A stretch of DNA of 64,000 bases, taken from Sporomusaceae bacterium. Lineage in GTDB: Bacteria > Bacillota > Negativicutes > UBA1444. Of this stretch, positions 1 through 64,000 are shown piece after piece. The notes under the pieces are model-generated. The model was not told the DNA's origin, made no database searches, and saw nothing but the letters and a program-made list of their open reading frames with translations. The translations under genes and the position numbers were made by a program. The DNA is taken from positions 128,522 through 192,521 of the forward strand of contig JAHDPL010000024.1 in the NCBI GenBank assembly GCA_018434355.1. The letters run 5' to 3'. Within the stretch, counting starts at the first letter, position 1, and every line of letters begins with the position of its first letter.

Positions 1-2
1 GC

Positions 3-140
3 TACGCAACTGTTTATGGCAGTTTGGGCGGCATGTTCGCCTTGATATTCTGGCTGTATCTCAGTACGTTGATTTTTTTGCTTGGCGGTGCTATTAATGC
101 AATTTGCAGCGACGATAAGGAAGGGGAAGTCAGAACATGA
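3..140 (+). CDS. C-terminal fragment (5' end outside window) of a YihY/BrkB-family integral membrane protein
   Basis: Frame-3 translation ...YGSLGGMFALIFWLYLSTLIFLLGGAINAICSDDKEGEVRT* resembles the conserved C-terminal TM segment of YihY/BrkB proteins; stop overlaps next gene start (ATGA). Confidence 0.4.
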   Translation, partial: YATVYGSLGGMFALIFWLYLSTLIFLLGGAINAICSDDKEGEVRT

Positions 141-1306
141 TACTGCCTTTACAAGGGATCCGCGTACTGGATTTGTCCAGATTGCTGCCGGGGCCGTACT
201 GCTCACAGATGTTGGCGGATTTCGGCGCCGATGTGGTTAAAGTCGAGGATGGCGAACGCGGCGACTATCTGCGGGATTTCCCGCCACACGGTGAACGTTG
301 GAGTGTGTTGTACGAATCGGTGAATCGCAACAAGCGCAGCATCAAGCTTGACCTGAAGCAGGATGCGGGAAAAGCAGTCTTTCGCGCCTTGGTGAGACAA
401 TACGACGTGGTGCTGGAGGGGTTTCGTCCCGGTGTGATGGACAAACTGGGACTGGGTTACGAAGCGCTGCGCGAAATCAATCCAAGACTGATTTATTGCG
501 CGATTACCGGCTATGGACAGGACGGACCTTACAAGTTCATGGGAGGACACGACGTCAATTATTTGAGTTATGCCGGGATTACCGGCTTGTTTGGCGAACT
601 GGACGGCAAACCGGCGATGGGCGACATCCAGATTGCCGATATTGGCGGTGGCGCATTAATGGCTGTGATTGGAATCTTGCTGGCGATTCAGGCGAGGACC
701 GTTACCGGACGCGGACAGTTTTGCGATGTTTCGATGCTGGATGGGGTGGTTAGTTGGCTGCCATTTATTCTGGCAAGGTTCGGTGCAGGTGAAAAGCCGG
801 TGCGGGGCACCGGCTTGCTTGGCGGCAGTTATGCCTGTTATCAGGTTTATCCGACTGCAGACGGGAAGTATATCAGCCTCGGCGCCTTGGAAGACAAGTT
901 TTGGCAATGCTTTTGCCGCCTGATTGGCCGCGAGGAATATATCCGGCAACAGATGGATTTGGCGGCGCAGCCGGAGATCATCCGGTCATTGCAGGAAATG
1001 TTTCGGCAAAAAAGTCAGGCGGAATGGTTGGAGTTTTTTGCTGGTCAGGACATCTGCCTGTCACCGGTCAATGAATTGGCGCAAGTGCTGGAAAATCCAC
1101 AGATCCGGCATCGGCAGATGGTTGTGACGGAGCCGGGCGAAAAGTCTTCGACACTGCTGGCCGGCATTCCGATTAAGTTATCGGACACACCGGGCCAAAT
1201 CCGGCCGGGCTCTCCCGCGCAGGGCGAACACACGCGTCAAATTCTTGGCGACATCGGCTATTCAGATGCGGAACTGGATGAACTGGCCAAACAGCAGATC
1301 ATTTAA
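137..1306 (+). CDS. CoA-transferase family III (CaiB/BaiF/formyl-CoA transferase-like)
   Basis: 389 aa; N-terminus MILPLQGIRVLDLSRLLPGPYCSQMLADFGADVVKVE is the hallmark family III CoA-transferase start. Confidence 0.8.
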   Translation: MILPLQGIRVLDLSRLLPGPYCSQMLADFGADVVKVEDGERGDYLRDFPPHGERWSVLYESVNRNKRSIKLDLKQDAGKAVFRALVRQYDVVLEGFRPGVMDKLGLGYEALREINPRLIYCAITGYGQDGPYKFMGGHDVNYLSYAGITGLFGELDGKPAMGDIQIADIGGGALMAVIGILLAIQARTVTGRGQFCDVSMLDGVVSWLPFILARFGAGEKPVRGTGLLGGSYACYQVYPTADGKYISLGALEDKFWQCFCRLIGREEYIRQQMDLAAQPEIIRSLQEMFRQKSQAEWLEFFAGQDICLSPVNELAQVLENPQIRHRQMVVTEPGEKSSTLLAGIPIKLSDTPGQIRPGSPAQGEHTRQILGDIGYSDAELDELAKQQII

Positions 1307-2303
1307 CGACGCTGTTGCGGTCAGCAAGTACATGGGACAAAATTTCACGGGCCCGCTGCGTAAACAGTTTGGTTCCAGCAATGTTTGGTTCCTCGTTCAG
1401 TTTTTGCATTAGCAACCCGTCGTTGCCGAACCAGCAGGGCAGGACTGCGCCCAAAAAGTAGCCGCGACTACGCAGACAAGCGACTGCTTCGCCAATGGCG
1501 GGGTCGGTCAGCGGCAGGAATGCTTGGTGAATGCGGATATCGGCCGTTGCAGTCTGCGTCTCGTAATCCGCCAGACAGGCGGCGAAGTCGCCGCCGAGTT
1601 GAAGGAAGGTCAGCCTTGCCACAGCCACTGAGGTGAAAATATCCAGGTTGCCGCGCGTCGGCCTGTCTGTCGCCAAAAGCGCCATGCTGTCGACAAAGCG
1701 GTGGCCGTGATCAAATCCGGAATACAGGAAAGGCAACTGGCGGGTATAGGCAGCAGGCAGATAGATTGTTTGCGGCTGGGGCGGTCCATAATTGCGAAAG
1801 ATGGTTACAACAGATATTCTGCCGCGATTTTCGCCACGCATGGCCTGCGCCATTGCTCCTCCCGGCAACAGATCGAGTTCGAGGCCGGTTTCGGCATGAC
1901 CACTGACGGTGTAAATGCGCTGGGAAAACAGGTGGTTGGTGACGGCTTCTCCCCAGGTGTAACGGATTTGATATTTCAAAGGAATCTGTTCAATCGCAAA
2001 TAGGGTAAGTTCGCTGGCCAGGTTGCTGCCGCGCCAGTCGTGATGCACCACCAGTTGGCATGCCTCGTACAGGCCGCGATTGGGCGGCGACGAGCGGGTA
2101 TAAGCGGTGTGTCCGATCACTTCACCACTGGCGGAACGGGCTACGGCACGATAGACGTCTCCCTGTTCCTGTCCGGCGATGAGTTGGTCCGGATCGTAGA
2201 CGGAGGGAACATGGTAGTCTTCACCATAAATGGCGCGATATAAGGCGATAACTCCTGCTGCGTCTTCCGGGCGGAATAAATCCACGGTCCAAGTTGCTGA
2301 CAT
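1299..2303 (-). CDS. GNAT-family N-acetyltransferase with C-terminal extension
   Basis: ORF track extends to 2465 but GGAGG + 8 nt + ATG (MSATWTVDLFRPEDAAGVIALYRAIYGED...) at 2303 is the likely start; acetyl-CoA-binding-like motifs. Confidence 0.55.
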   Translation of the reverse strand: MSATWTVDLFRPEDAAGVIALYRAIYGEDYHVPSVYDPDQLIAGQEQGDVYRAVARSASGEVIGHTAYTRSSPPNRGLYEACQLVVHHDWRGSNLASELTLFAIEQIPLKYQIRYTWGEAVTNHLFSQRIYTVSGHAETGLELDLLPGGAMAQAMRGENRGRISVVTIFRNYGPPQPQTIYLPAAYTRQLPFLYSGFDHGHRFVDSMALLATDRPTRGNLDIFTSVAVARLTFLQLGGDFAACLADYETQTATADIRIHQAFLPLTDPAIGEAVACLRSRGYFLGAVLPCWFGNDGLLMQKLNEEPNIAGTKLFTQRAREILSHVLADRNSVVK

Positions 2304-2470
2304 CAACGAAACCTCCCTGCATGCATGACAATACATGACAACATGTTTATCAATGATATTCATCACGCGAGCAAAAATACCTTTTGAGGGAATCCGGCAA
2401 TCATTTATGCAGTGACTCCATGATGAGATTTTACTGCAGTGTTTTATAAAGCAATGGAGGGACAAAAAAC

Positions 2471-3481
2471 TTGGAAACCATGATCGGAATCAATCGGGCC
2501 ATACTGCACATTCTGGACTTCAACTCGAACCTGACCGTGTTTTCCGAGCAGGAACTGGAGCTTGGCAGCGGCAGCGCCGCAGCCTATCTGATGAAGCACT
2601 TGGAACGTTCGTTTACTGATTCGGCGCTAAAACCGGGAACTTTAAACCAGACTAGTGCTATGAAGGCAGAACTCGCCGCCTATGCAGCAGGTGAAATCAG
2701 TTTTGTCCAGTTGTCAACGCAGATTGCCGGCGCGCTGTATCAGGCGATTGCCCAGTCAGATAAAATGGTTTCGGCCGATGTGCTGGTCTGTGACATCAGC
2801 GTGAACGGCGAGCAGGTGGTCGCGATTTTAAAATGCAACAACCGGGTCGGTTTTACCCATCAGGTAGCGCAGGGGGAAGCGGGGATCAGCAACAGCATCA
2901 TCCATCATTACGCGATCCTGCCCAGTCTGGCCCATAAACTGGATGAGTACGCATTTGTCTGGGTAGCGTCGGGCGAGATTCGCTTCGTCGACAAAAAATG
3001 TTCGATTGGCGGAAACGACGTCTATATTTTGCCGGAAATCGTGCTTGACTGCAGCTCGCGGGTTTCCCAGAAAGACACGATCGCGATGGTGACTTCGATC
3101 ACCCGCAAAGTGGCCGAGAGTCATGGCGAAAACCCGGCGATGGCGGTATCGCGGGCAAAAACTCTGATCATGGAGAATGCCGAAGTGTCGGAATATCTTG
3201 ACCCAAAAGAACTCGGCAGCGCGGTGTTTGCCGCGTCGCCGTTGATGCAGCAGCAATACCTGCAGGAAGCGGCTCAGGCCGGCTTGGACGAAGTGGTCAA
3301 AATCGACCGCAATCTGGCGGTGCGAACCGGGCGGACCCAAAAACTCAAAACCGATACCGGCATCGAAATCACGATTCCGATCGATTATTTTCAGAACACG
3401 GAGTATGTGGAGTTCATCAACAATCCAAACGGGACCTTGTCGATTGCGTTGAAGAATATTGGCAAACTGGTGGACAAATAG
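2471..3481 (+). CDS. NdpA/YejK-like nucleoid-associated protein (putative)
   Basis: 336 aa; N-terminal I.INRAILHIL motif and overall size match the 37-kDa nucleoid-associated protein family; overlaps start of next gene. Confidence 0.5.
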   Translation: METMIGINRAILHILDFNSNLTVFSEQELELGSGSAAAYLMKHLERSFTDSALKPGTLNQTSAMKAELAAYAAGEISFVQLSTQIAGALYQAIAQSDKMVSADVLVCDISVNGEQVVAILKCNNRVGFTHQVAQGEAGISNSIIHHYAILPSLAHKLDEYAFVWVASGEIRFVDKKCSIGGNDVYILPEIVLDCSSRVSQKDTIAMVTSITRKVAESHGENPAMAVSRAKTLIMENAEVSEYLDPKELGSAVFAASPLMQQQYLQEAAQAGLDEVVKIDRNLAVRTGRTQKLKTDTGIEITIPIDYFQNTEYVEFINNPNGTLSIALKNIGKLVDK

Positions 3482-3512
3482 CCGGTTTCCTGGCGTAAAG
3501 GAGGCATTACTG

Positions 3513-5075
3513 TTGCCTGTTTCAGTCGAACAAATTATGAATTTGGAAGATATCTCAAGTGTTGCGAAGCTAGTTGCCGGTCATGGCGGCATCAAAAACC
3601 AGGTAACTTTCGTTACGATCTCAGAAGCGCCAGACTTTTATCAATGGGTATATGGGGGAGAATTCGTTTTATCAACCCTTTACGCATTTAAAGATTATCC
3701 CGAATTGCGCGCTACTGCATATCGGGAGTTGGCCAAACGCGGCGTATCGGCAGTTGCCATCAAAACAAAACGGTTTTATGATGAAATACCGGCGGACCTG
3801 ATTGAAATTGCAAATGAATATAACATGCCGCTATTTGAAGTGGAGCGGGAAACCAAATTTCGCCAGATTATCCAGGCAATCACTGCAGAACTAAACAATG
3901 AACAGACCAATTTGTTGAAAGAAGTGGAACGGCATTATCAAGAACTGGCAGAAGCGGCGCTGATAGGTGGTGATTATGATCAGCTAGTTCGTGGTTTTGG
4001 CCGTCGCAGGAAATGTAATGTCTTGTGTTTTCGCGCAGATAATTTATTAGTGGGTAGCTATGTACCCAAAGCACGAGAGATGGACATAGCCGTCGTTCAG
4101 GATCAGATTGTCGCCTATCAACGACAATTTGGCGAAATCATGCAAAACATAACACTCACTGGCTGGCATGTGTTTCCTTGTATAACTCGAGGCCAGGCGA
4201 TTGGTTACCTAATGATCGCAGACCCCAGTCCTCTGACCGAAAAATTCGCCTTGATGGCCAAGCAACTGACAACATTTCTGACCTTAAAGCTGATCGATCA
4301 GCTGGATATGGAACAAAGGACATTGACAGCGTTGTTTGACGATATCTTGTTCAAACACAATCTTACGGAAGACGAGTTGCGTGAACGTTTGGCTTTGCAT
4401 GGGCTCAAACGGACCGGTTTTTATCGTGTGGTCGTTGTTCAGCAAGCAAACAAAATTTCGGACGTGGCTGATGATGGTAGTTTCAGGACGGTTTGTGGGA
4501 AAATACGGACGGCGTTGGGAGAAGCTTTGTTAATCAATAAGCCGGATGAAGCGATTTTCATTGCTGCAGGGCAACAGGCTGACGGAGATTCGTTGTTGGC
4601 TGGGTTCAAAAAACTTGATGCAGAAATATTGTCCAGCGAGGCTCCATTCTGTATCGGTATCGGTCCTGCAGTTGCCAATGCAAGAGAAATTCACAGCAGC
4701 TATTTGATTGCGCAAAGTACAGTCAGAGCAGGAACTGCTTTCGAGCAAGGCGGCATCCACTATTATTCCGAATTTCTGGCGCGGATATTATTGCTGCGCA
4801 CGACCGATACCGCTGAAAACAAGTATTTGCAGGAAGTGGTAATCGCTCCCCTGTTAGCGCAGGATTTGCGTTATAACACGCAGCTGCTGCACAGCCTGGG
4901 CGCCCTGATTTTTGCTGATGATTTGGAAGCTGCAGCGTCGGCCCTATTTGTTCATATCAATACGGTAAGATATCGGCTCAACAAGATAAAACAGTTGACG
5001 GGATACGATTTTTTTACTGCCAAAGGCCGTTATACACTCACCACAGCCTACCTAATGCACCGGTTTGTTCAGTAG
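3513..5075 (+). CDS. PucR-family transcriptional regulator
   Basis: C-terminal PucR HTH (LFVHINTVRYRLNKIKQLTGYDFFTAKGRY); start assigned to TTG 8 nt after AAAGGAGG (ORF track begins at 3459; ATG 3537 alternative). Confidence 0.7.
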   Translation: MPVSVEQIMNLEDISSVAKLVAGHGGIKNQVTFVTISEAPDFYQWVYGGEFVLSTLYAFKDYPELRATAYRELAKRGVSAVAIKTKRFYDEIPADLIEIANEYNMPLFEVERETKFRQIIQAITAELNNEQTNLLKEVERHYQELAEAALIGGDYDQLVRGFGRRRKCNVLCFRADNLLVGSYVPKAREMDIAVVQDQIVAYQRQFGEIMQNITLTGWHVFPCITRGQAIGYLMIADPSPLTEKFALMAKQLTTFLTLKLIDQLDMEQRTLTALFDDILFKHNLTEDELRERLALHGLKRTGFYRVVVVQQANKISDVADDGSFRTVCGKIRTALGEALLINKPDEAIFIAAGQQADGDSLLAGFKKLDAEILSSEAPFCIGIGPAVANAREIHSSYLIAQSTVRAGTAFEQGGIHYYSEFLARILLLRTTDTAENKYLQEVVIAPLLAQDLRYNTQLLHSLGALIFADDLEAAASALFVHINTVRYRLNKIKQLTGYDFFTAKGRYTLTTAYLMHRFVQ

Positions 5076-5113
5076 TTTGTAGAAAACAACAAAAATTCAC
5101 GCTTTTTTTCACA

Positions 5114-5143
5114 GCCTTCTACGAAGGCTTTTTTTATTTTTTA
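5114..5143 (+). terminator. Rho-independent terminator after PucR gene
   Basis: GCCTTCTACGAAGGC hairpin followed by T-run. Confidence 0.7.
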
Positions 5144-5230
5144 AACTAATATTAGTACTGTAAATGCGAAGGCATAATACGTAATGCTCGACAGCGAAAA
5201 AGAGTGATGAAAGTGAGGTGAAAACATCCA

Positions 5231-6052
5231 ATGAAAAACAAGGTCATATTGACACTGGCTCCGACTGGCAATGTGCCGACAAAGGAAATGAATCCGAATG
5301 TGCCGATAACACCGGCGGAGATTGCGGCGCAAATTTATCAGTGCTGGCGGGAAGGGGCAGCCGTTGCGCACATTCACACCCGTGACCAAGCCGGATTGCC
5401 AACCTCCGACGTGGAAGTAAACCGGCAGGTGTTGGCTGAATTGGACAAATATCCCGACTGCGATATTATTCGGCAACTTTCCACTGGCGGTCGCGCCGGA
5501 AAAAGCTATACGGAACGGGGACAGATGCTTTGCCTGGGGCCGGAGATGGCGAGTCTGGCAACCGGTTCATCCAATTTTCCCGCCAAAGCAAATCTGAACG
5601 ATCCGGAAACCATTTGTTATTTGGCGGGAGAAATGAAGAAGTATGGCGTGAAACCGGAAGTGGAAGTCTTTGATTCGGCAATGTTGTTTAACGCAATCCA
5701 GCTGGCTGACAAAGGGGTAATCGACTGGCCTTTGCAGATCAACTTTGTGCTTGGTGTACCAGGGTCTTTGCCTGCCTCGTTCAAGAATTTATTTTTCCTC
5801 TATGAACAACTGCCGGATAATTGCACATGGTCAATTACTGCCGTTGGGAGGGAACATGTGGAACTCTCAACGATGGCGCTGGCTCTGGGAGGGAATGTGC
5901 GGGTTGGCTTGGAGGACAATGTTTTTTATTCCCGCGGGGTACTCGCTACGAACCTTAGTTTGCTGAAACGAATGAAGGCGATTACTCTAGCCATGGGAAA
6001 AGAAATCGCCAGCCCGGCGGAAGCACGTCAAATATTAGCGCTCGGAAAATGA
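5231..6052 (+). CDS. BKACE-family beta-keto acid cleavage enzyme (3-keto-5-aminohexanoate cleavage enzyme-like, DUF849), paralog 1
   Basis: 273 aa; MKNKVILTLAPTGNVPTKE...AHIHTRD with HxH zinc-ligand motif typical of Kce/BKACE. Confidence 0.8.
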   Translation: MKNKVILTLAPTGNVPTKEMNPNVPITPAEIAAQIYQCWREGAAVAHIHTRDQAGLPTSDVEVNRQVLAELDKYPDCDIIRQLSTGGRAGKSYTERGQMLCLGPEMASLATGSSNFPAKANLNDPETICYLAGEMKKYGVKPEVEVFDSAMLFNAIQLADKGVIDWPLQINFVLGVPGSLPASFKNLFFLYEQLPDNCTWSITAVGREHVELSTMALALGGNVRVGLEDNVFYSRGVLATNLSLLKRMKAITLAMGKEIASPAEARQILALGK

Positions 6053-6091
6053 TTCGATACTGACAGAAATAGAAATAATAGGAGGGTCTTC

Positions 6092-7417
6092 ATGCAAAAG
6101 CTAACTCGGTTCTTTCTGCGTTTGGTCCAGGAATATTTGCCGGATGCCTATATCTTGGCAGTCATCCTATCGATGATCGTTTTTGTTGCCGGTATCTTTA
6201 TTGCCGGCAAGACGCCGCTGCAGATGGTTCAATATTGGGGCGACGGATACCCGTCCCTGTTCAATTTTGGCATGCAGATGGTCATGGTGTTGCTGACCGG
6301 CTATATTCTGGCACTGACTGCCCCCTTGCAAAAAGCGCTGAACTGGATTACCAGTCTGCCGAAAAATCCGCGGCAGGCAGTCGGCCTGACTGCAGCTACT
6401 TCTCTGATCGCTTGCTATTTTAACTGGGGATTTGGTCTGGTTATCGGCGCATTTGTCGCCAAGGCGATGGGCGCCAGGGTCAAAGGCGTTCATTTTCCTG
6501 TATTGGTTGCCGCTGCATACGGCGGGGAAGTCATGCGCGGTCCGTCGTCATCGATTCCTTTGGTATCAGCGACAAAGGGCCACTTTATGGAAAAGATCAT
6601 GGGGATCGTGCCGGTTACAGATACCTTGTATACCTGGTGGAATATCCTGATCAGCGTTGTAGTGTTTGGCATGTTGATTTACTATTTCATGCGGGTTGAA
6701 ACGCCAGCGGAGGAAGTCGTCGAATTCAAAGCGGAAGATCCCATCCTGGTCAAACCGGTTCCGGCAGGCACGGTTGTACGCAGAACTTTTGCCGAAACCT
6801 TGGAAAATAGTTGGTGGGTCAATGCGATGTTTGGCGCTGTACCATTAGTGTATCTGGTTGTAAATTTCAACAAATTGGGATTTGACCTGAATTTGAACTT
6901 GGTAATCATCATTTTCCTGGTGTGTGGATTGTTTTTGCATCGGTCACCCAATGATTATCTTGCTGCTGTCAAAGCGGGAGTTGTTGCCTGTCGTGGCATA
7001 CTGATCCAATTTCCGATTTACGCCACGATGATGAGTATGATGGGGAAATCTGGTTTGGTGGCGATTGTCTCTGCATGGTTCGTGCAAATATCCACCCCGG
7101 AAACTTTCCCGGTATTTACCTTCCTATCTGCAGGATTGATAAACTTCTTCATACCCTCCGGTGGCGGACAGTGGGCGGTGCAGGGGCCGATCATGATGCA
7201 GGCGGCGGAAACCTTACACGCCAACAAGGCGCTGACCATCATGGCGTTCGCCTGGGGCGACTCCTGGACCAATCAAATTCAGCCTTTCTGGGCTCTACCG
7301 CTGCTTGGCGTCGCCGGGCTTTCGGCTCGTGACATTATTGGCTATTGCGTAGTATGGACAGGGATCGTTGGTCTGGTATTGAGTGGCTTCTTCTTGGCGT
7401 TGGGGTTTGTGCTTTAA
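6092..7417 (+). CDS. atoE: AtoE-family short-chain fatty acid transporter, paralog 1
   Basis: 441 aa polytopic membrane protein; N-terminus and overall composition match AtoE (TIGR00366). Confidence 0.75.
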   Translation: MQKLTRFFLRLVQEYLPDAYILAVILSMIVFVAGIFIAGKTPLQMVQYWGDGYPSLFNFGMQMVMVLLTGYILALTAPLQKALNWITSLPKNPRQAVGLTAATSLIACYFNWGFGLVIGAFVAKAMGARVKGVHFPVLVAAAYGGEVMRGPSSSIPLVSATKGHFMEKIMGIVPVTDTLYTWWNILISVVVFGMLIYYFMRVETPAEEVVEFKAEDPILVKPVPAGTVVRRTFAETLENSWWVNAMFGAVPLVYLVVNFNKLGFDLNLNLVIIIFLVCGLFLHRSPNDYLAAVKAGVVACRGILIQFPIYATMMSMMGKSGLVAIVSAWFVQISTPETFPVFTFLSAGLINFFIPSGGGQWAVQGPIMMQAAETLHANKALTIMAFAWGDSWTNQIQPFWALPLLGVAGLSARDIIGYCVVWTGIVGLVLSGFFLALGFVL

Positions 7418-7520
7418 TTCGGGGTTGTAAGTTGATTCGGTAATTTGTTTTGGCGCCCGGGCAACGAGGTTGTTCCAACCCATCGTAGTTCGGGCTGCCA
7501 ATGGAAGGGAAGTTGGGTTA

Positions 7521-8195
7521 ATGAAAAAAGCAATTCAAATTCTTGCGTGTGAACAAGCCATCAAAACGATGATTGCGCCACATAGCAGGGTGATGGTCGG
7601 AGGGTTTGGCTTGCGGGGATATCCGGAAGCCTTGGTCGAAGCCTTGGTAGACAGTGGAATCGGTGAGCTTACAATTATCAGCAATGATCTCGGATCGCCG
7701 GGAGTGGGTCTTGGAAAATTACTAACGAACAACCAACTAAAGGGTTTGGTGGGAAACTACTATAATTGGAATCCGGAAGTTGCATATGCGTACAATGAAG
7801 GGAAAATTACAGTTGACCTGTTGCCGCAGGGGACCTTTGCCGAAGGGATTCGCGCTGCCGGGGCTGGTATTCCCGCTTTTTATACGCTGGCTGGCGTGGG
7901 TACGGAATTGGCTAAAGGCAAAGAAACGAGAAAAATTGGTGAGCGGGATTATGTATTGGAGTATTCCATTTCAGGCGATGTTGCGCTGGTCAAGGCGCAT
8001 AAAGCCGATGAATTGGGTAATTTGGTTTATTATAAAACAGCTCGGAATTTTAACCCCCTGATGGCAATGGCCTGTAAGCACGTTATTGCGCAAGTTGATG
8101 AAATCGTTCCAACAGGGGCGCTGGATCCAGAGTGTATTGTTACTCCGCATATTTTTGTCGATGTTCTGGTCGTGAACGGAGGGAAAGCAAGATGA
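7521..8195 (+). CDS. atoD: 3-oxoacid/acetate CoA-transferase subunit A (family I)
   Basis: MKKAIQIL...VGGFGLRGYPEALVEAL...ISNDLGSPGVGLGKLL; start at ATG 7521 (ORF track starts 7470). Confidence 0.85.
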   Translation: MKKAIQILACEQAIKTMIAPHSRVMVGGFGLRGYPEALVEALVDSGIGELTIISNDLGSPGVGLGKLLTNNQLKGLVGNYYNWNPEVAYAYNEGKITVDLLPQGTFAEGIRAAGAGIPAFYTLAGVGTELAKGKETRKIGERDYVLEYSISGDVALVKAHKADELGNLVYYKTARNFNPLMAMACKHVIAQVDEIVPTGALDPECIVTPHIFVDVLVVNGGKAR

Positions 8196-8875
8196 TACAA
8201 ATAAATGAAGAAACGGCAAAGGAACGGATTGCCCGTCGTATTGCCGCAGAGTTTGATTCCAGCGAGAATCGTTTCGTATTAAATCTGGGAGTAGGAATTC
8301 CCACAATGGTTGCCGATTATGTGAAAAACCCGAATGTATATATCCAGGCGGAGAACGGCATGTTGGGGGTCGGTCCTTTGGCGGCTGAAGGACAGGGAGA
8401 TTGGCAATTGATCAATGCCGGGCGGCAGATTGTTACACAGACGCAAGGCTGCAGTTTTTTCGACAGTTCGATGTCGTTCGGCATGATTCGTGGCGGCCAT
8501 GTCGATGCCACGGTGTTGGGCGCTTTTGAAGTCGATGAACAGGCAAATATCGCCAACTGGATCATTCCCAATGGCAAACAACTTGGGGTTGGCGGAGCAA
8601 TGGATTTGGTCAGCGGTGCCAATCGGGTGATCGTGGCGATTCAGCATCAGGACCGCAAAGGGGTTTCCAAAATCAAACATACATGTTCACTGCCGATTAC
8701 CGGCTTCCATGAAGCAGATATGATCGTGACGGAATATGCTGTGTTTTGCTATGAAAATGAACAACTTGTGTTGAAGGAATATGCGCCCGAAGTTAGCTTG
8801 GACGATGTGCGGTCAATGACAGAAGCAAACTTTGTTGTCAGTCCTCTGGTAAAAGTTATGGAGGTATCGGTATGA
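8192..8875 (+). CDS. atoA: 3-oxoacid/acetate CoA-transferase subunit B
   Basis: MIQINEETAKERIARRIAAEF...AENGMLGVGP (catalytic Glu ENG motif); start overlaps atoD stop (ATGA). Confidence 0.85.
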   Translation: MIQINEETAKERIARRIAAEFDSSENRFVLNLGVGIPTMVADYVKNPNVYIQAENGMLGVGPLAAEGQGDWQLINAGRQIVTQTQGCSFFDSSMSFGMIRGGHVDATVLGAFEVDEQANIANWIIPNGKQLGVGGAMDLVSGANRVIVAIQHQDRKGVSKIKHTCSLPITGFHEADMIVTEYAVFCYENEQLVLKEYAPEVSLDDVRSMTEANFVVSPLVKVMEVSV

Positions 8876-10065
8876 AAGATGCAGTTATTGTTTCGGCAGT
8901 ACGCACAGCAATCGGCAAGTTGGGCGGTTCATTGCAGGATGTGTTGGTCGAACAGTTGGCCAGCCAGACGATTCGGGCAGCGATTGCCAGATCGGGTGTG
9001 GCGGATGAATCCATTGACGAAGTTGTGCTGGGTCATGCAAAACAAAGCAGTGACACGCCGAATCTTGCCCGTGTCGCCGCGCTTTATGCGGAGTTGCCGA
9101 TTGAGTTGTCGGCCTATACGGTGCATCGCCAATGTGGATCGGGAATGCAGGCGGTCATTTCGGCTACCCAGTCGATCAGACTCGGTGATGCACAGGTGAT
9201 TGTCGCAGGTGGCGCCGAAAGTATGAGCACGGCGCCGTATTATATCAGGCAGGCTCGCTTTGGCTATCGTTCCGGCAATGGCGAGTTGCTAGACCCCAAT
9301 ACGGAGAGTCAGCCCAAATCGCAACCGGTTGAAAAATTTGGCAGGATTACGATGGGGCTTACTGCAGAGAATTTAGCGGAAAAGTATGGGATTTCGCGCA
9401 AGACGCAGGATGAGTTTGCGTTGAATAGCCAGAACAAAGCATTAACAGCGATTTCAGACGGACGTTTTGCCGATGAAATCCTTCCTGTACCGGTAAAACA
9501 GGGGAAACAGGTGCACGACTTTCGCATTGATGAGTATCCCAAGCAAACCTCGGAGGAGGTTCTGGCCGGTTTAAAGCCAGCATTCAAGCGAGACGGCACG
9601 GTGACTGCCGGCAATGCCTCGGGGCGCAATGACGGTGCGGCGGCGATGGTGTTGATGGAGCGTGAAAAAGCATTTGAACAGGGAATTGTACCGCAAGTTC
9701 GGGTCGTGTCATATGCCAGCGCCGGTGTTTCACCTGAATTTATGGGGATCGCACCTGTTCCGGCAACTCGCAAAGCGTTAAAGTTGGCAGGCTTGTCGCT
9801 AAAAGAAATTGATTTGATTGAACTGAATGAGGCGTTTGCCGCCCAGAGTTTGGCTGTTGTGAAAGAACTGCAAATTGACCATGAAAAGTTGAATGTAAAC
9901 GGCGGAGCCATCGCCTTGGGTCATCCTATTGGTTGTTCCGGGGCACGGATTATCGTAACGTTGATTCACGAAATGTTGAAACGAAAATCGCGATATGGAT
10001 TGGCGACGCTGTGCATCGCAGGCGGCCAGGGCAGTGCGGTGATTTTGGAAAACATGCAAGTATAG
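8872..10065 (+). CDS. acetyl-CoA C-acetyltransferase (thiolase II)
   Basis: 397 aa; MKDAVIVSAVRTAIGKLGGSL, active-site Cys (VHRQCGSGMQAV), NEAFAAQ, GHPIGCSGARI. Confidence 0.9.
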   Translation: MKDAVIVSAVRTAIGKLGGSLQDVLVEQLASQTIRAAIARSGVADESIDEVVLGHAKQSSDTPNLARVAALYAELPIELSAYTVHRQCGSGMQAVISATQSIRLGDAQVIVAGGAESMSTAPYYIRQARFGYRSGNGELLDPNTESQPKSQPVEKFGRITMGLTAENLAEKYGISRKTQDEFALNSQNKALTAISDGRFADEILPVPVKQGKQVHDFRIDEYPKQTSEEVLAGLKPAFKRDGTVTAGNASGRNDGAAAMVLMEREKAFEQGIVPQVRVVSYASAGVSPEFMGIAPVPATRKALKLAGLSLKEIDLIELNEAFAAQSLAVVKELQIDHEKLNVNGGAIALGHPIGCSGARIIVTLIHEMLKRKSRYGLATLCIAGGQGSAVILENMQV

Positions 10066-10083
10066 CCCCAATAAGGGTTTTCG

Positions 10084-11172
10084 TCATATGGATATGCTAA
10101 GATGATTTCGACCGGCTATCCATTGATAGCTGCTGCTCTTGGTCAGTTTCTCGATTAAACGCAGTGACAGGTTATCGCTATCTGGCAGCAACAGAAATGG
10201 ATTTTGCTGCAATCCCGCGTAATTGAACAATAGTTGGAAATCGCCGGTTTTTTCGGAGTACTCAAGTGTCAGCTCGATTGCCGGATCGCCGGGAAATAGC
10301 GGCAATAACATTTGGCCGAGAACTTCTTCCACGATTAGCAAGATGTGGCTTACGGTTCGTTTATCTGCCGTATGGCGGGCGCAAAACAGCTCCAGGTTTG
10401 CCTGCAGTTTATAAAGGTCGAAATGGCGACTGACCACTTTTTCACAAAACTTGCGGATTCTTTGGATAAAGATCCGCGTTTTTTCTTTTTGCGGGTTATC
10501 GAAAATGTCGCTCGGTTTGCCTTCTTCATAGATGATTCCTTCGTCCATGTAAAACACGCGGCTTGACACATTTTTGGCGAAATCCATTTCATGTGTCACG
10601 ATCGCCATTGTCATGCCGTCTTTGGCCAACCTGCGAATTACGGACAGCACTTCGCTGACCATGGTGGGGTCGAGTGCCGAAGTCGGTTCGTCAAACAGGA
10701 TGATTTCCGGGTCCATTGCCAGACAACGGGCGATAGCGACCCGCTGTTTTTGGCCGCCGGAGAGTTCATCGGGAAACTGATGCAGCTTTTCTGATACTCC
10801 GACGGATTTCAGCAGTTCTATGGCTTTTGATTCCGCATCCTGGCGAGACTTCCCGAGCAGTATCATGGGTCCAAGCGTCAGGTTATCCAAGACTGTTAAG
10901 TGTGCAAACAGGTTGAAGGATTGAAAGACCATGCCCATTTTGCGCCGCAACTTCGGTTCATCCGTGCCTTTTTGCAGGATATTGACTCCGTCAATCACGA
11001 TGCTGCCGCCGGTAGGGCGTTCGAGCAGGTTCAGGCAACGCAGGAAAGTGCTTTTGCCGGTGCCGGACGGCCCGATGATCGAAATGACTTCGCCCTTGCG
11101 GATTTCGGCATTGATATCTTTTAAAACCCAGTGATCGCCAAAGCGTTTGGAGAGATTCTTCACGCTGATCAT
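10084..11172 (-). CDS. polar amino-acid ABC transporter ATP-binding protein with ~115-aa C-terminal extension of unknown function
   Basis: Walker [10 protein letters not shown], signature [13 protein letters not shown], Walker [12 protein letters not shown]; 362 aa versus ~240 aa for GlnQ-type ATPases. Confidence 0.8.
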
Positions 11173-13526
11173 GGCTGTTGCCTCCTTACCATGGCCGCAA
11201 TGTCGTTTTCCAGGTAGGCAATGGAAAACACACAGGCCGCTTCCCGCTCGTTCAGTTTGTAAAAATTGGCGATGGCCAGGTCGATTTTTCCGGCTTGCAG
11301 CGCAGCAATCATCGCATCATAAGACATATCGGTTATTTCCAGCTTCATCTCCAGATGTTCGGCCAACAGATAAGCCAGCTCGATGTCAAGTCCCGCCATC
11401 ACGCCATTGGACATGAAGGCGTAGGGCTCGCTGAGCAGACAGGTTCCCATCCTGAGCACGCCATTGCGGCCGTCAAGCGTAATTTTAGGTACGGTAGGAG
11501 TAGTCGCAGACAGAATCCATTTTTGCTTCAATCTGTCGATGGTCCCATCCTGCTTGAATTTGTTGATCGCCGCATTGACTTTACGGTGCAGGTCGGGAGC
11601 ATCGCTGCGCATCGGAATGGCAATCTCGACGGTAGACAGGCGCTCCGGCAAAATTTCATAGTATTGCTGGTGTCTAGCCAAGATATATTGCAGGGTGTTC
11701 CGGTCAAAAACAAACGCGTCGGCCTTGTTTGCCCGCAATGCCAGTGCGGCATCAGCCGGGTATACCATATCGACGACCTTGGCATTTTTATATTTCTCAC
11801 GGATGACAAAATCGCCGGTCGTACCGGTAATGACCGCGATTCTTTTGCCGTTGAGGTCAGACAGGCTTTTGATAGCGGCGCCTGTTGTCACAGAGATGGA
11901 TTTGGGTTCAGTTGGTCCGGTGGAGTTGTATACCGCAACCATTGCCAGACTCAGAATCGCCAACAGCAGCAATGTCAACCAACTAGCGCGAGAGGCGAGA
12001 AGACCGGAACAATTTTTTCGGCGCGGATCACTGAGCCGGTCCAGCGCGTCCAAAAATTGCAGCAGCAGGGCGGAAATCGCAAAGTAGAGTACCGCCGTCA
12101 TCAACAGCGGGAAAAACGCGTCGAATGTGCGGCTGCGGATGATGTCACTGGCCTTGGTCAGATCTTGTACGGCGATATAGCCGACAATCGAGGTCATCTT
12201 GACCAGCGAGATGACTTCACCTTTATAAACGCTCAGAACCCGCCGGATGGCTTGGGGCATGATGATGTATACGAACGTTTGAAACTTGTTGAATCCGCCG
12301 GCGATGCCTGCTTCAGTCTGGCCCCGGTCGATGCTTTCGATCGCAGCGCGAAACATCTCCGAAACATAGGCGGCGAAATTCATGCCAAACGCCACGATAG
12401 CCACCAATACCGGCGATACATTGGCATTACCGAAAATCACGTAATACATAATCATCAGCAGCACTAGCACGGGCACGCCGCGCATCAGCGAAATGTAAAG
12501 GCGGGCGGTAAGCTGGAATGATTTTCGGCGCGACATCCGCAAAAAGCAGATGAATCCGCCCAGCAGCGTGCCGAACAGGATGGAGAACAGCGAAATTACC
12601 AGCGTGGTTTTCAGACCGTCGAGGATTAACAAATAGCGGTTTTCCCTGATAATATTGCTGTGAAATCCTTCGACAAGACTTTGGGTCAGCGAAATCGAGT
12701 GAACTGATTTCTGATGGGAGCCTGCCAGGTGAGAGATATTTTTCTTCAATGCAATTACCGCAGTTTTGTCTTCCATATAAGGGATACTGAAGTCGACTTG
12801 TTTCTGTCGCTCAGCGTTGATGGCTATGCAATCAGCGATCATATCCACCTTGCCGCTGGCCAAGGAAGCGATCAATGCGGAAAAATCCATCGACAGGATC
12901 TGCAGATTTATGTTTTCCTGGGCGGCAAAGGTCTGAATCAGTTCAATGTCAAAGCCAACATATTCGCCATCGACATAACCTGCGCTCGGCAGATCGCCGA
13001 TCGCGACTCCCAGGACAACCTTGCGACCGCTTGGATTGACTTTGAACTTTGGCATTTTGATGGTGCCCAGGTCGTTGTCGAACCATTTCCTGTACATCGT
13101 CTCCAGGGAGCCGTCGGTTTTGCGAGCCTGCAAGAAGGCGTCAAAACGGGCCCGTAGCTCAGGGTTGTTTTTGTTGAATCCGATGCCGATGGGAAAGGTT
13201 AGTAGTTGATCGGTAAGGATGCCGACTTCGGCATTGTCTTTTAGCATATTTTTGGCTGCTGCATAATTAGTGATCGCTACGTCGACCTTTTCACTTTTTA
13301 TTGCCAACAACAGATCGGTCTGGGAATTGTAGCGCAAGATTTGGGCGTCAGGAAATCGTTCACTGGCGAATTTGTCATAAATGAAGCCGCTGACTACTCC
13401 GATACGTTTGTTCGACATGTCTTCGATGGTTGCAAGGCGGCTGGTCGGCGTCTGTTTGCTGCAACCGGCAAGCAGAGCCAAAATCATCAGTAGAGTTATG
13501 AACAGTAGGTGCCTTGTGTGTTTCAA
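11169..13526 (-). CDS. fused amino-acid ABC transporter: lipoprotein substrate-binding domain - permease TMD - second substrate-binding domain
   Basis: ~785 aa; AGGAGG + 8 nt + TTG gives [22 protein letters not shown] lipobox (ORF track starts 18 nt upstream at 13544); His/Gln-type permease motifs; two SBP_bac_3-like domains. Confidence 0.75.
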
Positions 13527-13764
13527 CTGAAAAGCCTCCTGCAATATGAGAATGTCCGATTGCTGCCTCTCTAGATAATACGGTGCATTATAGGAAAACC
13601 CCTGCCTAACAAGGACTGTAGACAGGAAAAAATAGGACGAAATTCCCAGTGAAAAATAAGACCTCGGTATGATGGCGGATTGGTTTCTACTTGCTACAAT
13701 TTAATCAGAAAGCAGGACAGGAAAATCCTGAAACAAAAATAAAAAATTAGGGAGGAATAATACA

Positions 13765-13926
13765 ATGTTTAGCATGATTCAAGCGGTTCTCCAAAATAAA
13801 AAAGGTCAAGGAATGGTTGAGTATGGTTTGATTCTGGCTCTGGTTGCTGTTGTCGGAATGGCTGGTCTGGTACTGCTTGGACCGCAGGTGTTGGCGCAGT
13901 TCAATACGGTTGCCGGCGCTCTCTAA
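13765..13926 (+). CDS. flp: Flp/Fap-family type IVb pilin (53 aa)
   Basis: Not in ORF track (<60 aa). GGAGG RBS; MFSMIQAVLQNKKGQGMVEYGLILALVAVVGMAGLVLLGPQVLAQFNTVAGAL with the Flp GxGxxEYxL motif and hydrophobic helix. Confidence 0.7.
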   Translation: MFSMIQAVLQNKKGQGMVEYGLILALVAVVGMAGLVLLGPQVLAQFNTVAGAL

Positions 13927-13941
13927 AAAGGAACATGATGA

Positions 13942-13970
13942 ACCGGGCGAAAAGCCCGGTTTCTTTTTTT
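13942..13970 (+). terminator. Rho-independent terminator after flp
   Basis: ACCGGGCGAAAAGCCCGGT hairpin + T9. Confidence 0.8.
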
Positions 13971-14092
13971 GCACAAATAAGAATAATTCTTGACTCTGGG
14001 TGTGAGAACTGATACATTTTATATGTAAACAAGTTGTCAGATTGTCAGAGCGGCAAAAGTTCTTGGCAATATGTGTAAGGGAGGAAAACAGG

Positions 14093-14695
14093 ATGGAAAG
14101 CAACTTTTTTGATGCGGTAAAAAAACGCAGGACCCGCTATGCGCTCAGCAAAGATCCGGTGATTAGCAATGAACGGATTCAGGAGATTGTTAGTGAAGCG
14201 GTGAAACATTCGCCTTCAGCGTTCAATTCGCAGAGTGCTAGAGTTGTGGTCTTGTTCGGTGAGCAACATGATCGACTGTGGGATATTGTTAAAGCGGAAC
14301 TGAAAAAAATCATGCCGCCGGAAGGGTTTGGTTCGACGGAAGAAAAAATCAACGGTGCGTTTCGTAGCGGCTATGGAACGGTGATGTTCTTTGAGGACCA
14401 GAGCGTGGTGGAAGGATTGCAGAAGCAATTTCCGCTATACAAAGATGCTTTTCCCGTATTCTCGATGAATTCGGCAGGGATGTTGCAGTTCGTTGTCTGG
14501 ACTGCATTGGCGCAGGAAGGAATCGGCGCATCGCTACAACATTACAATCCGGTAATTGATGAAGCGGTCCGCGCAGCCTGGGATTTGCCGGCCAGCTGGA
14601 AACTATCGGCACAAATGCCATTTGGCAAGCCAATCGCAGAACCAAGTGAAAAGACATTCCAACCGCTCGAATCCAGAGTCAAGGTTTTTAAATAA
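14093..14695 (+). CDS. nitroreductase-family protein
   Basis: MESNFFDAVKKRRTRYALSKDPVISNERIQEIV...; AAGGGAGG RBS; ORF track begins at TTG 14042. Confidence 0.75.
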   Translation: MESNFFDAVKKRRTRYALSKDPVISNERIQEIVSEAVKHSPSAFNSQSARVVVLFGEQHDRLWDIVKAELKKIMPPEGFGSTEEKINGAFRSGYGTVMFFEDQSVVEGLQKQFPLYKDAFPVFSMNSAGMLQFVVWTALAQEGIGASLQHYNPVIDEAVRAAWDLPASWKLSAQMPFGKPIAEPSEKTFQPLESRVKVFK

Positions 14696-14734
14696 GCAGA
14701 CATTCTTCTGCGGAATATCTTTTGGACAGTTATA

Positions 14735-14777
14735 AGAGCCGGAATCCTTTTATGCAGGGGTTCCGGCTCTCATTTTT
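14735..14777 (+). terminator. Rho-independent terminator
   Basis: AGAGCCGGAA...TTCCGGCTCT hairpin + T-run. Confidence 0.65.
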
Positions 14778-14864
14778 GGTTGCAGTAACTATCGTTAAGG
14801 CAGGATTATCGGCGGCGAGCGTATAATACAATAAATCAAAGTCGTAGCGGGAGAGTGGAAGAAG

Positions 14865-16526
14865 ATGGAACCAGTGCAGGCGATTGTATTTGAACAGCTG
14901 TTTTGCCTGGAAGAATTGCAGCGACTGCAGGATCAATTTGCCGCAGCGACAGGAGTGGCTTCCATCATCACCAGACCTGATGGAACGCCGATTACCCGGC
15001 CAAGTAAATTTTGCCGGCTTTGCGTGGATATTATTCGAAAAACTCCAATCGGGCTGGCCAATTGTTGTCGCTCTGATGCGCAAATCGGCCGCTTGCGACT
15101 GGATGGGCCAACGGTGCAATTGTGTGAAAGCGGCGGACTTTGGGATGCCGGAGCCGGTATTTCCGTTAATGGCCAACACTTGGCGAACTGGCTGATTGGA
15201 CAGGTTCGCGATGAAAATCATACCGAAGCCCAGATCCGTGAATATGCCATTAAGATTGGAGCCGATGAAGCGAAAGTAGTAGAGGCTTTTTTTGAAATCC
15301 CATCCATGTCATTGGAACGGTTTCGTGATATAGCCAGTTTGCTATTTACGCTCAGTAGCCAACTTGCGGATACTGCCGCCAAAAAACTGCTGCAAAATCA
15401 GTTATTGAGCGCTAAAGAAGTGGCCGAAGAAAACGAAACCAGATTTAAAGCCCTGCATAATGCTTCGTTTGGCGGGATTTCAATCCATGATAAGGGGATA
15501 ATTCTTGACTGCAATCAAGGTCTAGCAGAAATATCCGGCTATTCAGTGGAAGAATTGGTTGGAATGAACGGTTTGTTGCTTATTGCCGAGCGCTCTCGCG
15601 AACTGGTCATGAAAAACATTCTGTCTGGATATGAAAAACCCTATGAAGCCTTCGGGGTAAGAAAAAATGGTGAAGAATTTCCCATGCGTTTAGAAGCTCG
15701 AGAGATTCCCTATAAAGGAAAACAGGTCAGGACTGTTGAATTTAGAGATATTACCGAACAAAAACAGGCAGAACAGATCATTGAAAACAAAAACAAAGAA
15801 CTGGAACAGATTGTTTATGTAGCGTCGCATGATTTGCGTTCACCGCTGGTTAATGTAGATGGCTATAGCCGTGAAATGCAGTATTTGGTGGAAGAACTCC
15901 GACTTGCACTTGGCGAAGAGCAAGCTGACAGTCCAAATTTGAATGCGGCGCGTGCTGTATTGCCGGAGATGACTGATGCTTTGCGACACGTCAGAAACAG
16001 CACTAGCCAAATGGACGCATTGCTGAAAGGATTGCTGCGGCTTTCTCGATTGGGGAGAGCGGCGCTTTGCTTGGAACATTTGAATATGAAAGACCTGCTC
16101 GGTCGCGTCGCATCGTCCTACGAGTTTCAGCTCCGATCCGCAGGGATTAGTATAGAAATTGACGGATTGCCTGATTGCCAGGGCGATGCGGTTCAGGTGG
16201 CGCAGATTTTCTCCAATTTAATCGGTAATGCGGTGAAATTTACTGACCCAAGCAGACCTGGCGTTATTCGGGTCAGCGGTATGACTGAGATGGGCCGCAG
16301 CATTTACTGTGTAGAGGACAATGGCATCGGAATAGCACCGGAACATCAGAATAATATATTTGAACTGTTTCATCGTTTGAATCCGGCCGATACCGAAGGG
16401 GAAGGGCTTGGACTCACCATTGTCAGGCAGGTGGTCGGGCGGTTGGGCGGTGATATTCGATTGGAGTCACAACTAGGAGTGGGGAGTCGGTTTTTTGTTG
16501 CATTGCCGGCCGCTCGCTCTAAGTGA
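14865..16526 (+). CDS. cytoplasmic sensor histidine kinase with PocR ligand-binding domain, PAS, HisKA, HATPase_c
   Basis: N-terminal PocR signature (ITRPDGTPITRP...CRLC...CCRSD...QLCESGGLWDAG), PAS (FGVRKNGEEFP), H-box VASHDLRSPL, G-boxes; no TM segments. Confidence 0.8.
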   Translation: MEPVQAIVFEQLFCLEELQRLQDQFAAATGVASIITRPDGTPITRPSKFCRLCVDIIRKTPIGLANCCRSDAQIGRLRLDGPTVQLCESGGLWDAGAGISVNGQHLANWLIGQVRDENHTEAQIREYAIKIGADEAKVVEAFFEIPSMSLERFRDIASLLFTLSSQLADTAAKKLLQNQLLSAKEVAEENETRFKALHNASFGGISIHDKGIILDCNQGLAEISGYSVEELVGMNGLLLIAERSRELVMKNILSGYEKPYEAFGVRKNGEEFPMRLEAREIPYKGKQVRTVEFRDITEQKQAEQIIENKNKELEQIVYVASHDLRSPLVNVDGYSREMQYLVEELRLALGEEQADSPNLNAARAVLPEMTDALRHVRNSTSQMDALLKGLLRLSRLGRAALCLEHLNMKDLLGRVASSYEFQLRSAGISIEIDGLPDCQGDAVQVAQIFSNLIGNAVKFTDPSRPGVIRVSGMTEMGRSIYCVEDNGIGIAPEHQNNIFELFHRLNPADTEGEGLGLTIVRQVVGRLGGDIRLESQLGVGSRFFVALPAARSK

Positions 16527-16565
16527 ATTATTATGAAGGAAAACTTCGTTCAAGGAGCTGAGCGC

Positions 16566-17012
16566 ATGAATCAAGATGTGGTCATTCTCGTTGCGGAAGA
16601 CGATGAAGGGCACGCTGGTCTGATCCGGAAAAATTTGGCCCGTGCAGGAATTGCAAATCAATTGTTGCATTTCAAAGATGGGCAGGCGATTGTAGATTTT
16701 TTGTTTCGATATGGCGAAGGTCCATATCGTCAGGACAACGTACCTTATGTTTTGTTGTTAGATATTCGGATGCCAAAACTTGATGGTACGGAAGTATTGA
16801 AGTTGCTCAAGGCGGATAAAGAATTGAGAAAAATACCGGTGATCATGATTACAACGACCGATGATCCGCGGGAAGTTGAAAAATGCCATGCAATTGGTTG
16901 TAGCAACTATATCACCAAACCGGTCGACTATGATGCGTTCGTCAACGCAATACGGCAACTGGGCTTGTTTTTGGCCGTTGTTCAGGTTCCAGCTGTACAC
17001 GGAGCTCATTAA
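16566..17012 (+). CDS. stand-alone receiver-domain response regulator (CheY-like)
   Basis: MNQDVVILVAEDDEGHAGLIRKNLARAG...LLLDIRMPKLDGTEVLK; AAGGAG RBS 8 nt upstream. Confidence 0.8.
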   Translation: MNQDVVILVAEDDEGHAGLIRKNLARAGIANQLLHFKDGQAIVDFLFRYGEGPYRQDNVPYVLLLDIRMPKLDGTEVLKLLKADKELRKIPVIMITTTDDPREVEKCHAIGCSNYITKPVDYDAFVNAIRQLGLFLAVVQVPAVHGAH

Positions 17013-17024
17013 AGGAGTCGACGC

Positions 17025-18959
17025 ATGGACGAGGTTGCACACCGGAACATGGCGGCAAATAAACGTGTTCTGGTAGTCGATGACGATGAAGGTTTGAGAA
17101 ATCTAATTGCACGAAGGCTGCGCAAGGCGGGCTTTGAAGTTTCGCTTGCCGTCAATGGAGCGGCTGCGGTCGAACTTGCATTGGTCGATCCTGGTCAATT
17201 GCTGGTGCTTGACCAAAAGCTTGTCGATATGACCGGGCGAGAAGTGATTCGTCTGCTAACGGAGCAGGGTTGCAAGGTTCATTTTGTCATGATGACTGGA
17301 CAGGGCGATGAGCGGCTGGCCGTGGAAATGATGAAACTTGGCGCAGCCGATTATCTGGTCAAGGGGCTTGACTTGCTTGACTTACTGCCTGCGACGCTGG
17401 ACCGTGTATTTCGTGCCATCGAAACAGAAAACCGATTACTGAAAGCAGAAAAAGAGCTGCAGGATAGCAGGGAACAATACCGGGCGCTGATTGAGCAGGC
17501 CTATGAAGCAGTGGTGCTGATTGATCCGGAAACTTGGCTGATTGTTGAAGTAAACCAACGGTTTAGCGAATGGTTTGGCTACAGGTTGCCGGCAGACGCT
17601 CCGCTTTCACGCAATGCTATTTTATCTGAGGCATCAGCCAATCAGGAATACTACGATGCAAAACTATTTGCCGACGGATTTTTGCCGGTGGCGCGCCGAA
17701 CTTTTCGCCATAAGGACGGCACATTGCTGTTTATGGAGCGGAGCGCCAAAATCATCAATCATCAATCGCGTCGTTTAGTCGTCGTCATCTATCGCAACAT
17801 TGCCGAACAGCTCCAACAGGAACAGGCGCGACTGCAGGATGCGGCGATTGCCCGCCGAATTCAAAGGGCGCAACTGTCTTGCCCGGATGAAACGGAATAT
17901 GTGTCGATCGAGACGGCATTTCTGCCCTGTGGGGATATCAGCGGAGATCTGTATCATCTGGAATGGCGAAATGACGGAAATTTGCTGCGCGGTTATCTGG
18001 TTGATGTGGCGGGGCATGGGTTGACAACGGCGCTATATACATCGACAATCAATATATTGTTGCATGAAGCTGCCGAATTGGATGCTTCACTCTCGGAACA
18101 GCTCGATTGGCTAAATCGACAAGTGGTCAGACATTTTTCTACCAGCGCCTACGTCGCTGCAATTGCATTTGAACTTGATCTGCAGATGGGGGAACTTCGG
18201 TACGCGAGTGCTGGAATCAATCGTTTCTGGGTGCGGATGGCTGCCCGGAAAGGAATGGTGGCGGTTTCCGGCCCATATCTCGGCAAAGAACCGTCTTGGC
18301 GCTATATGATGCAGCAATTGCCGATTGCAGCCGGTGATCACATTTGTTTTGCTACCGATGGCGTTGAAACCATACTGGCGGATCAGCCTCTATGCCAGGC
18401 ATGTGATGGAAGACAGATATCCGCGATGCTTTTGGCTCTACCGGAATGGACTGAAAAAACGCATGATACGACTGCCGTCTGTTTGCAGATTAAAGCGTTG
18501 CCGCACTCCCTGCAGGACGGTAAGTGGCCCAAAGTTTTGAAATTGAACGGGTTTGACGATTATCGACGCTTGAAAGGGCAAGTGGCAAAAATACTGGCTG
18601 ATGCAACCGATTTACCTCATTCCTTGCAGGAAGTTGCAGTGAATGAGGCTTTGGCTAATGCTATGGAATGCAGGGATGGCGTTCCCCGACAGCACCGAGC
18701 GAGAATCCGGTTCAACAAAATCGGCGCATGGTTGATTGTTCGCGTGCGAACCTCACGGATTGGATTCGCCGGAAATGCCGTTTTGCGTCGGTTGCGGGCA
18801 ATGCCTGACGAAATGTTTGCTTTTGGCGAGGATCAGGCGATGGGGCGGGGGATTCCTCTGATGTTAAGCCTATCACACAAAATGATGTATAACAGTGACG
18901 GTACAGAAGTACTGCTGGCCTGGAATATGAAACGACAGGAACTAAATAACAACAAGTGA
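17025..18959 (+). CDS. multidomain signalling protein: receiver - PAS - PP2C/SpoIIE phosphatase - HATPase_c (RsbW-like) domain
   Basis: REC (VLVVDDDEGLRNLIARRLRKAGFEV), PAS, PP2C motif (GDISGDLYHL...VDVAGHGLTTAL), C-terminal GHKL N-box (EVAVNEALANAMECRDG) and G2 (AMGRGIPLM). Confidence 0.75.
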   Translation: MDEVAHRNMAANKRVLVVDDDEGLRNLIARRLRKAGFEVSLAVNGAAAVELALVDPGQLLVLDQKLVDMTGREVIRLLTEQGCKVHFVMMTGQGDERLAVEMMKLGAADYLVKGLDLLDLLPATLDRVFRAIETENRLLKAEKELQDSREQYRALIEQAYEAVVLIDPETWLIVEVNQRFSEWFGYRLPADAPLSRNAILSEASANQEYYDAKLFADGFLPVARRTFRHKDGTLLFMERSAKIINHQSRRLVVVIYRNIAEQLQQEQARLQDAAIARRIQRAQLSCPDETEYVSIETAFLPCGDISGDLYHLEWRNDGNLLRGYLVDVAGHGLTTALYTSTINILLHEAAELDASLSEQLDWLNRQVVRHFSTSAYVAAIAFELDLQMGELRYASAGINRFWVRMAARKGMVAVSGPYLGKEPSWRYMMQQLPIAAGDHICFATDGVETILADQPLCQACDGRQISAMLLALPEWTEKTHDTTAVCLQIKALPHSLQDGKWPKVLKLNGFDDYRRLKGQVAKILADATDLPHSLQEVAVNEALANAMECRDGVPRQHRARIRFNKIGAWLIVRVRTSRIGFAGNAVLRRLRAMPDEMFAFGEDQAMGRGIPLMLSLSHKMMYNSDGTEVLLAWNMKRQELNNNK

Positions 18960-18966
18960 GGCAACG

Positions 18967-20142
18967 ATGGAGTGGGAAAATAAAACAGATAGTTCCGCCC
19001 GCTGGCGGGAAGATGCCGAAAAGGCATTGCTAAGGGGACAAATCGACGAGGCGTTTCGCAATATTGACAAGGCGATTGCCGCCAGCGGTCGCACGATCGA
19101 TTTGCTGATGAAGGCGGACCTGCTTTGGGCAGCCGGCAAGCATGAGCAATGCATCGAATATATCGAGAACAACATGGTCAGGTTTGAAGCCGATTTAACG
19201 GAGCGTGAGCGAAAAAGCCGATTGTTGCCATTGTTGCGCAAAGGCGCAGAGTATTTCTATAAAAAAGCCGATTCGCTGTATGAGGCAGGGCGTTATGCAG
19301 AATGCGCCGAGTTTGCCAAATTTGTTCTTACCGAGCATGCTAGTTTTTTGCAACAGAAAAAATATCGCGAATTATTTGAGTTTGCCTGGCAAAGTTCCAA
19401 TGACGAATTGCTGCGCAGCCTATATAAAAGTCGTGATTATGAGGGATGCGTCGATGCCGTCGATCATATCTTCGCTCAGGCGCGTCGTTTGACGACCTTT
19501 GGCCAGCGCAACCGCTATCGGAAATTGCGGGCGAAGGCGTATTTTCGCCAGGGTCGTTATGCAATCGGTCTGCTCGATTATTTTGCCGTGCCTGGCGTCT
19601 GGATAACATTGTTTGCAGTGATAATCCTTGTTTATGGTCTAAATATCGGTTATCAGATACTGGTGGGAAGTGGTTTCTTTAAACCGTCATCTGTCGTGAC
19701 GCAAAAAAATGAATCGCCGACCGCGACAACACCGTCTGAAGCTGTAAAAGTCGCGCCGACCAGACCGGCAGTCAGGCGGGCGGAAATTAAAAGCGTCAAA
19801 TTGTTTGAAGCCGATCGGGCGATTCCGCTGGTCGGGGCGCGGGTCTACCAAAATCAGTTCACTCGCCAAGCCCGGCGGATCTTTGTTGAAGTTCATTATC
19901 GCAATCTTAATTTCCGTAAGGCTGACGTATCGTTGCCGCTGATCATCCAGTACATCAGTCCGACCGGTGTTCTATTGCAGGAACTGACCACGACATCCAA
20001 CCCGAAAAAGGAATACGAATCGGCGATTACTTCCATGGGGTGGCGACCGGATGAAGATGCCGCCTGGCAACCAGGACGTTATACGGTCCGGGTGATATTG
20101 GATGGCGAACAGCTGCCGGACGTAAACTTTGAAGTGCGATGA
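18967..20142 (+). CDS. hypothetical bitopic membrane protein: cytoplasmic TPR-like N-domain, one TM helix, extracytoplasmic ~115-aa domain
   Basis: TM helix VWITLFAVIILVYGLNIGYQILV; C-terminal domain homologous to repeats of the secreted protein at 53873-54877. Confidence 0.5.
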   Translation: MEWENKTDSSARWREDAEKALLRGQIDEAFRNIDKAIAASGRTIDLLMKADLLWAAGKHEQCIEYIENNMVRFEADLTERERKSRLLPLLRKGAEYFYKKADSLYEAGRYAECAEFAKFVLTEHASFLQQKKYRELFEFAWQSSNDELLRSLYKSRDYEGCVDAVDHIFAQARRLTTFGQRNRYRKLRAKAYFRQGRYAIGLLDYFAVPGVWITLFAVIILVYGLNIGYQILVGSGFFKPSSVVTQKNESPTATTPSEAVKVAPTRPAVRRAEIKSVKLFEADRAIPLVGARVYQNQFTRQARRIFVEVHYRNLNFRKADVSLPLIIQYISPTGVLLQELTTTSNPKKEYESAITSMGWRPDEDAAWQPGRYTVRVILDGEQLPDVNFEVR

Positions 20143-20837
20143 GTGGAGCAGAACTGGCCTATTTGCGGCGGATCCCTGTATTTGAAGATTTGGCGCCGGA
20201 AGATTTGCAGCTGATTATTCGGGTTACTGCAGAACGGCGGATTGCTCGCGGTCAGGCAGTGTTTAGCGAAGGAGAGCCCGGCGAAGGATTTCACTATATT
20301 CGCAGCGGACGGGTCAAAATTATCAAACTGTCTGCTGATGGGCGGGAGCATATCCTGAACATCCTTGGTCCTGGCGATGTTTTTGCCGAAGTACTGTTGT
20401 TTAATGAAGCGCCGTATCCGGCTACTGCCATTGCTGTGGAAGATGCCGTGATCGGTGTCATTCGCAATCGTGACCTAGAAGCGCTATTGGTTGCTCAGCC
20501 ACGACTGGCGGTTCATGTCATACGGGTGATGAGCAAGAAGCTGTTGTACATCCAGTCCAAAGTAAAGTCGTTTGCATTGGCCGACAGTCAGGCGAAAGTC
20601 GCGCAAACCCTGGATTATTTACTGGGACGGTATGGGAACCCTACCGGCAATACGCGGGAAGTAACCCTGGAAATTAATCGCCAGGATCTTGCCAATATGG
20701 CTGGAACGACGCGAGAAACAGTAAGTCGTGTGTTCAGGACGTTAAAGGATGATGGAGTGATTGAGGATGAAGAACGACGAATCGTAGTAAGGGATCCAGT
20801 TCGTTTGCGGACATATTTCGAACAATCGGTAGTTTAA
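20139..20837 (+). CDS. Crp-family (cNMP-binding) transcriptional regulator
   Basis: cNMP-binding domain plus C-terminal HTH with recognition helix RETVSR (CRP-like R-E...R); no FNR Cys cluster; start overlaps upstream gene stop (ATGA). Confidence 0.8.
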   Translation: MSGAELAYLRRIPVFEDLAPEDLQLIIRVTAERRIARGQAVFSEGEPGEGFHYIRSGRVKIIKLSADGREHILNILGPGDVFAEVLLFNEAPYPATAIAVEDAVIGVIRNRDLEALLVAQPRLAVHVIRVMSKKLLYIQSKVKSFALADSQAKVAQTLDYLLGRYGNPTGNTREVTLEINRQDLANMAGTTRETVSRVFRTLKDDGVIEDEERRIVVRDPVRLRTYFEQSVV

Positions 20838-20940
20838 AGTTGACCCCGCTTGGTTTAATTAGTTATAATATTATTAGTTGTAACTAAAACGATGTATAAT
20901 ATTATTTTGTTTTCATCGTTAACACCGAGGAGGGTTATGT

Positions 20941-21240
20941 TTGTTGGTTTTGACCCCGGAAGCTATTAGTTATATCAAAGAAAAGCAACAACCGATCTAT
21001 TTGGATCATCCGCCGCTTTCCGGCGCAAACAGTCAGATGAAGATCAAGCCGCCACCGGTAAAATTCGGGGTACCGAAAAATCTGCCTGATTTTACTTTAC
21101 ATGAGGAACAGGGTGTAACCGTCTATATGCCTCGCGGACTGGAAGTGGTCCAGATAACAGTGGAATTGTCGGGGATTTTGTTCCTGAAGAAACTGATGGC
21201 TCGTGTAGCCGTCGGAAAAAAGTTGGGAAGTTGTTGTTAA
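20941..21240 (+). CDS. small hypothetical protein ending in C-terminal Cys-Cys (possible CC/Se-motif family)
   Basis: 99 aa, TTG start after GAGGAGGG; ...RVAVGKKLGSCC*; own sigma-70-like promoter TTGACC-17-TATAAT upstream. Confidence 0.45.
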   Translation: MLVLTPEAISYIKEKQQPIYLDHPPLSGANSQMKIKPPPVKFGVPKNLPDFTLHEEQGVTVYMPRGLEVVQITVELSGILFLKKLMARVAVGKKLGSCC

Positions 21241-21267
21241 ACAAGAATAAGCTATCTGCGATGATTA

Positions 21268-21307
21268 ACCGGGTGTTTGCAAGTGCGAACCCCGGTGATT
21301 TTTTTTT
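21268..21307 (+). terminator. Rho-independent terminator
   Basis: ACCGGG...CCCGGT hairpin followed by T9. Confidence 0.6.
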
Positions 21308-21323
21308 ATAAAAAGTTTTTGCG

Positions 21324-21339
21324 TGTGATTTATATCACA
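21324..21339 (+). promoter_or_regulatory. CRP-type operator TGTGA-N6-TCACA
   Basis: Perfect palindrome TGTGATTTATATCACA 80 nt upstream of the ATG at 21404. Confidence 0.6.
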
Positions 21340-21403
21340 GCATTGTTAGCCAGAATCAATTATTCTATAGACAGAGCAGAACAAATATCAGGGGGAATGA
21401 AAG

Positions 21404-22375
21404 ATGTTGCCCAAAGGCGCCAACCTACAAAAAATTCGTAATGGAAATAAAACGTATGCGGTTACCCCGCATCTGCCAGGCGGGTTTGTAAAACCGGAAG
21501 TCTTGGAAAAGTATGCGCAAGTAGCACGAAAATATGAAGGAACGCTAAAATTAACCTCAGCCCAACGGATCATGATCACCAACTTGAAAGCGGAAGACAT
21601 CGAAGCGATCTGGGCTGAGCTGGGGATGCAACCGGCGATGGGATTTGCCAATTGTGTACGTAGCGTCAAAGTTTGTCCGGGGATTGCTTTCTGCAAACGA
21701 GGTAAGCAGGACAGCGTGAAACTGGGACTAGAGCTGGATCGGCGATATATCAAGAAAGAGATGCCTTCGCGCATGAAATTCGGCGTGTCGGGTTGTCCGA
21801 ACTCTTGTTCGGAATCTGTCATCAAGGATGTCGGAGTCATTGGCACTGAAGCTGGATGGGATGTATATGTGGGAGGCAGCGCCGGGTCGCATCCACGATT
21901 GGCCGATAAATTGGCTGAAAGCCTTGATTATTACGACACATTGCGTCTTGTTGATATCGTAGTGCGTTATTATCAGAAATATGCCGACATCGAACGGGTC
22001 GGACAGTTTATCGACCGGATTGGCTTTGCAAAGTTCCAGGCCGATGTACTAGCTGAGTTTAACGGAACTGGGGCGGTGGAAAGCACGGTGACCGCATCGA
22101 CGGTTTCGTCGGAAAAATTGACACCGATGCCGGGGGCTTTGACAGAGGGGACATTGGTGGTTGGCGATCCGATAACGCAAGGCAGCGTAATCGCTGACAT
22201 CATTCGGATCTATCCGCAGACGATTCCGGTATTGCGTGGGTTTGGCATGGGTTGTCTCGGTTGCCCGTCCGCCACGGGGGAACCGTTGGAAAAGGCGGCA
22301 GGGATTCATGGTTTGGCGGTTGAGGAACTGATAGTCGCACTAAATGAAGTCGTATTGAGGGGGAAATTAACATGA
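21404..22375 (+). CDS. nitrite/sulfite reductase-like (ferredoxin-like half domain + 4Fe-4S/siroheme domain) fused to C-terminal DUF1858 redox-disulfide domain
   Basis: C-X6-C...C-X3-C cluster (CVRSVKVCPGIAFC, SGCPNSC); C-terminal ~80 aa with GFGMGCLGCP motif typical of DUF1858. Confidence 0.6.
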   Translation: MLPKGANLQKIRNGNKTYAVTPHLPGGFVKPEVLEKYAQVARKYEGTLKLTSAQRIMITNLKAEDIEAIWAELGMQPAMGFANCVRSVKVCPGIAFCKRGKQDSVKLGLELDRRYIKKEMPSRMKFGVSGCPNSCSESVIKDVGVIGTEAGWDVYVGGSAGSHPRLADKLAESLDYYDTLRLVDIVVRYYQKYADIERVGQFIDRIGFAKFQADVLAEFNGTGAVESTVTASTVSSEKLTPMPGALTEGTLVVGDPITQGSVIADIIRIYPQTIPVLRGFGMGCLGCPSATGEPLEKAAGIHGLAVEELIVALNEVVLRGKLT

Positions 22376-22980
22376 GCGCATTTATCGGGCCGATCCACTA
22401 TTGGTTGTATGGAAAAATCCATCTGGTGAATCAGCGGCAGGAATATCTACGGGAAAAAGTCAGTGAGATGTGCGGGTCCACTGCCGAAGAATTATGGGAA
22501 CAAGTGACGCAGAGCTTTGGAGAACCTTTGCCTGACAAGGATCTGGGCGAGTTAATCGCGCACGACAATATTCATGGTTGGCTGCAACGTCAGATCAATT
22601 TGGCGGAAAGCCGGGAAGCGGCTTTCATCAAGGAACTGACAGACACTTGTGGCGGAGCTGCGCAGGACCTGATTGGCAGGACATTTGCCGAGCATGGAAA
22701 ACAAACCGGCGAGGCAGTCGCCGCATCCGGACGTTATGATCTGAGTTCGGCAGCAAGCATATTGAAAGCATTGAATGACCACTACCTCAGCGGAATGCCT
22801 TGCGACGACGGTGATTGCGTCATGGCGATCCATCAGCCGAATTGGCAGCGGACCGGCGTCAACGAGGCGGACATGCGCTCGTATTATGAGCAATGGCTCA
22901 AAGGCTTCGTACAAGGTGCAAACGCAAAATTTGTCTACAAACTGGATGGGGAGAGTCACCAGATTTCTCCTTCTGCATAA
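22372..22980 (+). CDS. hypothetical protein (202 aa), translationally coupled to the sulfite-reductase-like gene
   Basis: ATGA overlap with upstream gene; no recognisable motifs. Confidence 0.5.
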   Translation: MSAFIGPIHYWLYGKIHLVNQRQEYLREKVSEMCGSTAEELWEQVTQSFGEPLPDKDLGELIAHDNIHGWLQRQINLAESREAAFIKELTDTCGGAAQDLIGRTFAEHGKQTGEAVAASGRYDLSSAASILKALNDHYLSGMPCDDGDCVMAIHQPNWQRTGVNEADMRSYYEQWLKGFVQGANAKFVYKLDGESHQISPSA

Positions 22981-23014
22981 AAAATGGCAACCAAATGGTG
23001 GTAGTGATTTGAAA

Positions 23015-23058
23015 AACCGGCGGGCCGCTCCTTAATGGGAAACGGCGCCGGTTTTCTT
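23015..23058 (+). terminator. Rho-independent terminator
   Basis: AACCGGCG...CGCCGGTT hairpin + TTCTTT. Confidence 0.6.
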
Positions 23059-23156
23059 TGCAGTTTATGCCAATGACAAAGGAAATAGCTGATATTTATC
23101 GAATTACGACAATAAACATCGTTGACGAATTCAAAAAGTGAAGGAGAAATGCAGGC

Positions 23157-23921
23157 GTGGATAAAATGCTGGGTGGAGTAACCGGGAAAGTTGCGATTGT
23201 CACCGGCGCAACCCGCGGCATTGGGCAGGCGATTGCGCAAGCTTACGCGGCAGCTGGAATCAAAGTGGCGGTTGTCAGTCGTAGTGCCGTGGATTGTGAA
23301 CAGGCGGCCCGGTCAATCAACGAAACCGGCGGAGCTGCGATGGCGGCGCACTGCGACGTGACGCAGGTGGCTGCGTTCAGAAAAGTGGTCGAGCAAGTGG
23401 TCGAATACTGGGGCAGGTTGGACATCATGGTCAACAACGCCGGGACGGCGATTACCCGTAAGGCGATCGACCTGTCGGAAGAGGAGTGGGACCGGGTCGT
23501 GGACCTGGACCTGAAGAGCGTTTTCTTTTGCGCCCAGTCGGCTGCGCGGGTGATGATTCCCCAACAGAGCGGCAAGATTATCAACGTCGCATCGATTCTT
23601 GGTTTGGTTGGCGCGAACGGCTTGATTCCTTATTGCGCGGCCAAGGGAGGCGTCGTGAACCTGTCACGGGCGCTGGCCAGTGAATGGGCCCGTTATGGTA
23701 TTCAAGTAAATTCTTTGTGTCCGGGTTATGTCATCACAGATATTAATCGCGATAAATTGAGCGATGAAAAAACGCAGGCTGCTTTGTTAACAAAAACACC
23801 GGCTGGTCGCTTAGGTCAGGTGGGGGACATGACAGGGGCGGCATTGTTTCTTGCTTCGCCGGCATCCGACTATATGACCGGTCAATGTCTGACCGTGGAC
23901 GGAGGTTGGACTGCAATCTGA
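23157..23921 (+). CDS. SDR-family oxidoreductase
   Basis: GKVAIVTGATRGIGQAIA Rossmann motif, NNAG, Y...K catalytic pattern; GTG 10 nt after AAGGAG. Confidence 0.8.
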   Translation: MDKMLGGVTGKVAIVTGATRGIGQAIAQAYAAAGIKVAVVSRSAVDCEQAARSINETGGAAMAAHCDVTQVAAFRKVVEQVVEYWGRLDIMVNNAGTAITRKAIDLSEEEWDRVVDLDLKSVFFCAQSAARVMIPQQSGKIINVASILGLVGANGLIPYCAAKGGVVNLSRALASEWARYGIQVNSLCPGYVITDINRDKLSDEKTQAALLTKTPAGRLGQVGDMTGAALFLASPASDYMTGQCLTVDGGWTAI

Positions 23922-23969
23922 TTTTTAAAGGGATATTTGTGACGGCATTTATCTTGAGGAGGGGTGTTT

Positions 23970-25421
23970 GTGAAAACTGCGCAACAGTACATCGACAGTC
24001 TGCGTCAGCGAAAAGTAAAGGTTTATTTGAAAGGACAGTTGTTGGACTCGCAAACGTTGGTTGACCATCCGTTTATTCGTGGCCATGTAGCTTCTGCCGC
24101 ATTGACGTTCGAGCTGGCGCATGAACCGGAAAGCGAAGACCTGATGACGGCGGTTTCCCACTTGAGCGGAAACAGGATCAACCGTTTCACCCACATCCAT
24201 CAGAGTGTTGAAGATTTGCTGAAAAAAGTGAAAATGTTGCGGATGATTTCGCAAAAAACGGGAACATGTTACCAGCGTTGCGTCGGATTTGATGCGTTGA
24301 ATTCACTTTATACCGTTACTTATGAGATGGATCAAGCGTTGAAAACAGATTATCACCAACGATTTAAAAGATTCCTGGCCCATGTGCAAGAAAACGATCT
24401 AATGGTTGCAGGAGCGATGACCGACACCAAGGGGGACCGATCGTTAAAACCGAGTCAACAACCCGACTCCGACATGTATGTGCATGTGGTCGAACGCAAT
24501 GATAAAGGGGTGGTGATTCGCGGCGCCAAAGCCCACATGACAGGCATGGTGAATTCACATGAGATGCTGATTATGCCAACAGCCGCCCTTACGCCGGAGG
24601 ACAAGGATTATGCGATTTCCTGCGCTTTGCCGGTTGATGCGCCGGGGGTGTTTCATGTGTTCGGCCGTCAGACCAATGATGATCGTAAAATGGAAGGCGA
24701 GATCGATCAGGGGAATGCGCAGTATGGAATTGTCGGCGGCGAGTGCCTGACGGTTCTGGATAATGTATTTGTGCCGTGGGAACGGGTGTTCATGGATGGT
24801 GAGACCGATTTTGCCGGACTGCTGGTCGAGCGGTTCGCCTGTTATCACCGCCAAAATTATGGCGGCTGCAAGGGTGGCGTTTCAGACATCGTCATCGGTG
24901 CGGCAGCAACCATGGCCGACTATGGCGGTTATGGCAAAGCAGCCCATGTCAAAGAAAAAATCAATGAAATGATTCATTTGACAGAAACATTGTATGCCTG
25001 TTCGATTGCCTGTTCGGCCGAAGGCCACCAGACAGCGTCCGGCGCATATTTTGTCGATCCCTTGCTGGCCAATGTCGGCAAACATAATGTGACCAGGTTG
25101 ATTTATGACATTGATCGCCTGGCTCAGGATATTGGCGGCGGTTTAACGGCGACCCTGCCTTCGGAAGGCGACCTGCGCCATCCGGAAATCGGACCGTATA
25201 TCGAAAAGTATTTTAAGGGAGTAGCTGGTGTAAGTACGGAAAACCGGCTGAGGATGGCCCGCCTGATTGAAAATATGACCGGCGGAACTGCCTTGGTGGA
25301 AAGCATGCATGGCGCCGGGTCACCGCAAGCGCAGAAAGTAATGTATTCAAAACTGGCAAATTTGGAGCATAAAAAACGCTGCGCCAAAAAAATTGCCGGC
25401 TGTAAATCGGAAACAGAGTAG
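23970..25421 (+). CDS. abfD: 4-hydroxybutyryl-CoA dehydratase / vinylacetyl-CoA delta-isomerase
   Basis: ~484 aa; cluster-ligand pattern C-x3-C (TGTCYQRC) and H-x6-C (HRQNYGGC) matching AbfD; GAGGAGGGG RBS, GTG start. Confidence 0.75.
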   Translation: MKTAQQYIDSLRQRKVKVYLKGQLLDSQTLVDHPFIRGHVASAALTFELAHEPESEDLMTAVSHLSGNRINRFTHIHQSVEDLLKKVKMLRMISQKTGTCYQRCVGFDALNSLYTVTYEMDQALKTDYHQRFKRFLAHVQENDLMVAGAMTDTKGDRSLKPSQQPDSDMYVHVVERNDKGVVIRGAKAHMTGMVNSHEMLIMPTAALTPEDKDYAISCALPVDAPGVFHVFGRQTNDDRKMEGEIDQGNAQYGIVGGECLTVLDNVFVPWERVFMDGETDFAGLLVERFACYHRQNYGGCKGGVSDIVIGAAATMADYGGYGKAAHVKEKINEMIHLTETLYACSIACSAEGHQTASGAYFVDPLLANVGKHNVTRLIYDIDRLAQDIGGGLTATLPSEGDLRHPEIGPYIEKYFKGVAGVSTENRLRMARLIENMTGGTALVESMHGAGSPQAQKVMYSKLANLEHKKRCAKKIAGCKSETE

Positions 25422-25447
25422 CGTAAAGAAAGGCAAGGGATCAAACA

Positions 25448-25900
25448 ATGGAAAATAATCGGGTGGAACAGGCGGTTGCTTTATTTACAGGAGGGATGGC
25501 CTGTTCGCAGGCGATTTTGGCAACGTACGGGCCGCTTTTCGGGTTTGACCGAGATGAAGCGATTCGTATTGCACGTGGATTTGGCGGCGGCATGGGACGT
25601 CTGTCGGAGACATGCGGTGCGGTGACCGGCGCTTTTATGGCGATTAGTCTGAAGTTTGACGGAACTGATAAACAGACCAAGGAGGATAATTATGCACTGA
25701 TGCAGGAGTTCGCCCGCCGGTTCAAGTCGAAGCATCATTCGCTGAATTGCACGCAGTTGCTTGACTGTGACCTTGGCAAACCGGAAGATCAGGCAAAATT
25801 CCGTGAACTGGGCAGAATGCAGTCGCATTGCATTTGTTATGTGCGAGAAGCAGCGCAGCATCTTGAAGAATTGTTGGAACTGGAGAACAAGCCGGTTTGA
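25448..25900 (+). CDS. C_GCAxxG_C_C-family protein
   Basis: 150 aa; GGMACSQAIL and ETCGAVTGAFMA motifs characteristic of the family. Confidence 0.65.
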   Translation: MENNRVEQAVALFTGGMACSQAILATYGPLFGFDRDEAIRIARGFGGGMGRLSETCGAVTGAFMAISLKFDGTDKQTKEDNYALMQEFARRFKSKHHSLNCTQLLDCDLGKPEDQAKFRELGRMQSHCICYVREAAQHLEELLELENKPV

Positions 25901-25918
25901 TGTTGAACGGGGGAAACG

Positions 25919-27457
25919 ATGAGCGAAAGTAAAGACTATTATGCCGTAGCAGATGCTTTTTCCCATTTGCTTGCCCGTCTGCAGGCCGGCGATTCTTTTG
26001 ACGATCCGGTCGAGCGCCGACAACTGATTGAGGGTTTGCTTGCTGCACTAAATTGTTTGCAGGAAACGCATGAATACGATTTCCGTGAAATCGGCGATCA
26101 TTTGTATGACGGGATTTATATCGCCGACGGCCAGGGCAAGACGATGTACGTCAACAAGGCTTATACCCGGATCACCGGGATTCAGGCGCAGGAAGTCGTC
26201 GGTCGCTATGTTTCTGAACTGATGGCAGACGGACTTTATAAAAACGCCGTTACGCCGGAGGTCATCCGGACAAAAAAACAAGTTAATGCGATGGCGGAAA
26301 GCTTGCGCAATGGAATCAAAATGTTGATCACCGGAAATCCGATCTTTGATCCGGCCGGCAATGTGAAGAAAGTGGTTGTGATTGATCGGGAAATGTCCGA
26401 TTTGATGGAAATGAAGGCTGAACTGGACGCATCGCAGGAAAAAATGAAAGCGGTGGAAGAAGACAAGGACAAAAAGAAAGAAGAAATCGAACATTTGCGC
26501 CGCCTGCATTTCAGCAAGACGTTGATTGCCCAAAGCCCGGCGATGGAAAGGGTGATTGCGGCAATCAACCAGATTGCCCGCTTGGATGTCACAGTGTTGA
26601 TTACCGGCGAAACCGGTGTGGGAAAGGAAGTCGTGGCCAATGCCATCCGGGTCAACAGTGCCCGGGAGAAAGGTCCGTTCATAAAAGTCAACTGCGCGGC
26701 GATCCCCGCTACGTTGTTGGAAGCAGAACTGTTTGGTTATGAAAAAGGGGCGTTTACCGGTGCAACATCCGGCGGCAAGATGGGATTGTTCGAACTGGCT
26801 GACAAGGGGACATTGCTGCTGGATGAAATCGGTGAAATGTCGCTGGAATTGCAGGCGAAATTACTGCGGGTGATCCAGCACAAGGAAGTGAATCGTATCG
26901 GCGGTTCCAAGCCGATTCAGACTGATGTGCGGATTTTGTCGGCGACGCATTGTGAACTTAAAGAGTTGGTGCGGCAGAATAAATTTCGTGAAGACTTGTA
27001 TTATCGGCTGAATGTTTTTCCGATTTACATTCCGCCGCTGCGGGAACGACCGGAAGACGTCGCGTTATTGGTCCGACATTTCTTGTCGACGTTCAATACG
27101 AAGTACGGAAAATCTGTCTTGATTGATAGTGGAGGCATGAATACACTGCAGCGCTATTCCTGGCCCGGCAATGTGCGGGAATTGCAAAACATCGTAGAAC
27201 GCATCGTGATTATTTCGGAACCTCATGTCGTGGTAGGCGGTCCGCGTATCGCTGGTCTGTTGGATATGGACCCGTTTGTATCCGATAACAACGAGGAGGC
27301 AATGGGGCTATATGAGTTGGTGGAAGCGACGGAGCGGCGCATGATCGAAAAAGCGCTGCGGCTCGGCGGCAGCACCCGCAAAGCGGCAGCGATGCTGAAA
27401 ATCGACCAGTCGACTATCGTGAAAAAAGCAAAGAAACTCGGTATCCTCGTGAAGTGA
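25919..27457 (+). CDS. sigma-54-dependent transcriptional activator (PAS sensor - AAA+ sigma54 interaction - Fis HTH)
   Basis: Walker [15 protein letters not shown] motif (EKGAFTGA), C-terminal HTH. Confidence 0.9.
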
Positions 27458-27471
27458 TGACAAACGTCATC
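27456..27471 (+). promoter_or_regulatory. enhancer-like palindrome GATGACAAACGTCATC (putative activator-binding site 1)
   Basis: 16-bp perfect inverted repeat ~200 nt upstream of the sigma-54 promoter; a half-site GATGACAAA recurs at ~27479. Confidence 0.5.
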
Positions 27472-27498
27472 TAATGCGATGACAAATAGAATCGAACG

Positions 27499-27529
27499 GA
27501 AACGCCTGTAATCGGCGTTTCTTTTTTTA
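27499..27529 (+). terminator. Rho-independent terminator after activator gene
   Basis: GAAACGCC tgtaatc GGCGTTTC + T8. Confidence 0.75.
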
Positions 27530-27542
27530 TTTTGTTATATTT

Positions 27543-27558
27543 GATGACCTTTGTCATC
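27543..27558 (+). promoter_or_regulatory. enhancer-like palindrome GATGACCTTTGTCATC (putative activator-binding site 2)
   Basis: Second copy of the GATGAC-N4-GTCATC inverted repeat, ~110 nt upstream of the -24 element. Confidence 0.5.
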
Positions 27559-27654
27559 GGTTGTGATTGCGTGAACTTGCAAAGGTTAATGGAAAATCAA
27601 TGAAACACAATGAAATTAGGGGTTTTAACCCATTTTTGCATGTCGAGATTTGGT

Positions 27655-27670
27655 TGGCACGAATGTTGCA
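27655..27670 (+). promoter_or_regulatory. sigma-54 (-24/-12) promoter TGGCAC-N5-TTGCA
   Basis: TGGCACgaatgTTGCA, exact consensus with GG-N10-GC spacing, 78 nt upstream of the kce-like ATG. Confidence 0.8.
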
Positions 27671-27732
27671 ATGATTGGCAATTGACTGATAAAGGACAAC
27701 GTGTCCGGAGAAAGACAGGGAGGCAGAAAAAC

Positions 27733-28554
27733 ATGAACAAGGTAATTATCACGGTGGCGCCGACCGGCGCCTGGCCAACCAAGGAGAACAATCCCAATGT
27801 TCCGATGACCCCGAAAGAAATTGCCAACGACGTATATGAGTGCTGGCAAGCCGGCGCTGGTATCGCTCATCTGCATATGCGGGACGATGCAGGAAAAGGA
27901 ACCATGAGCAAGGATAAATTCCGCGAAACGGTGGAATTGATTCGTGAAAAATGCGATATCGTGTTGAATCTCACGACATCCGGCGATCTGAATGCGACTG
28001 ATGAGACCCGCATGGCTCATTTGATCGAACTGAAACCGGAACTTGCATCCTATGACGCCGGATCGATGAACTGGATGCATACCAGTCTTTTTCTCAACCC
28101 GCCGCAATTTTTGGAAAAGCTCGGCAAAACGATGGCTGAGAACGGTGTAAAGCCGGAAATCGAAGTATTTGACGCCGGTATGTTCTATAACGCGGAATAC
28201 TACATGAAAAAAGGCGTCATCAGCAGTCCCGGTCACTATCAATTTGTCCTGGGCGCAGCCGGCGGTACCGCAGCGACGGTGGAGAATCTGGTGTATCTGA
28301 AGAGCTTGCTGCCAAAAGAGGCGACCTGGTCGGCACTGGGAATCGGTGCAGGGCATATTCCCATCCTGTTTGCTACGATTGCGCTGGGTGGACATGTACG
28401 GGTCGGGATGGAAGATAATGTGGTCTATGCGAAAAACCGTCTGGCAAAATCCAACGCCGAGTTTGTTGAGCGGGCAGCTCGATTGATTCGGGAAGCGAAC
28501 AAAGAGGTTGCATCTCCTAGTGATGCCCGGGAAATCTTGAAACTGAAACGATAG
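27733..28554 (+). CDS. BKACE-family beta-keto acid cleavage enzyme (Kce-like, DUF849), paralog 2
   Basis: MNKVIITVAPTGAWPTKENNPNVPMTPKEIA...AHLHMRD; ORF track start 27610 is an upstream extension across the promoter. Confidence 0.8.
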   Translation: MNKVIITVAPTGAWPTKENNPNVPMTPKEIANDVYECWQAGAGIAHLHMRDDAGKGTMSKDKFRETVELIREKCDIVLNLTTSGDLNATDETRMAHLIELKPELASYDAGSMNWMHTSLFLNPPQFLEKLGKTMAENGVKPEIEVFDAGMFYNAEYYMKKGVISSPGHYQFVLGAAGGTAATVENLVYLKSLLPKEATWSALGIGAGHIPILFATIALGGHVRVGMEDNVVYAKNRLAKSNAEFVERAARLIREANKEVASPSDAREILKLKR

Positions 28555-28565
28555 GAGGTGAGAAG

Positions 28566-29510
28566 ATGATCAAAAAAATTGGCGTAATCGGCGCTGGTAC
28601 GATGGGACACGGCATTGCGGAAAGCTTTGCAATGTTCGGGTATAATGTTAATCTGTACGATACCAATGCAGCACAACTGGAAAAGGCGCTGAATGAAATC
28701 AAGGCCGAACAGCAACTGTTGGTGGAAGAAGCCTTCATTTCAGCAGAAAAAGCAGCCGCAACAATGGAAAACATTTCGATCCATACAGACTTGCAGACTG
28801 CGGTTAAAGATCGCGACTATGTAATCGAAGCAGCGCCGGAAAACATGGAATTGAAACAAAATCTGTTCAAACAATTGGATGGTTTTTGTCCGGCGCATAC
28901 CATTTTGGCTAGCAATACATCCAGTTTGTCGCTGGAACCGATGATGGCCCTGGTAAGCGAAGCGCGAAAGCAGCGGATGATGGTTTGCCACTGGTATAAT
29001 CCGGGTCATTTGATGCCGTTGGCAGAGTTGTCCTTCTTTGGCAACATGCCGGCTGATATTTACCAACAGGTGGCGGACCTGTATGCATCAATCAATAAAC
29101 AAACCGTCAAAGTCCTCAAAGATGTGCCGGGGCTGGTAGCCAACCGGATACAACAAGGGGTGGCCCGAGAGGCGTTTTCTATTATCGAACAGGGGATAGC
29201 CGATCCGATCGATGTAGATAAAGCATTGAAGTTCGGCCCGGCTTTTCGCTATGCGACAACCGGTCAACTGGAAGTCGCCGATTTTGGCGGACTTGACATT
29301 TGGTGCATCGTCGGTGACAACCTGCTGCCGGCCATGGATAATTCGACCCAGGCCAACAACCTGTTGCGCCAAAAAGTTGCCGAAGGGAAACTGGGAATAA
29401 AAAGCGGCGAGGGTTTTTTCCGCTATGATGCAGAACAACTGCCTGCCATTCGAAAACGGTTTGCCCAGAAACTGATCCATCAGTTAAAAGCATCAGAATA
29501 CTATAAGTGA
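28566..29510 (+). CDS. 3-hydroxyacyl-CoA dehydrogenase-family protein (likely beta-hydroxy acid dehydrogenase partner of BKACE)
   Basis: MIKKIGVIGAGTMGHGIAESFA NAD-binding fold; 314 aa. Confidence 0.75.
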   Translation: MIKKIGVIGAGTMGHGIAESFAMFGYNVNLYDTNAAQLEKALNEIKAEQQLLVEEAFISAEKAAATMENISIHTDLQTAVKDRDYVIEAAPENMELKQNLFKQLDGFCPAHTILASNTSSLSLEPMMALVSEARKQRMMVCHWYNPGHLMPLAELSFFGNMPADIYQQVADLYASINKQTVKVLKDVPGLVANRIQQGVAREAFSIIEQGIADPIDVDKALKFGPAFRYATTGQLEVADFGGLDIWCIVGDNLLPAMDNSTQANNLLRQKVAEGKLGIKSGEGFFRYDAEQLPAIRKRFAQKLIHQLKASEYYK

Positions 29511-29523
29511 GGGGAGTGTCAAT

Positions 29524-30864
29524 ATGCTTTGGAGATTGTCAAAAAAGTTCCAGTTTGCTGCTGACCGGATCATTCCCGACTCGTTCGTTTTTTGCGTAAT
29601 TCTGACTTTGCTGGCTTTTATTGCCAGTCTTGCAATGACGCCAGCAGGCCCGGAAAAGATCGTTCTTGGTTGGTATAATGGTCTTTGGACTATGATCGCT
29701 TTTGCATTCCAGATGTCGTTCATGGTGGTCTGCTGCGGTGCGGCTGCAAAAGCCCCTCTGGTGGAAAAGTTCCTGTCCAGGGCAGCGCAAATCCCCAAGA
29801 CTCCGTCAGCTGCCATGGTGCTTTTACTGGTGTTTGGTTTTGTATCAAGCTTGATCAACTGGGCTTTCTCGACGATTTTGACACCGATCTTTGCGATGCA
29901 GCTTTCCCGTAACGTAAAAGGGTTGCACTTCCCGTTGATGATTGCCGCCGGATACACTACGATGGTGCTGGGGCAGACCTGGTGCCCGAGTGCTTCGTTA
30001 TATGCACTTGTCGCAACAAAAGGTCATTTTCTGGAAAAAAGTATCGGCACATTTTCTCAGGACGTAACGGTCTACAATCCTGTGAACACGGTATTGTTCT
30101 TTATCTTGGTTGCAACAGTCATTTTCCTCGGCGTGTTCACACGGCCGCCGGAAAATGAAGTCATCATGTACAATCCAGGGGTGGAAGAAAAAGTTGTCGC
30201 TGTACAAGAAGAAGCTGATGTGACATTGGCTGACAAAATGAATGGTAGCAGAATCCTGATGCTGATCATCGGCGCGGCCGGACTGTTTGTCATTGGAGAC
30301 AGCATATTGAAAAAAGGCATCATGAAATCGCTGGACTTCAACTTTGTCATCTTCCTGTTCCTGACGCTCAACGCATTTCTCTACAACACGCCGAAAAAAT
30401 TCGTCGATGCATTTAAGGACACGATGCGTTCTGCTTCTGAAGTCATGTTGCAGTTCCCGTTCTATGGCGGCATCATGGGAATGATGATGGCGTCCGGTCT
30501 TGGTAAAGTGTTGGCCGACTTCCTCATTCGTATCGCCAGTCAGGATACGATTTACATGTACTCGTTCCTTTCAGCAGCCTTTGTCAATCTGTTCATTCCT
30601 TCCCAAGGCGGTCAATGGATTGTCCAAGGTCCGATCCTGATGGAGGCAGGCAAAGCGATGAATGCGAATTTGCCGCTGATTATGAACGCTTTTGTAGCAG
30701 GAGACGAAGTAACAAACTTGTTGCAACCGTTATACGTAATTCCCGCATTGGCGCTTGTTGGCATGAAACTGAAGGAAGTATGGGGTTTCATGGCCTTTAT
30801 CTGCACTTTCTGGTTGGTGATTGCTTCTGTCGGTTTTGTTGTACTACCTAAAATTCTGATGTAA
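29524..30864 (+). CDS. atoE: AtoE-family short-chain fatty acid transporter, paralog 2
   Basis: 446 aa, collinear similarity with 6092-7417 product (e.g. IPSGGGQW/IPSQGGQW, GPIMMQA/GPILMEA). Confidence 0.75.
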   Translation: MLWRLSKKFQFAADRIIPDSFVFCVILTLLAFIASLAMTPAGPEKIVLGWYNGLWTMIAFAFQMSFMVVCCGAAAKAPLVEKFLSRAAQIPKTPSAAMVLLLVFGFVSSLINWAFSTILTPIFAMQLSRNVKGLHFPLMIAAGYTTMVLGQTWCPSASLYALVATKGHFLEKSIGTFSQDVTVYNPVNTVLFFILVATVIFLGVFTRPPENEVIMYNPGVEEKVVAVQEEADVTLADKMNGSRILMLIIGAAGLFVIGDSILKKGIMKSLDFNFVIFLFLTLNAFLYNTPKKFVDAFKDTMRSASEVMLQFPFYGGIMGMMMASGLGKVLADFLIRIASQDTIYMYSFLSAAFVNLFIPSQGGQWIVQGPILMEAGKAMNANLPLIMNAFVAGDEVTNLLQPLYVIPALALVGMKLKEVWGFMAFICTFWLVIASVGFVVLPKILM

Positions 30865-30892
30865 TCCTATCTCAGTCAGTTTCATCATCCCG

Positions 30893-30916
30893 CCTCCCGC
30901 AAGGGAGGCTTTTTTC
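30893..30916 (+). terminator. Rho-independent terminator
   Basis: GCCTCCCGCAAGGGAGGC + T6. Confidence 0.85.
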
Positions 30917-30997
30917 GTATAGCAAAGAATTTTTGCTGAAAAAAGGAGAATCGCCGTGCAAAATGGAAACATACATAAAACATGAAAGGGGCCGCGT

Positions 30998-31930
30998 ATG
31001 CAACAGAACCTCTATAACCCGGAACAAATGCTGGTAGAATACCACTATCGATATTTCAAACATTTCGTTGTAATCTGTGACGTCGAACTTCGCGTAGCTT
31101 GGTGCAATAACGAGTTCCTGCGACTCGCCAATTTGGAAAAGATTCCGGTCGGCGTTCCCATCAACGAGTTTCTTTCCACCGATGGACAACTGAGTTTGCG
31201 CGACCTGGACAATAATCCGGATCGTAACATAGTGTTGGGTTTTTCTTTTAAAGGAAACGCTTCCGCTCATAACTGCATTTTGCTTAAACGCCAGGGTCAG
31301 CTGATGATTGTGGCGCAGGATACTGTGCAGGCGGACCTGGGCACGATGGCAGACATGGGGAAAATCAATTATGAAATGGCAACCTTGACCCGAGAGTTGA
31401 GCGAGAAAAAGACTGCACTGGAAAATGCTTATGCAAAAATCAGTGAGTTGATTTCAACCGATTATCTGACCGGTTTGGCTTCTCGCAAATATATTCATGA
31501 ATCATTTGTCAAAGCGATAAGTTACGCCAAACGGACAGCGACTCCGCTGACCATCATCATGGCCGATTTGGATTTTTTTAAGCAAGTGAACGATAATTAC
31601 GGCCATCTTATGGGAGATAAGGTTCTGGTGGCGGTTGCCAAACTAATCCGCCGCAGTATGCGAAACGAGGATCTGGCCGGCCGGTTTGGCGGTGAAGAGT
31701 TCATCATGATTTTGGTCGGGACAGATCAGGCTGGCGGCAAAATATTTGCCGAGCGATTACGACAAAAAACCGAGCAGATGAAAGTAAGCGGCGTGCCGTC
31801 GAAGATTACGATGAGTCTTGGCGTCACAGCGTTTCTGCCTGACGATACCCCTGATGATGCAATCCGTCGGGCGGATGAAGCCATGTATATGGCAAAGCGT
31901 GCCGGGCGCAATCAGGTGGTCGTGCTTTAA
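30998..31930 (+). CDS. diguanylate cyclase (GGDEF) with N-terminal sensor domain
   Basis: RFGGEEF active-site motif, DYLTGL, MADLDFFKQVND. Confidence 0.8.
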   Translation: MQQNLYNPEQMLVEYHYRYFKHFVVICDVELRVAWCNNEFLRLANLEKIPVGVPINEFLSTDGQLSLRDLDNNPDRNIVLGFSFKGNASAHNCILLKRQGQLMIVAQDTVQADLGTMADMGKINYEMATLTRELSEKKTALENAYAKISELISTDYLTGLASRKYIHESFVKAISYAKRTATPLTIIMADLDFFKQVNDNYGHLMGDKVLVAVAKLIRRSMRNEDLAGRFGGEEFIMILVGTDQAGGKIFAERLRQKTEQMKVSGVPSKITMSLGVTAFLPDDTPDDAIRRADEAMYMAKRAGRNQVVVL

Positions 31931-31994
31931 CAAGGTTGGCAACTGAGTTTTAGGCTAAGCCTTGATTTTTGTTGTTGATTTCGGTATGATGTTT

Positions 31995-32240
31995 GCAGTC
32001 ACGGTGATGCGGGAAACAGTAACCTGGTCAGATCCGACAGGATCTTCAGCGAGCCGGAGAGGGTGAAAGCCCGGCGATAACAGGTGAAAGGCATTCCCAA
32101 ACCGCGGGAGGAACAGTCCGGATATCGGACCCAGTAAACCCCGCCATAAAAACAAGGTGGACCCGATTTGGGTCAAGCAGGGTGGAACCGCGGGCAATCC
32201 CGTCCCTGCAACGATATCGTTGCAGAGACGGGTATTTTTA
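31995..32240 (+). promoter_or_regulatory. glycine-specific T-box leader (riboswitch) of glyQS
   Basis: T-box motif AGGGTGGAACCGCGGG (32179-32194), candidate GGC specifier, terminator CCCGTCCCTGCAACGATATCGTTGCAGAGACGGG + U-run. Confidence 0.8.
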
Positions 32241-32272
32241 TCGCCATTTTTAGCATGGAGGAGGAAAACAGT

Positions 32273-33148
32273 ATGACGTTTCAGGAAATTATTCTAACGC
32301 TGCAAAAATTCTGGTCCGGTCAGAATTGCCTGATCCAACAGCCGTATGACGTGGAGAAAGGAGCCGGTACGATGAATCCGGCGACCTTTTTGCGTGCACT
32401 GGGGCCGGAACCTTGGAATGTGGCCTATGTGGAGCCGTCGCGTCGTCCCAATGACGGTCGTTATGGTGACAACCCAAACCGCTTGTTCCAGCATCATCAG
32501 TATCAGGTGATTATGAAACCGTCACCGCTGAACATCCAGGAACTATATCTGGAGAGTTTGGCTCAGCTCGGCATCAAGGCTGCGGAGCACGATATCCGGT
32601 TCGTAGAGGACAACTGGGAGTCTCCGACACTTGGCGCCTGGGGTCTGGGCTGGGAAGTATGGCTTGACGGTATGGAAATCACTCAGTTCACCTATTTCCA
32701 GCAAGTCGGCAGTATCGACGTGAAACCGGTCTCAGTTGAAATCACCTATGGCTTGGAGCGGCTATCGATGTACATCCAGGGCAAGGAAAATGTGTTTGAC
32801 ATCGAGTGGGTGGATGGCGTGACCTATGGCGATGTGTTCCACCGCAATGAAGTCGAGCATTCTTTCTACAACTTTGAGATTGCTGATACCGATATGTTGT
32901 TCCGGCTGTTTGATATGTATGAGAAGGAAGCGACCCACGTGGTCGATTTGGGATATGTGCTACCGGCGTACGATTATGTGCTGAAGTGTTCCCATACATT
33001 CAATCTGCTCAATTCGCGCGGCGCAATCAGCGTGAGTGAGCGGACGGCCTTTATCGGACGGGTGCGCAACCTGGCGCGGCTTTGTGCGCAGGGATATCTG
33101 GATCAGCGGGAAAAACTCGGATTTCCGTTGTTGAAGGGGGCGAAATAA
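32273..33148 (+). CDS. glyQ: glycine--tRNA ligase alpha subunit
   Basis: [36 protein letters not shown]; ORF track extension to 32168 covers the T-box. Confidence 0.95.
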
Positions 33149-33149
33149 A

Positions 33150-35363
33150 ATGGCGAAAGATTTGTTGTTTGAAATCGGTACAGAAGAGATTCCGGCGCGG
33201 TTTATGCCGGGAGCACTGGCCCAACTCGCAGAAAATGCCGCTAAGGCTTTCACGGAAGCCCGGATCGGCTATGGAGAAATCCGAACCTATGGCACGCCGC
33301 GCCGGTTGGCTCTGATTGTTACTTCTGTTGCAGAAATGCAGGCCGATCAGGTCACCCGCAAAAAGGGTCCTTCGGCAAAGGTCGCTTTTGGTCCAGACGG
33401 ACAACCCTCCAAGGCGTTGGAAGGTTTTGCCCGTAGTTCGGGCGTTGCTGTCGCCGACCTGGTCAAGGAAGAAGAGTATCTGTATGCCGTTCTGCACGAA
33501 ACAGGAAAGCCGGTTGCCGGTCTATTGCCTGGGATTCTTGAGCAATTGGTGGATACACAAAATTTCCCCAAGAACATGCGTTGGGGCGATTTGGATTTCA
33601 AATTTGTTCGACCGATTCATTGGCTGGTAGCGCTGTGTGGAAAAGAGGTCGTTCCGCTGACGATAGCTGGAATTGCCGCAGACAATGTCAGTAAAGGGCA
33701 TCGGATTCTCGGATCCGATCATGTCGAAATTGTTGATGCTGCAGATTATAAGGGAAAAATGGCGGCGAATTTTGTTGTTGTAGACCAAGATGAGCGTCGC
33801 CGGATGATTCGCGAACAAGTAGAAGCAATCGCGCTCGAACAGGGGGGTACCGCCACAATTGATGATGAACTGCTGGAAGAAGTGCTTTACCTTGTGGAAT
33901 ATCCGACTGCATTGTGCGGTCGTTTTGAGGAAAAATATCTTGAATTGCCGGTAGAAGCAATCATTACGCCGATGCGTGAGCATCAACGTTATTTTCCGGT
34001 TTTTAGTAAAGAAGGCCGCTTGCAACCGGTGTTTATCACTGTCCGTAACGGCGGCAGTGAACATATTGATAATGTGCGTCATGGTAACGAACGTGTGTTG
34101 CGGGCCCGTCTGGCCGATGCCCGGTTCTTCTTCGAGGAGGATCGAAAAACTCCCTTGATTGATCGGGTCGATAAGCTGAAGACCATCGTGTTCCAGGAAG
34201 GTCTCGGCACGATGTACGATAAGGTGCAACGACTGCGTAACCTATCGGTGCTGATTGGAAAAATGATGGGATTGGATGACAACAGTCTGAAGGAAGTTGA
34301 CCGGGCGGCAGAATTGGCAAAAGCCGACCTGGTGACGGGGATGGTCTGCGAATTTACCGAACTGCAGGGCGTGATGGGGCGTGAATACGCCAAGTTGTCA
34401 GGTGAGTCGGCGGCGGTGTCAGAAGCGGTGTTCGAGCACTATCTGCCGCGTTTTGCCGGCGACATCCTGCCGCAAACTCAGGCCGGAAGGGCTGTTGCCA
34501 TTGCAGATAAGATCGACAATATCGTGACAACCTTCAGTCGGGGCAAAATTCCGACCGGTTCGCAGGATCCCTATGCATTGCGGCGTCAGGCGCTTGGTGT
34601 CGTAAATATTCAGATTGACGGAAAGCTGTCCTTGTCGACGGTGCACATCATCATGGCTGCTCTCGATCTGGTCGGGATCAAAGACGAACAGAAACGGATC
34701 CAGATCGTTACGGCGATGAATGAATTTTTCAAACAACGCTTGAATGTGAAAAATGTACTTGGCGATGCCGGCGTTCGTCATGATGTGATCGAAGCGGTGC
34801 TAGGCGCTGGAAATAACAACGTTTATCAGGTATGGTTGCGCGCTAACGCCATGATGACTGCAGAGGGCATGACGGCGATGGAAAAAGCGGTGGAAGCATT
34901 TACCCGCGCCGCCAATCTGGCGAAAAAGAGCGAGGCGGATACTTCGGTGCTGGGCGTTGGCGAATCGGTCGAGCAAGTTTGGCAGCGGGCCAAGACGTTG
35001 GCGAGCCATGAAGGTATAAGCATTGACGAAGCTATGATTCGTTTTGTCAGTTTATCACGTAAGCAGGACGCCGAAAAAATTGACGAAACTTTGTTCGAAG
35101 TTGAAGCGGAAAAAGCTTTATTCAGAGCTTATCAAACCGCGCGGGCCCGAATCGATGAATTGACGGCTGCGCATGATTATGTGGGAGCTTTGCAGGTGGT
35201 CGCGGAAATTGCGGCGCCAATCGATGCGTTTTTTGCCGCGGTGATGGTCATGGTGGATGATCAGGCGGTCCGAAACAACCGACTTGCTCTGCTACTTGCG
35301 ATAACCAGTCTTACGACCGGTATCGTGGACCTGAGTAAAATCGTATTGCCCGCTAAAGCATAA
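33150..35363 (+). CDS. glyS: glycine--tRNA ligase beta subunit
   Basis: MAKDLLFEIGTEEIPARFMP; 737 aa. Confidence 0.95.
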   Translation: MAKDLLFEIGTEEIPARFMPGALAQLAENAAKAFTEARIGYGEIRTYGTPRRLALIVTSVAEMQADQVTRKKGPSAKVAFGPDGQPSKALEGFARSSGVAVADLVKEEEYLYAVLHETGKPVAGLLPGILEQLVDTQNFPKNMRWGDLDFKFVRPIHWLVALCGKEVVPLTIAGIAADNVSKGHRILGSDHVEIVDAADYKGKMAANFVVVDQDERRRMIREQVEAIALEQGGTATIDDELLEEVLYLVEYPTALCGRFEEKYLELPVEAIITPMREHQRYFPVFSKEGRLQPVFITVRNGGSEHIDNVRHGNERVLRARLADARFFFEEDRKTPLIDRVDKLKTIVFQEGLGTMYDKVQRLRNLSVLIGKMMGLDDNSLKEVDRAAELAKADLVTGMVCEFTELQGVMGREYAKLSGESAAVSEAVFEHYLPRFAGDILPQTQAGRAVAIADKIDNIVTTFSRGKIPTGSQDPYALRRQALGVVNIQIDGKLSLSTVHIIMAALDLVGIKDEQKRIQIVTAMNEFFKQRLNVKNVLGDAGVRHDVIEAVLGAGNNNVYQVWLRANAMMTAEGMTAMEKAVEAFTRAANLAKKSEADTSVLGVGESVEQVWQRAKTLASHEGISIDEAMIRFVSLSRKQDAEKIDETLFEVEAEKALFRAYQTARARIDELTAAHDYVGALQVVAEIAAPIDAFFAAVMVMVDDQAVRNNRLALLLAITSLTTGIVDLSKIVLPAKA

Positions 35364-35397
35364 GATAAGGCGAATTGATCGAATAAAGAACTTAATT

Positions 35398-35434
35398 GAC
35401 CGATGTTGGGATTTCCTGACTTCGGTCTTTTTTT
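35398..35434 (+). terminator. Rho-independent terminator after glyS
   Basis: GACCGA...TCGGTC hairpin + T7. Confidence 0.7.
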
Positions 35435-35460
35435 ATAGGATTTGCTGGTGGAATAAGAAT

Positions 35461-35500
35461 AAATAATGCCAATATAGTATATGCTATATTGGCATTATTT
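35461..35500 (+). repeat. 40-bp perfect inverted repeat (17-bp arms, 6-nt centre) in ppsA promoter region
   Basis: AAATAATGCCAATATAG tatatg CTATATTGGCATTATTT. Confidence 0.85.
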
Positions 35501-35546
35501 ACGTATATATGGTATCATAATCACAAAATAAATAGGAGGCAGCAAA

Positions 35547-38000
35547 ATGACTGAAATACAACATGCAGATTCGTTGGTACTATGGTTTGAACAAATATGT
35601 CGGGATGATGTTGCGGTTGTTGGCGGCAAGTCAGCTTCACTCGGCGAAATGACAGCGCGAACGGGAGTACCTGTACCGTACGGTTTTGCCACAACTGCTC
35701 ATGCATACCGGCTGTTTTTGGCGGAAACCGGGCTTGACAAAAAAATCGCTTTGATTTTGCAGGAACTGACGGATGTCGAAGACAGTCGCCAATTACGGGC
35801 AGTCAGTGCAAAAGTACGTCAGGCAATTGTCGATGAAAAATTGCCTGCTGAGTTTGAAATCGCAATAAGGACGGCATATGCTGCTTTGGCGGAAAAGACC
35901 GGTGAATCCGAACCGTTTGTCGCCGTTCGCTCCAGCGCGACTGCCGAAGACTTGCCTGACGCCAGTTTCGCCGGTCAACAGGAGAGTTATCTCAATGTGC
36001 GTGGCGCCGATGAAGTACTAGAACGAGTCAAGGAATGCTACGCTTCGATGTTTACCGACAGGGCTGTATACTACCGGACAAAAAAGAATTTTAGTCATAC
36101 AGAAGTTGCTTTGAGTGCTGTCGTGCAGATGATGGTTTTTTCAAAAGCTTCCGGCGTGATGTTCACGGTAAACGTTATCAATGGCGATAGCGACAACATT
36201 TTAATTGAGGGATCGTGGGGTTTGGGCGAATACATCGTTCAGGGGACTGTCACGCCAGATCTGTTCTGGGTTGCCAAGCAAAACTTGTCGATTGTTGAAC
36301 GCACAGTTCATGAAAAGCCGATTCAACTGGTCAGACGACCGGGCGGCGGCGTGGTGGAACAAGAGGTTCCCGACGAATTGAAAAGGGTGGCAATTCTGAA
36401 CGACGATCAGATTCGTCAACTGGCCGGCTATGCACTCGATATCGAAAAGCATTATGGCTGCTTTATGGATATGGAGTGGGCGTTGGACGAACGAAACGAA
36501 AAACTGTGGATACTGCAGGCACGGCCGGAAACGGTGTGGTCAAATAAACTCAAAAAACAAACTGCGGCGGGGCACATACAAAATCATCCGATAATGCAAC
36601 AAAAAGAGGAGGTTGTATCAATGAAACGCGAAGTCGAAACAGCGCCAACGGCGGAAAGAACAGTTCTGGTGAAAGGATTGCCGGCTAGCCCGGGACGCGT
36701 AAGCGGCATTGCCCATGTGATTCTGTCTCCGAACTTGATTGATAACTTTAAAGAAGGCGAAATTTTGGTTACAGAAATGACGGCGCCGGATTGGGTTCCG
36801 GCCATGAAAAAAGCTAAAGCGATTGTTACCGATTCCGGCGGGATGACCTGTCACGCTTCAATCGTGAGCCGAGAACTGGGGATTCCCTGCGTGGTGGGGA
36901 CCAAAAGCCGAGGAACATCCGCTACGCTGAAAATTGAGACCGGTATGCAAATCACGGTGGATGCGACGAATGGGGTCATCTATGAAGGCGTGATCAGCGA
37001 CTTGATTGCACCGCCACGTCCAGCGGAAGCGGGGCCGGGATTTGCGGTGGAGACGTTTCCGGTAACCGGCACAAAGATATACATGAATCTGGGTGACCCC
37101 GACCTTGCGCAACGTTATGCCCCGCTGCCCAGCGATGGTATCGGTCTGATGCGGGAAGAATTCATCTGGACGACATTCATTCATGAGCACCCGATGTATC
37201 TGATTGAAATGAATCAACCGGATCGCGTGGTCAACGTGCTGGCCGACGCTTTCCGCAAAGTCGCTCAGGCCATGGCGCCGCGTCCGGTTACATTGAGGTT
37301 CAGCGACTTCAAATCCAGTGAATATCGCGACCTGAAAGGCGGAGATAAATATGAACCGGCGGAGCCCAGCTCGTTACTTGGCTGGCGAGGCGCTTCGCGT
37401 TACTATGATCCTCAATATATCGACGCGTTTCGTCTGGAACTGCGCGCTGTGAAAAAAGTGCGTGAGGAATACGGCTTTAATAATCTGCATGTAATGATTC
37501 CGTTCTGTCGCACTGTTGATGAAGCAGCGAAGGTTACTGCACTGATGGCGGAAGAAGGTCTGCGGCGCAGTGCAGATTTTAAGGTCTGGTTGATGGCAGA
37601 AATCCCCTCCAATATCATTCTGGCCGACCAGTTCAACCAATATGTGGATGGCTATTCGATCGGTTCCAATGATCTGACGATGCTGATCTTGGGCTGCGAT
37701 CGGGATAACGACAGTGTGGCCAAGATTTTTGATGAGCGTAATCTGGCGGTAAAAAGGGCGATTCGTCATTTGATCGAGGTTGCCCATCGTGATGGCAAGA
37801 CAGTCTCGATATGCGGTCAGGCGCCGAGCGTATACCCCGACTTTACCGAATTTTTAGTGCGCAGTGGGATTGATTCGATTTCGGTTAACCCCGACGCAGT
37901 AAAATCAACAAAGCACTGGGTAGCGCAAATTGAACAAAGAATTATTTTGGAGAAGCTGACTGGCAGGGGAATGGCAGAAAATAGCGAATATACATGGTAG
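35547..38000 (+). CDS. ppsA: phosphoenolpyruvate synthase (pyruvate, water dikinase)-like PEP-utilising enzyme
   Basis: 817 aa; N-terminal ATP-grasp region, mobile His domain GGMTCHASIVSRELGIPCVVG, C-terminal PEP-utilisers TIM barrel; AGGAGG RBS. Confidence 0.8.
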   Translation: MTEIQHADSLVLWFEQICRDDVAVVGGKSASLGEMTARTGVPVPYGFATTAHAYRLFLAETGLDKKIALILQELTDVEDSRQLRAVSAKVRQAIVDEKLPAEFEIAIRTAYAALAEKTGESEPFVAVRSSATAEDLPDASFAGQQESYLNVRGADEVLERVKECYASMFTDRAVYYRTKKNFSHTEVALSAVVQMMVFSKASGVMFTVNVINGDSDNILIEGSWGLGEYIVQGTVTPDLFWVAKQNLSIVERTVHEKPIQLVRRPGGGVVEQEVPDELKRVAILNDDQIRQLAGYALDIEKHYGCFMDMEWALDERNEKLWILQARPETVWSNKLKKQTAAGHIQNHPIMQQKEEVVSMKREVETAPTAERTVLVKGLPASPGRVSGIAHVILSPNLIDNFKEGEILVTEMTAPDWVPAMKKAKAIVTDSGGMTCHASIVSRELGIPCVVGTKSRGTSATLKIETGMQITVDATNGVIYEGVISDLIAPPRPAEAGPGFAVETFPVTGTKIYMNLGDPDLAQRYAPLPSDGIGLMREEFIWTTFIHEHPMYLIEMNQPDRVVNVLADAFRKVAQAMAPRPVTLRFSDFKSSEYRDLKGGDKYEPAEPSSLLGWRGASRYYDPQYIDAFRLELRAVKKVREEYGFNNLHVMIPFCRTVDEAAKVTALMAEEGLRRSADFKVWLMAEIPSNIILADQFNQYVDGYSIGSNDLTMLILGCDRDNDSVAKIFDERNLAVKRAIRHLIEVAHRDGKTVSICGQAPSVYPDFTEFLVRSGIDSISVNPDAVKSTKHWVAQIEQRIILEKLTGRGMAENSEYTW

Positions 38001-38026
38001 CATAAACGCAAGGATCTCGGAGAGGG

Positions 38027-38677
38027 GTGTTTTACATTCTACTGACGCCTCGACAGGAACGAATCATTGAAATGGTTAAGGCAGGCGGTCCATTGACCGG
38101 GGAACAGCTTGCCGAGCGGGTGGGGGTCAGCAGGGCGGCATTACGGCCTGATCTGGCTATTCTCATCATGTCCGGCGTACTTGACGCAAGGCCAAAAGTC
38201 GGATATTATTACACAGGCAAGGGCGCTTTCAACATGCTGACCGAGGAGATTTCCCGCTACCGCGTTCGGGATATCCAGTCAGTTCCTGTCGTCGTTTCGA
38301 CGACTACCAGCGCCTACGATACCATTGTGGCCATGTTCCTTGAAGATGTCGGTTCGATTTTCGTAGTGGAACCCGGCGGCATCTTGCGGGGGGTCGTGTC
38401 GCGCAAGGATTTGCTAAAAGCGGCGATGGGAAGTCGCGATCTGCAAAAAATTCCTGTGAAGGTATTAATGACGGGTATGTCGAAAATGATTATGACCGAC
38501 CCGGAAGAGTCTGTCCTGGCTGCGGCAAAGAAGCTGATGGATGGCGAGATTGACAGTTTGCCGGTAGTCAGACCGCTGGGAGCGGAAACGGACAAAGCTT
38601 TTGAAGTGGTTGGTCGTGTAACGAAAACAAACATCACCCGTTTGCTTGTCGAAATGGGACAGGGAAAAAGGAGGTAA
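38027..38677 (+). CDS. ccpN: CcpN-like transcriptional regulator (HTH + tandem CBS domains)
   Basis: RQERIIEMVKAGGPLTGEQLAERVGVSRAALRPDLAILIMSGVLDARPKVGYYYTGKG closely parallels B. subtilis CcpN; followed by PSRP gene as in ccpN-yqfL operon. Confidence 0.8.
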   Translation: MFYILLTPRQERIIEMVKAGGPLTGEQLAERVGVSRAALRPDLAILIMSGVLDARPKVGYYYTGKGAFNMLTEEISRYRVRDIQSVPVVVSTTTSAYDTIVAMFLEDVGSIFVVEPGGILRGVVSRKDLLKAAMGSRDLQKIPVKVLMTGMSKMIMTDPEESVLAAAKKLMDGEIDSLPVVRPLGAETDKAFEVVGRVTKTNITRLLVEMGQGKRR

Positions 38678-38682
38678 CCGTC

Positions 38683-39495
38683 ATAGCCACTTTACCTATC
38701 ATTTACGCACTATCCGACTCGATCGGCGAGACGGCGGAAATGGTCGCCCGCGCTACCGCCAGCCAATTTGACTCCGGAAAATTTGACATTGTCCGCATCC
38801 CCTATATCACGTCAAGCGTCCAGATTCGGGAAACCTTGCGTGAAGCTTCCAAGCATACCTGCATCATCTGCCATACGTTGGTGTCGCCGGAGTTGCGGGA
38901 AACATTGTTGGAAGAGGCCAAAAAATATAATTTACAGACCGTTGACATTATGGGGCCGATGATTCGGGCGATTCAATCTGTGTCGGATTTAACTCCGAAA
39001 TTGAAACCCGGCCTGATTCATATGCTGGACCAGGATTATTTCAAACGGGTGGAAGCGGTTGAATTTGCTGTGAAGTATGACGATGGAAAAAACCCGTGGG
39101 GTTTGCTCAAAGCAGACCTGATACTGGTTGGCGTTTCCCGTACGTCCAAGACTCCGCTCAGCATGTATTTGGCTCACAAAAAAATCAAGGTGGCGAACGT
39201 ACCGCTTGTTCCGGAAGTTCCACCACCGGATGAATTATTTCAGGTTTCGCCGCAGAAAATTATCGGCTTGGTCATAGATTCCAGCAAGCTGAATGAAATC
39301 CGGGCGGAACGATTGAAAATCATGCGACTGCCGCCGGATGCCAATTATGCGACTCTGAATCGGATTGGCGATGAACTGGAGTATGCGATGAAAATCATGG
39401 AACGGATCGGCTGTCCGGTGATTGATGTTTCGCACAAAGCCATCGAAGAAACGGCCAATACGATTATGGAGATTGTATTCAAAAACAATCGGTAA
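38683..39495 (+). CDS. pyruvate,phosphate dikinase/PEP synthase regulatory protein (PSRP, DUF299; YqfL/YdiA homologue), apparently with non-canonical start
   Basis: Conserved PSRP N-terminus (TLPIIYALSDSIGETAEMVARA) is encoded upstream of the first ATG (38740) with no in-frame ATG/GTG/TTG; AAAGGAGG sits 8 nt before an ATA codon at 38683. Confidence 0.6.
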   Translation: MATLPIIYALSDSIGETAEMVARATASQFDSGKFDIVRIPYITSSVQIRETLREASKHTCIICHTLVSPELRETLLEEAKKYNLQTVDIMGPMIRAIQSVSDLTPKLKPGLIHMLDQDYFKRVEAVEFAVKYDDGKNPWGLLKADLILVGVSRTSKTPLSMYLAHKKIKVANVPLVPEVPPPDELFQVSPQKIIGLVIDSSKLNEIRAERLKIMRLPPDANYATLNRIGDELEYAMKIMERIGCPVIDVSHKAIEETANTIMEIVFKNNR

Positions 39496-39511
39496 GCAAT
39501 TCAGTAAATGA

Positions 39512-39542
39512 AAAATCCCGACCAGCTTCGGTCGGGATTTTT
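39512..39542 (+). terminator. bidirectional Rho-independent terminator
   Basis: AAATCCCGACC agcttc GGTCGGGATTT flanked by A- and T-runs; convergent genes on both sides. Confidence 0.8.
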
Positions 39543-39563
39543 AGTGTTGCGATAGAGGGGCCG

Positions 39564-40055
39564 CTAATTGACAAATTCTTTGGTTTCTACGTTGTATTTG
39601 ATGCTATCCGAGGAAACGACAGCCAACCCTGGCTGGATCACCTTGACATTACCTTTGAATATAGCAACCTTACTTTTCCAGTTGTAATCGACTTTGTCTG
39701 AAGTGATTTGCAGGCCGGTTCTTTGAAAATCCGCGCCGCCTTCGATCATGGCAATGTCTTTGCCAAAGACGACATACGCTGACTCTCCTTTAAAAGTGAC
39801 ATCGTATTGCTTTAGCAACCAACCGCCGGTTCCCCAAAATTCAAGCGTGGACAGCTTGACTTGGGCTTTTTCACCGGCAATAAAACCGTTTTCAACATTG
39901 ATTACGATGTTGCCGCTAACGACATATTGACCGGTTTCAATATCGAAATACTGTTTGTCGGCCCGGAAATATTTGTTGTTGACTGCTGCAAAGCTGGTTG
40001 AGGCAAATGCCAAAAGCACCAACAATGCAACAAGCATGATGCGAACTTGTTTCAT
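39564..40055 (-). CDS. secreted OstA/LptA-like beta-jellyroll protein (putative)
   Basis: Signal peptide MKQVRIMLVALLVLLAFASTSFA; repetitive beta-strand pattern (V.FKGNVKV, VDYNW...) reminiscent of LptA/LptC fold. Confidence 0.35.
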   Translation of the reverse strand: MKQVRIMLVALLVLLAFASTSFAAVNNKYFRADKQYFDIETGQYVVSGNIVINVENGFIAGEKAQVKLSTLEFWGTGGWLLKQYDVTFKGESAYVVFGKDIAMIEGGADFQRTGLQITSDKVDYNWKSKVAIFKGNVKVIQPGLAVVSSDSIKYNVETKEFVN

Positions 40056-40201
40056 TGCTAATCTCCTCGCTTATTAAATTTGTGGCGGAATCTTATATCA
40101 TTATTATACCATATGCTATTGAGACCTTTTCTGGTCATTGCGATAAAAACTCATGGAAATAGAAGGAACCGCAAGATTTTTAGCGAATAAGTAATATCAC
40201 T

Positions 40202-41992
40202 ATGAGAAAATATTCACTCCCGGATGATTTTGTTGACAAGCTTCGCTCACAGGCCGATATCGTTTCCATTATTGCCGAATATGTTCCGCTCAAACAAAAA
40301 GGACGTAACTATTGGGGTTGTTGCCCGTTTCATCAGGAAAAAACCCCGTCGTTTTCGGTGGCGCCGGAAAAGAATTTCTTTTATTGTTACGGTTGTCAGG
40401 CCGGCGGTGATGTGTTCCGTTTTTTGATGAAAATTGAAAATATCGGTTTTGTCGATTCAATCAAATTGTTGGCGCAAAAACTGGCGGTACCGGTGCCGGA
40501 AAAAGAACAGTCGGAAACCGAGCGCGCCCGGGAGAAGGAACGTGAGGAGATCTTACGGGCGAATGAATTGGCTCGCGACTTCTATTCGGCATGCATGACC
40601 AAATCGGCGCTGGGAATTAATGCGCTGGCATATCTCACCGGTCGGGGCCTTTCGGTGGATCAGGCGCAGGAGTTTCGGCTGGGGTTCGCCCCGGACGATT
40701 GGGATAAATGCGCCACAGCTTTGCAAAAACGCGGCATTTCAGCTGATATCCTGGTTAAAGCGGGCTTGGCGATTCCTCGTCCACAGTCGGGGGTATATGA
40801 CCGCTTCCGCAACCGGATCATGTTTCCGATTGAGGATATCCGTGGTCGGGTAATCGGCTTCGGCGGCAGAGTGATGGACGATACGCAGCCGAAATATCTT
40901 AATAGTCCTGAAACGCCCGTATTTAATAAACGTAAGCTGCTGTTCAATATTGCTCGTGCTTATCGCGCAATCAAGCAAGCAGGCTTTGCAGTGGTGGTTG
41001 AAGGCTACATGGATGCAATTGCCTTGGCCAGCAATGGAATTGACAACGTCGTTGCCTCACTGGGAACTGCGTTCACGCCGGAACAAGCCAGAATGCTGTT
41101 GCATTATGCGCCGGAAATCGTTTTTGCCTATGACAGTGATTCAGCGGGACAGAATGCAACATTGCGCGCTTTGTCGATTGTCCGGTCTAGCGGCGCGGTA
41201 GTTAGGATCGCTTCCTTTCCTGATGGCAAGGATCCAGACGAGGTATTGAGAAAATATGGTCCCCAATTGGTGCGGGAACGGATAACAGCCGCGGCGGGAT
41301 TATTGGAATATCAGATGGAGCAGGCTTTGTCTGGCGTCGACTACTCGGATTTGGCAGGTAAAGTGACTGTTGTCGGACGCGCCGTTCCTTATTTGGCGTT
41401 GGCCGATAATTTGGTGGAAGTCGATACACATATTGCGCGATTGGCGGAAAAACTGGCGATTGATGAAAATTCCATTCGTGGCGAGTTGCGTCGCGCACGT
41501 GGCGAAAATTCGCAGCAACGCCCCGTTGCCGTTCAGGTGAAACGAGGCGCTGACTCCAAACTAACCGGCGCTGAGGAAATTGTTTTGCGTCAGGCGCTGG
41601 AACAGCCTGAGAGCGTCCAGTCGATTCGGTCGCAACTGTCGCCGGAATTATTTCAGCCTGGATCGCGACGTAAACTCGCCGAAGCGATTTGGCGGTCTTA
41701 TTCCGACGGGATACCGGCGAGTCCGCTAGATTTGTTGCAAAGTCTGGACGAAGACACTGCGAAATTTTTATCGCGTCTGACGATGCAAGAGGATCAGGGA
41801 CCTGAGAAAGATCAAGCGCTTGGCGATAGTATCCGGATTATCTTGTTGGCGAAGCTAAACGAGGAATATGAGGCTCATCGGATGCAAGCCGATGAAATGT
41901 TGCGCCAAGGAGATTTGAATTATGTGCAGGAATTAAAGAATGCGCAGCGAATACTTACAAAAATTAGCGATTTAGCAAAATCGCCAGGTTGA
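40202..41992 (+). CDS. dnaG: DNA primase
   Basis: Zinc-ribbon CPFHQEKTPSFSV...YCYGCQAGGDVFRF, TOPRIM region; 596 aa. Confidence 0.95.
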   Translation: MRKYSLPDDFVDKLRSQADIVSIIAEYVPLKQKGRNYWGCCPFHQEKTPSFSVAPEKNFFYCYGCQAGGDVFRFLMKIENIGFVDSIKLLAQKLAVPVPEKEQSETERAREKEREEILRANELARDFYSACMTKSALGINALAYLTGRGLSVDQAQEFRLGFAPDDWDKCATALQKRGISADILVKAGLAIPRPQSGVYDRFRNRIMFPIEDIRGRVIGFGGRVMDDTQPKYLNSPETPVFNKRKLLFNIARAYRAIKQAGFAVVVEGYMDAIALASNGIDNVVASLGTAFTPEQARMLLHYAPEIVFAYDSDSAGQNATLRALSIVRSSGAVVRIASFPDGKDPDEVLRKYGPQLVRERITAAAGLLEYQMEQALSGVDYSDLAGKVTVVGRAVPYLALADNLVEVDTHIARLAEKLAIDENSIRGELRRARGENSQQRPVAVQVKRGADSKLTGAEEIVLRQALEQPESVQSIRSQLSPELFQPGSRRKLAEAIWRSYSDGIPASPLDLLQSLDEDTAKFLSRLTMQEDQGPEKDQALGDSIRIILLAKLNEEYEAHRMQADEMLRQGDLNYVQELKNAQRILTKISDLAKSPG

Positions 41993-42026
41993 AATAAATT
42001 TGTTTTGCAGCCGGAGGGAGTAGGGT

Positions 42027-43805
42027 TTGGGAATGATCGACAAGAAAAAGCTCATCAGTGACAAGGTGGATGAGCTGACCAAAAAAGCAGCACAAACGAA
42101 TGGAATGCTTGCGCATGTGGAAATCATGGATGCGTTTCAAAGCGATGATATTTCACCGGAAGAGATTGAAGACGTTTATGAGCTGCTGGCGAAAAAAAGC
42201 ATAGAAATTGTCGATGAAATTCCTGATCCCGACAGTATAGATGCGGCGCCGGGTGAAGCGGAACCTGTTGTTGAAGAGGCGGATCTGGAACAAGTGATTC
42301 CGGAAGGGGTCAGCATTGACGATCCTGTCCGGATGTATTTGAAAGAAATCGGAAGGGTATCTTTGCTTTCCGCCGTGGATGAAACAAAGTTGGCCCGGCG
42401 GATGGATAAAGGCAATGAAGCGCAATTGTTGCTTGACCTGATGGTTGAGGACGATGTCGATGAGTTGGACGGCGCCATGCCGTATGCTGAACGGATTGCG
42501 TTGGCGACGAAGTTGCTGGTGCACGAAGAATATGTTGTGAAAGTCCGATCAACAAGCGAAGTGCTGAAAAGTCTGCGTGAAATTGCAGCGAAAGCCGATC
42601 AAAAAATCTCACCGGCGTTATATCAATCTGCTATTGCAGAATTGACCAAGGAAGAAGTCCGGGCACTGCAAAATCATCTGAGTGCTGCCGGTGTAGAGAT
42701 AGCGGAAAGTGACATGACTGACGCTGTGTTTTTGGCGCCTGAACTGGACGGAGTCCCTCGGCTGGAGTTAACCGGATCGGTTGAAACGATGGATGTTTTA
42801 CGCGTATTGGTAGACTTGGGACGACGTCAGAGCAATCTGGCAACGACGGAACAACTGAATTTGGCACTGAAACCTAATGATCCATCGACGATACGATTGT
42901 CAGAGGGAACTCAGATTACCAAGATCTGTCTCGGGTTGGACGCCGAAGCGGTGCGTTTGATTGAGGGCGGGAATTTAGCCCTTTCCTATGGTTTGCTGCA
43001 AGGAATGCCTGCGTTCGATGGTCAGGTTGCTGAATTATTGGGCCGGATTCGTAATACGGCAAAAATCGCTCTAGAGCAAGGTGACCGGGCCAAAAGAAGT
43101 CTGTCGGAAGCCAATTTGCGGTTGGTCGTCAGTATTGCCAAACGCTATGTTGGTCGTGGCATGCTGTTCCTCGACCTGATTCAGGAAGGCAATCTTGGTT
43201 TGATTAAAGCGGTAGAAAAATTTGACTATACCAAAGGCTACAAATTCAGCACGTATGCAACATGGTGGATTCGCCAGGCAATTACGCGGGCGATTGCCGA
43301 TCAAGCGCGGACGATTCGGATTCCGGTCCACATGGTCGAAACGATTAATAAACTGATTCGGGTTTCGCGCCAACTGTTGCAAGAACTGGGCCGCGAGCCG
43401 GCGCCGGACGAGATTGCTAAAGTGATGGATATTTCCGTTGAACGGGTGCGGGAAATCATGAAGATTGCCCAGGAGCCGGTGTCTTTGGAAACGCCGATCG
43501 GCGAGGAAGAAGACTCGCATCTGGGAGATTTCATTGAGGATGCCGATGCACAGGCGCCGGCTGACGCCGCTTCATTCATGGTGCTTAAGGAGCAGCTGGA
43601 GGAAGTGCTGGAAACATTGACGCCGCGTGAAAAAAAGGTATTGCGGCTACGTTTCGGATTAGATGACGGAAGGGCACGCACATTGGAAGAAGTTGGACAT
43701 CATTTTCAGGTTACTCGTGAGCGAATCCGGCAGATTGAAGCAAAGGCGCTGCGAAAATTGCGGCACCCGAGCCGCAGTAAAAAATTGAAAGACTTCCTGG
43801 AATAA
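42027..43805 (+). CDS. rpoD: RNA polymerase primary sigma factor (sigma-70/SigA), long form with extended non-conserved region
   Basis: Regions 2-4: [47 protein letters not shown]..., region 4.2 HTH; start TTG 42027 or ATG 42033. Confidence 0.95.
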
Positions 43806-43883
43806 AAAATAATTCAAAAATCCCTGCAAAACCCCTTGACGAGCACTGGTCCGGTATATTACAATAAATGACGTTGACAACAT

Positions 43884-43958
43884 TCCTCGATAGCTCAATG
43901 GTAGAGCACGCGGCTGTTAACCGCGGGGTTGTAGGTTCGAGTCCTACTCGAGGAGCCA
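43884..43958 (+). tRNA. tRNA-Asn (GTT)
   Basis: Cloverleaf with acceptor TCCTCGA/TCGAGGA, anticodon loop CTGTTAA, T-loop GGTTCGAGTCC, encoded CCA. Confidence 0.9.
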
Positions 43959-44007
43959 ATTTTAAAAATCGGCAGGCTTTCTTCGGAAAACCTGTTTTGT
44001 GTCTCCG

Positions 44008-44082
44008 GGGCCTATAGCTCAGCGGTAGAGCCGCCGGCTCATAACCGGCTGGTCCCTGGTTCGATCCCAGGTGGGCCCACCA
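44008..44082 (+). tRNA. tRNA-Met (CAT; elongator or possibly tRNA-Ile2)
   Basis: Acceptor GGGCCTA/TGGGCCC (G1-C72 paired, so not initiator), anticodon loop CTCATAA, T-loop GGTTCGATCCC, CCA. Confidence 0.85.
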
Positions 44083-44092
44083 CATTACATAT

Positions 44093-44167
44093 GGCCCGTT
44101 GGTCAAGCGGTTAAGACACCGCCCTTTCACGGCGGTATCGGGGGTTCGATTCCCCCACGGGTCACCA
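44093..44167 (+). tRNA. tRNA-Glu (TTC)
   Basis: Acceptor GGCCCGT/ACGGGTC, anticodon stem CCGCC/GGCGG with loop CTTTCAC, T-arm GGGGGTTCGATTCCCCC, CCA. Confidence 0.9.
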
Positions 44168-44177
44168 AGCAAGCTAA

Positions 44178-44203
44178 GTCCGGGAGTAACCCGGACTTTT
44201 TTG
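44178..44203 (+). terminator. Rho-independent terminator after tRNA cluster
   Basis: GTCCGGGAGTAACCCGGAC + T6. Confidence 0.85.
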
Positions 44204-44265
44204 TTTTATGCAGGGGTCGCTTGGTTTATGTAGAATAATCAATTAGACGATAGGAGGAGCGCTTT

Positions 44266-44955
44266 ATGATTTTGGGAGAAAGACTGCGGACGGTCGCCGA
44301 GTTGGTTGGCGATTTCCGACGGTTAGCCGATATTGGGTCCGATCATGCCTATTTGCCGGTTTGGTTGGTTTTGCATGGGAAAGCCGACTTTGTTATCGCG
44401 GGGGAAATTCAGCGAGGACCGCTGGAGGCTGCCCGTCGAACGATAAATGAAATGGCGCTGGAAGATTGCATTGAAGTGCGATTGGGTGACGGACTAGCCG
44501 TTGTCCGTCCGGGTGAAGTCGATGCGGTGGTGATTGCGGGTATGGGTGGGGCGACGATTCGCGGTATTTTGGAACGGTCTTCCCAGGTTGTCAACAACTT
44601 ATCGAGGGTTGTATGCCAACCGATGACTGGCGCAGCCGGTCTGCGCCGATGGTTGATTCACCATGGTTGGTTGATTGATACCGAAGAATTGGTCAGCGAA
44701 GATGGACGGTTATACGAAATATTTGCAGCGAAACCCGGGTCGGTAGCTCTGTCAGATGAGCTGTTGCTTGAAGTTGGGCCTTTATTGTGGAAAAATCGTC
44801 ACCCTTTATTGCCGGATCACATTGATCGGCTACTACAGCAGTATAAATCGCGCGTTGACGCTATGCAGCATTCGGTTGCCCCGGCTGTTGCAGCGCAAAA
44901 GCAACTTTGGCAACAAAGGATTACTGAATTGGAGGCGATGAGGACATGTCTGTAA
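44266..44955 (+). CDS. trmK: tRNA (adenine22-N1)-methyltransferase
   Basis: Class I SAM-MTase (YqfN/TrmK) N-terminus; position after rpoD as in B. subtilis. Confidence 0.8.
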   Translation: MILGERLRTVAELVGDFRRLADIGSDHAYLPVWLVLHGKADFVIAGEIQRGPLEAARRTINEMALEDCIEVRLGDGLAVVRPGEVDAVVIAGMGGATIRGILERSSQVVNNLSRVVCQPMTGAAGLRRWLIHHGWLIDTEELVSEDGRLYEIFAAKPGSVALSDELLLEVGPLLWKNRHPLLPDHIDRLLQQYKSRVDAMQHSVAPAVAAQKQLWQQRITELEAMRTCL

Positions 44956-46061
44956 GTTGTGCGGCGATTGCGGCGGCGATTGAAAAGATGGCCCCGCTGG
45001 CAATGGCGGAGAGCTGGGATAACGTGGGGCTGTTGGTCGGTTGCGCTGATCAAATGGTTGAACGCGCACTATTAACGGTCGACGTAACGACTCCTGTTAT
45101 CGAAGAAGCGATCGATATGGGCGCAACGATGCTGATTACTCATCACCCGTTTCCGTTCCAAGCGCTGAAAAGGTTGCAAACCGACACGGAGGCCGGTTGC
45201 ATGCTGTCAAGTCTGTTAAAGCGTGATATTGCGGTTTACGCCGCGCATACCAATCTCGACCAGGCCGATGGCGGCATTAATACTGCGTTGGCGAAAATCT
45301 TGCAACTGACTGATGTTCATCCGTTGCGGCCTTATCGCGAATCGTTGGTGAAAATTGTCGTATATGTACCCGCTGGGCATGAGGATAAAGTGCTGTCTGC
45401 AATGAGTAACGCAGGCGCTGGTCATATCGGTAACTATAGCGATTGCTCATTTCGCACGACGGGCCTCGGGACCTATAGGCCGCTTAGCGGGAGCCGGCCC
45501 TTCCTTGGCGAGTTGGATGCGTTGTCAACAGTCGAAGAGAACCGGTTGGAAACCGTAGCGCCGGAAAAACTCTTGCGACCGGTTGTGCAGTCGATGCTGG
45601 ACGCCCATCCTTACGAAGAAGTTGCTTATGATGTGTTGTCACTGCGAAACACGCATGTTAACGGCGGGATGGGACGTATCGGTTGTTTGGAAAAAGAAGT
45701 CCGGTTATCAGATTTTGCCGTTCAAGTAAAACAGGCGCTCGGGGTAACGGGGCTAAGAATCTATGGTTCTGCGGAAACCCCAATTAAACGGGTGGCAGTA
45801 TGCGGCGGCGCCGGAATGGATTGCGCGTCGGTCGCAGCGTCTGAAGGTGCAACGGTGTTAGTGACGGGTGATATACGTTATCACGATGCACAAGCTGCGT
45901 TGTCGCAAGGGCTCTGCCTGATTGACGCCGGGCATTTTGCTACCGAATATCCCGGCATGGTCGCATTAAATTCGTATTTGCGTCACTGTGCGGTCGAGGC
46001 CGGATGGCGAAGTGACTTCCATGTCGCCAAGCGACAGGCGGCGATTTGCTGGCAAGGCTGA
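44946..46061 (+). CDS. Nif3-family dinuclear metal centre protein (YqfO-like)
   Basis: N-terminal WDNVGLLVG and HHP motif (MLITHHPFPF); 371 aa with insert domain; overlaps trmK stop. Confidence 0.8.
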   Translation: MSVSCAAIAAAIEKMAPLAMAESWDNVGLLVGCADQMVERALLTVDVTTPVIEEAIDMGATMLITHHPFPFQALKRLQTDTEAGCMLSSLLKRDIAVYAAHTNLDQADGGINTALAKILQLTDVHPLRPYRESLVKIVVYVPAGHEDKVLSAMSNAGAGHIGNYSDCSFRTTGLGTYRPLSGSRPFLGELDALSTVEENRLETVAPEKLLRPVVQSMLDAHPYEEVAYDVLSLRNTHVNGGMGRIGCLEKEVRLSDFAVQVKQALGVTGLRIYGSAETPIKRVAVCGGAGMDCASVAASEGATVLVTGDIRYHDAQAALSQGLCLIDAGHFATEYPGMVALNSYLRHCAVEAGWRSDFHVAKRQAAICWQG

Positions 46062-46167
46062 CGCACCCTCCAATGACTGTGTCTCAACGCTTTCTTTTTT
46101 CTGAAATTCGTGTATAATAAGGATAGAAATATATGATAACGCTTTTCAGTTATGGGGGCGCTGCATC

Positions 46168-46407
46168 TTGGATAAGCAAATTTCGTTGGATTCCGTTGCC
46201 GAACAACACGAGATGAAGATCACTGAAATAACCGGATCAAGAGCCCAAAGAACCAGAATGCTGCAGATGGGCTTCACACCGGGGGCGCGTGTGCGAATTG
46301 TACGGCGGGCTCCGATGAATGATCCTGTTGAAATCAAACTACGAGGGACCAGTGTATTGCTGCGACGGGATGAATGCCAGAATATCAAGGTGGCCGAAGC
46401 TGAGTGA
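46168..46407 (+). CDS. feoA: FeoA-family protein
   Basis: LQMGFTPGARVRIVRRAPMNDPVEIKLRGTSVLLRRDECQNIKV; alternative start ATG 46213 gives canonical ~65 aa FeoA. Confidence 0.8.
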   Translation: MDKQISLDSVAEQHEMKITEITGSRAQRTRMLQMGFTPGARVRIVRRAPMNDPVEIKLRGTSVLLRRDECQNIKVAEAE

Positions 46408-48326
46408 TTGAACAAGTAAATCGACCGGTCAGTGTTGCGATCGTTGGCAATCCCAATGTGGGAAAAAGTGTATTGTTCAATGCCATTACAGGCGCAAGTC
46501 AGACGATCGGCAACTGGTGCGGCAAGACAACGGATGTTTGTACGTTGGCTGTGCATTATGAAAACAGGGAATTGCACTTCACCGATTTACCGGGAATATA
46601 CGGATTTGGCGGTCATTCGCCGGAAGAAATTCTGGTGAATGATTTTTTGCGTGACGAACCGCCGGATGTTGTGATGGTGGTTCTGGACGTAATGAACCTG
46701 GAAAGGGGTTTGTATTTGCTGCTGGAAACTCTCGAACGCTACAGCAAAGTCATGGTTGTGCTCAATAAGGTAGATGTGGCGCGGGAGAAAGATATAGCGG
46801 TTTATCATGACCGGTTGGAAGCAGAGTTGCAGGTTCCTGTATTGCCGGAAATCATCAAGGGGCGCTTGAACCCGCGAGAGTTGTTCGCAACTTTGATTGA
46901 CATGGCTGATTCTCTGACAGTGTTGCGTACTCATTCGATACGCTATGCAGAGGCGATTGAGCGGCAATTGATCGAGCGCAAAGATTCGGTCGTTGATAGC
47001 CGGTTTGGCAGTGCCCGTTGGGTGTTGCTGAAGCAGCTTGATGCGTCCGATGACGCGTTGCAAACGGAAATCATCAGTACTCGCTACAAATTGGCCGAAG
47101 ATGTTGCTGCGAGGGTGATGGCACGTCGTTCATCAGGAGAAACTTTGTCGGACCGGATCGATCGGTGGGTTCTGCATCCGGTGCTGGGCGGTCCGCTGAT
47201 GTTACTGACATTCGGTTTGGTCTTTTATTTGACGTTTACGATTAGTCGCCCGGCGTCTGAATGGTTGTCGGAAAACTTCGACCTGTTTGGCATCTGGCTG
47301 GATGCTGTAATGTCGGAGCGTGGTGTTCCTTCTCTATTGGCGGGTATGCTGGTGGATGGAGTCATCAAAGGCGTCGGTGCGGCAGTGGGATTTTTGCCGC
47401 AGATGGCGTTGTTTTTTCTGTTTTACACGCTGATTCAAGATAGCGGTTACATGGTCAGGGTGGTTTTTTTGGCTGACCGGGTTATGAGTGCGCTTGGGAT
47501 GAACGGGAAAACATTCTTGCCGCTGGTACTTGGATGCAGTTGTAATGTCAATGGCGTATTGGCTTCGCGGATTTTGTCCAGCCCATACGACAGAACTGTG
47601 GCGATTTTAATCAGTTCCTATGCGCCGTGTCCGGCCAGGCTCGGCGTGATGGTATATTTGGTCTCGGCATTCTTTGCATCAACGGCCGCTACGTTTGTCA
47701 TGCTGGCATTGTTGGGAATCAGCCTTGGTCTAATGGTCGTTGTGGCATATATTGTCAGTCTGTTTATTTCGCGCTCGGGTGAAGGTTCGTTTATTATGGA
47801 ATTGCCGTCATACCAAAGCCCGACTTTATTCGGACTGGTCAAATCGGCCTCCATGTTGACGATGAGCTTTATCCGTCGCATTCGTAATGTAATTATTGCT
47901 GCGTCAATTTTGATGTGGATATTGTCCACTTTCCCTTTGGGTGCTTTCGAAGATAGCTATATTGTGGCAATCGGTAAAGTGTTGGAACCTGTCGGACAAA
48001 TCATCGGGTTGAGTTGGCAACTGATTGTCGCTCTGCTTTTCGGAATTGCGGCCAAGGAAAGTGTTCTGTCCAGTTTGGGGATCATTTATCATGCAGCGCA
48101 GGATTCCGGCAACCTGGCGGAAATATTGACTCATAACATTTCGCCGTTGACTGCGTTCACATTTTTGCTAGTGTACATGATCTATACGCCGTGTGTGACA
48201 ACGCTGATCACTATGTACCATGAAACCCGCGACTGGCGGATCGTACTGTACGGTGCGGCGGGCAGCTTTATCTTGGCGTTGGTCCTTGGCGGTATCGCAT
48301 TTCAGGTTGGGCGACTGATATTTTAG
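46404..48326 (+). CDS. feoB: ferrous iron transporter B
   Basis: G-domain VAIVGNPNVGKSVLFNAITG, DLPGIYG, NKVD; polytopic C-terminal permease; GTG start overlapping feoA stop. Confidence 0.9.
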   Translation: MIEQVNRPVSVAIVGNPNVGKSVLFNAITGASQTIGNWCGKTTDVCTLAVHYENRELHFTDLPGIYGFGGHSPEEILVNDFLRDEPPDVVMVVLDVMNLERGLYLLLETLERYSKVMVVLNKVDVAREKDIAVYHDRLEAELQVPVLPEIIKGRLNPRELFATLIDMADSLTVLRTHSIRYAEAIERQLIERKDSVVDSRFGSARWVLLKQLDASDDALQTEIISTRYKLAEDVAARVMARRSSGETLSDRIDRWVLHPVLGGPLMLLTFGLVFYLTFTISRPASEWLSENFDLFGIWLDAVMSERGVPSLLAGMLVDGVIKGVGAAVGFLPQMALFFLFYTLIQDSGYMVRVVFLADRVMSALGMNGKTFLPLVLGCSCNVNGVLASRILSSPYDRTVAILISSYAPCPARLGVMVYLVSAFFASTAATFVMLALLGISLGLMVVVAYIVSLFISRSGEGSFIMELPSYQSPTLFGLVKSASMLTMSFIRRIRNVIIAASILMWILSTFPLGAFEDSYIVAIGKVLEPVGQIIGLSWQLIVALLFGIAAKESVLSSLGIIYHAAQDSGNLAEILTHNISPLTAFTFLLVYMIYTPCVTTLITMYHETRDWRIVLYGAAGSFILALVLGGIAFQVGRLIF

Positions 48327-48369
48327 AACAGACAGGCGGATTGACGATTCTCGTTAGCTATGAATTTTA

Positions 48370-48406
48370 AGCGCCGGACAGGGGGACTTGTCCGGCGCTT
48401 TCATTT
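48370..48406 (+). terminator. Rho-independent terminator after feoB
   Basis: AGCGCCGGACAGGGGGACTTGTCCGGCGCT + TTCATTT. Confidence 0.75.
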
Positions 48407-48523
48407 GCCGATCGACAAGTCGAAATAAATTAAAAATTTCTCACAATATACTTGTCAGACAAATATGAATATGATAATATAAAAACAGAAATTGACACGA
48501 CAAATATTAAGGAGGATGAAACG

Positions 48524-48625
48524 ATGTATCAGGTTATTTTGGCGGAACGGGAAAAGAAGACGGCAAAAGTTGTGCTGGCGTTTTTTCTAGCCGAAGCAAT
48601 CGTTTTATCGTTCGCCTTCTTATAA
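48524..48625 (+). CDS. small hypothetical membrane peptide (33 aa)
   Basis: GGAGG + 8 nt + ATG; MYQVILAEREKKTAKVVLAFFLAEAIVLSFAFL (charged N-part, hydrophobic C-part); not in ORF track. Confidence 0.35.
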   Translation: MYQVILAEREKKTAKVVLAFFLAEAIVLSFAFL

Positions 48626-48735
48626 ACCCAACTGGCAAAACGAGGCGAACCGATTCCACCTTTCATGAATTTACAAAATAAGCAACATCAGGCCGTCTGG
48701 GTTCGGGCGGTCTAATGTTTTGTAAAATATTATAT

Positions 48736-48764
48736 TTGACAGCACAGCGAGACCTTGTTACAAT
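48736..48764 (+). promoter_or_regulatory. sigma-70-type promoter TTGACA-17-TACAAT for pyr leader
   Basis: Consensus -35 and near-consensus -10 with 17-nt spacer. Confidence 0.7.
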
Positions 48765-48786
48765 TAGAAAAAATATCCTTTAAACT

Positions 48787-48872
48787 GGTCCCGTGAGGCC
48801 GGTAAGGGGTGACGTACGTTGCGATTGTTCATGCCTTTTTTGCGTGCCTCACACGCTGGAAAGGCATTTTTT
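48787..48872 (+). promoter_or_regulatory. PyrR-dependent pyr attenuator (binding loop + antiterminator/terminator)
   Basis: PyrR box GGTCCCGTGAGGCC; GTGAGGC can pair with GCCTCAC inside terminator ATGCCTTT...GCGTG cctca CACGC...AAAGGCAT + T6. Confidence 0.75.
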
Positions 48873-48908
48873 GATGCAAATCTAAGCAGACGGAAAGCGA
48901 GGCAGCGC

Positions 48909-49688
48909 ATGGAACAAAAATCGAAGTTTGTCGAGCAAGCGCTTATTTTGAGCAATCAGGCGTTATCATCCGATGTTTACAGGATGGTTGTTCAATCGCC
49001 GCAAATTGCGCATGATAGTCTACCGGGACAGTTTGTGATGATTCGGTTGTCCGATAAGTTGGATCCGCTGTTGCGACGGCCTCTGAGCATAGCCGGCGCA
49101 GACCCGCAAAAGGGAACCCTGACGCTGATTTATCGCGTTATTGGTCGTGGTACGCAGCAGATGGCAGCCGCGCAGACCGGCGCATCATTGGATGTCATGG
49201 GACCACTCGGCCGGGGTTTTGATTTGTCGGCTTCGCGGCTGCTGTTGGTTGGCGGCGGAATTGGGCTGGCGCCATTGTTGTTTGTAGCTGAACGGTGTTG
49301 TCCTCGGCCGGTTGAGGTTCTGGCCGGCGGCCGTACCAAGGATGAATTGTTCTGGACCGAATTGTTCCGAGATTCCTGTCAAAGCATTCATGTCACCACT
49401 GATGATGGAAGTCTGGGCGTTTGTGGCACATGCGCCGATGCTTTGCCTGCTTTGCTGGCAAATGGAAGATATGAAGGAGTATTGACCTGCGGTCCGCGTC
49501 CGATGATGAAGCAAGTTGCCGCTTTAGCCAAGGCAGCAGGCATTCGCACGCAAGTCTCCATGGAAGAACACATGGCCTGCGGAGTCGGTGCCTGTCTTGC
49601 CTGCACCTGCGGTGCAGCGGATGGCGGAAGCCGGCAGGTTTGCAAGGATGGCCCGGTATTTTGGGCCGAGGAGGTCGACTGGTCATGA
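48909..49688 (+). CDS. pyrK: dihydroorotate dehydrogenase electron-transfer subunit
   Basis: FAD/NAD-binding ferredoxin-reductase fold with C-terminal Cys cluster (CGVGACLACTC); ORF track extension to 48819 covers the attenuator. Confidence 0.9.
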   Translation: MEQKSKFVEQALILSNQALSSDVYRMVVQSPQIAHDSLPGQFVMIRLSDKLDPLLRRPLSIAGADPQKGTLTLIYRVIGRGTQQMAAAQTGASLDVMGPLGRGFDLSASRLLLVGGGIGLAPLLFVAERCCPRPVEVLAGGRTKDELFWTELFRDSCQSIHVTTDDGSLGVCGTCADALPALLANGRYEGVLTCGPRPMMKQVAALAKAAGIRTQVSMEEHMACGVGACLACTCGAADGGSRQVCKDGPVFWAEEVDWS

Positions 49689-50602
49689 ATGCAGGTTTGC
49701 AAACGGAACTGGCTGGGATCAAGCTGCGAACGCCTTTGATTGCGGCTTCTGGTACATTTGGTTTTGGTGAAGAATATCTGGACTTTGTGGAGCAGGCTGA
49801 TCTTGGCGCAATTGTTGTGAAAGGGATGACCAGGGAACCCAGGCCGGGCAATGCGGGGCGACGGATGGCGGAAACACCGGCCGGCATGCTCAACTGCATC
49901 GGCCTGCAAAATCCGGGGGTAGACGTTTTTTTACAGGATATCTTGCCTCGCATTAAGCGACTTGAAATTCCAATCATCGTGAACATCAATGGCAATGTCC
50001 AGGAAGATTATGCTTATCTGGCCGAAGCTTTGGATGCAAGCGGCGTGGCTGCCTTGGAAGTCAACATTTCTTGCCCCAATACGCGGCATGGTTGCATGGC
50101 TTTTGGCGTGGTTCCAGAAACCGCAGCAGCGGTGACAGCGGCAGTTAAGGCGAAAACCAAATTGCCTGTGATTGTTAAGTTGTCTCCGAACGTTACCGAT
50201 GTTGCCGAAATTGCCCAGGCAGTTGAAGCTGCCGGCGCTGATGCCGTATCTTTGATCAATACGTTGGTCGGCATGGCGATTGACACCCATACCTGGAAGC
50301 CGGTGCTAGGAAATATCGTTGGCGGATTATCAGGTCCGGCAGTGAAGCCGGTTGCGTTGCGGATGGTCTGGCAGACTGCTCAGGCGGTAAAGATCCCGGT
50401 AATCGGCATGGGAGGCATTTCTTCGGCATCTGATGCAGTCGAGTTTTTGCTGGCCGGCGCTAAAGCAGTCGCAATCGGTACCGCGAATTTCGTCAATCCT
50501 CAGGCGATCACGGATATTGCGACCGGGTTGCGACGCTATCTGGAACAACAACAACTTCAGAGTATCAGTCAGTTGGTCGGAAAAGTCAGGATAGGAGGGT
50601 GA
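49685..50602 (+). CDS. pyrD: dihydroorotate dehydrogenase (class 1B) catalytic subunit
   Basis: MNAGLQTELAGIKLRTPLIAASGTFGFGEEY...; ATGA-coupled to pyrK. Confidence 0.9.
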   Translation: MNAGLQTELAGIKLRTPLIAASGTFGFGEEYLDFVEQADLGAIVVKGMTREPRPGNAGRRMAETPAGMLNCIGLQNPGVDVFLQDILPRIKRLEIPIIVNINGNVQEDYAYLAEALDASGVAALEVNISCPNTRHGCMAFGVVPETAAAVTAAVKAKTKLPVIVKLSPNVTDVAEIAQAVEAAGADAVSLINTLVGMAIDTHTWKPVLGNIVGGLSGPAVKPVALRMVWQTAQAVKIPVIGMGGISSASDAVEFLLAGAKAVAIGTANFVNPQAITDIATGLRRYLEQQQLQSISQLVGKVRIGG

Positions 50603-50607
50603 GTTCT

Positions 50608-51324
50608 ATGACCATTACCCGGGATCGTTTGATTGTCGCCATGGATTTGTCTACGCTGGAAAGCGTGAAATGCACTTTGGATAATATCGGGGATGCAGTC
50701 AGCTATTATAAAATTGGTATGGAGTCGTTTTATAGTTTGGGTGAAGCAGCGCTGTCGCTGATGGCCGCTAATCGCAAAAAAGTGTTTCTGGATTTGAAAC
50801 TCCATGATATTCCCAATACCGTCTCCCGCAGCGTGAAGGCTTTATGCAGATATGCACCGGCAATGACTACGCTGCATGCCGCGGGCGGTCCGGCAATGCT
50901 AAGGGCTGCAGTCGAAGCTGCTGCCGAAGCTTCGGCCCAGCTTGATCAAGAAAGGCCAAAATTGCTGGGAATTACCGTCCTGACCAGTATCGATGAAACA
51001 GAATGGGCAGCGGTGGGGCACACTCGTTCGATTCGGGATTCGGTGCTGAGACTTGCGGATATGTGTCGGCAATCCGGCATGGATGGCGTGGTCGCATCAC
51101 CGCAGGAAGCTGCTGCGATTCGTCAGTGTTGCGGCCCTGATTTCTTGATTGTTACCCCGGGAATTCGACCGCTATATGGCGATAAAGGGGACCAGAGCAG
51201 AACCGCTACACCCGCTGAGGCACTGCGGAATGGCGCGGATTTTCTGGTGGTGGGCCGCCCGATTTTAGCTGCTGCCGATCCCCGGATTGCAGCGATAGAA
51301 ATTGTGAAAGAGATGGAGGGCTGA
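50608..51324 (+). CDS. pyrF: orotidine 5'-phosphate decarboxylase
   Basis: LIVAMDL...DLKLHDIPNTV; ATG 8 nt after GGAGGG. Confidence 0.9.
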   Translation: MTITRDRLIVAMDLSTLESVKCTLDNIGDAVSYYKIGMESFYSLGEAALSLMAANRKKVFLDLKLHDIPNTVSRSVKALCRYAPAMTTLHAAGGPAMLRAAVEAAAEASAQLDQERPKLLGITVLTSIDETEWAAVGHTRSIRDSVLRLADMCRQSGMDGVVASPQEAAAIRQCCGPDFLIVTPGIRPLYGDKGDQSRTATPAEALRNGADFLVVGRPILAAADPRIAAIEIVKEMEG

Positions 51325-51327
51325 ACG

Positions 51328-51900
51328 ATGACCGAAGCGCAAGTAAAAGAATTGCTAGTGAAACATGGGGCATTGCTGGAAGGGCATTTTCTGCTGACAT
51401 CCGGCTTGCATAGCGGACACTATGTTGAAAAATTTCAGGTTTTGCAATACCCAAAGGCTACTGAGGAACTCTGCGCCGGGTTTGCTGAAAAGTTCAAGGA
51501 TGAAAAGATCGATGTGGTGATTGGTCCGGTGACTGGCGGAATCATCCTGGCCCATGAAACGGCGAAACATTTTGGTACTCGAGCGATCTTCGCCGAACGG
51601 GATAACGGCAAGATGACAATCAAGCGCGGATTTGAAATCAAACCGGGCGAACGGGTTTTGGTCGTGGAAGACATCGTGACAACCGGCGGCTCGGTGATGG
51701 AAGTGATCGAAGTGGTCAAGGAAATGGGCGGCGTAATTGCCGGCGTTGCGATTTTGGTTGACCGCAGTGGCGGGACGGTGGATTTTGGCGCGCCGGCCAA
51801 AGCAATGCTTACCTTGAATATCCAAAACTATTCACCGGAAGATTGTCCGTACTGCAAGCAAGGATTGCCGCTGGTGAAACGGGGCAGTCGAAAAGTATAA
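51328..51900 (+). CDS. pyrE: orotate phosphoribosyltransferase
   Basis: PRPP-binding motif VLVVEDIVTTGGS. Confidence 0.9.
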   Translation: MTEAQVKELLVKHGALLEGHFLLTSGLHSGHYVEKFQVLQYPKATEELCAGFAEKFKDEKIDVVIGPVTGGIILAHETAKHFGTRAIFAERDNGKMTIKRGFEIKPGERVLVVEDIVTTGGSVMEVIEVVKEMGGVIAGVAILVDRSGGTVDFGAPAKAMLTLNIQNYSPEDCPYCKQGLPLVKRGSRKV

Positions 51901-51960
51901 ACTGGCCGATAAGATATCAAATATAATTGAAACCGTAATAGGTAAAGGGATGGATTAATA

Positions 51961-53784
51961 ATGAAAAGAACCGACTTGAGAAATGTTGCAATCATCGCCC
52001 ACGTTGACCATGGCAAAACGACATTGGTCGACGCCATGCTGAAACAGAGCGGCGTATTTCGCGCCAATGAAAATGTGCCAGTCTGCGTTATGGATTCCAA
52101 TGACCTGGAACGCGAGCGCGGCATCACAATCTTGGCCAAAAATACGGCAGTCCTTTATCATGATATCAAGATCAACATTGTCGACACACCGGGTCATGCC
52201 GATTTTGGCGGCGAAGTGGAACGGGTGCTGAACATGGTTGATGGCGTGCTGCTGTTGGTAGATGCATTCGAGGGGCCGATGCCTCAGACCAAGTATGTAT
52301 TGCGCAAAGCGCTGGAACAAAAATTGAAACCGATCGTGGTCATCAACAAGATTGACCGGCAAGACGAACGGGCCGAAGAAGTCGTCGATGAGGTATTGGA
52401 TCTGTTCATCGAACTGGGCGCTACCGAAGAACAACTTGATTTTCCGGTGGTCTATGCTGCAGCCCGCGCCGGGATTGCCAAACTGAACATGTCAGATGAA
52501 AGCGATAGTCTGGAACCTTTGTTTGCTACGTTGGTGCAGGAGATTCCGATGCCGGAAGGCGAAGAAAACTCACCACTGCAAATTATGGTCACGACCATCG
52601 ACCATGATGAGTATGTCGGACGCATCGGCATCGGACGCGTGGTGAGGGGAACTGTCAAGGCGGGACAAACGGTTTCCGTATTGCATCGCGACGCTGAAAG
52701 CAAGCAAAAGATCAGCCTGCTCTATGTCTATGACGGGTTGAAGCGAAAGGAAGTATCTTCGGCAACGATCGGCGATATCATCGCGATCACCGGCCTTGAT
52801 GACTTTACGATCGGCGATACGCTGGCTGATCCGGAAAATCCGGAAACACTGCCGACCATCAATATCGATGAACCGACCCTGTCAATGATGTTCATGGTCA
52901 ACAACGGTCCGTTTGCCGGCAAAGAGGGGCAATATGTCACTTCGCGCCATTTGCGGGACCGCTTGATGAAAGAAAGAGAGACGAATGTCAGCCTGCGGAT
53001 CAAGGAAACCGACAGTCCGGATACGTTTGAGGTCTGTGGACGCGGCGAACTCCACCTGGCGGTGCTGATCGAAACGATGCGACGCGAAGGGTATGAGTTT
53101 TGCGTTGGCAAGCCTCAGGTAATTTATAAGGAAATCAAAGGGAAGAAATGCGAACCGTTGGAATTCCTTACCGTCGATGTGCCGGCGGAATTCATGGGCG
53201 CGGTGATGGACCAACTGGGAAATCAGAGGGCGGAAATGGTCAATATGGTCGAGTTGGCCGGTTATTTGCGGCTGGAATTTGTTGTGCCGGCGCGCAGCCT
53301 GATTGGATTCCGCTCGCAATTTTTGACCAATACCAAAGGAAACGGCATTATGCATCATGTGTACCATGGCTATGCTCCTTACAAAGGGGATATCCCCGGC
53401 CGTACCCGGGGCGCGTTGGTGGCATTTGAAACAGGGGAAACCACTGCTTATGGAATCTTCAATGTGCAGGACCGCGGCGTGATGTTCATTGTGCCGGGCC
53501 AACAAGTGTATGCAGGCATGATTGTGGGTGAAAACACCCGCGAGCTGGATATGGATATCAATCCTTGCAAAAAGAAACAAATGACCAACACGCGTTCCAG
53601 TTCCGCCGATGAGGCGTTGCGTTTGATTACTCCACGAATCATGAGTCTGGAACAGTGCTTGGAACACATTAATGATGACGAGCTGGTGGAAGTGACGCCG
53701 AAGAACCTGCGTCTGCGCAAAGCGATTTTGGACCGGGTCCAGCGTGGCCGGATTCGCAAAAATGCTGCTAACGCCAGTCAATAA
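51961..53784 (+). CDS. typA: translational GTPase TypA/BipA
   Basis: MKRTDLRNVAIIAHVDHGKTTLVDAML, DTPGHADF, NKID. Confidence 0.95.
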   Translation: MKRTDLRNVAIIAHVDHGKTTLVDAMLKQSGVFRANENVPVCVMDSNDLERERGITILAKNTAVLYHDIKINIVDTPGHADFGGEVERVLNMVDGVLLLVDAFEGPMPQTKYVLRKALEQKLKPIVVINKIDRQDERAEEVVDEVLDLFIELGATEEQLDFPVVYAAARAGIAKLNMSDESDSLEPLFATLVQEIPMPEGEENSPLQIMVTTIDHDEYVGRIGIGRVVRGTVKAGQTVSVLHRDAESKQKISLLYVYDGLKRKEVSSATIGDIIAITGLDDFTIGDTLADPENPETLPTINIDEPTLSMMFMVNNGPFAGKEGQYVTSRHLRDRLMKERETNVSLRIKETDSPDTFEVCGRGELHLAVLIETMRREGYEFCVGKPQVIYKEIKGKKCEPLEFLTVDVPAEFMGAVMDQLGNQRAEMVNMVELAGYLRLEFVVPARSLIGFRSQFLTNTKGNGIMHHVYHGYAPYKGDIPGRTRGALVAFETGETTAYGIFNVQDRGVMFIVPGQQVYAGMIVGENTRELDMDINPCKKKQMTNTRSSSADEALRLITPRIMSLEQCLEHINDDELVEVTPKNLRLRKAILDRVQRGRIRKNAANASQ

Positions 53785-53872
53785 GTTGCTGTTATATTTG
53801 CAGGAGACGACAGAAGGAATGTAGAATTTTAAAAAAGAGAGTCTGTTGCTTGAGCGGATTGGAGGCATCCAT

Positions 53873-54877
53873 ATGAATTGGCTGAGGTTCGAAAAATTGC
53901 GAACACTATTGATATTCTGCTGGATCGCCGCGTTTGCAGTAGGTTTACCTTTGTGTTCGATTGTGTTGCCGCAGCAAATTGCGCATGCGGCAGTTGCCAA
54001 CGACGGGACTGACGATGAAGTAAGGCCGCCGGTGGAGAATCCACCACCACCGACTCAACCGCCCAAACCGCCCGTAACTGTGAAACCGCCAGTCGCGCCG
54101 ACTCCACCGCCGGCAAGTGGGCCTGCTTTGTCGATCACCGATGTGCGAGTGCGCAATGAAGACAAGGAAGGAAATGGGCTCAGCGAATACAAAATCAGCT
54201 TTGACTATGAAGAAACCCGTTGGATCTCTTATTATGTGCGTTTGGTCAATAATACCGATGAGCGGTTGCGCGGCAAACTGGGAATTCGCTATATCCAGCC
54301 CGATGGAAAGCTGAAGCAGAACTCTAAAAGCCCGCCGAATTTTACATTTGAGCAGGATATTGATGTGGTTGAGACCTTGGAGAAAACCGGTGGCTGGGGC
54401 AAAGCGACCGGCGGTACTTTTGAACCAGGGCGGCATCGGGTCGAGTTTTGGTGGGATGGCAAACGGATTCACCAATTGACTTTTGCAGTCAGCGAGCCGG
54501 AAGTGTCACTCAAGATCGCATCAATCCGACTGCGTAATGAAACCAAAAACAGCGAACCACTGGGCGACTTTAGCAAATCCTTTGATCAGGACGAAATCCA
54601 ATTCATCACATTTCATCTGCAACTGGTGAATACAACATCCTTGCCGCTAAAAGGATTGATCGGCGTGAAATATTTCGGGCCGAACGGAAATATGCTACGC
54701 GGCAGCAAGAGTCCTGACGGGTTCACCATGACTCAGTCGGTCAATTTTACTGACAAAGTGACCATTAATAACGGCTGGGGAAACAGCGCCGGCAACTATT
54801 TCGCGCCAGGACGACATCGCATCGAGTTTTGGTGGAATGACAAACGGATCGGGCAGACTTATTTTGATGTGAATTAA
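53873..54877 (+). CDS. secreted hypothetical protein: signal peptide, Pro-rich linker, two tandem ~115-aa repeat domains of unknown function
   Basis: GGAGG RBS; signal/TM LRTLLIFCWIAAFAVGLPLCSIV; linker PPPPTQPPKPPVTVKPPVAPTPPP; two repeats each ending GWG...PGRHR[VI]EFWW.DKRI. Confidence 0.6.
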   Translation: MNWLRFEKLRTLLIFCWIAAFAVGLPLCSIVLPQQIAHAAVANDGTDDEVRPPVENPPPPTQPPKPPVTVKPPVAPTPPPASGPALSITDVRVRNEDKEGNGLSEYKISFDYEETRWISYYVRLVNNTDERLRGKLGIRYIQPDGKLKQNSKSPPNFTFEQDIDVVETLEKTGGWGKATGGTFEPGRHRVEFWWDGKRIHQLTFAVSEPEVSLKIASIRLRNETKNSEPLGDFSKSFDQDEIQFITFHLQLVNTTSLPLKGLIGVKYFGPNGNMLRGSKSPDGFTMTQSVNFTDKVTINNGWGNSAGNYFAPGRHRIEFWWNDKRIGQTYFDVN

Positions 54878-54913
54878 GCAACTGAATTGCAATTTTGGCA
54901 TCAGGCGCAATGG

Positions 54914-54950
54914 AGCGCCGGATACCGCAAGGGTCCGGCGCTATTCTTTT
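54914..54950 (+). terminator. Rho-independent terminator
   Basis: AGCGCCGGA...TCCGGCGCT hairpin + ATTCTTTT. Confidence 0.7.
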
Positions 54951-55084
54951 GCCTATCGGCTCTGCTGGATAACTATACAATCAATAGGAATAAATTGTTG
55001 CTGTGAAAACGTCAAATCTGTTATAATAAGCGAGTCGACGCCAATAATCCAGGCTGTTCGCGAAGGTAGGGAGGCACGGAATCC

Positions 55085-55963
55085 ATGTTTCAAGAATTTG
55101 TTCAGCAGATCGTGAATGGTTTGGTACTTGGCAGCACTTATGCGCTGATTGCGCTAGGGCTGACGATGATCTACGGCATACTGGGGATCGTCAACTGGGC
55201 TCATAGTGAATTGTATATGCTGGGTGCATTTGTCGGCGTATTTCTGGTCGTTCATCTGAAGCTGCCGTTTTTGTTAGGATTGGTACTAGCCATGTTGGTG
55301 ATGGCTTTGTTCGGCATGGCAATGGATTTATTGGTTTTCCGACCACTGCGCTCAGCGCCGGAAATGAACATGATCATTGGCACACTGGGCATATCGATCT
55401 TTCTGGTGCAAGCGGCCGTTATTGTGTTCAGCCCTAACCCGGTGCGATTTCCGACAGAGTTTTCCGATGCGTATCTTTCATTTATGGGGATTTCGATCAC
55501 GTTGCAGCGGTTGATGGTATTTTGTGTGACCTTGGTTCTGATTGCGCTGCTCAATTACATAATCAAATACACTACAGTCGGCAAAGCAATGAGGGCCTGT
55601 GAACAGAACAGGGATGCTGCAAAACTGATGGGAATCGATATCAACCGAATCTCTCTGATTACATGTGCAATCGGCGCAGCATTGGCCGCGGCGGCCGGAA
55701 CCTTGGTCGGGCCGATCTTCCTGGTTTCTCCGCAAATGGGCCTTGCGGCCATTTCGAAAGTGTTTGCCGTGGTGATTCTCGGCGGCATGGGTAATGTCCC
55801 CGGTGCGATTTGGGCGGCGTTTATTCTTGGTCTGGCCGAAAGCCTTACGGCTGGCTTTATTTCGTCATATTACAAGGATGTCGTAACGTTCTGTATCCTG
55901 ATTACCGTACTGATTATCAAACCGGCTGGCCTGTTTGGCCGTAGCCAGATTGAAAAGGTGTAA
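55085..55963 (+). CDS. livH: branched-chain amino acid ABC transporter permease
   Basis: 292 aa polytopic; LivH-type N-terminus. Confidence 0.85.
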   Translation: MFQEFVQQIVNGLVLGSTYALIALGLTMIYGILGIVNWAHSELYMLGAFVGVFLVVHLKLPFLLGLVLAMLVMALFGMAMDLLVFRPLRSAPEMNMIIGTLGISIFLVQAAVIVFSPNPVRFPTEFSDAYLSFMGISITLQRLMVFCVTLVLIALLNYIIKYTTVGKAMRACEQNRDAAKLMGIDINRISLITCAIGAALAAAAGTLVGPIFLVSPQMGLAAISKVFAVVILGGMGNVPGAIWAAFILGLAESLTAGFISSYYKDVVTFCILITVLIIKPAGLFGRSQIEKV

Positions 55964-55966
55964 CTG

Positions 55967-56944
55967 ATGAAGCAGTGGATGAACTTGAAAACTCTGGTCA
56001 TTATTGTTGCAATACTGTTTGCCGTGGCATTTCCGCAAATGGGTTTCAAGATGTACTACGTGCATATCGGCGTGTTAAGCTTGCTACATATCCTATTGGC
56101 GCTCGGCCTTAATCTTGTGGCTGGCTACGCCGGTCAGCTTTCGTTGGCTCAGGCGGCGTTTTTCGGTATTGGCGCCTACGTATCCGCCTTATTGATGTTG
56201 AATCTGAAATGGTCATTCTGGTTGGCCGCGCCGTTGGGAGCGCTCGCCGCCGGCTTGGTGGCGGTGGGGATCGGTCTGCCGACGCTGCGTCTGAAGGGAC
56301 CTTATTTTGTCATTTCTACGATGGGGTTCGGGGAGATCGTTCGCCTGGTGTTTCTGAACTGGGAATCGGTGACCCGCGGACCGAACGGTTTGCCTGGCAT
56401 TCCGGCGCCAGACCCGATCTCGCTGGGGTTTGTAACATTGACGTTTGAGAGTCGGGTCGAAAATTATTATCTGATTTTGACCGTATTGCTTGTGGTATTG
56501 GTTCTCTATTACAACTTGGTGCATTCTCGGATTGGTCGCGCGTTACGGGCGATTCGCAACGACTATATCGCAACTCAGGTTATGGGAATTCACGTCGCTT
56601 TTTACCGTATCCTGGCGTTTGGCGTTGGGGCTGCGCTGTCAGGACTGACCGGAGCGCTATACGCCGGTTATATCCGATTTATCAGCCCGGACACGTTTAC
56701 GATCGGTGAATCAATCAACATTCTGATCATGATGGTGATCGGCGGGATGGGAACGATCAGCGGACCGATCATCGGTGCGATTTTCATCACGTATTTGCTG
56801 GAAACAATGCGGGTGTTCGCTGAATACCGGTTGGTGATTTACGGCTTGTTGATGTTTTTGGTCATACTCTATATGCCGCACGGAATTGCCGGCATGCTGA
56901 AAAAACTTTCGCTGCGCGTCAGAGCCGGCAAGAAGGAGGCGTAA
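55967..56944 (+). CDS. livM: branched-chain amino acid ABC transporter permease
   Basis: 325 aa polytopic, LivM-type. Confidence 0.85.
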   Translation: MKQWMNLKTLVIIVAILFAVAFPQMGFKMYYVHIGVLSLLHILLALGLNLVAGYAGQLSLAQAAFFGIGAYVSALLMLNLKWSFWLAAPLGALAAGLVAVGIGLPTLRLKGPYFVISTMGFGEIVRLVFLNWESVTRGPNGLPGIPAPDPISLGFVTLTFESRVENYYLILTVLLVVLVLYYNLVHSRIGRALRAIRNDYIATQVMGIHVAFYRILAFGVGAALSGLTGALYAGYIRFISPDTFTIGESINILIMMVIGGMGTISGPIIGAIFITYLLETMRVFAEYRLVIYGLLMFLVILYMPHGIAGMLKKLSLRVRAGKKEA

Positions 56945-56947
56945 CGC

Positions 56948-57715
56948 GTGCTGAAGTGCGAACAGTTGACAATTCGTTTCGGCGGTCTTTCTGCCATTGA
57001 TCGACTGGATTTTGAAATTGACTCCGGTGAAATCCGTGGCTTGATCGGCCCCAACGGCTCCGGCAAGACAACCTTGTTCAACCTGATTTCCGGTATATAC
57101 ACCCCGACATCCGGTTCGATCGTTTTTGAAGGAAAGCCGATTGCAGGCCGCCGCCCGGATGAAGTGACCCGGGCGGGAATTGCCCGGACGTTTCAGAACA
57201 TCCGCTTGTTCGGCGATATGACGGTGTGGGAGAATCTGTTGGTCGGACGACATTCCCGCCTGAAGCAGAATGTGTTTGATGATATTTTTTCCACTGCGAA
57301 AAAACGGCGCGAAGAATCGCTCGCGCGCGAAATGCTGGAAAACCTGCTCAAACAATTTCGCATGGAAAAGCTGCGCGATGAATTAGCCAAGAACCTTCCC
57401 TACGGATTGCAACGTGAACTGGAAATCATGCGGGCGATGGCGTCGGAACCGCGGCTACTGATGCTCGACGAGCCGGCTGCCGGTATGAATCCGCAGGAAA
57501 CAGATCAGTTGATGCTGCAGATCAAGCGGCTGAAAGAACTAGGGTTTACAGTGCTTGTAGTAGAGCATGACATGAAACTGGTGATGAACATTTGCGATAA
57601 GATCACTGTGCTCAACTATGGCAAAAAAATCGCCGAAGGGGTTCCTCGCGAAATCCAGGCGCATCCGGAAGTCATCGGCGCTTATCTGGGGAAGCAGGTG
57701 AAGGATAGTGCTTAA
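56948..57715 (+). CDS. livG: branched-chain amino acid ABC transporter ATP-binding protein
   Basis: GPNGSGKTT Walker A, LivG-type insertion; GTG start. Confidence 0.85.
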   Translation: MLKCEQLTIRFGGLSAIDRLDFEIDSGEIRGLIGPNGSGKTTLFNLISGIYTPTSGSIVFEGKPIAGRRPDEVTRAGIARTFQNIRLFGDMTVWENLLVGRHSRLKQNVFDDIFSTAKKRREESLAREMLENLLKQFRMEKLRDELAKNLPYGLQRELEIMRAMASEPRLLMLDEPAAGMNPQETDQLMLQIKRLKELGFTVLVVEHDMKLVMNICDKITVLNYGKKIAEGVPREIQAHPEVIGAYLGKQVKDSA

Positions 57716-58412
57716 AATCAGGGACCTTTCGGTTCATTATGGAAAAATCAAAGCGGTGCGCCAGATTGACATGGATATCGCTCAAGGTGAAATCGTGTCT
57801 TTGATTGGAGCGAATGGCGCAGGCAAGTCTACAACACTGCGCGCATTGTCGGGTTTGGTCAAAGCGGCCGGCGGCAGTGTCGAGTTTGAAGGCAAGGATA
57901 TAACCGGGTGGAACGCCAAATCGATTGTCGAAGCCGGTATTAGCCACTGCCCGGAGGGAAGGCAGATTTTTCCCCGTATGACCGTAATGGAGAATCTTGA
58001 ACTGGGGGCTTATACGCGCAAAGATACCAAGAATCTTAGCGTTGAATACGACAGGATTTTTGAGTATTTTCCGGTACTGGCGCAAAGACGCAGTCAAATG
58101 GGCGGCACGTTGTCCGGTGGCGAACAACAGATGCTGGCCATCGGCCGGGCCTTGATGTCAAAACCCAAGTTGCTGCTCCTGGATGAACCATCTCTGGGAT
58201 TGGCGCCGCTGCTGGTGGAAAAGATTTTCGAGATCATCCAAAATATCAACCGGGAAGGGATGACAGTGCTGCTGATTGAGCAGAACGCCTGGCAAGCCCT
58301 GAATATAGCGAACCGAGGCTATGTGATGGAGACCGGTTCGGTCGCGGTTACCGGTGCAGCGTCGGAATTGCTGCATAACGATCATGTTCGTCGCGCCTAT
58401 CTGGGAGAGTAA
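57708..58412 (+). CDS. livF: branched-chain amino acid ABC transporter ATP-binding protein
   Basis: GANGAGKST, LSGGEQQMLAIGRAL, LLLDEPS; overlaps livG. Confidence 0.85.
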   Translation: MLKIRDLSVHYGKIKAVRQIDMDIAQGEIVSLIGANGAGKSTTLRALSGLVKAAGGSVEFEGKDITGWNAKSIVEAGISHCPEGRQIFPRMTVMENLELGAYTRKDTKNLSVEYDRIFEYFPVLAQRRSQMGGTLSGGEQQMLAIGRALMSKPKLLLLDEPSLGLAPLLVEKIFEIIQNINREGMTVLLIEQNAWQALNIANRGYVMETGSVAVTGAASELLHNDHVRRAYLGE

Positions 58413-58440
58413 TTTTAGAAAAGGAAAGGAAGGATTCTCG

Positions 58441-59625
58441 ATGTTCAAACAAAAAACGAAGTTCCTGAGTGCCATTGCCCTGAGCGCAGTGATGTCGGTC
58501 AGCCTGCTTGCCGGTTGCGGCGGCGGCGCAAAAGAACCGGCCAAACCGGCAGTCCAGGCGCCGATCAAACTCGGCGTTATCGGCCCATACACCGGACCGA
58601 ATGCGAAACCCGGCCAAAGCATGAAGCAAGGCGTCAACCTGGCGGTAGAAGAAATCAACAAAGCAGGCGGCGTGAAAGGTCGCAAGCTGGAAGTGCTGTT
58701 TGAGGACGACGCTTCTGTGCCGGCCCAGTCGGTTTCTGCAACCGAAAAATTGATCAACAAGGACGAAGTTTCCTTTTTGATCGGTACGTTCAACAGCGCG
58801 ACCACATTGGCTGACATGAAGATCATCGAGCGCGACAAAACTCCAATGTTGGTGCCGATCGCCGTGGCGATTGAAATTACTGAATCAGGCAACAAATGGG
58901 TGTTCCGCAACTCGGCAACCAACCCGATGCAAGCAGAGCAACTGATGAACTACATCTATAAGGAAACCAAACTGCGCAAGTTTGCTGTGTTGCACGAAAA
59001 TACCGATTACGGCAAGGGTCTGATGGTTGCCGTACAGAACTATGTCAAAAAGAATGGCGGTTCGATGATCGCCGAATCCTATTCGATTGGTGACACCGAT
59101 TTTTATGCTCAATTGACCAAAATCAAAAACAACGCGCCGGAAGGACTGATCATCTGCGGCAATCTGTCCGAAGGTTCACAGATTACCCGTCAGTTTAAAG
59201 AACTCGGCTTGAAAGCTCAATTGTTCGGTTTTGGTGGATTGTCCTCCTTTGATTTCAACAATGTAGCCGCTGGTTCAAATGAAGGATTGATTGCAACCAG
59301 TTATTTTGAGAACGCCTCGCCAAATCCGCTGGCGCAGAACTTCATCAAAGGTTATAAAGCCAAATATAATGTAGATCCCGACATGTTTGCGGCAGCAATT
59401 TATGAATCGGTATACATCGCCAAGGCTGCTATCGAAAAGATGGGCGAAACCAAAGATATCGCCGCTTTCCGGGTTGCTTTGCGCGACCAACTGGCGAAAA
59501 CCAAAGACCTGCCTGGCGTCCAAGGTCCGACTACGTTCGATGCCAAAGGTCAGGCTGATAAACAGGTCATGATTATCCAATGGGAAAAAGGACAGAAAAA
59601 AATCCTTTATCCTAAAGCGAAATAA
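58441..59625 (+). CDS. branched-chain amino acid ABC transporter substrate-binding lipoprotein
   Basis: MFKQKTKFLSAIALSAVMSVSLLAGCGG lipobox; LivJ/K-type periplasmic binding fold; ORF track start 58354 is an extension. Confidence 0.85.
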   Translation: MFKQKTKFLSAIALSAVMSVSLLAGCGGGAKEPAKPAVQAPIKLGVIGPYTGPNAKPGQSMKQGVNLAVEEINKAGGVKGRKLEVLFEDDASVPAQSVSATEKLINKDEVSFLIGTFNSATTLADMKIIERDKTPMLVPIAVAIEITESGNKWVFRNSATNPMQAEQLMNYIYKETKLRKFAVLHENTDYGKGLMVAVQNYVKKNGGSMIAESYSIGDTDFYAQLTKIKNNAPEGLIICGNLSEGSQITRQFKELGLKAQLFGFGGLSSFDFNNVAAGSNEGLIATSYFENASPNPLAQNFIKGYKAKYNVDPDMFAAAIYESVYIAKAAIEKMGETKDIAAFRVALRDQLAKTKDLPGVQGPTTFDAKGQADKQVMIIQWEKGQKKILYPKAK

Positions 59626-59690
59626 TGTTGTCGTGTTGAATTTTTAGCAAAAACCTTGCTGAAATACACGAAAAAAAACATATTATCCTG

Positions 59691-59719
59691 TTGACATCCA
59701 CATTTTTGTCGGGTAAAAT
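59691..59719 (+). promoter_or_regulatory. sigma-70-type promoter TTGACA-17-TAAAAT for glutamine synthetase leader
   Basis: Consensus -35, 17-nt spacer. Confidence 0.6.
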
Positions 59720-59757
59720 GAAAGCAATTCAAGAAACCGATTAAATGTGGCAATGAA

Positions 59758-59808
59758 GCCAAATTTGATGTGAGGAGGTTCCTCACTTATCAAATTTGGC
59801 TTTTTTTT
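59758..59808 (+). terminator. intrinsic terminator inside the glutamine synthetase leader (attenuator)
   Basis: GCCAAATTTGAT-g-GTGAGG aggtt CCTCAC-tt-ATCAAATTTGGC + T8, between promoter and start codon. Confidence 0.75.
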
Positions 59809-59841
59809 CTGCAAAACAAAAATTTAAGCGAGGTGTTTGTT

Positions 59842-61740
59842 GTGGCAAAAGAATTACTTTACCTGATCCCGGCAGCCAAATGCGACAAAAAGGAAATCAT
59901 CCACATTTTGAAGAGTCATCCGGAAATCAAGTTCGTATCGATGGTGGGAATTGACCTGGCAGGCAATGATACCGATGAAAAAATTCCTGTACGCGTATTT
60001 CTGAAGGATATCGAAGATTTTTATAACGGGCATGCCATCCAGACCGATGGTTCGTCAGTGGTATTGACAGGAATCGCTACATTGAATAATGCAAAAGTCG
60101 ACATGTATGTCGACCCCAGCGTCAATTGGTATGTCGATTACAACTGGGAATCGGAAGATGAAGAAACCGGCCTGCCGATAGGTACTCTCAGGATTCCCGC
60201 ATTTTTGATGCATAATGGGCTTCGTGTAGACTCGCGATCCATTCTGACGCAAACCCTTGAATATGTTGGCGCCGAAATCAAGGCGCTTCTGAAAAAAGCC
60301 GGCAAGGTACCGGGCTTGGAGCATTTGAAAGCTTCCGAGATTGATGAAGTTTTGTTTACGATTGGTACCGAGCTGGAGTTCTGGGTAAAAACCCCGACTG
60401 AAGAGACTCATGTGGAAGAACTGTCTGCTACCCAAGTTATGCAGGAAAACTATTGGCAACGTACCCGCGGCCAGGCCCGAACCGCACTGGAAGATGCAAT
60501 GCTGATGCTGGAAGCCTATGGCTTGCAGCCGGAAATGGGTCATAAGGAAGTCGGCGGAGTTAAGGCGAAAATTGGTGAATCGGGCAGCCTCGACCATATC
60601 ATGGAACAGATGGAAATCGACTGGCGTTTCGCTCCGGCGGTTCAAGCCATCGACAATGAGCTGTTGGCCCGGATTCTGGTCAAGGAAGCGTTCCGTCTGA
60701 ATGGACTGGAAGTATCATTCCAAGCCAAGCCGATTATCGGTGTGGCAGGAAACGGGGAACACACCCACACCGGCATGGCGGTGCGCCTGAAATCAGGCAA
60801 AATTGTCAACTTGTACGCGCCGAAAGATATGAAAAAAGATTTCATGAGCTCGGTCGGTTATGGTGCCATCATGGGATTGCTCAAAAATTACGAGGTGGTC
60901 AACCCGTTCGTCACCTCCACCAATGATGCGTTCAACCGTTTGAAGCCCGGCTTTGAAGCGCCGGTTTGCATTGTGACCTCGCTGGGGCATAGCCCGGAAG
61001 TGCCTTCGCGCAACCGTACGATTTTGGCAGGTCTGGTTCGCGACGTCGAAAACCCGTTGGCTACCCGCTTTGAAATCCGTGCATTTAATCCCCTGAGCAA
61101 TTCTTATGTTGGCGTTGCCGCTGCCTACTTGGCAATGCTCGACGGAATCAAGGCGGCAATCGGTTCCGGCAAAACCAATTCCGAGCTGCTGGCCGAGCTA
61201 TCGAAGGAACCGGAAGCGGCTGGATTCTATCTGGAAAAAGGTCGCGCTTATCGCAGCGAACATGACGTATTCGACGATTATACCCCGGAACAACGCGATA
61301 AGATGTTCGGCAAACCGCCTGCCACCGTGTGGGAGAACATGGAAGCCTTAAAGTTGTACCCGGAAAAACTCAAAGTATTGAAAGCCGGCAATGTGATGCG
61401 TCAGGATCTGATCGATGCGTTTGTCAACGGAGCGTTGCTGCGCTGGAAAGTCGAGCTGATTGACCGGATTATCCCGCAGTATCTCGACACTGTTCGTTCT
61501 GTCGTTTGCCTGCATTGCGACGAAAACCCGGTGGATGACGCCGCTTGGACCGCAATCAACAACCTGCGTCTGTATCTGGCCAAAGACGGCGTGGAAAAAT
61601 CCTTGTTCAGCCGTCTGCGTGAAGCGCTGGCAGCCGGTAAATACGGCGAAGCTTCGGCAATGCAGCAGGAAATGACCGCGAAAATGGGTGAACTGGAAAG
61701 CATGTATGAAGTCTACAAGCGCAACCTACTCGATATCTGA
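59842..61740 (+). CDS. glnA: glutamine synthetase, long form (probably type III/GlnN-like)
   Basis: ~632 aa; N-terminal beta-grasp-like (VSMVGIDLAGND...QTDGSSVV), GTELEFWV and NGEHTHTG motifs; GTG 6 nt after GAGGTG (ORF track extension from 59770 covers the terminator). Confidence 0.55.
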   Translation: MAKELLYLIPAAKCDKKEIIHILKSHPEIKFVSMVGIDLAGNDTDEKIPVRVFLKDIEDFYNGHAIQTDGSSVVLTGIATLNNAKVDMYVDPSVNWYVDYNWESEDEETGLPIGTLRIPAFLMHNGLRVDSRSILTQTLEYVGAEIKALLKKAGKVPGLEHLKASEIDEVLFTIGTELEFWVKTPTEETHVEELSATQVMQENYWQRTRGQARTALEDAMLMLEAYGLQPEMGHKEVGGVKAKIGESGSLDHIMEQMEIDWRFAPAVQAIDNELLARILVKEAFRLNGLEVSFQAKPIIGVAGNGEHTHTGMAVRLKSGKIVNLYAPKDMKKDFMSSVGYGAIMGLLKNYEVVNPFVTSTNDAFNRLKPGFEAPVCIVTSLGHSPEVPSRNRTILAGLVRDVENPLATRFEIRAFNPLSNSYVGVAAAYLAMLDGIKAAIGSGKTNSELLAELSKEPEAAGFYLEKGRAYRSEHDVFDDYTPEQRDKMFGKPPATVWENMEALKLYPEKLKVLKAGNVMRQDLIDAFVNGALLRWKVELIDRIIPQYLDTVRSVVCLHCDENPVDDAAWTAINNLRLYLAKDGVEKSLFSRLREALAAGKYGEASAMQQEMTAKMGELESMYEVYKRNLLDI

Positions 61741-61761
61741 GGATAGATAAGCCCCCCCTAA

Positions 61762-61810
61762 GCAGGGCTGTGGAGAATTCTTAAAAAGTTCTTCACAGCC
61801 CTGCTTTTCT
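61762..61810 (+). terminator. Rho-independent terminator
   Basis: GCAGGGCTGTG...CACAGCCCTGC + TTTTCT. Confidence 0.7.
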
Positions 61811-61901
61811 ATGTTTTGCCATTATCCAACTTGGGTCAAACTGTCTTTCGCAGCTTGTCAAGGCAGGAATCAAGGGTCTAGTCGCGGAATAATAATAGTT
61901 T

Positions 61902-63629
61902 ATGATAGTGAGAGAGTTTTTTGCCAAACACTGGCCGATTTATTTATTAGGAATAATTTTATTGATAGTGACAGATTTATTGGCGCTGTTGATTCCGTGG
62001 GCGACCGGCCGGGCTGTGGACAGTATCGGACTAAGCAACGGCGAGGTTGGACAGAGCATTTTGCTGATTGGCGCGGTCGCGATTGCGATGGCGATTCTGC
62101 GATACTTATACCGCGAATGTATCATGGGAACGACCCGGCGACTGGAGCATCATCTGCGCAACAAGATTTTTCACCATTCTTTATTTGTGCCGATTAGTGT
62201 TTATGATGAAGCCGGTCCAGGGAAGATCATGGCATTGACAGTCAATGACGTTACTTCCGTGAGGGTGGCCGTTGGTCTGGGAATCATGCTGTTGGTGGAT
62301 GCAGGTATTATGGGCCTGGCATCGTTTGCGGTCATGTTTCGCAGCATCGACCCAATGCTCACCATCCTGTCGGTTGCTCCATTACCGTTTGTGTTTGTCG
62401 GCACGGCATGGTTGGGCCGGATTGTGCATATCCGGTTTCGCAAAGTCCAGGAACAATTTGGCGAGCTGACCGAATTTGCGCAGGAGTTGTTCGGCGGAGT
62501 AAAGATCGTGAAAGCGTTTGGCGTTGAATCACAGTTCAGCAAAAGATTTGCTGCGGTCAACCGTGAGAATATGGCAGCCAATCTGTCATTGGCAAATATC
62601 CAGGCGGTATACATCCCGGTCACCCATGTCGCTCCGCTGTTTTGTTATGCGATCGCCTTGTTTGCCGGCGGCAGGATGATCATTCAGGATTCTCTGACTG
62701 TGGGCGAACTGACGGCGTTTACCGGTTATTTGGGATTGATCATCTGGCCGGTGATGGGGCTGGGATATCTGATTAATACGGTGCAGCGCGGCCGGGCTTC
62801 CTACAGAAGGATCGAGGATTTTTTGTCCAATCCCGCCGATGAATTGGAAAAAATGGAATATTCCTGTTCTGCTGCAACTTATCCGCTGACTGGCGCAATC
62901 GAGATCAACAATCTGACGTTTCAGTACCCTCAGGCTGCAACAGCGAGTCTTAACGATGTGTCGATCCGAATACCTGCTGGGGCAACTGTGGGGATTGTCG
63001 GTCGAACCGGCTCCGGCAAGACAACGTTGCTGCGCATACTGTTGCGCCTGTATCCGGTTCCGGATGGGACGGTTTTAATTGACGGGGTTGATCTGAACCA
63101 ACATGATTTTTTGCGACTGCGTGGCGACATCGGCTATGTCCCGCAGGAAGCCGCTTTGTTTTCGATGACGGTGGCCGACAACATCGCTTTTGGCGGTGAT
63201 TATCAGCGAGGGCAAATTGAACAGGCGGCGGATCAGGCTGTCGTGCAGACGGATATTGACGCACGGACCGAAGGTTTTGGCACAATGCTGGGCGAGAAGG
63301 GGTTGCGGTTGTCCGGTGGGCAGCGACAAAGGGTGGCGATTGCCAGGGCGCTGATTCGTAATCCGCGAATTTTATTGCTGGATGATGTGTTTGCTTCCCT
63401 GGACTACCGGACGCAAAACCTGTTGGTGGATAATCTGCGCGAGATGGAAGCAGGAAGAACAACGCTGATCGTTTCGCAACGCGTGGCAGCTGTTGAACAT
63501 GCCAAGTTCATCCTAGTGTTTGAGGCCGGGCAGATTTGCGAGCAGGGGACGCATCAGGAATTGATTGCCCGTCGTGGACTGTATTATAAATTGTATGAAC
63601 AGCAACTGGCCCTGGGGGATGGGGCATGA
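61902..63629 (+). CDS. ABC exporter, fused permease/ATP-binding subunit (heterodimer partner 1)
   Basis: 6-TM N-terminal domain, Walker A GRTGSGKTT, LSGGQRQRVAIARAL, LLLDDVFASLD. Confidence 0.9.
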   Translation: MIVREFFAKHWPIYLLGIILLIVTDLLALLIPWATGRAVDSIGLSNGEVGQSILLIGAVAIAMAILRYLYRECIMGTTRRLEHHLRNKIFHHSLFVPISVYDEAGPGKIMALTVNDVTSVRVAVGLGIMLLVDAGIMGLASFAVMFRSIDPMLTILSVAPLPFVFVGTAWLGRIVHIRFRKVQEQFGELTEFAQELFGGVKIVKAFGVESQFSKRFAAVNRENMAANLSLANIQAVYIPVTHVAPLFCYAIALFAGGRMIIQDSLTVGELTAFTGYLGLIIWPVMGLGYLINTVQRGRASYRRIEDFLSNPADELEKMEYSCSAATYPLTGAIEINNLTFQYPQAATASLNDVSIRIPAGATVGIVGRTGSGKTTLLRILLRLYPVPDGTVLIDGVDLNQHDFLRLRGDIGYVPQEAALFSMTVADNIAFGGDYQRGQIEQAADQAVVQTDIDARTEGFGTMLGEKGLRLSGGQRQRVAIARALIRNPRILLLDDVFASLDYRTQNLLVDNLREMEAGRTTLIVSQRVAAVEHAKFILVFEAGQICEQGTHQELIARRGLYYKLYEQQLALGDGA

Positions 63630-64000
63630 GTATGTATTATCGGGGACGCGATTATGAGACGACATCGCCGAGTGGTTTGGCTGTTGACAGGGCTTTGTTG
63701 AAGTCGCTGTGGCAACTGGCTAGTCCGGTGAAAACCCTGCTGGCGGCAGCATTTTTCCTGATGATTGCCGATGCGGCGGCCGATTTGTCACGCCCGTATT
63801 TAATGAAAGTAGCCATCGATCATTTCATTGCGGCAAAAGACTTGTCGGGGCTGGAGAATCTGTTCCTGTTATATCTGGCCACGATTCTGGCCAGTCTGAC
63901 GCTTTCCTACTATGAAAACCTGATGCTGCAGCTAGCCGGTCAGCGTGTGATTTTGACGGTGCGAGAGAGAGTTTTCCGACACATCTTGCATCAACGTATC
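63626..64000 (+). CDS. ABC exporter permease/ATP-binding subunit (heterodimer partner 2), 3' end beyond window
   Basis: ATGA-coupled; MSMYYRGRDYETTS...LLAAAFFLMIADAAADLSRPYLMK typical exporter TMD N-terminus. Confidence 0.75.
   Translation, partial: MSMYYRGRDYETTSPSGLAVDRALLKSLWQLASPVKTLLAAAFFLMIADAAADLSRPYLMKVAIDHFIAAKDLSGLENLFLLYLATILASLTLSYYENLMLQLAGQRVILTVRERVFRHILHQRI

Follow-up and report, generated by a model that had tools for sequence, protein, structure and literature searches.

The window considered here is the whole 64,000-nt stretch of DNA. At 53873-54877 on the forward strand it carries an open reading frame of 334 aa, whose product is hereafter called p1; the ATG is at 53873 and the stop codon at 54875-54877, in agreement with the coordinates given in the original prediction, and the reading frame is open from 53846 (+) in the list of open reading frames. 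The protein encoded at 18967-20142 is called p2. The features of the p1 locus are as follows.

51961-53784: typA, the neighbour 5' of p1
53861-53865 (+): Shine-Dalgarno sequence GGAGG, read from the sequence, 7 nt 5' of the p1 ATG
53873-53989 (+): p1 residues 1-39, a basic n-region, a 21-residue hydrophobic helix, then A-H-A↓A-V
53990-54121 (+): p1 residues 40-83, the conserved putative mature N-terminus AAVA[NT]DGTDDEVRPP followed by a proline-rich linker (alignment A1)
54122-54496 (+): p1 repeat 1, residues 84-208, a predicted 7-strand Ig-like beta-sandwich (BLASTP and AF2)
54497-54874 (+): p1 repeat 2, residues 209-334, a predicted 7-strand Ig-like beta-sandwich (BLASTP and AF2)
54914-54950 (+): hairpin resembling an intrinsic terminator, with a GC-rich stem and a GCAA loop, then AUUCUUUU, 37 nt 3' of the p1 stop codon
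55085-55963: livH, the neighbour 3' of p1

Residues 1-39 are predicted to be either a Sec signal peptide or an uncleaved signal anchor, and the N-terminal helix spans residues 2-31 in the AF2 model. The proline-rich linker that had been described in p1 is present at residues ~50-83 and is modelled as disordered, pLDDT being below 50 for residues 31-79. Over residues 40-83 the orthologues are on average 66% identical. Within this region, the segment AAVA[NT]DGTDDEVRPP (residues 40-54; 53990-54034) is conserved far above the signal helix, and also above the remainder of the linker.

The hairpin at 54914-54950 was overlooked by a simple terminator pattern scan and was detected by folding against shuffled sequences: its energy is -28.3 kcal/mol (z=-4.06), and none of 200 shuffles folds equally well. 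p1 therefore lies at the end of a transcription unit. Neither a promoter meeting the scan criteria nor a terminator was found in the typA-p1 interval, so that co-transcription of p1 with typA is possible. A promoter-like sequence, TTGCTG-17-TATAAT, lies at ~54998-55026, upstream of the liv operon.

The tandem duplication proposed for p1 is borne out, as repeats 1 (84-208) and 2 (209-334) share 41% identity over 123 ungapped columns in BLASTP (E=3e-39). Both repeats are found in all 22 full-length p1 orthologues (47-90% identity), and the duplication is thus older than the divergence of these orthologues. Repeat 1 is the more conserved copy and the distal repeat 2 the faster-evolving one, with mean identities among the orthologues of 81% and 60%, respectively.

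The original prediction also recognized a single copy of the same domain at the C-terminus of p2, which is organized as follows.

18967-19584 (+): p2 residues 1-206, a predicted cytoplasmic, all-helical TPR-like region (AF2, Foldseek, weak Pfam TPR matches)
19591-19662 (+): p2 residues 209-232, a predicted single transmembrane helix (AF2 helix 209-232)
19780-20139 (+): p2 residues 272-391, a divergent single copy of the domain, in which GWG has become GWR and EFWW has become VRVxL

The helical region of the p2 model was matched by Foldseek to MamA, consensus TPR proteins, HOP and BamD. We infer an N-in/C-out topology, which would expose the domain to the periplasm, because an Arg/Lys-rich N-terminal flank precedes the transmembrane helix (positive-inside rule). 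In the AF2 model a disordered linker (236-266) leads to a 7-strand sandwich (272-390), and the order and spacing of its strands are the same as in the p1 repeats.

Taken pairwise, the p1 repeats and the p2 C-terminus are 21-25% identical (E=4e-6 when the linker is included, 8e-4 for the domain alone), and the collinear motifs listed in the original prediction are visible in both the pairwise and the profile alignments. The MAFFT alignment A5 misplaces strand B, the second strand, of p2, and the BLAST, hhalign and HMM alignments were used instead. With hhalign, the profile of the p1 repeats (A3) matches a profile of 11 p2 C-termini (A4) at 93.3% (E=2.7e-7). The 622 six-frame ORFs of the window were also searched with an HMM built from 388 instances of the domain, p2 being left out (H2). 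Residues 274-390 of p2 match HMM positions 4-124 with 29.9 bits (E=1.6e-8), and the two p1 repeats score 130 and 122 bits. Only p1 and p2 were matched in this search, the next best ORF having an E-value of 0.7.

Could such a likeness reflect convergent beta-sandwich composition without homology? The low pairwise identity would allow it, and the final strand motif, G-x-Y-x-V-x-V...F-x-V, is common to many unrelated sandwich families; recurrence of this last-strand motif would account for the weak matches to DUF3859, DUF6941, PapC_N and 6oe6. However, the match of the p2 profile to a broad profile of 47 diverse members of the domain family that excludes p2 sequences (A8) spans 116 of ~126 columns at 98.2% (E=4.4e-14), p2 is the sole other matching ORF in the window, none of 2000 shuffled versions of the p2 segment scores above 7.4 bits, compared with 29.9 for the real one, and the p1 and p2 models agree in the number and spacing of their strands. 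Convergence is hardly credible in the face of these results. The similarity is significant by hhalign, HMM and shuffling, and the p2 C-terminus is a genuine homologous copy of the p1 repeat domain, a conclusion that is robust when profiles are used.

The original prediction overstated the rarity of this domain. A profile search of 1.84 billion representatives retrieved 1802 clusters (50% identity) at E<=1e-3, 1053 of them at E<=1e-10; most are multi-repeat or membrane-anchored proteins, and the family is not specific to one organism. The proteins retrieved carry between 1 and 6 copies each. Of the reference genomes, only metagenome-assembled genomes of Negativicutes ('Veillonellaceae') contained full p1 orthologues, and distant single-domain relatives occur in Bacteroidales. 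A tblastn search of plasmids and phages with the Bacteroidales-type domain gave no match, and a homologue search with the mixed alignment A5 returned five short fragments only, adding nothing.

Two architectures recur in the family. First, a signal or lipoprotein-like N-terminus is followed by 2-6 repeats, often together with BACON, SH3_3, MORN, PEGA, TonB_C or FGE-sulfatase domains. Second, a cytoplasmic module (Pkinase, TIR_2, a zinc ribbon (Zn_ribbon), GYF-like or caspase (Peptidase_C14)) is followed by one transmembrane helix and a coiled coil, and the domain comes last, at the very C-terminal end. PASTA, PEGA, BACON and Big_2 domains, which have no sequence relationship to the domain, play a comparable architectural role, being found in tandem on surface proteins or as ectodomains of bacterial Ser/Thr kinases.

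In several proteins (P0136, P0151, P0096, P0121 and P0069) the domain is fused to caspase (Peptidase_C14), TIR_2, or FGE-sulfatase and PEGA domains, combinations typical of bacterial signalling proteins of the conflict or programmed-death type. Bacteroides nordii JCM 12987 carries two tandem paralogues of 234 and 257 aa (L011, 6239-9671), laid out as a small N-terminal domain, a transmembrane segment, a coiled coil and the C-terminal domain, and flanked by membrane proteins whose N-termini look, by eye only, GYF-type.

That the domain has no obvious name holds to the extent that none of the curated models searched names it. No family for the p1 repeat domain exists in Pfam-A (2025 copy) or NCBIfam r20, p1 itself has no Pfam match at E<=10, and the scans give no placement in a well-known family of the kind that would have counted against the original prediction. 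Scans of 23 and of 47 single family domains gave only scattered Pfam matches below threshold: Ig_2 (0.023), RbmA-like_FnIII (0.043, in one of the 23 family domains) and Bact_surface_Ig-like (2e-4, in one of the 47) all fall well below the cut-offs, and the domain has no significant Pfam match to the named Ig-like families (fn3, Ig_2, Big_1/2, RbmA-like_FnIII and Bact_surface_Ig-like). Sequence searches of the PDB with three profiles returned nothing significant.

The namelessness is qualified by faint echoes of families of uncharacterised function. DUF3859 (PF12975) and DUF6941 (PF22091) are uncharacterised bacterial beta-sandwich domains of ~123-125 aa, similar in size to the p1 domain, and their C-terminal strands align end to end with those of the family. 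One subfamily of distant, multi-repeat relatives, which carries 'FFEgg...GWGW', reaches their cut-offs with whole-protein scores of 30 bits against 24 for DUF3859 (P0080 and P0101) and 27.8 against 27 for DUF6941 (P0080), and does so only through the summing of partial matches to the last strands; by eye, the p2 copy resembles this subfamily. For single domains, the best DUF3859 E-value is 0.046 (n=23), none of 47 domain representatives has a match at E<=0.01, and neither p1 nor p2 has any, both remaining below the DUF3859 gathering threshold of 24 bits. The relation to DUF3859 and DUF6941 would be, at best, a remote one at the superfamily level. DUF8428 (PF28532), an entry newer than the searched Pfam-A copy and known here through precomputed labels alone, is attached with the label 'faint' to most p1 orthologues (no single match at E=0.001) and is missing from the Bacteroidales-type relative P0023. 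A literature search on DUF3859/PF12975 and DUF8428/PF28532 found no papers. To judge from these sequence comparisons, the domain family is real and is unnamed in the libraries searched.

Its predicted fold is an ordinary one. AF2 models each copy of the domain as a 7-strand beta-sandwich, with mean pLDDT of 80.6 for p1 and 82.4 for p2 and block means mostly of 80-97 within the repeats. The seven strands per domain in these predicted models, together with Foldseek probabilities of 1.0 to RbmA, transglutaminase barrels, MG domains and PA1606, point to an Ig-like/FnIII-type sandwich. Against the PDB, the best neighbours of p1 are RbmA FnIII pairs (E=1.9e-8), transglutaminase C-terminal barrels and alpha-2-macroglobulin MG domains, at 13-15% identity and TM-scores of 0.25-0.37, a likeness at the level of the fold only; the low scores (<=0.37) are partly due to the query consisting of two domains. 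RbmA, the tandem FnIII biofilm matrix protein of Vibrio cholerae, has two tandem 7-strand sandwiches and is secreted, as is predicted for p1.

Single-domain neighbours of the p2 C-terminal model include 6oe6, an uncharacterised protein of Leptospira interrogans (E=1.4e-4), and 3n6y, the Ig-like PA1606 (E=9e-4), with target TM-scores of 0.48-0.54 in Foldseek; both proteins are uncharacterised. The last-strand motif of 6oe6 resembles that of the domain family, in a sequence match that is not significant (E=0.68). The Foldseek comparison of AlphaFold models, proposed as a check in the original prediction, thus revealed the generic Ig-like/FnIII fold, and among PDB entries returned generic neighbours of this kind only: no specific structural relative was found. 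Bacterial Ig-like envelope modules are a familiar class, to which the domain adds a member that is new or known at most as a DUF.

The N-x-S/T sequons reported in the secreted protein are present. p1 has five, against 2.4 expected by shuffling, which is not a significant enrichment (P=0.08). N126 and N253 occupy equivalent positions in the two repeats, and their sequons recur in 22/23 and 23/23 members of the family, respectively. This conservation and the number of sequons speak for regarding p1 as an N-glycosylated surface protein or adhesin with the sequons as modification sites. Known bacterial PglB-type enzymes require D/E-x-N-x-S/T; none of the five p1 sequons has D or E at -2, and by that rule p1 does not class as a PglB-type N-linked glycoprotein. 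Moreover, relatives from other lineages keep, by eye, the Asn at the equivalent turn and not the S/T. A structural Asn turn fits better because only the Asn persists outside the p1 family, and the pattern suggests a role of the conserved Asn in the turn rather than in glycosylation. Given the absence of both enrichment and extended sequons, glycosylation of p1, which we consider very improbable, was rejected.

The surroundings of p1 are stable. The order pyrE-typA-p1-livH was observed in all six genome loci that extend far enough upstream, and livH follows p1 in 8/8 loci. Across loci L001-L010, identity is 55-95% for p1, 89-97% for typA and 91-98% for livH. The faster divergence of p1, and of its repeat 2, is a pattern common for exposed proteins.

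The surroundings of p2 vary. In the window, p2 lies between a REC-PAS-SpoIIE-HATPase_c_2 gene and a Crp-family gene, whose start is overlapped by the p2 stop codon by 4 nt, and PocR-PAS histidine kinase and REC genes are found upstream. In three other loci (L029, L030 and L032), p2 is likewise followed by genes for a Crp-family protein, a NIR_SIR/DUF1858 protein and a protein of ~200-214 aa without Pfam match, and p2 and crp overlap or nearly abut; the TPR region of p2 may be a partner of the Crp-family regulator. In L028, p2 is flanked by GGDEF-HD and Thi genes, with neither PocR nor the Crp block, and in L033 by LysR and adh_short; Crp is absent from L033, where four unrelated genes separate p2 from the PocR operon, at a distance of 4 kb. 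Compared with these five loci (L028, L029, L030, L032 and L033), only the window has PocR/REC/SpoIIE genes adjoining p2.

Two features of this region deserve mention in their own right. The block p2-Crp-NIR_SIR/DUF1858-~200-214 aa protein, at 18967-22980 in the window, is recurrent, as it is also found in L029, L030 and L032. The gene at 17025-18959, which comes after the PocR-PAS histidine kinase and the stand-alone REC, encodes a single protein of 644 aa that combines REC, PAS, a SpoIIE-type PP2C phosphatase and an anti-sigma-kinase-like HATPase_c_2 domain.

The original prediction took the shared domain as a link between p1 and the PocR/Crp signalling operon, and this part was not supported: the module is promiscuous, the partners of p2 vary and the two genes are 34 kb apart. 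Its presence in both proteins therefore gives no evidence that they act in one pathway, and the third copy on p2 reflects ordinary module reuse. The stronger form of the idea would have p1 and p2 cooperate, for instance through homotypic binding of p1 to the periplasmic domain of p2, and thereby feed the PocR/SpoIIE/Crp pathway. The homologous domain common to both proteins, the finding of both families only in metagenome-assembled genomes of Negativicutes and in metagenomes, and their occurrence together on one 75-kb contig in at least one other genome (L006, the longest contig of P0035) are all consistent with it. Nevertheless, the genes belong to different transcription units, p1 always lying in its housekeeping context between typA and livH, whereas the neighbours of p2 change between genomes, and the domain occurs with many unrelated partners across its 1802 clusters. 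The p2 copy scores 30 bits against the broad family HMM and 25 against a profile consisting mainly of p1 sequences; it stands no nearer to the p1 copies than to other subfamilies, and so is not a recent paralogue of p1. We regard cooperation between the two proteins as quite unlikely.

No annotated relative gives the domain family a function, and a role has to be sought in its architectures. Across bacteria the module serves as an extracytoplasmic end-piece, either repeated in tandem after a signal or lipoprotein peptide or as the C-terminal ectodomain of single-pass Ser/Thr kinase, TIR, zinc-ribbon, caspase and TPR proteins. Given this consistent placement outside the cytoplasm and the fusions to signalling modules, the domain would be expected to bind or to sense. 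On balance, in this uncultured Negativicutes bacterium p1 is probably an exported envelope protein with two Ig-like modules of this binding/sensing family, its export and its function both being putative: a signal or anchor helix and a flexible proline-rich stalk would precede two tandem ~125-aa Ig-like modules exported to the envelope. p2 would follow the same design, its divergent periplasmic copy being joined through one transmembrane helix to the cytoplasmic TPR region, and p1 would be the free or stalk-tethered version with two modules.

Whether p1 is free or tethered hinges on its N-terminus. An n-region (K8, R10) and the A-H-A↓A sequence are present and conserved, with a small residue at -3 and Ala at -1 retained in the 22 p1 orthologues (alignment A1), and the h-region is about 21 residues long. 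A hydrophobic core of 21 residues is long for a signal peptide, and p1 could stay in the cytoplasmic membrane through an uncleaved N-terminal helix, its proline-rich segment crossing the periplasm as a stalk, in the manner of TonB, and bringing the repeats to the peptidoglycan or the outer membrane. The commonest architecture of the wider family, in which a transmembrane segment is followed by a stalk or coiled coil and then the domain, lends weight to such an anchor, as does the co-occurrence of TonB_C in three family members. Against it stand the conserved A-x-A↓A site after the helix in the orthologues and the strongly conserved sequence directly behind it, a pattern typical of a mature N-terminus made by signal peptidase I. 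The anchored form, which differs from the exported envelope protein described above only in localisation, is possible, if doubtful.

Three loops are conserved family-wide. One, N-x-D-x-x-G, follows strand A; the second, P-D-G...S-P-x-G-Y-T, connects strands C and D; and the third, G-W-G...G, connects strands E and F. From the strand order, they would all lie at the same pole of the up-down sandwich, the C-terminal, distal one; this pole carries the C-terminus and hence would form the free end of proteins in which the domain comes last. In the exported-protein reading, the distal pole is the presumed contact site for a ligand, glycan or protein, of the envelope or from outside. The conserved loops could instead be structural, for example a metal site. 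More speculatively, and with a good deal less likelihood, the repeats would mark a major unnamed class of extracytoplasmic sensor or binding proteins (~1800 clusters) with a conserved distal ligand site; p1 would then be a free, soluble form, either competing with p2-like membrane versions for their ligand or bringing it to them.

If the module proves to be a ligand-binding ectodomain, a name and a ligand for it would provide annotation for considerably more than a thousand protein families, among them receptor-type kinases and membrane proteins with TIR or caspase domains from gut Bacteroidales. For the window itself the gain is modest, namely that the domains of the hypothetical proteins p1 and p2 are now correctly mapped, and a warning that a module in common does not show a pathway in common. 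Elsewhere in the window, a 791-aa ORF at 11169-13544 (-) contains a BPD_transp_1 ABC permease domain that is flanked on either side by SBP_bac_3 solute-binding domains, and looks like a fused binding protein and permease.
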